This document shows positions 1 to 64,000 of a DNA stretch of 64,000 nucleotides, in pieces. The position numbers and the translations under genes were made by a program. Numbering within the stretch: position 1 is the first letter of the stretch; the number at the start of each line of letters is the position of its first letter. Below the pieces are notes generated by a model. That model saw only the letters and a list, made by a program, of their open reading frames with translations. It was not told the origin of the DNA and ran no database searches. Source of the stretch: Zootoca vivipara (Eukaryota); contig NC_083278.1 in NCBI RefSeq assembly GCF_963506605.1, forward strand, positions 51,584,001 through 51,648,000, given 5' to 3'.

Positions 1-400
1 ATTGCTTCTGTAGTTATTTCTGTGGCTGTGAAGTTGTTGAAGTGGGATATGGGATATATATGCATAAAATAACAAATGGATGGATCTCAGATATCTCTAC
101 TTGTAGATTCTTCGTGCTTCCAAGTTGCTTTATATCCCTGGCAGCCTCACACTCTTTTGCAACATGCATGTCACAAGCACAGTGGAATCCTATGGTGTCA
201 AACGAGCTTATTCTTATTAAGAGTGTTTCTATGGTAGAGCATAAAATCTGTGCTGTTTAGGAGTCATGGAAATTATTCTAAGCTCAGGGTGTTCATTCAT
301 ATGGGCAAAGGAACTTCAACTGGATGAACTGCCCTCAAAAACTGAGATGTTAAGGGATAATGAGATGTTAATTTAAATAAGGCAAGACAAACATTTAATA

Positions 401-923
401 CTAGCTGACCCTGCACGTGTTGCTGTGCGTTAGTCTGTGAAATGGAGGGTAACAGCCCCCCTTCAGATCCCCCTGAGCCTCAGAGTCCCCCTGAGTCGAG
501 GCGAGATACTGTGGAGAGGGCAGGTTTCATCCCTGTGTCTCCCCCCACCCTGTTCTGACCCATTACGTATCCCTGCCCCCTATTCGGCCCACCATCCCCC
601 CCAGGCCTCCACTTGGCAATGTTGGGCCTTGTTGCTGGAAAAGGCCTGTTTTCAGTTGGCTTGGTTTTCAACACCTCTGCCGGATGGATGGATGTGAGTG
701 GTGGATCTCGTGGTGGAGGAGATCCACTTGAGGGCGCTCTTTTACTTTGTTGAAAAAGAGGTTTGTACCTGCGGAGGTGTGAGATTTGAGGGATTTTTTT
801 CTAACAACGCTCGGGGGGTGGCCTGGATCGTTGTGTCAAAATTTCAGGACGATCGGTCAAGTGGTTACGGAGATAAGTGGATCCCGCACTTTCACGATTT
901 TTACATTTTTATATATATATAGA
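401..923 (-). mobile_element. Non-autonomous Helitron
   Basis: Minus strand starts TC and ends CTAG, with a short subterminal hairpin. Inserted between A and T with no TSD. Empty site visible in copy B near 18655-18670. Confidence 0.8.
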
Positions 924-953
924 TGATCAAATAATAAATGTGGCATGGCCTAC

Positions 954-2118
954 TTTTCCTCTTCTGTTCCTTAATCCCTTGGGTACTAAATAGTAGGGCA
1001 GATGGGAAGCAAAGAGTCGTGGTGACAGTCGATTGACGTAATCCATATTGCGGACATTGGCCTCCAGCCATGGAGCTCTATCTAGTAAGTCTATGTGTTC
1101 AGTTCCATCTCGATGACCTTCATGCAGAATCAAGCTCAAAATATTTTGAGTCCATACTGTTCCTACGAATGAGGATAAGTTATTTAAGTAATTCAGTGCC
1201 ATCAATGTACATACTAGTTTACAGGGTAAAATTATTTTTTAAAAAACAACACGCCTCTCAATCATGGAGCTTACTATTTTAATTGCAAACGGTTAGAGAC
1301 AAGGAACGATGAGGAAGAAGAGAGTCAGAGGAAACACAGCAAGGGCAGGGATGGTTGAATAAGAGAATGTGAAGATTCACTGAGGCTTCCTTTCTATTGT
1401 GGATGAGAAATAGGAAGCCTTCACTATCTGAATTGCAACACTGACAAGAAATGAGGGAGAGGAAGGGAGTCATGGGAAACACAGCAAGCAGAGTTAGAAT
1501 TATGGACCTGGCTGCAGGGGTTGCCACCACTATGATATAAAATAGAAGGTGAGAGGTAGGGGGCACCAAATTTTGGTGTCACACAGAACACCACTGAAAT
1601 ACTGGCAGCAATGGGTGTATTAGGTTTTACTTTTCATTGTGGATGAGAAATGAGAAGTTCCAGCTCAAGCAGGCATGGCGATACTCGGCCCTCCAGCTGT
1701 TTTGGGACTACAATTCCTATCACCCCTGACCATTGGTCCTGTTAGCTATGGGTGGTGGGAGTTGTAGTCCCAAAACAGCTGGAGGGCCAGGTTTGGCCAT
1801 GCCTGAGCTAAAGGCTTCATAGAATTTGATGATTTGGGAAGACAGAACAATATTTGCTAATACGTTCCTTTCTTGTTCAGAAAGCTACCAAAAATGCCAT
1901 TCCAAATTCTTCTCAGAACATTATACAGGGTATCCATCATGGTTGAATAGCAATAATGGTTCTTCCTATGAAAATACACTCTTACCTGACTTTGGATAAG
2001 TGACTATAAATATATCACTGTCTCTTATTTCAAAATCCTCCAGGGAATCTAAGGAAACCAATTCTGCCGGGAAATAAAATCCTTTGTATGTGAAAAGGTG
2101 TTTCTCATGTGGTTGCAT
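954..2118 (-). CDS. SULT3A1: Amine sulfotransferase (SULT3A1-like), copy C, partial: coding exons 1-2; the rest lies left of the window
   Basis: Exons 2118-1986 (133 nt, MQPHEKHLF...TYPKS-G) and 1162-954 (209 nt, [11 protein letters not shown]...[24 protein letters not shown]), both with GT-AG boundaries. The TYPKSGT 5'-PSB motif spans the junction. Window bases 1-400 match the intron preceding exon 3 in copy B. Confidence 0.88.
1670..1805. mobile_element. ~135-bp palindromic hAT-type MITE
   Basis: CAGGCAT...ATGCCTG termini; 8-bp flanks agctcaag/agctaaag. Confidence 0.8.
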
Positions 2119-3069
2119 TGCCTGCATGAGGATAAAGAGATGAGAATGCTTCCCTCTATTATGCAACAATGGCAAATCACAAAGAAATAGAGGTGTCATT
2201 TTGTGAAATCCTACTCCTCTTGCAGATCTCATAGCAGAATCCCATGCTTCTCTTCCATCACAGATGAGCAACTTAAAGGTACATCATTTCAAGAACAGAC
2301 TTGGTTCATCATTGAGGCACAAAGCATTCACCCCTCCCCCACTTTAAGACTGTGGTGTTTTTTAAGTTGGTGCTGCTTTCAACTCAAAGCTGGCTTTGCC
2401 CTGCACAATTAGGCTTTTCTAGCCAGCTCTTTCACCCTGGCACAGTTGTTTGGTCAGTGCATGTGTGCAGCATGCAAAATAGCAGCCCTTGTCCTCACTT
2501 TATGCTGCCTGGCATCATAGTTTGGTCAGTGATGCTATCCTGACATTCATTCTTGTACTCGGGGGAGGTGGGAAGGAAGCAAAACACTGTCCCCTGCAAA
2601 TGGATCCAGGGGAAATGAAAGACTGAAGTCTGTTGGGAACTCTTGCCAATTCCTCCTGGGTGCTCGATCCACTTCAAGAAATTGGGATTATGTATTTTCT
2701 TGCCTGCCTGGGCCAAACCAGTTTTCCCTTCCGTGTTAGTCTCTGACTGTTTCTGGGGTTGTTGTAGAGATTTATTTCTGTTCTTCTCCCCCTACGACAG
2801 ACAGTGCATGCATGTGCATTTGCAAAATGAGTGGATGCTGGATGAATGGGACACATGGCTCTGTGTATGTTTGAGGAGGAATGGATGTGGAAGAGGGGGA
2901 AAGAGACAGGGTGGTAAAGAGAAAGGTGTTGCTCAATGCCCATTTAGCTTCCATTGCGAACTCTGACTGAAACTGCTACTGAAATGTGGTGCCCAAGCAC
3001 GTTCCATGGAGGGAATGGCTCAGCTTCATCTATGATAATACAGGGAGTTAACTACACATACAATGGGCC

Positions 3070-5403
3070 TTCCTACTCGCTGGATTATCACCTTGTCGTG
3101 GTGAGTGGGCTTGCATGTTCCTATGACCCTTGTGAGCGAAGCCGTCGGGAACCTCGTACTCCCAGCAGAGTCACCCAAGGCAGTAAGGTCAAAGAGAAGG
3201 AGCTAGACAAAGAATGATCCAAGAAGTCCTCAATGGCAGAACAGGCAGATGATAACAAGCAGTATGATACAATGGCTGTGAAGGCAGATGAAGGCTGCAG
3301 CAGATAGGAATCTACCGGTTTGTTGCGACTACTTCATGCCATCTGAACAGAGCCCTACTGCGAAGACTGTGCGTTGGTCAGCGAGCCACTGATCTACACA
3401 CATAAAACAAATTCACGCACAGGCATCTTTCAAAAACTGAACCCAAACCCCCAAAGTTCCATGGCGATTGGCAAATGGTAACGGGGGCAGGATCATGAAA
3501 TCTGGAAGCCCCTAGTCATGAACCGGCATATGGGCAGTGGATACAGATTCAGTCGTTCTGACTCAAAGAACAAGGCAGTTGAGCAGCTCGGCAGCTGTAT
3601 CCATGACTGAGCATTCCTTTTTAGGATCCACTCTGCTCACCCCAAAAAAGGGAAGGGGCTAGAAAAGGTGCCCTAAACATAGTCTGCCTCCCTTTTTCCC
3701 TGACTGGATTACAGCGCCCAGTGGGGTCACCTCCACCGGTTGTAAAAGACCATTGAACATTGGAACATGGAATATATATACTTTGTCAGATAACACAGAG
3801 AGCGAGTGTCCTGAACGCAGAACTTCCATCATTGCAAGAGTGCTGTGACGTTTTAACATCGATATTGCAGCGCTTCAAGAGACTCTCAGAGCAGGCGAGG
3901 GACATCTGAAGGAAGAAAAAGGAGGCTATACTTTCTTCTGGAAAGGTCTATCTGAACAAGAACACTGAATACATGGGGTAGGCTTCGCTATCAAAAACGA
4001 AGCTTCAAGAAAAATGCAGAGAGCAAAACTAACCCCTGTATATGGTGTATATTGACCTGACTAAGTCTTTCGACACTGTAAATCATAATGCCCTGTGGAC
4101 TGTCCTTCTGAAAATTGGCTCCCCATATTAATTTGTAAACATCATTCGGCTCCTCCTTGATAATATGACAGCAACAATCGCAGATAACAGTGGCTGTCAA
4201 AGTGAACCATTCACAGTGGGATCAGGTATTAAATAGGGTTGTGTTATTGCCCCAACTCTATTCATTATTTTCATTACCATGATCCTACACTTTGTCAAAG
4301 GGAAACTCCCCACCGGAGTAGAAATCATATATCGAACAGATGGAAAGCTCTTCAATCTGAGCAGGCTGAAAGCAAAGAGTAAGGTTACCGTAACTTCCGT
4401 CATAGAGCTTTAGTATGCTGATGACAACGTAGTGTGCGCACTCTCAGAGGATGACCTCCAAACCATCCTAAATATCTTTGCAGAAGCTTATGAAAAGCTT
4501 GGCCTATCACTCAACATCCAAAAAACCAGAGTGCTGCACCAACAAGTACAAAATAACCCCTCTGCAGCGTCACAAATCCAACTCAATGGTGTAACATTGG
4601 AAAATGTTGATTACTTCTCCTTCCTAGGCACAAGGGCCAACATTGATGCTGAAATCCAGCATTGCCTGAGCTCTGCGAGTGTAGCTTTCTCCCATTGAAG
4701 TGCAGAGTGTTTGAGGACTGGGACATTCGCAGGGAAACCAAAATGCTTGTTTACAAAGCTATTGTACTACCAACCTTACTATATGATTGTGAAACATAGA
4801 CCACTTATAAACGCCATCTTCAACTCCTTGAAAGATTCCATTAACGGTGTCTCCGAAAATTTTTACGCATCACTTGGGAAGACAGGCAAACTAATATCAG
4901 TGTACTGGAAGAAGCAAAGATCACCAGTGTTGAAGCAATGATACTTCAACTTCAACTTCGTTGGACTGGACCTGTTCTGCGGATGCCTGATGATCGTCTT
5001 CCAAAGCAACTACTCTATTACAAACTTAAAAATGGAAAGTGTAATGCTGGTGGTCAACAAAAGAGGTTTAAAGACTGCCTCAAGGCAAATCTTTAAAAAG
5101 TAGTATGAACACTGACAACTGGGAAACACTGGCCTGCGAGCTCTCCAGTTGGAGAACAGCCTTTACCAAAGGTGTCATGGGCTTTGAAGACACTCGAACA
5201 CAGGATGCAAGAGAGAAAAATGCAAAGAGGAAGGCACGCTTGGCAAATCCACACCGTGATCAACTCCCGCCCGGAAACCAATGTCCCCACTGTGGAAGGA
5301 TGTGTCGATCCAGAATTGGCCTCCACAGTCACCTACGGACTCATTGTTAAAACCATGTTTATGAAAGACAATCTTACTCGGCTACGAGTGATTGCCAAAG
5401 AAG
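3070..5403 (+). mobile_element. RTE-clade LINE, internally deleted and decayed
   Basis: Endonuclease N-terminal remnants, RT motif (YADD near 4414), C-terminal CPHC..H...H finger, GAA tail. TSD acaatgggcc at 3060-3069 and 5404-5413. Confidence 0.88.
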
Positions 5404-5684
5404 ACAATGGGCCATATTGGGGCAGGCATTCCAGTACCGAGACAGCACTGTCAAAATAGCCCTTTCTTTTTCTGTCTCCCCCCTGCTCCAAATTCTCTCT
5501 TCCGAAGTAGCATCTGACAAGGAAGGCTCTTGCAAGGGTGGGCTCAGTGAATGATATGAGGAGGTGGCCAATTGTTATGGGAGAAAGTTCAAGGTTCCAT
5601 TGGGTGCTGAGGAAACCAAAGTTGTCTCCAGTGTGTTGCTTGTCTTTTATACCTGTTGGGACATTTCAGGCCATAATATATAAT

Positions 5685-7045
5685 GTTGTTGTTGTTTAGT
5701 CGTTTAGTCGTGTCCAACTCTTTGTGACCCCATGGACCAGAGCATGCCAGGCACTCCTGTCTTCCACTGCCTCCCGCAGTTTGGTCAGACTCATGTTCGT
5801 AGCTTTGAGAACACTGTCCAACCATCTTGTCCTCTGTCGTCCCCTTCTCCTTGTGCCCTCCATCTTTCCCAACTTCAGGGTCTTTTCCATGGTGTCTTCT
5901 CTTCTCATGAGGTGGCCAAAGTATTGGAGCCTCAGTTTCAGGATCTGTCCTTCCAGTGAGAACTCAGGGCTGATTTCCTTCAGGATAGATAGGTTTGATC
6001 TTCTTGCAGTCCATGGGACTATCAAGAGTTTCCTCCAGCACCATAATTCAAAAGCATAAATTCTTTGGCGATCAGCCTTCTTTACAGTTCAGCTCTCACT
6101 TCCATACTGGGAAAACCATAGCTTTAACTATATGAACCTTTGTCGGCAACGTGATGTCTCTGAATTTTAAGATGCTGTCTAGGTTTGTCATTGCTTTTCT
6201 CTCAAGAAGCAGGCGTCTTTTGATTTTGTGACTGCTGTCAGCATCTGCAGTGATCAAGGAGCCCAAGAAAGTAAAATCTCTCACTGCCTCTATTTCTTCC
6301 CCTTCTACTTGCCAGGAGGTGATGGGACCAGTGGCCATGATCTTGGTTTTTTTGGTTTTTTTGGTTTTTTTGATGTTGAGCTTCAGACCATATTTTGCAC
6401 TCTCCTCTTTCACCCTCATTAAAAGGTTCTTTAATTCCTCCTCACTTTCTGCCATCAAGGTTGTGTCATCTGCATATCTGAGGTTGTTGATATTTCTTCC
6501 GGCAATCTTAATTCCAGTTTGGGATTCATCCAGTCCAGCCTTTCACATGATGTAATCTGCGTATAAGTTAAATAAGCAGGGAGACAATATACAGCCTTGC
6601 CGTACTCCTGTCCCAATTTTGAACCAATCAGTTGTTCCATATCCAGTTCTAACTGTAACTTCTTGTCCCACATAGAGATTTCTCAGGAGACAGATCTCCT
6701 TCATGGATCACTGCCTTGTCGTGGTGAGGGGGTTTGAATAACTCAGAGAAGCTATGACAGACATTCCCAAACTTCGGCCCTCCAGATGTTTTGGACTACA
6801 ATTCCCATCTTCCCCGGCCACTGGTCCTAGGGAGTTAGCTAGGGATCATGGGAGTTGTAGGCCAAAACATCTGGAGGGCCGCAGTTTGGGGATGCCTGAG
6901 CTATAAGCTATCCCGTGCAGGGCCACCCAAGACGGACAAGTCATAGTGAAGAGTTTTGACCAAATGTGATCCACCTGGAACAGGAACTGGCAAGCCACTC
7001 CAGTATCCCTGCCAAGAAAACTCCATGGACAAAGACAACAGGCAT
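5685..7045 (-). mobile_element. BovB (RTE) LINE 3' part with inverted 5' segment
   Basis: RT C-terminus (MAESEEELKNLLMRVKEES, ILKLRLQYFGHLMRR, HGVTKSWTRL) and (CAA)n tail on minus. BovB 5'-like sequence on plus at about 6700-7045. Flanking ataatatataat repeats. Confidence 0.85.
6758..6898. mobile_element. ~135-bp hAT-type MITE nested in the BovB 5' segment
   Basis: TIRs; flanks agctatga/agctataa. Confidence 0.8.
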
Positions 7046-7494
7046 ATAATATATAATATAATGCATCAAATCAAGATGTACCACCTTGTGACCTTTTAGA
7101 TGAATGGGTGCTTTATAAACATTTAAATAAATAAGTAAAAATAACACTGAAATCCATTGCTTATAATGGATAAAGAAATAAAGTGCCATTAAGCCTAAAA
7201 ATCACTTTAATTCTTGGGAGTAACAAGAAAAATACTCTGTATGATTTTCCAATATATAAATGAGCAAGGTTCCACTTGCACAAAAGGAGTTCACATTCAG
7301 TCCCCCAAAATAATTATTAATCTCTGGTAGCACAAATGTTGTACTGTGTGACACCAGAAAAGAATATGAATTGTGACAAGAGTTTTCATGCAAATATTTT
7401 GTTGCCCCACAGTACTCATGCAAGAAAGAATAAATTCCTTGTCTGTCATTTAGTAGTCCTGCTTTAACCTGGAAAGTTTTATTTACAACAAAAC

Positions 7495-7524
7495 TTACCT
7501 ACCTTTCGTTTTTAGAGACAAAAG

Positions 7525-7591
<67 letters not shown>

Positions 7592-7880
7592 CACTTCTAC
7601 AGCTAGGAGTACTGCAGCTTTTCAAGGCTCAAGTTCAGAGCTCTCCAGGAAACTGCTTTATAGAATTCTGTCAGCTGATAAGAGTTGGAATAAGCCAATG
7701 GCTCCTCCTTAGTAAATCATTCATGGCATGTTATGCAAGAAAAGAAAGGTAACACGGGTGCATAAAGGCTGATAATGTAAAGAACAACAGGGGGAAAAGT
7801 TTTCTTTGCACAAGGAACAGCCAATATCAACAGTGGTCTTAGTAAATAATTTCTGGCATGTTATGCAAGGAAAGAAAGAG
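7495..7880 (-). promoter_or_regulatory. Putative promoter and non-coding first exon of SULT copy C
   Basis: Minus-strand TATAAAG at 7656-7662, donor gtaagt near 7497, GATA, HNF1-like and C/EBP-like (TTATGCAA) motifs. Block conserved in all three paralogs. Confidence 0.55.
7525..7588. repeat. (GT)n(GA)n compound microsatellite
   Basis: Directly visible; falls inside the putative 5' UTR exon of copy C. Confidence 0.95.
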
Positions 7881-9855
7881 TACATCAAATATTTACTAAT
7901 AAGCCCACCACATTGAATAGTTTGGCAACAATATTTTCCACCCCTCAGAGATTGTGAAGGATTTTCAAAGTCCGCTTCAAAAACATTTCTGTGCTTGAAT
8001 GACTGTGGCAAGCTTCTAATTTATCAGGAAAAGTCATAGCTGATGTACCAGAAAAAAGTTGGGAAAAGCAGGTCTAAAATTCTCATGGCTCCTTTCCAAA
8101 GCATAGTTAGTAATTTCTCAGCTTCAGGAAGGAAGTGGGGAGGGTTCTAGGACTGTGCCAGAGTCTGAAACCTTCTTCATAAAGCCCAGCACCTCGCTTA
8201 GCTGTCTTTGGAAAGGCAGTGTGGTGGCTGTGGAGGGGGGTCACATTTTGTCTTCACTCTCTCCTCTCCCATGCAAGAAGTGCCACTCGTGGGTTCCATG
8301 TCAAAATCCGCTTGCGGCCCACTTGTTATGAAAAGTTGTGGTGCCCTCTTCTAGACTATTACTTCTGCGACTTGCTGGACAGCTTTCATTAATTATAGCC
8401 AGAATTACACGAAATCTATTTCCCAGTGAATGGTGCCATATTCAGAAATAGCTCGTTTTGGTTTTGCTTACCATGTGAAGCTAATATTTTTTTCAGGAAT
8501 ACCTTTGCATAGAAAAAGCCCTTGATATCTTCCCATGTTCTCCTTGCTAAACTGTCCAAATATATCCTGCAATCAACTTTCAACTTCTTGGGCACAAGTG
8601 GCTCCGGAACTATGTCTATCTCCCCATACCTCAGCTCTTTCCTGACAAAATCACATGTTTATGTCTTACCCCGCAAATACTTTATGCCTTACACTCCATC
8701 CCAAATATATTGGACTGAGAGATGTTTAAGTGCCCTTACAAGCCATCTCTGACGGAAAACTCAGAAAGGCCAGAGTATGGAATGCAGTGTGCCCAACACT
8801 GGAGAAGGCCCATCAAGTGTTCATGATGTCACATGCACGATGCCCCCCAACCCAGCCAGATCCACTCAGCTTGCCATCCACCAGGCACATTTTCTGGAGG
8901 GGGTGACCGGCTCCCCCCCAGCTCCCATCACAGTCTGGCTCCAGCGGAGTGGAGAGTTGGAGGCAGAGAACTGCTGCCCCTCTTCGCAACTAGGCAACAC
9001 TCCATGCAGTAGAAAGAGGCTGCCAGATGTGGCAGCTCCATCCCTGCTCAAGCATGACCTGAGGGATGACCTGAGGGATGCAGAGAGGCTGCGGCCTGCA
9101 AGGAATTGGAAGCACGGGGGGGTGTTCACCTTTTCAGGTCCCGCCCTGCTGAGCGCTCACCTGGCGGGGTGGTGAGGGTGGGGTCTTGCGGTGGGGTGGG
9201 TGGCAGCCCCCTCAATATTGTGGTGGGATTGAGCCCCATGCTCCAAAATATTGAAGGGGCTTAACCCCTGTCCACTCCATATACTCTGTGTCCCTGGCAC
9301 AGCTAGGCAGAGGCAAGTGGAGTCAGCAATTTGGAGAGGAAAAGAAAAAAAATCAATAGAGAGAGTTAGAGAAGGGAGACTTGAGAGTTTGGTTCTAGGG
9401 TTCAGCTCCTGAGCTCTGTGTGTGTGATATCCATTCTAAGGGGGGGGGAATCTACAGCCAGAGAAGGAAGACAGATTGAAGGGACGTGGTTAGTGTCATT
9501 AAAGAGTACCATATTTACACAATAGATAACCGCATCACCTCCTGCATCCCACCAAGACCCTCCCCAGGGTTATTCAGTGTTGGTATGAAAGGGTTAAGTT
9601 GTACGAACGCTCTGTCACTGAGCATTCTGGGAACATATGGGAATGCACAAGCCTCTGTATAAAAGGGAGAGTTTTTCTTTATGTGCCCCTCCCTGCAGCT
9701 GTTTTTTGGCTCTCCAAGTATGGAGTTTGTATCTTATCTTTGTTTTGAGAGTTGAGGCCTGTGTGCCGAGTCACTGATTTATGGCTTCCCCGGAGATGAA
9801 AGCATGCCTGCTGAATCTCCAGGGTGACTGCTAATAAAGCCTTATTAGTTAAAAG

Positions 9856-10243
9856 TCCAATTCAATACAAGCAACACGCAAGGGCACAAGATTCAATCAA
9901 GTTTCAATCAAGTATTATTAGTACAAAAAGAAAACAATAAGAGAACCATGTTATATAGCGGTCAGCAAAGTGGCAGCAGGTCGAACGAGGTGTCAATGGT
10001 AGACAGGCTGCCGGCGTTTTTCGCCTGTTTCGCCCATATGACGGGCTTCTTCAGTAGTTTCTCCTTCTGCTTTCAGTTATGTTTAAAGCATTCAAATTCG
10101 TATGAAACCACTTAACTTGGCTTAGGCCACAATGCTCAAGTTCTTTTACACAAGGTTCTCTCATGCGACTTTGATACATTTACATATACGTATTGTATTG
10201 GACTTTTGTAGAAATTGGCAGCATTAGCCCATTATTTCAGTGT
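9856..10243 (-). mobile_element. Penelope-like/retrozyme-like insertion with a hammerhead-like motif
   Basis: 14-bp direct repeat ttattagttaaaag at 9842-9855 and 10244-10257; hammerhead core on minus at 10000-10056. Confidence 0.55.
10000..10056 (-). ncRNA. Type I hammerhead-ribozyme-like motif (stem I degenerate)
   Basis: Minus: CTGAAGA-A-GCCC gtcatat GGGC-GAAA-CAGGC ... GCCTG-TC. Stems II and III pair and the GUC triplet is in place; stem I has only 2 bp. Confidence 0.5.
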
Positions 10244-11299
10244 TTATTAGTTAAAAGAGCATTCGAAGCCGTCCTAATTTAAGACTCTGTTCTACTCTTC
10301 TGTGCTCCTCAGCCGCTGTGCAAAAACAACTCTGCAAAGAGGCTTATTGGGCTGGAAGCGTGCCTTGACAGCCTTCATTGATGCCTCATTCATTATTATG
10401 TTAACATAAACTAATCAAAGTTTATGAACATTCAGTCCCATCTAAAACTCCTTCCATTGATCTTCAGGATCTAACCATTCCCCCCGTGACGTCTCCATGG
10501 GACTCATGACATCATTTGATAAGGTTTAAAGAGTAGCAGTGGGAACTCCTGATCCAGGTTCTGACTATGGCATCCAAAATTTGTTTTAACCCTTTCTATC
10601 TGCTCCATGATCCCAATGGAAATTCCCCCTTTACAATCTGACCCATGAAGGAGATTGCTATGGGCAGCAAACATACCCTGTCCATTTCCCCCACTTCTCC
10701 TCCCCACATATTCCAACGCAACCTCAAAAATGACTCTGCAGGGGTCAGGAGAACCCCAAGAACAGTGCAGAGGGAATGAAGGTTGGGGGGGGGGAGTTGT
10801 GCCACCTGGAATACTGAAATGTTTGTCTTGCAAACTGTAAAAACTGCAAAAGTGTGAAGTGGAATTCCACCAGCAATAAATAAATAAATAGATGACTTGA
10901 ATGAGGCAGTTGATTTACATTCCCATCTGCAACATGAATAGTTAGTTTTTTAAAACAATAATCTTTATTAATTTTCAATTACAATAATACGATGGTAGCC
11001 TCATTATAACAGTACTGAACTTTAATACAATTACTAATCCCAATAGTTAGTTTGGGATTCCTTGACTGTCACACATGGAGTCAGAAATTAGGACATGCTG
11101 GAATGTAGAAACAGAAGACGTTTACAGTACAAATGTAATTTTATTGTGGTGGTGTTTTTTTTTTAAAAAAAAATGCACATATTCAAACATTAGGAAGCTA
11201 TTAAGCTACATGAGGTTTTTTTTTACTAACTCTTGCAAATAGGCCTGAATTAGATGCATACAATGCACTTTATTGCATCCTTCCAAGCTGAAGGCAGAC

Positions 11300-20204
<8,905 letters not shown>

Positions 20205-20794
20205 TGCCTGTATAAGAATAAAGAGAAGAGAACATTTCCTTCTATTATGCGACAACGGGAAATCACAAAGAAATAGAGGTGTCATTTTGTGAAATCCTAC
20301 TCCTTTTGCAGATCTCATAGCAGAATCCCATGCTTCTCTTCCATCACAGGTGAGCAAAGGTACACCATTTAAAGAACAGAGACTTGGCTCATCATTGAGA
20401 CAACTCACCTAGCCTTTTTCACCTTTTTTCTTTTTTTGTTAGACCGAGGTGCCCTCCCGCTGCTCTTTAATTTTTCTTCATCTGACCCTTCCACATTCCT
20501 GAGAGAGCCCCTCTCCAGAGACAATCCACCTTGCTACTGTGCTGGCTTTGCCCTGGCACAAAAAGGTTTTTCTCTTTCACCCTGACTTGGTTGTTTCTCA
20601 AGTGCATGTGTGCAGCATGCAAAATAGCAGCCCTTGTCCTCACTTTATGCTGCCTGGCATCATAGTTTGGTCAGTGCTGCCATCCTGACACTCATTCCTG
20701 TACTCAGGGGAGGTGGGGAGGAAGCAAAAAACTGCCCCCTGCAAATTGAAAGCTTGCAAATTCCTCCTGGGTACTTTACCAACTTCATGGGTGG

Positions 20795-20845
<51 letters not shown>

Positions 20846-21347
20846 TGGGGCCAAACCAGTTTTCCTTTCAGTGTTAGCCTCTGACTGTTCCTCGCATTTT
20901 TGGAGAGATTTATTTCTGTTCTACCCCCCCCCCCCTACAACATACAGTGCCATTAAGGCTGGAAATCACTTTAATTCTCTATATATGTCTTGTGTTTCAT
21001 CGCTAAGAAATGCAACAATTGTTTAGTGGATGACATTGTATGTACAAAATAGTAACAAGAAAAATACTCCATTTGATTTTCCAATATACTGTATAAATTA
21101 AGGGTTGTATCCCATGCCGAATGAGCAGGGTTCCACTTGCACAATGGGAGTTCACATTTGGTCCCCTCAAAATAACTATTAATCTCTGATAGCACAAATG
21201 TTGCACTCCGTGTGATACCAGAAAATAATATGAATTGTGACAAGAGTTTCCATGCATCTGATGAAGTACCTTGTTGCCCCTCGGAACTCATGCAGGAAAG
21301 AGTTGTTTGTCCTGTTTTAACCTGGAAAGTTCAATTTACAACAAAAC

Positions 21348-21560
21348 TTACCTACCTTTTGTGTTTAGAGACAAAAAGTCTGGGGGAGAGAGAGAGAGGT
21401 CACTTCTGCAGCTTGGAGTATATAAGCTTTTCAAGGCTCAAGTTCAGAGCTCTCCAGGAAACTGCTTTATAGTATTCTGTTAGGTAATAAGAGTTTGATT
21501 AACCCGATGGCTCCTCCTTAGTAAATCATTCCTGGCATGTTATGCAAGAAAAGAAAGGTA
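21348..21560 (-). promoter_or_regulatory. Putative promoter and non-coding first exon of SULT copy B
   Basis: TATAAAG at 21465-21471 (minus), donor at 21351-21350, same upstream motifs. Coding exon 1 has an acceptor 3 nt before the ATG. Confidence 0.55.
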
Positions 21561-22316
21561 ACACAGGTGCATAGAGGCTGAAAATGTAAAGAACAACAGG
21601 GGGAGAACTTGCTTCTTTGCACAAGGAACATATCAACAGTGGTCTTCATCTGTTTAAAAAATAAATGCAGTATTACGTCTGCTCAGGTCCACTAGTAAAA
21701 AATGGGCTCGATGGTAAGAGAGACCTGAGATTCACCAGTGGATGTCTATTTGTATACACATGCCTGCACTGACTTACAACCCAATAACACCAACTTTAAC
21801 TCCAAAATAATCCCTATTTGTTGTAATAAAACTTACTAAATAATTAGCATTGGTTGTTTGAGAAATTTATCCAAGAAAAGTAGCAGCCTTTATGTCTTAC
21901 TCCCCCAAGAATGCTCCCGTTTTTTGGGGGAAATGTATATCTGAATATCTTTTTTTAATTCATTATAGATCAATTCCCAAAACATTTTTACTTTCCAGAG
22001 TTTTATCAAAGAATCAAACTCAATATGAGCTGTAACCTCCTTCTCATAGGCTGTGGGCAGGTGTGTCAAGTTGCGCCCAACATTGGGGGATTGCATCACG
22101 TGTTCATGATGTCACATGCATGACACAACCCCAATCCATCCAGACCCACTCAGTCCACTATCCACCGGACACATTTTCTGGAGGGGGTAACCAGGCCCCC
22201 CCAACAGGCTCCTATTGGAGCCTGGCTCCAGCATGTGAAGGAGCTGCCAAGACTGCCACTCTCTTCAACTGGGCTGCACCATGCGCATCTCCTCCTCAGG
22301 TGGGCCTGAGCCCTTT

Positions 22317-22753
22317 CATAGCTGCCAAGTCTCCCGTTTTCCCCGGGAAACCCCCGTTTTTACTTACCTTTTCCCGGTGGTCCCCCGTATCACTTCGTCT
22401 CCCGTTTTTCTCCATTATTTTCTCCTGCCGGCGGCCATTTTTTTTCCTGATTTGCCCTTCTATGGGCACAAAAAATGGCCGGCTTCAAAAGTCGCATCTA
22501 CGCATGACCGGAAGTGCGTAGGTGCGACTTCCGGTGTCCGCGGTGGCCATTTTTGTGCCCATAGATGGGCGGGGCGACACTGGAAGTTGCGTCGACGCAC
22601 TTCCAGTCATGCGTAGAAGCTACTTTTGAAGCCGACGGTGGCCATTTTTGGTGCCCATAGGAGGGCAAAGGGACACCGGAAGTTACGTCGACGCAACTTC
22701 CGGTGTCACACGGCTGCCGGTCCCGGATTCTGCAGTCCGGGACTTGGAAGGTA
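22317..22753. mobile_element. hAT-type MITE with internal CpG-rich palindromic repeats
   Basis: CATAGCTGCCAAG start, degenerate right end, 8-bp direct repeat agcccttt. Absent from the homologous block at about 9000. Confidence 0.65.
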
Positions 22754-23090
22754 AGCCCTTTGCCCCCAAATATTGATGGGGTTGAAGCCCCCTTCACCCC
22801 ATTTACTCGGTGTCCCTGGCTGTGGGCACAGCTAGGCAGAGGTGGGTGGAGTCAGCAACTTGGACATCAAGAGAAAAAGCAATAGAGAGAGTTAGAGCGG
22901 AGAGAGGGGAGAGCTTGGTTCTGGGGTTCAGCTGGCTAGGAGTGTAGCCCCTGACTGAGCTTTGTGTGTGTAAAATCCACTCTGAGGAAAAATATCTACA
23001 GCCAGAGCTCAGATTGAAAGGCCTTTAAGTGTCTTTAAAGAGTATTTACAGAAGAGATAACCGGGAAGCTGAATTGGGGACAGGAGAAGT

Positions 23091-23169
23091 CTTCTTCTTC
23101 TTCTTTCTTCTTCTTTGGCAATCACTCATAGCTGAGTAGGATTGTCTTCCATAAACACGGATTTAGCAA
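23091..23169 (-). mobile_element. 5'-truncated RTE 3' end (same family as 3070-5403)
   Basis: (GAA)n tail, matches 5345-5403, 11-bp TSD acaggagaagt. Confidence 0.8.
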
Positions 23170-24034
23170 ACAGGAGAAGTAGAGGTGTGAAGAAATACTC
23201 TACTTGGGTCCCGTTTCAGACTCAGAAGGGGAGAGATCTTCTGGAAAGAGAAGAATCCCAAACCGAAGGTGTGGTGATCCCCTGGGTCTGTTATACTGCG
23301 AGAGGAGCTTCAAGAGAGTGATTTATAGAAGTTTGGGAAACTTAAAGTAGTACCTTGTTTAAGAACCGAAGTATTAAGCTGTGACACCTATGCAAATAAG
23401 TTTAAGAAACTGAAGTTAATAAACTGAAAAGCAGCTGCGCGTTTAACCATCCCATTTAGAAGCCTATAACGTTCACTGAATTTAATATAAATAATTTCCC
23501 TAAGTACCCAAGTACCATAAAGTACCCTAAGTACAAAAAACTAACTACTAGTTGTAGGGAGGGCATGTGAATCCATTCTTTGCTGTTAAATGTTGGCTTC
23601 CTGGAATCTTTTTTCAATCACACATATCCAAATTATGCAATGCAGCTTTCCAACAGAAAGGGACCATGTTTATCATATTATACAAATAATATGATATAAT
23701 GCTTATTTTAGCCAAATATCCTACAGAAAGTGTTATATTAAAAAAAAAAACCATTGTGTGTGTATTAAACATGTTTGTCTATAAATTTGTATGTCAAGAG
23801 AAATCCACACTAAAATGTTGTCACTAAAAATTTCCATGAACTTTTTTCTTCCAAAAATCACAGACTGGTGCAGAAATATGGTGAACCAAAAAGAACAGTG
23901 AGAAAGTGAGAGGAAACAAAAGAGAGAAGATTCACTCATCCCTATTCTAAAGACTTTGAAGAAGAAGACGACGATGGCTCAACCTGTACTAAATCATATT
24001 ATGGCAGTTTATAAATACCAGAGTCTGGCTAAAG

Positions 24035-24170
24035 CAGGCATCCCCAAACTTCGGCCCTCCAGATGTTTTGGACTACAATCCCCATCATCCCTGACCACTG
24101 GTCCTGTTAGCTAGGGATCCTGGGAGTTGTAGGCCAAAACATCTGGAGGGCCGCAGTTTGGGGATGCCTG
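24035..24170. mobile_element. ~135-bp hAT-type MITE
   Basis: Terminal inverted repeats and 8-bp TSD ggctaaag. Confidence 0.9.
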
Positions 24171-25894
24171 GGCTAAAGTGTGAGATCCAATGAATGTGTG
24201 TGCTGCTAAACTCTTGGAAGAGTACAAAGAACCATTTTTATTCATGTATTTTTATAAGCTGTAAATGATGGAATCTGTGCTTTTTCATGTGATCACCTTT
24301 GTTGAGTGAACTACAGGGGGGAGAATGTATGTCAGACAATGCAAGGAATACACTCTGGGTGTACTTGTCTCTTATCAAACTTTGCTGCCTTGAACTGGCA
24401 TACAGTATGAAGGTACAGCTGTTTTTCTATAGGCTGGCAGGGCCTTGAATGTTAATTAATCATTGCCATTCAGTAGGAATCAAATGCTTTCTTCATCTAA
24501 AATATTTGTGAGGCAATTTTTATTGGAGTTCAAGTAAGTTTTCCCACAGAACCACTTGTTCAAATCCACTCAGGTCAACGTTTTGGGGCCCCTGCAACAT
24601 TTATCATCCTTGGGGCTTGGGGTCAGACGAGTTCCTCTGGAATCAGACTTTGTCACTCCAATTACCTAACCATTCTTCAGGTGCCAAAGGTCCTCTGAAT
24701 GTTTACCTGAAGTAAATCAAACTGTATTCATGCAGACTTATGCTCTTAATAAATTCGTTTATGAATGAAGCTTTTAAAGTGATTTTTCAGTGCAATAAAA
24801 CACAAAACAGGGTTAGTGCATATTGTGGACTATGTGCGTCACAAGTTCCTCATCTCCAGTGTTGTTGTTTTTTCCTCGGGGGACACAGGGGTACGTATAC
24901 CCCTAAATAGATATATATTTTTAATAGAAAAAAAGCACTGCTCATCTCAAAGTATGGACCACACATCATTCTTTCAGACCAAGGACTCAGCTACGTTAGT
25001 AAAAAAACAGCACTTTGGGTGCATTATAAATATGCAACACCAGATGGCTCTGGAGAACAAAAACAATTCTTTGCTATTTCACATCACTTTCCCCCCTTTT
25101 GCTATAATGATTTAATTTCTGATTTATTTATAGCGTCGTCCCCACCCCCACCCCACCCTGTGTGTAGATCCATCTCAAGTGAAATTGTGGAAAACTTCTA
25201 GTCAAAATGACTTGAAACACTCACCAACATGTGTTCCAACAATCACAGCTCTCCACCATTTATTTGCAACACATGGATTGGCAGATGCTATAACACGTGA
25301 CACCCTGTTCTAGAGAAGGACCTTAGCAAACAACTCTATGCATAATATTTCTTGCTTGGTTCCAACACAGCTCTAGATGGACTCCTGAAAAATTCTCAAG
25401 ATCTGGACAATTGGTATACACATGCGAGACAGAGAAAAAGTTCCTAGAAATATTCTCAAGTATAGTGTCCAATTTAGCCATGCTCCAAGAAGCCCACCTA
25501 AGCCATTTACTCAGTAAAGAGATAGGGCTGCTCATCCAACCTTATCCCACTGCTTTCTCCTGGGAAAACCTGACCTTTACTGCTGAATTGGAGCAGACAT
25601 CCATTGGATTTTCCATGGATTAACACTGGCTCTGATTCAGGGCTAAAAAAAACAGGTTTTCCCAGGAACTGTATATTATCAACATCTCATTGTGGAAGAA
25701 AGAAGGTGCCAATGTAAATGGGAAAGACATTTAATAAGCATATTCAACATATTTTAGAATTAAGAGCATATTGTGATGAACAAAGAATGTTTTAAGTACG
25801 GTAGGTTTTTTTTTATCCTCTCCATTGACAAAAAGTATGGTTCAGATGAGTACCACTCTGTATACAATTTTCTTCTTTCAAGCCGGAAGGAGAC

Positions 25895-34479
<8,585 letters not shown>

Positions 34480-34880
34480 TGCAATGGCTGCCTGTATAAG
34501 AATAAAGAAGAGAGCACAGTTCCCACTGTTACGCTAAAATGGGAAATCACAAGGAAATAGAGAAGTCGTTTTGGGAAGTTCTTCTGCACAATCCTATGCC
34601 TCCCTTCCTTTAGAGGTGAGCAACATAAAGGTCCATCATTTAAGGAACAGAAACTTGGCTCAGCATTGATGCAACAAAACATTCCCCCCATACTATACAG
34701 TAATTCCATTTTTTAAATGGTTCTGCTTTCAACTCACCCCAGTCCTTTACTATTTTACCCTCCCACTGTCCTTTAATTCTTCTTCATCTGATCTTTCCTC
34801 ATTTCTGAGAGAACCTTTTTCCAGACACGAGGACCCTATCCAGATCCACCTTGCTACTATGCTTACTCTGCCCCCAAGAT

Positions 34881-35238
34881 AAAGGGAAAGGTAAAGGACC
34901 CCTGGACAGTTAAGTCCAGTCAAAGGTGACAAAGGGGTTGTGGCGCTCATCTCGCTTTCAGGCCAAGGCAGCTGGCATTTGTCCACAGACAACTTTCCAG
35001 GTCATGTGGCTAGCATGACTAAACCACTTCACAACAGAACACCGTAACGGAAACCAGAACACACGGAAACACCATTTACCTTCCTGCCACAGTGGTACCT
35101 ATTTATCTACTTGCACTGGCATGCTTTTGACCTGCTAGGTTGGCAGGAGCTGGGACAGAGCTCACTCCATCATGGGGATTCACCTTCCGATCGGCAAGCC
35201 CAAGAGACTCAGTAGTTTAGACCACAGCGCCACCCACA
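34881..35238 (-). mobile_element. Sauria SINE
   Basis: Reverse complement of the GGTGGCGCTGTGG...ACCTTT family. Confidence 0.8.
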
Positions 35239-36729
35239 CAATAAGGCGGCACTAGGCAACTCTCTCACCATGACTCCATTGGTTTCCTCTCTTCAGTCTT
35301 CCCTTGTTGACTTCATTGTTTGCCTGGATTATATAGCAGCTGTGGGAGCATGCAGACCCCAGGCTAATGGATGCATCCCCCAGCCTCCCCTTTGACTGCC
35401 TTTCCCTCTAGTCCTGTCATCTCTCTTGTTCACATAGCAATTGGGAGAGTGTGGAGTCACCAAGCTGCTAGTCAGATGCCCAGTCAGGTTTACATCTGGT
35501 TCACCCAGCCGCAGTGTGGAGCCGACCCCCTGGCCCCTGACTGTCTCCACATATTTTTATGTTGCCCTTCATCCAAATAGACTCTGGGGTGGGTTACAGC
35601 TTTCATATTTCCTACTTTTTATTTTACTTATTTATGCCTAGCATCTCGAGTGCATGTATGCAGCATGCAAAATAGCAGGCCTTGGCCTCACTTTATGCTG
35701 TCTGGCATCATAGTTTAGTCAGTGCTGCCATCCTGACACACATTCTTGTACTCAGGGGAGGTGGGAAGGAAGCAAAAAACTTCCCACTGGAAATGGATCC
35801 ATGGGAAATGAAAGACTGTTGTCTGTTGGGAACTCTTGCAAATTCCTTCTCACCTCTTGATCAATCCCACAAGGCTTCTTGTCAGTGCCTCCACTCACGT
35901 CTTTTCCAGGCACAAAAATTGGCAGCACAGCCCTTTTATCTGAGACTGGGCTCCCTAAACTCCCCCACTGTAAATCATAAAGAAATCCCAAGATACCAGA
36001 GGAATGAGGCAGAAACAGGGAAATCCTCTGTGGGGGGGGGGAGGCTTCAAGAAATTGGGAGGATATATTCCATTTAACACACTAAATCAGGATATACTAC
36101 CTTGTGAAGGGGTGGTTTATAAATATTTCAGTATATAAAAAAGAAATAACAATAAAATAAAAGAGAGCACTTAATATTGATAAACAAATAAAGTGTCATT
36201 AAGCCTGAAAATCACTTCTAATTAATTCTCCAAATTCTTCTTGGGTTGCAATGCTAAGAAATGCAACAAGTTTTTGGCAGAAAACATCGTATGTACAAAA
36301 TAGTAACAAGAAAAATACGGCCTTTTGCTTTTCCCATGAATAAATCAAGTGTTGTATCCAATGCTGAATGAGCAGGATTCCACTTCCACAATGGGAGTTC
36401 CCCTTCCCTTTCCCTCCGTTTCCACGTTGTGCTCGAGAAAACCCCCCAGCCAGTACCCAAGCAGAAGTCGGTTGCCTGAAAACAACAGCAGCTATGGATA
36501 CAACCCAATGTTCATCTTAAAGGAGTTTAAAGGAGTTTCTTTCTTTGAAACTTGGGCATTCAGTCCCCTCAAAATAGCTACTAATCTCTAGTGACACCAG
36601 AAAAGGTAATGAATTGTGACAAGAGTTTTCATGCAACTGGTGAAATACATTGTTCCGCATGCAAGAAGGAATAGACTTCTTGTTTGTCATTTAGAAGCCC
36701 TGTTTTAACCTGGAAAGATTTATTTACAA

Positions 36730-36935
36730 CAAACCTACCTTTTCTTTTAAGAATCAAAGAGAAAGGGGAAGAGGGAGATTTTTTTCTGCAGCTTGGAGTA
36801 TTTCAGCTTTTCACGGCTGATATATTCAGGGCTCTCCAGGCAGCTATCTTATAGAATTCTGTCAGCTGATGAGAAATTGTTTAAACTCTCCCAATGTTTA
36901 AACTGATGACTCTTCCTTAGCAAATCATTATTGAC
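36730..36935 (-). promoter_or_regulatory. Putative promoter and non-coding first exon of SULT copy A
   Basis: TATAAG near 36848-36853 (minus), donor AAG|gtaggt at 36739/36738; homologous to the B and C blocks. Confidence 0.5.
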
Positions 36936-39130
36936 TTGTTGATTGGAAAGGCAGAATGGGCTTTGAAAAAGCCTAGAAGTAGATAATTTGAAGGACAAGA
37001 TGTCTCTCTGCACTCCACCCAGAGCTCGTTCCTCCTCTGGTCACTGCTATGGATGCACAACCTGACTGCCTCTATTCTGAGTGTTTTTAAGATTAACTGG
37101 TCTCCACCCTGCCACAATATAACAGAACTATGAGTTGTGGACTCCATTTTCCATCAGTCTGCCTTGCTGGGACTGTTCTCCTTTCCCAGCAATCTTGACT
37201 TTGGGGGTGGGAGGGTTGCAGGAAAAATTGAGGTTCAAAGTCCAGGACTGTCAGGAGTCAGAGGATTCAACCCCTCAAAGTAGGTTGCCAGGAATGGATA
37301 AGACAAGGAAAGTTCTTACCAATGCTTTTTAGTCAATATTCACAGAGAGAGAGAGCCTTAGAAATGCAGCCTCTTGGAGTAAATGGTGTTGCTCTGATTG
37401 AGTCTCCACCCCTCCCTCTCTCCTATTATGCATCATCACTATGGGTGCTGAAATGTGCCTTCTGCCTCTGAGCTCTCTGCTCTCCTACTTTCAATGCCCG
37501 TCGGGTTCTGGGAGAGGGAGGGTCTGGAATGCTTTCTAAAAACACTGTGTCCACCAGCTGTTCCCCTTCTGATGCTTCTTCTTCCTCCTCTCCCATTATT
37601 TCCCAGCTTTCCCCCTCATCTGCCTCTGAGCTGTGATCTCCCTCAAACGCCTGTTGTAATTATGAACTGTCTTCTTCTTCTCTGGAAGGCCCAGGCTAGT
37701 GAGGCAGTCTCCAGCATTTCTCCTCTGTCCAGTCCCTGACAAGGACTCGGGACTGCCAACAGACAGATAGAAGAGGTAGGATTAGGGCTGGGGCCAGGAG
37801 TCGGAGGCAGGCAACGCCAGCAGGGGCTTTGGGCTTTTAACTTTGTGTCCACACTGCTTCATTCATTCCCCAAGCATATTGCCTTTACATATATGGAAGC
37901 AGAGCATAACCATTGTACCTAGTAGCCATTGATAGTATTATCTTCCATGAATTTGTCCAATCCACTTTTAAATCAAAGCAAGTTGGTGGCCATCACTGCC
38001 TCTAGTGAGAGCATTTTCCATAGCTTAACTGTATGGATACCATTCCTCAAGGTTTATTCCCTTCTCACTTTTATATTTGTAACAGCTTTGTAAGGTAGGC
38101 AAGGTTAAGTTAATATATGCACGTACTGTAAGCAGCAGTTTTTGTCAATAGATTGTGGGTGGGTGGGTGTGCAAGCCACATACAGTGCACCAGGCCCCCA
38201 AAATCCTGTTGGCATCCCTGCCTGGGTACAATAAGGCAATAGTTCCTAATCTTTTTTTTGGGGGGGGGGTCACAGACCCCTTTGAGAATATGATGAAGCT
38301 ATGGACCTCCTCCCCAGAAGAATAACATTTGGCATACAATTTATTGCAGGGTGTGTGTGTGTCATTTTTGAGCCTGGTTCACAAACCCCCTGAAGTCTAC
38401 CAAGGGGTCCATGGATCCCAAGACTAAGGTTTCGGCATGAGTAAGTCTGTTACTCTTTTGAACTCTCCAGTTAGATCTTTAACAGCCTGCACTGAAAGCA
38501 ATTTGAAACTTTGACCCCAGGTAGGGTTGCAATCTTCTGTTGAATCCAAGCCTTGGTGACTGGAGGCTCAACATAGGACAGTACTTGCCAGGGAAACCAT
38601 AACTTGCCCATGGAGAAACCACTAGAGGCAAGCATAGTTCCCCTGTTAGTAAATAGTTCCCCTTATTTTAGTATCTAATGAACAATTAGCATCTGATCAA
38701 GGGACTCGCCTCAGAAAATATTTGCTTTATTTAAGTAGGAAAAAATATTTTAAAGCGCTTATCTCTTAATATGCAGAGACAGTGATGGAAATGAATACCA
38801 AGCTGTAGTCTTGAGAGCTGCTTTATCTACCAAGTTTTCTGCAGCCATAAACAAACAGCACCCCAAGTTTGGCTACAGGGGAAGAGCCCCACAGCTCTTT
38901 TGCAACTGCTATTGCAAAACTTTTGATTGCAACAGACATAAATATGTATCTCAATTGTGCTTGTGTTATCTTTCCCACCACTCCCTTTGGCAATAGGTAG
39001 GGCACAGTTTTGCACCATCAGCTTCCGTGCAAAGTATTTATTGATTAAATAATGGGCAGCTGAGTCTAAGCCCAACCAGCTCCAACTAAAGCATTTCCAA
39101 ACTGAAGATGAGATCAAGCAGACCGTGGTG

Positions 39131-39220
39131 CATAGCTGTCAAATTCTCCCTTTTTAAAAGGGAAATTCCCTTACGCTGAATAGGCTTCCTCGTGAGAAAA
39201 GGGAAAACTTGACAGCTATG
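39131..39220. mobile_element. 90-bp hAT-type MITE
   Basis: CATAGCTGTCAA...TTGACAGCTATG; same family as 40737 and 43538. Confidence 0.8.
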
Positions 39221-39348
39221 CCGTCGCGAGAGCACGGTCCACATAAAATTTGCCACACAGAGACCAACTTAGCTACCATCTCGGTGGAGAGGGAGGAGGT
39301 GAACCCTCACTTATCCCTGAGTGCTGCGCACCATGTGTACTGCAATAA

Positions 39349-39722
39349 GGGACACGGGTGGTGCTGTGGTCTAAAACACTGAGCCTCTTGGGCTTGCTGA
39401 TCAGAAGGGCAGCAGTTCGAATCCCCACGACGAGGTGAGCTCCTGTTGCTCTGTCCCAGCTCCTGCCATCCTCGCAGTTAGAAAGCACACCAGTGCAAGT
39501 AGATAAATAGGTACCGCTGTGGCAGGAAGGTAAACTGTGTTTCCATGTGCTCTGGTTTCCGTCACGGTGTTCCTCTGTGCCAGAAGCAGTTTAGTCATGC
39601 TGGCCACATGATCTGGAAAGCTGTTGGTGGACAAACACCGGCTCGCTTGGCCTGAAAGTGAGATGAGTGCCACACCCCATAGTCGCCTTTGACTGGACTT
39701 AACCATCCAGGGGTCCTTTACC
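39349..39722 (+). mobile_element. Sauria SINE
   Basis: tRNA-like head with B-box GTTCGAATCC, family core and tail. Confidence 0.85.
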
Positions 39723-39812
39723 TCTCTCTTTTTTAACTACTTAATCAAAAGAGGGAAACCCAAAAATCAAAAAGAAAAGAGATAAATGGGCTCAAGACTC
39801 ACTTTCCTCAAC

Positions 39813-40030
39813 TAGTGTGGCGAAATGGTTAGAGTGTTGGACTAGGACCTGGTAGGGCAGGGTTTGAATCCCCACACAGTGTCATGAAGCTCACTGCGTG
39901 ACTTTGGGCCAGTCAGTCACCATCTCTTAGCTTAACCTACCTCACAGGGTTGTTGCGAGGAAGAAATGGGGAGGAGAACCATGTACACCACTTTGAGATC
40001 CTTGGAAGATAAAGGTAGTATATAAATGTA
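39813..40030 (+). mobile_element. MIR-like tRNA-derived SINE followed by (CAT)n
   Basis: A/B-box-like head; core-like gtgactttgggccagtca and acctcacagggttgttg. Confidence 0.65.
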
Positions 40031-40043
40031 ATTCATCATCAGT

Positions 40044-40091
<48 letters not shown>

Positions 40092-40736
40092 ACAACCTCC
40101 TTGTCAATGTTGCTCTGGATAACAATCTCAGACCCTGACACTGATTTGAAGGCCACAAACACCTGTTTAAATCTTAACAAAGAATACAGAAACCAAAAAA
40201 ATCTTCAGACAGAAACTTGGCACCAGCAATTAAAGCGTAGTATAAAAGATAAAGACTGGAGAAAACTGGAACCCCTCCTACCCCACAGGGGCACCTGCGC
40301 AAAAATGGTTTCCCTCAGAACAAAGCACTGGGTGTGTAACTGCAGCTCAAAATGGCCTTTCTTGAGAAATTATTTGCTCACATTACCTAGAGCAAAAGGA
40401 GAGCAACCTTTGCACCTGATTAAACCAGTAAACAACTTTGGACACACTGCCTGCCCCTGCTGATCTACGAAAAAGCAACAGATACTGTACTTTTTTCCCC
40501 TCCTCCCCTTCAAGAGAATTATGGGTGCTTGGTCTGCTGGGGCCTCTGCTTCCCCTGTGGCTATCAGGTCAGAAATTTCCTAGGTCTTGCTTGGCGGTGA
40601 TTTTCCAGGGTCTTAATGCTTGGCTGCCATTTTGTATGGTGCATTTCCCTCCTGGTAAACCCACACACTTGATGGGGCCTTGTTAGGACCTTCTCGCTTA
40701 TTTTCTGCTGGGTTAAACCCTTTCCCAAATCCTAAG

Positions 40737-40826
40737 CATAGCTGCCAAGTTATCCCTTTTTTAAAGGGATTTTCCATTATGCTGAATAGGCTTCCTCGCG
40801 AGAAAAGGGAAAACTTGGCAGCTATG
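40737..40826. mobile_element. 90-bp hAT-type MITE
   Basis: CATAGCTGCCAAG TIRs; flanks atcctaag/ctcctaag. Confidence 0.85.
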
Positions 40827-42550
40827 CTCCTAAGTTTTCTATCTTTTTACTGTTTTGTCTAGATTCATGATGTTTCCAGTGAAGGGCAAGAGTAGACCCA
40901 AGCACAAGGGTTATTTGTGAAAGCTGAAATCACTTCCATGATTTCTTGTAGACAATTCATCCCTCTTTAAATTCTCTTTAAAATAAAATACAGTTCAGTG
41001 GCATTTTTTCAAGAAGCTTCATCATATGCTGTAATTGCAGGCCAAGGTGTGTTCAATGTTATTGTTTGAGACTCTTTCCTGCCATGGCATGTAACCCTCC
41101 AACAGTTTGACTTCAACCGCGGAGGCACATTCCTCCATTGCCTCCAGAGACAGACAGATGCCAACAACAACAATTATTGTTATTATGTTCATATGTAACA
41201 CTTAATATGTGGAAAGCACTTGACAGTGATTATGTCTTTCATCCCTGCTAATATCCTGGGTTGTCACTATCATAATGCACATCTTAGTTCTAAGCTGCAG
41301 TTACACGCCCAGTGCTTTGTTGCTGCTGCTATTATCGGATACAGTAGCATTTGTCATCATCTTATTTTTATTTAAATACATATATATACTTCCAGTTCCC
41401 TTTACAGTGCCATCACATCACAAGTGCATTTTACTTGGAAACAGAGAAGTCACTCTGTTGTCACAAAGTTGTCTTTATGCAAAAAGATCAACTCATTGTC
41501 ATCTGCTAGGATCCTCAAAGCCAATTCTTGGGAAATGAGATTACCCAAATTTTGACTTCATGCTATGAAAATTGCTGCATTACCAACTGAGTTGGTGAAG
41601 CAATATCTGTGATGATACTGTTTAGTAGTACATATATCCTTGTGAGACAGGAATTCCAGCAATGACTGTTATGGGGACGAAACTCAGTAGCAGGCTATGT
41701 GTCAATAATTATCTGGGACTGACTACCATCAAAGTTCGTATTGACCTACTTGTTGGCAAAATGCATATCCCTTTAAACACACCACCTCAAGAGGAGAGGG
41801 ATGTTTTGCAAGTGAGAAACCAGGTCATTGAATCTGCCTGAATGGTGTACATATAACCCAGAATGTAGATCCAAACCCAAACTAAAGCAAAGCTTTATTT
41901 TATTGTAAGAAAAGCGAGAAGGAGATTGTCAGGCTGCATGGTAGCATTAATTATTAAAACTTACCGTACCCATTCATAACTCTAAAGAGAGAAAAAGTTC
42001 CTACTGCTACAAGAAAGAGCTTGTGTCAGAAGTTGCTTATCTTAGGCTCAAGGGTGTAAGGAATGGAATACAGCTCCATCTGTGAAGCAGCTCTGACCAA
42101 AATACAGGGATGGGATTTGTACACCTCCATGTTTGCTCTGGCGCAACAGAAATCCCCTTCAGGGATTTCTGAATCCAATATTGCATCATTGGGAGCGTAG
42201 GTACCTAGACGGAGCTCAGATAGGATTCTTTCTAACTAAAACCAAGCTCTTAAATACCTTTTCCACTCACCAAATTCATGTGAAATGTGGACTTTGGGGT
42301 ACAAGGTGATGGTGTGCTGGGTGCCTTTTTTGGGTTGCCAAATCTCCAGCTCCCAATGAAACAGGGGCAGGTCTGCCACGGGCACACACCTTACAGAGGG
42401 TCACCAAACCAAAATGCAGGGGAACCACTACCTTACTGAGACTGGTTGCTTCCCTTCCAGGGATTGACTATAAAAGCAAGTGTCCTGTCATTTACAGACA
42501 ACTGGGGGAATGTTTGTTTTTATAATTTTTATATTAAGTTTTCAATTTTA

Positions 42551-42719
42551 CATTCTTAACTAGAGGTGAGGAACCTTTTTCATCCAGTGGGCTACATTCT
42601 CTTTTGGACAACTTTCTGGGGGCTACAGGCCATAGGCAAAGGTGGGCAGAGCAGCCAATCTAAATTTAACTTGGATGCTATTTTTTGCCTTTAACACATA
42701 CCTCTGTGTCCTCTATCCA
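42551..42719 (+). repeat. Left copy of a ~160-bp direct repeat flanking the DHRS1-like gene
   Basis: Aligns with 45812-45966, starting cattcttaactagaggtgaggaa. Confidence 0.8.
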
Positions 42720-43115
42720 CCTTGATTTGAACAAGGTTTTCAAGCAAAGTATTGGCTCCAAGTAGTAATTCGTAAGTAGCCTATTTACACTGAAACTCTC
42801 CCCCTTTTTCACAATGCCGGTTGTTGCTTTTTTTGCTTGTTTTTTAAATACATTTTTATTAAAGATTTCTTGGTTTACAAAAGTACGTATGTGCAACGTC
42901 TCCTCTTTTTTCAAGTTACATTTTCTACAGATCAGTTTCATTTGTTGAAACATTAGTGTTACATTAGGAAGAAAAGGGGGAAAGAGGTGGAGGGGGGAAT
43001 GGTGGGTGGGGTGGGGTGGGGTGGTCCGACGGCAATGCTTCTACTTAGTGTATGTGTGGGTTTTGTCTCAGCGGCAATAGTGTGGCTTCTCTTTACTATT
43101 TGCTTGTGGTGGGAA

Positions 43116-43655
43116 CAGGGCCGGATTTAGGTTTAATGAAGCCCTAAGCTACTGAAGGTAATGGGGCCCTTTATATATCCAGCTGGTCCTTTGTCAACAA
43201 CAAATTGTCGGTTTTTTGTGATGAATATATGCTACGTTGATAATTTATGGACCTAATAGTTATCTAAAGCCATTTGCACATGTTGCCATGCAACCAGTCC
43301 ATGCAGAATGTAGGCATCCTATATATAGAAATGAGCAAACCAGTGATATTTGAGGGAGCAGGCTAGCAGGCGGGGCCCAATACTTACGTCGTAGGAGCCT
43401 ACACAACACAAAACACTGTTGCTGTATGTAGGTTTTATTTTGTTTGTTTTTTATCTTATATTTTGGAAATGTACATCCAGGTTTTTCTCTTTATATTTTT
43501 TGGCGCCCCCTAAGCTTTAGCTTGCTTAGCTTATACTCATAGCTGCCAAGTTATCCCTTTTTTACAGGGATTTTCCCTTATGCTGAATAGGCTTCCTCGC
43601 GAGAAAAGGGAAAACTTGGCAGCTATGCTTATACTGCACGTACATAAATCCGACA
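43116..43655 (+). mobile_element. hAT (Tip100-like) MITE with a nested 90-bp MITE at 43538-43627
   Basis: CAGGGCCGGATTTA start; homologous to 61508-61924. The nested element has a perfect TSD cttatact. Confidence 0.8.
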
Positions 43656-43789
43656 GACCTGTCAGGAGTAAGCACTGAGGGTTGTTTCAAGGCTGGTTGC
43701 TCCCCACGCTTTGGAAGGGAGGCTTGTCACCCCTCGGCAGATACTGGGCAGCAGGCTTAGGTAAGCGGGTAGACTAGGGATGGGTAGAG

Positions 43790-44900
43790 CTCGCCCGCCC
43801 CTCCTGGCGAAGCAGCTAAGGTGGAGGGAGCGCCGCGTTGGGGACGCGAAGTGCAGCTGCGCGGATGGCGCGCGCCTTCCCCGCCGCCGCCGCCGCCCGA
43901 TCCTGCCCTGCCTATTCGCGGGAGGGGCCTCGTGGAGGAGGAGGGCCTTTAAGCCGGGCGCCCCAACCGCCCAGGCCGGCACTGCAGCTCTGACAACCGC
44001 CGTCGCAGTTCCAGCTCCGCTGCGGCCTGCACGCTCCTCATCCGCCTGGCAACGCTTCGCCTCGCCGCCATGGCCAAGCCTTTGTCGGGGCAGGTGTGCG
44101 TGGTGACGGGCGCCTCTCGGGGCATCGGAAAGGGCATTGCGCTGCAGCTGTCCGGGGCGGGCGCCACCGTGTACATCACGGCTCGGCACCGCGAGGCGCT
44201 GGAGGCGGCGGCGGCGGAGGTGCGGGCCCGCGGAGGGAAGTGCGTGCCGGTGGTGTGCGACTCGTCCCGGGAGGAAGACGTGGTGGCGCTGTTCGAGCGC
44301 GTCCGGCAGGAGCAGGCGGGCCGCCTGGACGTGCTGGTCAACAACGCCTTCTCCGGGGTGGGCGCCATCGTGGAGGAGATCGGGCTGCCCTTCTGGGAGA
44401 GCTCGACGGCCCTGTGGGACCAGATCAACAACGCGGGCCTGCGGGGCCACTACATCTGCACCGTCTACGCCGCCCGGCTGATGGTGCCCGCCGGGAGGGG
44501 GCTCGTCGTTACCATCTCGTCGCCCGGAGGGCTGCGCTACATGTTCGACGTGCCCTACGGGATCGGCAAGGCCGCCTGCGACCGCCTGGCCGCCGACTGC
44601 GCCGTCGAGCTGCGCCCCTTCGGCGTGGCCTCGGTGGCGCTGTGGCCGGGCTTCGTGCGCACCGAGAGCCTGGCGAAGGAAGTGGAGAACAGGACGGGAC
44701 CCATGATAGCCAGGCTGAAGGAGAAGATGGCCTCCATGGGAGAGACCCCCGAAGTGAGCGGGAAGTGCGTGGTGAGCCTGGCGTCGGACCCGCGCGTCAT
44801 GCGCCACAGCGGGAAGGTGCTCCTCAACCCGGATCTCGCCCGCCTTTACGGCTTCAAGGATGTGGACGGCAGGGAAGTCTTCAACTACCTCTCGGTGCGG
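43790..44900 (+). promoter_or_regulatory. CpG island over the promoter and most of the DHRS1-like ORF
   Basis: Abrupt rise in GC and CpG from about 43790; GC boxes, CCG run, TTTAAG about 120 nt upstream of the ATG. Confidence 0.75.
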
Positions 44901-45059
44901 GACATCCTCACGGAGCTGATGCCCAAACTGTCCGGTTTATTCCGCCTCATACCTCGGTTCATCACCATCCCCAAATGGGCTCTAGCTCTCTATTCTAGCA
45001 AGTTTTCTGTTTACCCACCCATCCAGCCGCCTTACCTTAAAACAAAAAAGCAAGCCTAA
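44070..45059 (+). CDS. DHRS1: Intronless DHRS1-like short-chain dehydrogenase/reductase, 329 aa (probable retrogene)
   Basis: Uninterrupted ORF with strong Kozak (gccgccATGG). Motifs TGASRGIG, LDVLVNNA, ISS, YGIGK. DHRS1-typical stretches CVPVVCDSS, GLRGHY, KAACDRLAADCA, SGKCVVSLASDP, PKWALALYSSKF. Confidence 0.93.
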   Translation: MAKPLSGQVCVVTGASRGIGKGIALQLSGAGATVYITARHREALEAAAAEVRARGGKCVPVVCDSSREEDVVALFERVRQEQAGRLDVLVNNAFSGVGAIVEEIGLPFWESSTALWDQINNAGLRGHYICTVYAARLMVPAGRGLVVTISSPGGLRYMFDVPYGIGKAACDRLAADCAVELRPFGVASVALWPGFVRTESLAKEVENRTGPMIARLKEKMASMGETPEVSGKCVVSLASDPRVMRHSGKVLLNPDLARLYGFKDVDGREVFNYLSVRDILTELMPKLSGLFRLIPRFITIPKWALALYSSKFSVYPPIQPPYLKTKKQA

Positions 45060-45811
45060 GAGGTATATTGTGCAGCGTTACAGCTATGCCTTTAACCTCC
45101 GATTGCTCAAAACTTCATTTTGACACTTCCTTGGCTGGTGCATTAATTATTCTGTTATTACAGGTGTTTGCAATGGAAAACACTTTCAAGCTTGAATGAG
45201 AAATCATTTTAAGACAGTTTTCCATTTGCCTCTTAAAAGGGCTGATTTCTGCAATATCTTCTGTGCTTGCTAGAAAGCTGTTAACGATTTCTTTACAGTT
45301 CTGTGCAGTATTCAGTTATAAGCCCAAGTCTGGCACTTTGGGGGTGCATCTTTAATCATTCCTGTATTTCAGATGTGACAGAAGTAGCTGAAACAAGCTA
45401 CTCGGCAATTAAATGCATTTGCTCTGAGAGACTTTGTCATAGCTGGCAATACTTTGCCCCCACTTTTTTGCCCCTGTGAAACGCACCATTCCCACCCACC
45501 CCTAAATTCTCTACATGGGGCCTGGTGATATCACTGCATCTTTATCAAAGAGCAAACACTGTTTTAGATCTGGAAGATCATCCCACTGCACGAAGGGAGG
45601 ATAGTTTGGCACTTTGGGAAAATGAACAAACGGCTCAGGTAATTCAGATAGTACACACCCTTTGTTTTGCTCTAATATATGTATTGGTACGGGTTAAAAA
45701 AAAACCTTTGCAACGTCTTAAGCTCCATTTCAAAAGATGTGTGAAATTCTAAAAAGGCATATCTAGGCTTCTTGAGAAAAAAGATGTTCCCTGGAACAGA
45801 CAAAGGTGAAG

Positions 45812-45966
45812 CATTCTTAACTAGAGGTGAGGAATCTTTTTTCAACTGGTGGGCCACATTCCCTTTTGGACAACTTTCTGAGGGCTACAGGTAAAGGTGG
45901 GCAGAGCAGTCAATATAAATTTAACTTGGACATTAATTTTTGCCTTTTACCCGTGTCCTCAATCCA
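45812..45966 (+). repeat. Right copy of the direct repeat flanking the DHRS1-like gene
   Basis: Aligns with 42551-42719. Confidence 0.8.
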
Positions 45967-46923
45967 GACAAGCATGAGCACATCATCAGAGTTCAAGGGC
46001 ATATTCCAGCCATGCAAATACAAAGTTTCCACACACTTTTGTCATACACTTACTCCACCTCAGTTCTACTCTTTGCTTTTCATAGGAAAGGGGCTAAGGT
46101 GTATCAGCATTTTTATGCCTCAAACTTTTGAGGGTCTGCTGTGTTACTTGGAGAGATGAAGGAACAGAGAGGTGCGTTTGTTGGGGAAACTGGTCCCCAA
46201 GAACACTTTTTGCCCCTGCAAAGGTCCCCCTATTAAGTGCCATTGAAACCAGTATGACTTTCATTTTAAGCTCCGTTACTACACACTTCCATTACATGCA
46301 CCCTAAAGGGCCCATTAGGAAAATAAAAATAAAAGCAACTTCAGGTAGAAGTCATTTTAATAGTGGTGAGAAACAAAACCTTCCCCACTCACCTTTCTTT
46401 ATCTAGATTGTGTGTGCCCTCTTCTCTCCCCCACCCCTTGTTTTTCGGGTGGCGATAGGTTGCAACAATAAAAGTAAGTTACATCTAATCTCTCCAAACT
46501 ACTTTTGAAAATGATAAAAGCTTCACTAACTAGTAGACATGACACAGATGCTGTGGATTTTACTCTCCCTCTATCTCTGATTGATGCTGAGAAACTGCTT
46601 CCAATGAAAGCCTGTATACATCCAGGTTTGGTTTTGTAATAACTGCAATAGCAAAAAATGTTATGACATTCGTATCCTATCTGGAGAACCAATACTGATA
46701 AAACGAGTTAATATAAATCTCCTTTCATAATCCCCCTTGCTTGGCCTGCCAAGGCACTGACAAACTGTCAAGTTTGGGGAAGAAAGCAAGTGACTAAAAC
46801 TATCCCTTACCAACTGCCAAGCTGGTTAATGCTTCACAATGATGCTATATGTACCCTACAGAGGTGGCTTTGGCCAGTTTTTGAACATTTGCTTCCAGCG
46901 TTTTGCTGTGCAACACTCTATAC

Positions 46924-47059
46924 CAGACATCCCCAAACTGCGGCCCTCCAGATGTTTTGGCCTACAACTCCCATGATCCCTAGCTAGCAGGGCCAATGGT
47001 CAGGGAAGATGGGAATTGTAGTCCAAAACATCTGGAGGGCCGAAGTTTGGGGGTGCCTG
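46924..47059. mobile_element. ~135-bp hAT-type MITE
   Basis: TIRs, TSD ctctatac. Confidence 0.9.
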
Positions 47060-47896
47060 CTCTATACCAAACACTGTTGGAAGTTGTGTAATTCATGCCT
47101 GACATCATCACCTGCTTAGAAACTCCTTTGTATTAGCACTTACAACAGCAGCTGACTTGGAAAATGCAGAGGGATGGTGACAAGCAAATTTAAGCCAGCC
47201 TTGGGCCTTCTAGCACTGCCATGCTGTTGCTGTCTCCCTCCAAGAGAAGGGAGAGAGGGCTTGCATGTTGATCAGTGTCCATCAAAGAACAAATCTGGTA
47301 AATTTAAGTACAGACAGCTGGGATACAAAAGGCTCAAGCGGTACAGCCTAAATGCTTATAGGCACATGTGTTAACCAGCATGTGCAAACAATAAAACATT
47401 TTAAGACACAGATGGGAAGTCATGGCCCTCCAGCTGTCATCCCATCAACTTCAGCCAGCATGACCAGTGATTTAGGGAAGTTGTCGTTCATTAACATCTT
47501 GATAATCACAGGTTTCTTCTTCCTGCTCCAAAGGTGACTAAAGAGGCATTACTTAATCTCCTGTAGATTATCCCCATTTAATTATGGCTTTATTACAGCT
47601 TAAACCTGCAGTTGACAAGATGTTCTCAAGTGTTTACTTGAATTAGAATTAGAGATGCAATCCTGAACAATTCCACCCAGACCAGTAATACAAGTTCTAC
47701 CCAGTCTTGAGTGGGATGCCAGATTATGTTGCAATGATTTTAATAGAATGTCTATGTCAGACATATGCAACTTGGTTAAACATTCCAAAGAAAATCAATC
47801 ACCCATTTCCACCACCCTTCTGAGTGATCCCCCCTCCCCATCCCCACCCCTCCCCACCCCTTCTCTACATAAGTGCCTGGAAACTTCCATTTCACT

Positions 47897-47934
47897 GTAT
47901 CTGAAGAAGTGTGCATGCACACGAAAGCTCATAC
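47897..47934 (+). ncRNA. Minimal hammerhead-ribozyme motif in a Penelope-like fragment (~47870-47980)
   Basis: GTAT-CTGAAGA-A-GTGTGCATGCACAC-GAAAGCTC-ATAC: 4-bp stem I, palindromic stem II, AGCT in place of stem III. Confidence 0.65.
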
Positions 47935-48723
47935 CAAAATAAAAACTTAGTTGGTCTTTAAGGTGCTACTGAAGGAATTTTTTTATTTTATTCCAAAGAA
48001 AAGTACTTCAGGTCTTGTAGCTTGGCTTGTTAAATCCCTGCACTTTTTGTTCTTGTCTGAAGTGCCTTGGAAAACTAAACACACTGTGCACCCAAGTGAG
48101 TTGAGGAGTTGTAGGAATACTGGCTGCATCAACATGTTGACACCAACTTTTCAGCTGCCCTGTGATCTTACAGCCCTTGACAGTCTTACTCTGCTTGCCT
48201 AGGTACTTACAGGATCCTATAATACCAGAGGTAAAATGTGCATTTAAGGGAAGTGAGGCAGCTGTAATTCAAGCCAAAGTAAACGTTCTGTTGTGAGGGA
48301 TCCCACTAAGCCAAAAAATCCATTCTTTTCCTTTATTCCTTTTGAGGATTTCCTGCTGTACCCCTCTAGTATAAGGGCTGAGTTAGCCAATTTAGAATAT
48401 GTCAGGTATAAGATACTGTAGTATGTGCCACACTTTGGCTGATTCTGTATTAGCACATAAATATTTTTTCTCTCTGAAACACTGAAAAGAGCAGCACAGT
48501 ATTGTTGCCTTTTATAAATATTTAAAAATAGTTTGCTATATTGACTTGGTAATTTAGGAGTGCACCTTTCTTCAATCTGGTATAACAAATCACAGGTCAA
48601 TAAGTCATTTCCCCCAACATTTATTTTTAAGTCCTTAAAAAGTATATGTACATTGTTCAAGAAGCTGTGAATGCACCAGAATCTCTCCTGCAACTTTCTT
48701 GATATTCTTCGGGATTCATAATT

Positions 48724-50935
48724 TCAAGAAATCCGCTGAGCCACGAAGCGCTGAGAAGCCTGCCTACGAGTCTTAAGAGGAAGACAAACAAGAGTTAGCG
48801 TTGCCACTTTTACTTACACCACAGTAGATCACTAAGATATTTAATCAGATGGGCTCTTATCTGTAATACTCACAACTTTTTCCTCTGCTGACAGTACACC
48901 GTCTATGGCCACGAGCTGATACTGTTTATGTTTTAAGCTGCCCACATATCTTCGAAGCAATCTGAGACTGTTCCCATCTATGCCTTTTAAGAGTTTTTGC
49001 ATCTCTTGTGAGGGGCAACCTGGATCGAACATCAGTAGGCACAGAGTTTTGTTCTTCCTTTCTTCTATTCCAATAATAGTACGACTATGACCTTTTTTTA
49101 AAAAAAAAACACACACACCAAAACACACCCATCAAGTATACATTTCTGCTGAACACACAGTCTACAAACCCTTAAAGCAAAATCCCAAATTCTGCTGTAC
49201 AGAATTGCAATATATAACTTAATGCTTACATAGATAATTGTAATTGTTATAAAAACAAACTACTCGTATAAATGTCTTTTTCAGGTAAGTTTTATTTTAA
49301 AAATCTACCATTTTCTCTCTGACTTTCAAAGAAGGTTACAAGAAAGGAGATTCCAACTAAACACCAGAAAGTTCTTTCTGGTGTTTAGTTGGAATCTCCT
49401 TTCTTGTAATTTGAATCCATTCGTTCAGGCTAGCAGGGATCAGCAAACTTTTTCAGCAGGGGGCCAGTCAACAGTCCCTCAGACCTTGTGGGGGGCCAGA
49501 CTGTTTTTTTTGGGGGGGGGATGAACGAATTCCTTTGCCCCACAAATAAACCAGAGATGCATTTTAAATAAATGACACATTCTACTCATGTAAAAACATG
49601 CTGATTCCCGGCCCATCCGAGGACTGGATTTAGAAGGCGATTGGGCCGGATCTGGCTCCGGGCCTACCCATGGGCTACAGCCTCCAGAGCAGGAGAAAAC
49701 AAACTTGCTCCATCCTCCATGTGGCAGCCCTTTAAATATTTGAAGCTGGCTATCATATCTCCTTTCAGTCTACCCTTATCCGGGCTAAACATTAACTCCC
49801 TCAACCGTTCCTCATAAGGCTTGGTTTCCAGACTCCTGATCATCTTGGGTACCCCCTGCACACATTCCAGCTTGTAAATATCCTCCTTAAATTGTGGTAT
49901 CCAGAACTGGTCACTGTACTCCTGATGTGGTCTGACCAAGGCAGAATAGAGCACTACTATGACTTCCCTTGATTGGGACACTATAATTTTGTTGATACAG
50001 CATAGAATAGAATTTGCTTTCCCCACCCCCCACTACATCACACTGTTGACTCATGTTAAGCTTGTGGTCTACAATTACAATCTTTTTTGTAAACTACTCT
50101 GAGGTGTGGTTTTTGTTTTTACAACTGAGCAGTGCATAAATTTTATGAAATAAATAATACAATTATATGTGAGAATTAAAGTTAAGAAGACATTCCACTG
50201 CTCTTCCAGGAAGCATAATTCATGCAACAAAAAACTGGACATGGGGACATCAGTAATACATGAGTAACACAGCTTCACGTTTAGAAAAGAGAGAAGTGGA
50301 AAGTTTCGCTGACCTTGGTGCTGAAGGTATATTGGTGGCTTGGGAGTACACACAACCTTTGCACTGTTCTCCTTGTCTGCCGAGTAATAGTTGAAAACCC
50401 ACTCCAACAAACGAGGATGTGTTCCTGCAGGGCCTGTTGGCTGGTGAAAATCAATGACCTGACACCTATAAGAAAGTTTCAATGAAGCCTTTATAAACTG
50501 TTAGTTTACAACAGGCATCCCCAAACTTCAGCCCTCCAGATGTTTTGGACTACAATTCCTATCTTTCCTGACCACTGGTCCTGTTAGCTAGGGATCATGG
50601 GAGTTGTAGGCCAAAACATCTGGAGGGCTGCAGTTTGGGGATTCCTGGTTTACAATGTCAGATAGCATCTTTTGTTTAGTGCATTAGTCACCAAGTTCTA
50701 CCATTGTTATAAATATTTAGCCCCAGCTGGAAGAACAATGGTCACATTTGTGAGTTTGTAGTAGCACATCTTAACTTCAAGTACACAGCTCCCCCTAGTG
50801 TGAGAATGATCTTTTACTTGATACTTTAAAAAAACCCTTCCTGCAATGTTAATCTGGGTTGCTTTCTTCTTCTTTTTACTACCTAATTGTTACCTGCCCT
50901 GATTTGAAACACTAATGAATGGGATATATGTTTTA

Positions 50936-50970
<35 letters not shown>

Positions 50971-53900
50971 ATATAGAGCTTACACCTTTTCTTGGTATGA
51001 AACTCAAGCCATTGAAATGAATGCATGCTACAGCAAGCAATAACTTTGCACCATTTATACTTGGAAGAACTTTGGAAGTAGCAATCTTCTTTTAAAAAGA
51101 GAGTTGCAAAGAAAGATGTAAGGAGGAAGGTCCTAGGCAACTGATTTACCAATTGCCAGCACAATTTTTCCCTTAAGTATTTCATGTTCTTATTCTCCTG
51201 GAAATGCCATCTCTATATAGGACCAGTTCGAACTTGAATTTCTGTGATATTCACATAAAATCACTCTCATAATTGGTGTCATGTGCTCAGAACTAAAACC
51301 TTTTTACTTCCTTTAATAGGCAGCACTTACTTAATCCTGAGAGAAGTTAAGAGTGAATAAATTTCACATGCTCCTATCCATGCCTTAGTTCCATGTAATC
51401 TGCTGTTGAAGTGAGAAGCTCCTTGTGGGTCAAAGCCTTCTTTCCAAGCATCTTCAATCAATGACTGAATTTTTGGAATGCATGGAATTGATGAATTATC
51501 TAAACAACAACAATGGGACAACATTCAAGTTGCAACTATGAAAAGGCAAAACCAAAGTTACGATAGATTTCTAAGTGTCCCAAAGTGGGACAGCCTTTAC
51601 TGTTGGGGAATTACTTCCTCTTGTGTGACAAAAAAGATTTCCAGCAAAAAATGACATCAGTGGAAAGGACTTGAGCCCAAGTAAGACCTAAGAAAGTTAT
51701 GATCTGGACAGGAAAAGGTTCATATTCTGCAGGCTCATTCTCAATCTATAAAATTGAAAAAACTGTCTTGTATCTACCGATACAATTTTTTAACCCATAT
51801 GATGCAGATATTGTAATATACGTCAGCATAGGAACACATTTTTAGCAAGCGCTCAGGCTGGCAAATGTGCCACTGGCAGCACAACTCCATGCAAAAATAC
51901 CCACCTTTCAAGCACTCTTCATAGGTACTGTTTCTCAAGAGGGAAGAAAGCAGCATTTGGAAGTTTCTATAACCGCAGCCCCAACCTCTGTCTCCTAAAG
52001 AACAATGGAAGTGATCTACTCCTGTAGAAAGCCATACACGCTTTATGTCTTTACATTCATTCTGGTAGTACTGGCACAGTACCTCAGTAATTCCTGATTT
52101 TAAAAAGGGGAGACAGGGAGAGAAAGAGACTTAAGTTTATGCAAGACTATTTACTGATGATACCTCAACAACAGTCACACAATTTGCAAGATGCAACCAG
52201 TATGAAAAAAGTAGTAATAATCACTGCCATATTCTACATAACTATACAAAGAGCAGGGAATAAGTACTGTAGTGAATAGTTTAACATGCTGACAGAAGAC
52301 ATGGCTCAAAGCCTGTTCCTCAGCTATAGATTTACTATACTACCCCAGAGTCGGTCACGACTGGACCCAATGGTCAGGGGTCCCTTTACCTTTACCTTTA
52401 TAGGGACCCAGGTGGCGCTGTGGTTAAACCACTGAGCCTAGGGCTTGCTGATCAGAAGGTCGGCGGTTCGAATCCCTGTGACGGGGTGAGCTCCCGTTGC
52501 TCTGTCTCAGCTCCTGCCCACCTAGCAGTTCGAAAGCACGTCAAAATGCAAGTAGATAAATAGGAACCGCTACAGCGGGAAGGTAAACGGCGTTTCCATG
52601 TGCTGCTCTGATTTGCCAGAAGCGGCTTTGTCATGCTGGCCACATGACCTGGAAGCTATACGCTGGCTCCCTCGGTCAATAATGCGAGATGAGCACGCAA
52701 CCCCAGAGTCGGTCACGACTGGACCTAACGGTCAGGGGTCCCTTTACCTTTACCTTTATTAGGCAAGTTGTCTGAGGCCTTATGGTGAATGGAGAGAGAC
52801 TACGGCACATGCAACTAAGAGTGTAAAGTAAGTGACACACAGCACGAGTGAATTTAATGATTATCTCAATTTTGAAGCTAAACCAATGGTTAAAAGGGGG
52901 GAAAATCTGGCAAAAACCACAAGAGTGGCAAGAACAACCGCCTGAATCCAAGAGTAAACATATAATATTGGACACCTGTGATCACCACTGTGCCCTCAGA
53001 CAAGGAAGTTGCAAGTTTGAAGAGCTGTCAAGGCAAACAGCCAGTCACCACCACTGTACAGCTTTATTTAAGCAGAATGTTTCCTTAATGAAGGTGTCAA
53101 ATCATTACAGGAGACTCAGTGTAATATATTAAGATACTGCGAACCAAACAGAAACAAGACAGCATTTGGTAATAATTACTGAGAAAGCTTTATGAAATCA
53201 TTCACCCTTAGCTAGATAGCAAGCCTACCATTTGCACCAGAGAACTGCAGTATGTTTCCTGTTACTATTTACGAAGGTTGGCAAAAACCATGACAACTGC
53301 CAGTTCTCTACTTAGAAATTTGTCATGGTATTTAGAAAAACATTTAGACAATTTATAACCTATTTTTGAATTGTGACTTTAAATCTACCTGCGCACCATT
53401 ACCTTTAATATGGATTGTAGGAATTGCCATCTCCTGTCTAAAGGCCCATACTCTTATTTCTCTGCAGGCAGAAAAAAATTATTTTGCAATCTGCAGCACA
53501 CTTAATGAACAATGGCTTTTGGCAAAATGATTTTTAGACACCTCAGTCAGACCTTTGAAGAAACTCACACATTTTTAATTACTCACCCGAAGTCTTTGTC
53601 TTTCCATCATCAATACCAAAAGCCAGAGATTCCATCATGTCAGCTTTTCTCCTGTGATAGTCAGATGGGGTCATTCTCCCCAAAGCCACTTCCTTTTCCA
53701 TATTTTTAAGTGACTGCTGCTTATATCCTCCAGAGCCATCCAAGCCATATTGCCTCTGTTAAGGATATATCATACTTTTAAGCCTTTAATCAATAAAAAG
53801 TCTTAGCAGTTCCTGGAGAAAGAAGAATTGTTAGTGCATGCAATCCTGCTTCAACCTTGCAGAGAGGAGAGAATGCAAGAGAACCATGGAAGTTGATTCA

Positions 53901-56900
53901 GAACACTAAGCTGCCCATTTAAGAGTTAAGCGTAACCTTTGTAGTAAGTAACTATAACCAGGATACCCTTTTTCAATGGTATGATGTATTTATTTATGTA
54001 TGTATTTTTCAATGTCATTGGGGACCTTTTAGAGAACAAGTGACTAATAAACTTAATAAATAAATTATATATATATACTCTCTCTCTTTATGGTGTGTGT
54101 GTGTGTGTCTGTGTGTGTGTAGAAATAAGAATAGATATTACAATTTGTACTGCTTCTGAACTAGGGTAGTACAGCTTGAAAAACCTAGGCATGAGATTCC
54201 ATGATAATTAATAAGAAACAGCCAATTATCTACAGAGTCATTCTTTGTGATGAATTCTGAGAAGAGAAATTACTGTACTCACATTTCTGCTTGTAACCTC
54301 TGAACTCTGGAAGTCTCTACACACTTGTCTCTATGGTTTTCCTTTTAAAGTTTGGGAACCTCTGACAGAGTTTATAAAATGCATCCTGACCAAAGGCATT
54401 AGGCCAGGCATCCCCAAACCTGGCCCTCCAGATGTTTTGGGACTACAACTCCCATCCCTAGCTAACACTGGTCAGGGGGGATGGGAATTGTAGTCCCAAA
54501 ACATCTGGAGGGCAGAGTTTGGGGGTGCCTGCATTAGGCTCTCTGCTCAACCAACTGCTACCAAGAGACACTTAACATGAACATTAATTCTTTGTGCACA
54601 AAATAAACACATAAATGTATCACACATTTACAAAACACTCCATATATTTACAAGCTATACCGAAGTACATTGCAACTAGATCACAGATACCACACCTGTA
54701 CCGTGTTTCTCATATTATAAGTCATGTCTTATATTAATTTTTTCTTCAAAAAAACACGACATGGCTTATTTTTGAGGGATGTCTTATTTTTTAATAAAGT
54801 GCACGCGGGCGCTGTTTGCCGGGCTTGTCAAGCCCAGCAAGGAGCGCCCGCCGATCTTCGGTGACAGGCGGGGATGGGGGGAGAGCGGAGAACGATCTCC
54901 GCTTCTCCCCCACCCCCGCCTGTCACACAGCACAGGGCCGAAGATCGGCGGGCGCTGTTTGCCGGGCTTGTCAAGCCCAGCAAACAGCGCCCGCCGATCT
55001 TTGGTGACAGGCGGGGGTGGGGGGAGAGCGGAGCACGATCTCCGCTTCCCCCCCACCCCCCCTGTCACACAGGACAGGTCCGAAGATCGGCGGGCGCTGT
55101 TTGCCGGGCTTGTCAAGCCCAGCAAGGAGCGCCCGCCGATCTTTGGTGACAGGCGGGGGTGGGGGGAGAGCGGAGAACGATCTCCGCTTCCCCCCCACCC
55201 CCGCCTGTCACACAGGACAGGTCCGAAGATCGGCGGGCGCTGTTTGCCGGGCTTGTCAAGCCCAGCAAACAGCGCCCGCCGATCTTCGGTGACAGGCGGG
55301 GGTGGGCGGAGAGCGGAGAACGATCTCCGCTTCTCCCCCACCCCCGCCTGTCACACAGCACAGGGCCGAAGATCGGCGGGCGCTGTTTGCCGGGCTTGTC
55401 AAGCCCAGCAAGGAGCGCCCGCCGATCTTTGGTGACAGGTGGGGGTGGGGGGAGAGCGGAGAACGATCTCCGCTTCCCCCCCCACCCCCGCCTGTCACAC
55501 AGGACAGGTCCGAAGGTCGGCGGGCGCTGTTTGCCGGGCTTGTCAAGCCCAGCAAGGAGCGCCCGCCGATCTTTGGTGACAGGCGGGGGTGGGGGGAGAG
55601 CGGAGAACGATCTCCGCTTCCCCCCCACCCCCGCCTGTCACACAGGACAGGTCCGAAGATCGGCAGGCGCTGTTTGCCGGGCTTGTCAAGCCCAGCAAAC
55701 AGCGCCCGCCGATCTTCGGTGACAGGCGGGGGTGGGCGGAGAGCGGAGAACGATCTCCGCTTCCCCCCCACCCCCGCCTGTCACACAGCACAGGTCGGCG
55801 GGCGCTGTTTGCCGGGCTTGTCAAGCCCAGCTAGGAGCGCCCGCCGATCTTTGGTGACAGGCGGGGGTGGGGGGAGAGCGGAGAACGATCTCCGCTTCCC
55901 CCCCACCCCCGCCTGTCACACAGGACAGGTCCGAAGATCGGCGGGCGCTGTTTGCCGGGCTTGTCAAGCCCAGCAAGGAGCGCCCGCCGATCTTTGGTGA
56001 CAGGCGGGGGTGGGGGGAGAGCGGAGAACGATCTCCGCTTCCCCCCCCACCCCCGCCTGTCACACAGGACAGGTCCGAAGATCGGCGGGCGCTGTTTGCC
56101 GGGCTTGTCAAGCCCAGCAAGGAGCGCCCGCCGATCTTTGGTGACAGGCGGGGGTGGGGGGAGAGCGGAGAACGATCTCCGCTTCCCCCCCACCCCCGCC
56201 TGTCACACAGGACAGGTCCGAAGATCGGCGGGCGCTGTTTGCCGGGCTTGTCAAGCCCAGCAAGGAGCGCCCGCCGATCTTTGGTGACAGGCGGGGGTGG
56301 GGGGAGAGCGGAGAACGATCTCCGCTTCTCGCCCACCCCCGCCTGTCACACAGCACAGGGCCGAAGATCGGCGGGCGCTGTTTGCCGGGCTTGTCAAGCC
56401 CAGCTAGGAGCGCCCGCCGATCTTCGGTGACAGGCGGGGGTGGGCGGAGAGCAGAGAACGATCTCCGCTTCCCCCCCCACCCCCGCCTGTCACACAGCAC
56501 AGGTCGGCGGGTGCTGTTTGCCGGGCTTGTCAAGCCCAGCAAGGAGCGCCCGCCGATCTTTGGTGACAGGCGGGGGTGGGCGGAGAGCGGAGAACGATCT
56601 CCGCTTCTCCCCCACCCCCGCCTGTCACACAGCACAGGTCGGCGGGCGCTGTTTGCCGGGCTTGTCAAGCCCAGCAAGGAGCGCCCGCCGATCTTTGGTG
56701 ACAGGCGGGGGTGGGGGGAGAGCGGAGAACGATCTCCGCTTCTCGCCCACCCCCGCCTGTCACACAGCACAGGGCCGAAGATCGGCGGGCGCTGTTTGCC
56801 GGGCTTGTCAAGCCCAGCTAGGAGCGCCCGCCGATCTTCGGTGACAGGCGGGGGTGGGCGGAGAGCAGAGAACGATCTCCGCTTCCCCCCCCACCCCCAC

Positions 56901-59900
56901 CTGTCACACAGGACAGGTCCGAAGATCGGCGGGCGCTGTTTGCCGGGCTTGTCAAGCCCAGCAAACAGTGCCCGCCGATCTTTGGTGACAGGCGGGGGTG
57001 GGGGGAGAGCGGAGAACGATCTCCGCTTCTCCCCCACCCCCGCCTGTCACACAGCACAGGTCGGCGGGTGCTGTTTGCCGGGCTTGTCAAGCCCAGCAAG
57101 GAGCGCCCGCCGATCTTTGGTGACAGGCGGGGGTGGGCGGAGAGCGGAGAACGATCTCCGCTTCTCCCCCACCCCCGCCTGTCACACAGCACAGGTCGGC
57201 GGGCGCTGTTTGCCGGGCTTGTCAAGCCCAGCAAGGAGCGCCCGCCGATCTTTGGTGACAGGCGGGGGTGGGGGGAGAGCGGAGAACGATCTCCGCTTCT
57301 CGCCCACCCCCGCCTGTCACACAGCACAGGGCCGAAGATCGGCGGGCGCTGTTTGCCGGGCTTGTCAAGCCCAGCTAGGAGCGCCCGCCGATCTTCGGTG
57401 ACAGGCGGGGGTGGGCGGAGAGCAGAGAACGATCTCCGCTTCCCCCCCCACCCCCACCTGTCACACAGGACAGGTCCGAAGATCGGCGGGCGCTGTTTGC
57501 CGGGCTTGTCAAGCCCAGCAAACAGTGCCCGCCGATCTTTGGTGACAGGCGGGGGTGGGGGGAGAGCGGAGAACGATCTCCGCTTCCCCCCCACCCCCGC
57601 CTGTCACACAGGACAGGTCCGAAGATCGGCGGGCGCTGTTTGCCGGGCTTGTCAAGCCCAGCAAACAGCGCCCGCCGATCTTTGGTGACAGGCGGGGGTG
57701 GGGGGAGAGCGGAGAACGATCTCCGCTTCCCCCCCCCACCCCCGCCTGTCACACAGGACAGGTCCGAAGATCGGCGGGCGCTGTTTGCCGGGCTTGTCAA
57801 GCCCAGCAAGGAGCGCCCGCCGATCTTTGGTGACAGGCGGGGGTGGGGGGAGAGCGGAGAACGATCTCCGCTTCCCCCCACCCCTGCCTGTCACACAGCA
57901 CAGGTCCGAAGATCGGCGGGCGCTGTTTGCCGGGCTTGTCAAGCCCAGCAAGGAGCGCCCTCCGATCTTCGGCTCTGTCCCCCGATGCGCGACGGCTCGG
58001 GGAAGCAGGCAGGGAGCTCCTGCTGGGTCCCGCGCCTTCGCCTCTCGCTCGGTCGGGGCTACACGACATGGCTTATTTTCGGGGTATGTCTTATTTTTCA
58101 CCAACCCTTAGAAATCCTGTCATGGCTTATTTTTTGGGGATGCCTTAAAATATGAGAAACACGGTAGCTTTTGGAAATCTTCTCTTTCTTGTTTTGCTGC
58201 TGCTGCTCTTCTTTGCCTGTCTTCCTCATTCTGGAGATGCTGTGCCAATTCTAGGTCAGTCAAGTTTCTTTCTACTGTTATGCAATATTATATAAAATAA
58301 AAGTCTAATGAATATTTCGAAGCTACAGCTACATAACAATTGTGGTTATGTTATACATTACGTTTGCCACAGAAGACCTGCTATATTTGATGCTGTTGAA
58401 TACTTCTGAAAATTCCAGGTTTTTATCAATAACCTGTATGTTTTAAATTTGCAACACAATCCTATGTTCATTTACTGAGAAGCTAAGTCCCATTGTGCTT
58501 ATATTGGGCTGACCTCTAGCAAAGTGTGTACAGAATTCCAACTTCAATTACCTACATTACTAGGCAGAATGTATTATTTAATACCATTCATAGTCACCTA
58601 GGTCACAGATTTAAACCCAGCTTCTCACTTGCAGTTCAGATACAATGATACATACAAATTGGTTAAACAAATTAATATGAATGCTCTATTTAGCTGTAAA
58701 TGAACAAAATATATGTCTGTCTAACATTGCTTTTTGTTTCATTTCCTCTACACAGCATATCTGTAATGCCTTGCTCCACACACACCCTGAGCCCACAAAT
58801 GCATAGTAGCTAATGCTCTGGAGATTTTGCTCATTGCAGCCCGTCAGTCTGCTTAGCTAAGGACCCAGCATTTTTGAGAAGCAAGGACCAATAAGTTAGT
58901 TCCTTGGTAGAGCAATTTATTTTCATAAGATGAAAGGTAAATTGTATTGTTTGCTCAGGGAGAGGAAATATTGATAATTTGGGAACTGGTCAAGTTTCAG
59001 AGTCCACCAAAATGGGCTTAGTGGGTAATCCTCTCAATGAAATAAAAACACTATTGTAGAGTCGGGGCCTGGATCTGTGCCTATGGTGACTAACCAGTCC
59101 TTGGTTCCCAGTACCAAAACCATGAGAAATACCTCACTTGTGCCCAAAATAGATATTTCTTTTAAGGCAGCATTAACTCATTACATTTGATTGAAGGCCA
59201 CTGATTCGGCTTTTAAGAAGTTGCTTATGCTTGTATTCAGATTTAACTGTGCTATGTTAAAAAAACAAAAATATGTGATTTGTTTTTTAATCGACTCCTC
59301 AAATGTCTTCTTTAATTCATTTTTTATCCACCCAGGGCACAGATATATGCTATTTAGGTGCCTCTACTGATGCTATGGGAACCCAGGTGGCGCTGTGGTT
59401 AAACCACTGAGCCTAGGGCTTGCTGATCAGAAGGTCAGCGGTTCGAATCCCTGTGACAGGGTGAGCTCCTGTTGCTTGGTCCCAGCTCCTGCCAACCTAG
59501 CAGTTCAAAAGCACGTCAAAATGCAAGTAGATAAATAGGAACCGCTACAGCGGGAAGGGAAACGGCGTTTCCATGTGCTGCTCTGGTTTGCCAGAAGCGG
59601 CTTTGTCATGCTGGCCACATGACCTGGAAGCTATACGCCGGCTCCCTCGGCCAATAATGCGAGATGAGCGCGCAACCCCAGAGTCGGTCACGACTGGACC
59701 TAATGGTCAGGGGTCCCTTTACCTTTACTGATGCTATCTCTAGCATTAGAGGAAAGAGAGATACAAAACAAACTTGCTGCCAGTTCTGAAAGTGTTGTTA
59801 TTGCTACACTGCATTGTTTTCTACTTTTTTTACGATATGCTAACATGATATATGAAGTTCCAAGTCATATGATTTCATGTTACCTTGCAAGAAAAGCATA

Positions 59901-60799
59901 TATTAGTGAGGATACCAGCTTCTCCTGAATCAAACATTACAACATCTTTAGTCAATACACAAAATATGTCTTTCCTATTTTGGAATCTTCCCCTTACCTT
60001 CTAAAAAGGTGCATTCTTCCAAGTGCAAATCAACATGTTCCTGCAGAATTTGGTAATCAGTACAAACAAGGTGACACATTGGGCATTCATACAGCTCCTG
60101 GCCATTTTCTGCATTAAAGCAAAGTATTCAGAGTAAATTATGAGGTCAGTGCATATTCTTCTGTTGAAAAGAAACGCTTGCTTGCTAACCTAGAAGGCAG
60201 CTCCAAGTTTGGGGGAGTCCCTTGGTAGTGCCTGCTCATGAGTGCTAGATGGCTTGGAGCTGCCGGTGTCTTAAAATTGTAACTCTGTGAGGAATAAACT
60301 TCAATACTCAGACCTGAGGGAAGACTGTTTTTAGTGTGCTTTGAAGATATTGCGCATGGGCAAAGGAAAAACAAGAGCACAGTATATATTAATGAAGAGT
60401 TCGGAAATGGAGGGCCAAGCTCCTTTTGCCCCTCACCCCACATTCGCCCACCATGCTCTGGTGCTGCCTATGCCTGCGCTTCAGGGGAGCCGGAGAGAAA
60501 CGGCGGGTCCTGCTGCCCTATATACTATATAACCGCCTGACGTTTAAACAGACAGACCCATATTCCGACCAGAGACGGTTCCCACTAGCGGGCGACTCGC
60601 ACGTGTGAATGTGCGGTCGCAGGTGTCTCTCGACACTCCGCACGCAAATGATTCATTCTCAAGCCAGACAGCCCTGAAATGCGAAGTGACATCCCTCCAG
60701 GTCTCACTCACCGCGGGCGGGAGAAGGCGGCGGTGCGCGGGCGCCAGCGGACAGGGCCCCCTGCAGAAGCCCCTGCTGGGCTTTGCCGGAGAACTCCAT
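48724..60799 (-). CDS. ZUP1: ZUP1/ZUFSP K63-specific deubiquitinase (418 aa if the transposon is removed); the MIU exon is split by a transposon
   Basis: Exons: 60799-60712 (inferred first exon); 60108-59998 (CPMC..H...H finger); 58274-58165 plus 54698-54696 (DLELAQHLQNEE...FQKL/Q); 53755-53587 (RQYGLDGSGGYKQQ); 52093-51905 (GWGCGYRNFQML, catalytic Cys); 51499-51331; 50465-50314 (PPIYLQHQG); 49091-48874 (GHSRTIIGIEE...FDPG); 48771-48724 (TRRQASQRFVAQRIS*). All GT-AG and phase-compatible, total 1257 nt. Confidence 0.92.
49336..49409. repeat. Perfect 36-bp inverted repeat with a 2-nt spacer
   Basis: ttacaagaaaggagattccaactaaacaccagaaag-tt-reverse complement. Confidence 0.95.
49374..50070 (-). 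mobile_element. CR1 LINE 3' fragment, interrupted by a hAT-like MITE (~49434-49675)
   Basis: KANSILCCI...LYSALVRPH.EY..QFW.P...RLKGDMIASFKYLKG is typical of the CR1 RT C-terminus. Confidence 0.8.
50512..50647. mobile_element. ~135-bp hAT-type MITE
   Basis: TIRs, TSD gtttacaa. Confidence 0.9.
52342..52758 (+). mobile_element. Sauria SINE (52403-52758) preceded by an extra 3'-tail copy
   Basis: GGGACCCAGGTGGCGCTGTGG head, (ACCTTT)n tail; tail sequence repeated at 52342-52400. Confidence 0.9.
54405..54531. mobile_element. ~130-bp hAT-type MITE
   Basis: TIRs, TSD cattaggc. Confidence 0.88.
54701..58164. mobile_element. Non-autonomous Tc1/mariner (Tigger/pogo-like) element, 3464 bp, inserted in a ZUP1 exon
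   Basis: TIR CCGTGTTTCTCATATT(A/T)TAAG at both ends; TA at 54699-54700 and 58165-58166; subterminal catggcttatttt repeats; no transposase. Confidence 0.92.
54807..57972. repeat. GC-rich minisatellite, ~143-bp unit (134-bp variant), about 22 copies
   Basis: Near-identical tandem units, each made of two hairpins. Confidence 0.95.
59377..59725 (+). mobile_element. Sauria SINE
   Basis: Full length, 12-bp TSD tactgatgctat. Confidence 0.9.
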
Positions 60800-61030
60800 C
60801 TCTGCGCCCTTCCCGGCGGGAGCCACGCCCCCTTGGCATGAGACGGATATGAACACCTCGACAGGAGCCCAGCGCGTACGTCGCCCAGACGCAGACGCAC
60901 GCGCGCTCTCCCTCCACTCTCCTCTCACGTGACTCCTAGACTTACTAAAAAGAGAAACAAGCCCACACTTTCGTTTCACGGGCAGCCGCCGTGTAACCCG
61001 ACCCTTGCGCACGCGCAGTTTACGCACGCT
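60480..61030 (-). promoter_or_regulatory. ZUP1 CpG-island promoter and first exon
   Basis: CpG-rich; NRF1-like TGCGCACGCGCA at 61006-61017; E-box TCACGTGA at 60925-60932; minus-strand donor G|gtgagt at 60712/60711. Confidence 0.7.
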
Positions 61031-61205
61031 CCCCAGAAGAGGAGTGGCAGGTCTTCATCCAGGTCTATGTTGGCCTTCCCCAAGGAGGTGCCCTAGAGAT
61101 GCTTTGGGCTATTCTACCGAGCCAGTGCGGCTTCTCTACTTGCGGACTTCCCGTAGGCATCATCCGGTTGCGGAGGCAGGATGCTGGTTCCTGCAGGATT
61201 CCACG

Positions 61206-61397
61206 AAGAGGAAACTAGATATAAGCAAGAGAGCGAACTTCTGTGTAGGTTAGTTTTCCGCAACCTGGTGCCCTACTGGATATGTTTTGGACTTGAAGTT
61301 GTGCTACAGTTGCAGCCCCAAAATATCCAGGGTACCAGGTTGCGGAAAACTGACATACAGAGAAATTATCTTTCTTGCTTATATCTAGTTTCCTCTT
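61206..61397. repeat. ~190-bp imperfect inverted repeat
   Basis: 25-bp perfect outer arms aagaggaaactagatataagcaaga; inner arms agttttccgcaacctggt. Confidence 0.9.
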
Positions 61398-61507
61398 TGA
61401 AGCTCTCAAACGTATAATTAGGTGGGAGTGTCATGGAACACAAAAGGGCTTCTAAGTAGACATGGTTAGGACTGCACTGTTGGCCCTTCTATACTAGTGT
61501 ATATTTA

Positions 61508-61924
61508 CACGGCTGGATTTAGGTTTGATGAGGCCCTAAGCTACTGAAAGTAATGGGGCCCTTTGTATGTTCAGGTGTCCTTTGTCAACAACAAATTGTC
61601 GCTGTTTTTGTGTTGAATATATGCTATATGAATACAGTATATGCAATCAGTCCATGCAGAATGTAGGCACCCTATATATAGAAATGAGCAAACCAGTGAT
61701 ATTTTAGGGAGCAGACTAGCAGGCGTGACCCATCATAGGAGCCTACACAGCACAACAAAACAAAACACCGTTGCTGTATGTAGGTTTTATTTTATATGTT
61801 TTTTATCTTATATTTTGGAAACGTACATCCAGTTTTTTCCCTTTATCTTTTTTTACGGGGGGGGGGGCAAGAGAGTGGGGCCCTAAGCTATAGCTTGTTT
61901 AGTTTATAGGTAAATCCGGCACTG
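61508..61924 (+). mobile_element. hAT (Tip100-like) MITE
   Basis: Homologous to 43116-43655; right end TAAATCCGGCACTG. Confidence 0.8.
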
Positions 61925-62079
61925 CGAGCCAATTAATCGCTTCCCTGCAGTGATAGAAACCGACCGACCCCTTCCTCCACTCCTCTCAAGAGAACCCCTT
62001 TACAGTATCTTCCTCTTATCATGGGTAGCTGGGAAGGGGTTATTATGGTGGTTTCGATCACCAAACAGCCCGGTCCAGA

Positions 62080-62700
62080 GCAAAACGTCACCTAGTCAAC
62101 CCGCGTGCTGAGAGCCGCGTGTCGCTCTGCAGCCGCTGCCTAGCTCTATGGGCGTGCCTTCCGTGGGTCGCGGGAGAACCGAGAGCCCCGTTTCTCGCCA
62201 TTGGCGGCTCCGTTCCCCCTCCGCGCACTAGCGCCGGCGCGCGGGTGGTGCTGGGCGGAGGGGAGATAGAAGAGGAGGGACCGGCTTCTTCGGCGCGCCT
62301 GGAGCCGCCATCTTGGACGGCCAATCTGCCCGCTCTAGTGCTCTGCGGAGGGGAAAGCGGCGGGGGGCTACCCGCAATGGGTGCGTGAGTGTGAAGGGGC
62401 GGCGGGGCCCGGGGCGAGCTCCTTCCTGCCACAGGATTCCGGGCGGCGGGAGGAAAGGAGGGTGGCTTAAAATGCAAGGGACGCTTTGCAGCCTCCGCAT
62501 CCCTATTTCTTTTAAAGGACGCTGGCGTGCGGGGCAGTGCTTCCACCCCCTTTTTGGGCTGTTGCGTTCGGGTGGAAAACCCACGGGCAACTCATGGCTG
62601 CGATCCTGTGCGCGTAATCCACACTGACATCGGTGGGCGTCATTTCCGAGCAAATATGTGTATATATATATATAGGACATATGCACGCGCGCGCACATAT
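62080..62700 (+). promoter_or_regulatory. CpG-island promoter with YY1 motif (probably KPNA5)
   Basis: Dense CpG; GCCGCCATCTTGG at 62304-62316; GC box GGGCGG. Confidence 0.7.
62377..62380 (+). CDS. KPNA5: Probable 4-nt coding part (ATGG) of KPNA5 exon 1
   Basis: ATGG followed by gtgcgtgagt in a CpG island divergent from ZUP1. KPNA5 is the head-to-head neighbour of ZUP1 in human, and KPNA5/6 first exons end in ATGG. No further exon in the window confirms it. Confidence 0.55.
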
Positions 62701-63574
62701 CTATCCGTCTATATTAATAACTGGTTTGCAAGTGCTGGTCTTACCGTCGTTCCTTCACGCGATCTTCCCCTACACATGCTGGTCCTGGTGCTCCAGGAGG
62801 CGGGGACTCGGCCGTCTTATTTTGACGGGGATTCCCCTGACACGGGTCCCCCCCCCCAGGAATCTGCCGGTTTGATTTGGGTGATTTGTACTTGCTGGTT
62901 TCCTTTGAGGCAGACGTAGGTTTTTGCGGGAAACAACAAAAACACTCTTCACACGCTTTAGAATTCTAAGAATCCTCTTCGCCTGTCAAGCGCCGCTGCC
63001 CCCCTCCCCAACCATTTCCCTGGGGGAACGGCCGGGAGGGTCTCTGGTGACTAAGAGGCCGCAAAAGCCTTCAGGCAGCAGCGCCCAATGTGACCCCCTT
63101 TCCACGTTTGCCAAGGGGATCACCTGCCACTTTGCACTCATTCAGGGAGGAAATCTAACCCTGCACCTTCCTGCCTCTCTTCCGTGTCTTGGGAGTGGGG
63201 CATGGGACTTGTAGATCTGGCCGTGAATGACCAAGGCTGTGTTGGGTGATTTGTCCACTCAGCTGCCAAACAATTCCCAGCCTTCCTCCCATATTTGGAG
63301 CTGGCGGTGTCATGGTGCAACAGTCCAGCAATCTCCACCCACCTCTGCAGCTTCAAAATGGGAAGACAGTGCTGTTGGTCACACTTGCCAGAGGGTGGCA
63401 CCGCACTTGAGCCATGGCCAGCAGATTTATTCAAAAGCTGCCCATAATTTTTAGACAGTATGGGGATGCCAACTTTTCATCCACTTTCTGTAATTGTGTC
63501 TTGTGAACAGCAGCTTGAGGTGAGGACTTGCGCATGTGATGCACGCGCTGTGACAAGCTTCCTCTTGTTTACTG

Positions 63575-64000
63575 CAGCGTTTCTCAACCGCTGTTCCGTG
63601 GCACACTAGTGTGCCGCGAGACGCTGGCTGGTGTGCCGCGACGTGCGGCGACGAGAAGGGCGATTTGCATTGTCACGTGCCTGGCGGCCGCCAATAACCA
63701 ACGCTGGCCAGCCGGAAAGGAAGCCGGCCGGGTCACGACGCGGGGCGAGCGCAGCTCTCAACAGCCACCACCACGGGAGGGTGGTTTTAGACAAACTTAA
63801 AGAAGCTGGCTGGATGAGCTCAACCTGAAACTTGCTGAGCAAAGGATTGTGCTGGCAGAGAAATCAGCGGCTTGTGAAGCCTTATTACAGGGGATTGCAA
63901 CCAACACAGCAATTGGCAAGTGTTTCTTACAGTCATAATTATATAGTCAATATAGGGCGGCACAGAGTTAAATTTTTTAACTTTTTTAATGGTGGTGTGC
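63575..64000. mobile_element. hAT (Charlie-like) element, runs off the right edge
   Basis: CAGCGTTTCTCAACC terminus with GTGTGCCGCG subterminal repeats; CpG-rich. Confidence 0.65.

Follow-up and report, generated by a model that had tools for sequence, protein, structure and literature searches.

Among the classical null alleles in which a transposon interrupts a coding exon are, reportedly, the Tc1 insertion in unc-22 of C. elegans and the Ac/Ds-like insertion in SBEI of pea. Recent DNA-transposon insertions, and recent cut-and-paste transposition in general, are uncommon in amniotes. The lizard locus described here, which lies in a window of 64 kb (the whole stretch of DNA that was analysed), has in common with both alleles a cut-and-paste element with a TSD in an exon, a predicted premature stop and an apparently polymorphic allele. 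We put at roughly three in four the probability that a young transposon in exon 3 of ZUP1, a DNA-repair deubiquitinase gene, has created a null allele, that the insertion is polymorphic, and that other animals have the empty site and normal mRNA.

In its architecture, the element can be likened to the DTC84 MITE of the clam Donax trunculus (PMC3879986) and to Tetris of Drosophila virilis (PMC4079207), which connect mobile DNA with satellite DNA and which, like the ZUP1 element, combine short TIRs with a tandem-repeat core of variable number. The ZUP1 element differs from these in its host, a lizard, in its TSD, TA, and in an array that is far longer (22 units, 3.2 kb). This cargo is a tandem array in which a 143-bp unit recurs 22.4 times (54805-57969; 94% matches by TRF); it makes up about 3.2 kb of the 3,464-bp element and leaves a backbone of about 300 bp. 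The unit is GC-rich (68%) and folds as DNA into two hairpins (-66.8 kcal/mol, z -14.5). TIRs and a tandem-repeat core are what distinguishes a tandem-repeat-containing MITE, but at 3,464 bp the element exceeds the size usual for MITEs (< ~800 bp). The long ORFs in its ORF list are all repeat-derived and none encodes a transposase; the element is therefore non-autonomous.

As read from the letters of the assembly, the transposon occupies 54701-58164 on the minus strand, inside exon 3 of ZUP1 and 3 nt from the donor of that exon. On the minus strand, exon 3 (58274-58165) closes with ...GAT TTC CAA AAG CTA and gives way at 58164 to the element (CCGTGTTTCTCATATT...), which ends at 54701 (...AATATGAGAAACACGG) and is followed by TA (54700-54699), CAG (54698-54696) and gt (54695-54694). 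One copy of the TA TSD coincides with the TA that closes the Leu codon CTA (58165-58166) and the other lies at 54699-54700. The TIRs are about 25 bp long; the exon-proximal one (CCGTGTTTCTCATATTTTAAGGCAT, 58139-58164, minus strand) is identical to high-depth family contigs of the DNA samples X2 and X7, and the donor-proximal one (54701-54726, plus strand) matches it over the first 16 nt (16/16) and at 23/25 positions overall. In the 64-kb window the 16-mer occurs only at the two element ends (expected 0.03). A TIR-like match at 23664 has no element structure around it and was set aside as chance, and a search for TACCGGTA scars returned none.

No second copy of the element is present within the 64-kb window. 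In X7, the contig carrying the element end has a depth of 388.9 vs about 5 for single-copy sequence, and in X2 the corresponding depth is 4202.7 vs 64-105; the family is shown to be multi-copy and dispersed. The terminal 136 nt of the element are identical to family contigs at ~40-80x single-copy depth, and on the basis of this terminal identity the element is young. The TA TSD alone would place it with transposons of the Tc1/mariner-pogo kind.

The identity of the host gene as ZUP1 is supported by tblastn searches with Podarcis and Lacerta proteins, in which the best HSP of each of the nine exons is collinear, mostly at 85-100% identity. Identity is lower where one HSP covers two exons; every search took the exons singly. 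Human ZUFSP/ZUP1 (PMC5896202; PDB 6ei1, 6fge) has a UBZ finger, an MIU, a ZHA and a C78-like catalytic domain, as does the lizard protein, but it comprises 578 aa with four zinc fingers, whereas lacertid ZUP1 comprises about 421 aa with one. On the minus strand of the window, lacertid protein matches place the coding part of exon 1 (MEFSGKAQQG...SPAR) at 60712-60799 and exon 2, with its single C2H2/UBZ zinc finger, at 59998-60108, the latter with an RNA junction from 59998 to 58274. The first 110 nt of exon 3 (58165-58274) translate as (V)ERNLTDLELAQHLQNEEDRQRRAAAAKQEREDFQKL, which comprises the MIU together with the first half of the ZHA (6ei1_A residues 2-32). Over these 110 nt the identity with Podarcis raffonei, P. 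muralis and Lacerta agilis is 100%; among the whole lacertid ZUP1 proteins compared, none is identical to that of the window. Exon 4 (RQYGLDGSGGYKQQ...KTKTSG, 53587-53755), delimited by its splice sites, continues with the second half of the ZHA (6ei1_A residues 34-89, E 3.5e-24), and exons 5-9 (48727-52097) encode the catalytic domain, as found by tblastn with lacertid ZUP1 and by its motifs. The eight exons other than exon 3 are intact, the catalytic motifs GWGCGYRNFQ, GHSRTIIGIE and FDPG (Cys/His/Asp) are present in the exon translations, and the relatives carry PF07910.

The short remnant beyond the element is the last codon of exon 3, CAG (54696-54698, minus strand), which encodes the Gln equivalent to human Q264 and is severed from the rest of the exon. 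About 100 vertebrate ZUP1 proteins, including those of four lacertids, read F-x-K-L-Q-(R/K)-Q-Y-G-L-D, with exactly one residue, nearly always Q, at this point; therefore, the CAG behind the element is coding. The orthologues included Podarcis lilfordi, P. raffonei, P. muralis, Lacerta agilis, Tiliqua, geckos and tuatara. In the human ZUFSP chain 6ei1_A, exon 3 matches up to residue 32 (FQKL) and exon 4 from residue 34 (RQYGLD), with one residue in between; DLELAQHLQNEEDR...EDFQKL + Q + RQYGLD aligns to residues 2-89, the MIU preceding the ZHA. Exon 4 has its acceptor (aacag/AGG) at 53756/53755, and a predicted native donor GT at 54694-54695 (CAG/gtgtgg, minus strand) is the only arrangement that fits both this acceptor and the orthologue proteins. 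The exon measures 110 + 3 = 113 nt (phase 1 in, phase 0 out). The insertion falls between human L263 and Q264, in the middle of the ZHA, and splits this helix, which binds ubiquitin and holds the distal one; the ZHA residues F260, L263, Y267 and L269 contact ubiquitin, and the substitutions Y267A/L269A abolish activity (PMC5896202).

An earlier note on this DNA had described a young 3.46-kb DNA transposon in a coding exon of ZUP1, 3 nt before the donor, and had located it in the region that encodes the MIU and the ZHA, in a gene whose other exons and catalytic motifs were intact. The TSD, the TIRs and the restoration of the exon on removal of the element plus one TA bear this out, as do the nine-exon match for the gene, the exon translations with their lacertid matches and the terminal identity for the age. 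The exon length and phases came out the same on recomputation. The possibility that the site is intronic, for which the note had suggested looking at related lizards, is answered by the orthologues, since Podarcis and Lacerta share the F-x-K-L-Q and have the donor-proximal Q as coding sequence. Two points amend the account of the element: its length, which is 3,464 bp, and its lack of a transposase, which makes it non-autonomous.

In the explanation preferred here, the transposon, which is young and non-autonomous, moved by cut-and-paste into a TA inside ZUP1 exon 3 and brought along its cargo, a minisatellite of 143-bp double-hairpin units. On the filled allele, the exon would run on into the element and yield PCFSYFKASPKNKP, with 14 foreign codons before a premature TGA at 58120-58122 (minus strand). 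Skipping of the 113-nt exon would shift the frame. Exon 3 itself contains no GT; two GTs in the element, at offsets 2 and 4, would lead to frames -1 and +1, and a weak GC site (AAG/GCATCC) at element offset 21 is the sole candidate that would keep the frame ahead of the stop. A usable in-frame donor is lacking. The stop after 14 codons, the frameshift on skipping and the lack of a usable donor together make the filled allele a predicted null, in agreement with the stop position given in the earlier note and with the loss of function that it offered as one option. For the filled transcript we infer one of two fates: either nonsense-mediated decay or translation into a truncated protein, from which Y267, L269 and all of the catalytic domain would be missing. 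A search of the protein collection with the 47-aa junction ORF returned no relatives, but short ORFs of this type are evidently not included there.

In two independent DNA data sets of the species, a single-copy contig follows the reference up to the insertion point and departs from it exactly there. The X2 contig (record 2) aligns to 58164-59404 with 0 mismatches at a depth of 63.6, which is the local single-copy level, and extends for another 193 letters, which do not match the element. The X7 contig (record 10) aligns to 58164-58462 and carries 195 further letters. If the site is empty, these overhangs would end 32-40 nt into a multi-copy repeat at 54405-54537/45, and their length fits an empty site. 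From position and length, we infer that both contigs represent the empty allele, whose junction is predicted to be ...AAGCTA joined to CAGGTGTGG. As contigs can reveal that an allele is present but not that another is missing, each of the two samples might be heterozygous.

The RNA reads cover the exon-side stretch 58000-60150. The earlier note had proposed inspecting the RNA junctions around exon 3; in this stretch the check covers the exon 2-exon 3 junction (58274 to 59998), which is used, with 53 and 37 reads in two RNA-seq samples. RNA depth in exon 3 is 55 and 37 in the two samples, and in the element it is 6.4 and 4.5, then 1.3 and 0.1, with reads from both strands. Neither sample has read-through from exon 3 into the element, the depth ending at the boundary. 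In X22, two exon-2 SNPs are at about 50:50, and there is therefore no allelic imbalance. Empty alleles are the simplest explanation of the RNA pattern. Together with the departing contigs, it points to an insertion polymorphism, as the note had envisaged in calling the allele recent and perhaps segregating; the insertion would not be fixed, and other animals of the species would have an empty site and normally spliced ZUP1 mRNA.

The same RNA depth could arise if the insertion were common or fixed and ZUP1 were kept by unusual splicing, as splicing from a donor only a few bases away from 58165 would give an equal pattern. This rescue, which the note had offered as its other option, is not required by the data, has no support from them and is very improbable: a cryptic donor at the element edge would have to be one of the two out-of-frame GTs or the weak GC site, removal at the RNA level would have to excise the element and one TA exactly without GT-AG borders, and two DNA samples have contigs that depart from the reference at the site. 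Scarcely more probable is an assembly artefact, in which the element was misplaced and no real chromosome has it in ZUP1. The element body is a 3.2-kb tandem array, which is difficult to assemble, and none of the contigs listed for X2 and X7 connects the exon with the element; a misjoin, however, would not yield a TA duplicated without error, TIRs that are complete at both ends and an exactly restorable exon, and the length of the array may be wrong without touching the insertion itself.

It is a good deal easier, though still unlikely, to suppose that the insertion is real but confined to the sequenced animal, in which it would be somatic or heterozygous and private, and that it is absent from the population. 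As far as is visible, the element is absent from two other DNA and two RNA samples, and X2, which lacks it, has a flank identical to that of the reference over about 1.7 kb, which suggests a very recent event on this haplotype. Nothing counts directly against this possibility, which is a special case of the polymorphic null allele and differs from it only in allele frequency. Taken overall, the insertion most probably represents a null allele that is either rare or private.

A polymorphic exonic insertion beside a flank identical to that of the empty allele argues for very recent movement of this lizard family. More tentatively, and at slightly less than even odds, the satellite-carrying family may still be active in a lacertid lizard, the ZUP1 copy being a very recent germline jump and a natural null on a haplotype otherwise identical to the empty one. 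If so, the locus would be one of the rare cases in which an amniote has cut-and-paste transposition still under way, and nature would have knocked out a deubiquitinase that serves genome stability. The null allele could be followed in a population. The reference copy of ZUP1 is broken and is probably not what the species typically has, and gene models from annotation pipelines may be wrong here. At its other end, the X2 contig stops 24 nt inside a SINE at 59381; this SINE (59381-59728) is very high-copy.

On the minus strand of the window, exon 3 of ZUP1, the gene for the deubiquitinase called ZUFSP in humans, follows an aacag acceptor, starts at 58274 and reads (V)ERNLTDLELAQHLQNEEDRQRRAAAAKQEREDFQKL to 58165. 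The next base, 58164, opens a non-autonomous DNA transposon whose first bases in the minus-strand reading are CCGTGTTTCTCATATT. Its last base is 54701, and its closing 16 bases are the reverse complement of the 16-mer at the CCGTGTTTCTCATATT end (16/16 bases equal, 23/25 overall), a 16-mer that occurs nowhere else in the window (0.03 expected). Beyond 54701 on the minus strand lie TA, then CAG, then gt, and TA flanks the element on both sides; its superfamily placement rests on this TA duplication and the inverted repeats. Over its 3,464 bp the element has a GC content of 66%, against 39-40% in its flanks. Most of it is a tandem array (54805-57969) of 22.4 copies of a 143-bp unit with 94% matches, and DNA folding gives two hairpins per unit (-66.8 kcal/mol, z -14.5). 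No transposase ORF was found in the element, the long ORFs listed being translations of the repeat. Read-through from exon 3 adds PCFSYFKASPKNKP and reaches a stop at 58120-58122. Read directly, the ends, the TA and the read-through stop agree with the insertion anatomy described in the earlier note.

Homology places the insertion within coding sequence. The exon 3 peptide matches human ZUFSP chain 6ei1_A at residues 2-32, with FQKL as its last residues, and exon 4 (53587-53755) matches residues 34-89 from RQYGLD (E 3.5e-24), leaving exactly one residue between the two. Relatives were gathered by an exon-4 search of protein representatives, two homologue searches and a cluster look-up. In all of the approximately 100 vertebrate ZUP1 proteins with the motif, among them Gekko, Sphaerodactylus, Tiliqua, tuatara, Podarcis lilfordi, P. 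raffonei, P. muralis and Lacerta agilis, a single residue separates F-x-K-L from (R/K)-Q-(Y/F/I)-G-L-D, and in all but two it is Q. Because the orthologues have exactly one residue at this point, nearly always Q, the CAG behind the element is taken to encode this Gln, which makes CTA CAG/gtgtgg the native exon end; sequence and orthologues together thus indicate the native exon 3 donor. Encoding of the Q by a CAG directly upstream of exon 4 was considered and rejected, as AA, not AG, precedes that CAG. The exon 3 peptide is 100% identical to the window in three of the four lacertid species and 97% identical in P. lilfordi, and this comparison with related lizards, together with the one-residue spacing, supports a coding CAG. 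The 6ei1_A matches and the orthologue motif therefore uphold an exonic insertion, 3 nt before the donor.

The window contains all nine ZUP1 coding exons, the first at 60712-60799 and the last reaching approximately 48727, as located by exon-by-exon tblastn with lacertid proteins. Compared singly rather than as a joined model, most have a best match with 85-100% identity to the Podarcis and Lacerta proteins; taken as a whole, the exons equal none of these, so the window stems from a different lacertid. In the exon translations the catalytic motifs are preserved, as previously read. Lacertid and other squamate ZUP1 (window 48727-60799, minus strand) is a short protein of about 380-421 aa that has one zinc finger (UBZ) ahead of MIU, ZHA (the ubiquitin-binding helix) and catalytic domain. 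This differs from human ZUP1, which has 578 aa and four fingers, and corresponds to the layout of the minimal K63-active construct ZNF4-MIU-Cat (PMC5896202).

The element separates L263 from Q264 (human numbering). The distal ubiquitin is held by a ZHA face made up of F260, L263, Y267 and L269, activity is abolished by Y267A and by L269A, and the human catalytic domain spans residues 294-578 (PMC5896202). A protein terminating within the element would thus be without half the helix and the entire protease. Splicing offers little escape from this outcome. Exon 3 contains no GT; the element's GTs at offsets 2 and 4 are in frames -1 and +1; and the only in-frame donor-like site ahead of the stop, AAG/GCATCC at offset 21, is a weak donor of the GC type. 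Skipping of the 113-nt exon would shift the frame, as had been noted, and use of the native donor would keep the entire element, stop included, in the mRNA. For these reasons the filled allele (ZUP1 with the element) is a predicted null, in agreement with the loss-of-function reading of the earlier note. There is no sign of its alternative, rescue by unusual splicing, for which the weak GC site is the sole in-frame candidate.

DNA contig sets with the same species label came from several studies, alongside three raw RNA runs. From these, the RNA runs X21 and X22 and the contig sets X2 and X7, which stem from separate studies, were placed on 58000-60150 only, an interval that runs from exon 2 through intron 2 and exon 3 into the first 165 nt of the element. 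The GT..AG junction 58274->59998 on the minus strand is spanned by 53 and 37 reads in X21 and X22. Gene-strand RNA depth is 55/37 over 58216-58287, 39.5/31 in the bin of 51 nt of exon and 21 nt of element, and deeper in the element 6.4/4.5, then 1.3/0.1. Together, the junction reads and depth profile show that ZUP1 is expressed with exon 3 included and that coverage ends at the exon/element boundary. The scarce reads within the element lie on both strands, a pattern to be expected if they derive from other copies.

The DNA contigs leave the reference at the same point. X2 record 2 (depth 63.6, the local single-copy level; no mismatches) aligns with its positions 194-1434 to 58164-59404, while its first 193 letters extend past the insertion point with no fit to the element. 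For X7 record 10 the alignment covers 58164-58462, with 195 letters beyond. An empty site would be expected to align for one base more, 58164, since both forms have G ahead of TA on the plus strand. On this model the overhangs would end at about 54505 (X2) and 54503 (X7), 32-40 nt within the multi-copy palindromic repeat at 54405-54537/45, and the other end of X2 record 2 lies 24 nt within the SINE at 59381. In position and length, the overhangs fit an empty site well. Among the longest X2 and X7 pieces listed no contig bridges exon and element, with such contigs showing presence, not absence. Exon 2 holds two missense SNPs, a D-to-E change at 60029 and a C-to-S change at 60013. X21 is homozygous for the alternative at both and X22 is about 50:50; X7 carries the alternative and X2 the reference. 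Podarcis and Lacerta likewise have E at 60029. That X22 expresses both alleles evenly speaks against decay of its reference-like allele. As X2 is identical to the reference across approximately 1.7 kb of flank and yet seemingly without the element, a very recent insertion is indicated. Most probably, the filled allele is an insertion polymorphism that is rare or private; the contigs and the normal exon use in RNA support the recent, perhaps segregating, allele envisaged earlier.

Contigs of the element's end stop at TA, and their depth (388.9 against about 5 in X7; 4,202.7 against 64-105 in X2) indicates a family of some 40-80 copies. Between 58031 and 58166 the window copy does not differ from the majority family contigs, in keeping with a young age. 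Within the element's end, the family contigs divide roughly evenly between T and G at 58089, and some 30% show T>A at 58134, likely subfamily variants. TACCGTA, which may be the excision scar of elements with CCG...CGG ends, occurs six times in the window (4386, 25797, 26749, 33383, 33729 and 41962) against 1.54 expected, a count reached in 1/100 shuffles and weakly in favour of that reading. Some may not be scars, because at least one of the six falls within a sulfotransferase-like reading frame (33677-33907).

Null alleles from exonic transposon insertions are classical, and to our knowledge recent cut-and-paste activity is uncommon in amniotes. In its tandem-repeat core the element resembles the small transposons DTC84 of a clam (PMC3879986) and Tetris of Drosophila virilis (PMC4079207). 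Both repeat-cored transposons and exonic-insertion nulls are known kinds, of which this is one more member. The interest lies in the amniote host, with the likely polymorphism and the position within a functionally mapped helix adding to it: a predicted ZUP1 null made by a young satellite-carrying transposon.

Elsewhere in the window, a very high-copy SINE-like repeat (59381-59728; related copy near 52450-52762) has a DNA word depth of 10^6-10^7, against approximately 64 for single-copy sequence, and many RNA reads on both strands. The palindromic repeat of about 140 bp matches itself in reverse and has at least seven copies (54405-54537, 1669-1817, 6744-6898, 19862-19996, 24029-24176, 46923-47060 and 50512-50648), and probably represents a family of small inverted-repeat transposons. 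Sulfotransferase-like exons lie at approximately 31.5-34.5 kb on the minus strand, and a GC-rich island holds an intact, intronless short-chain dehydrogenase ORF (DHRS1-like, 329 aa) at 44070-45059 on the plus strand.
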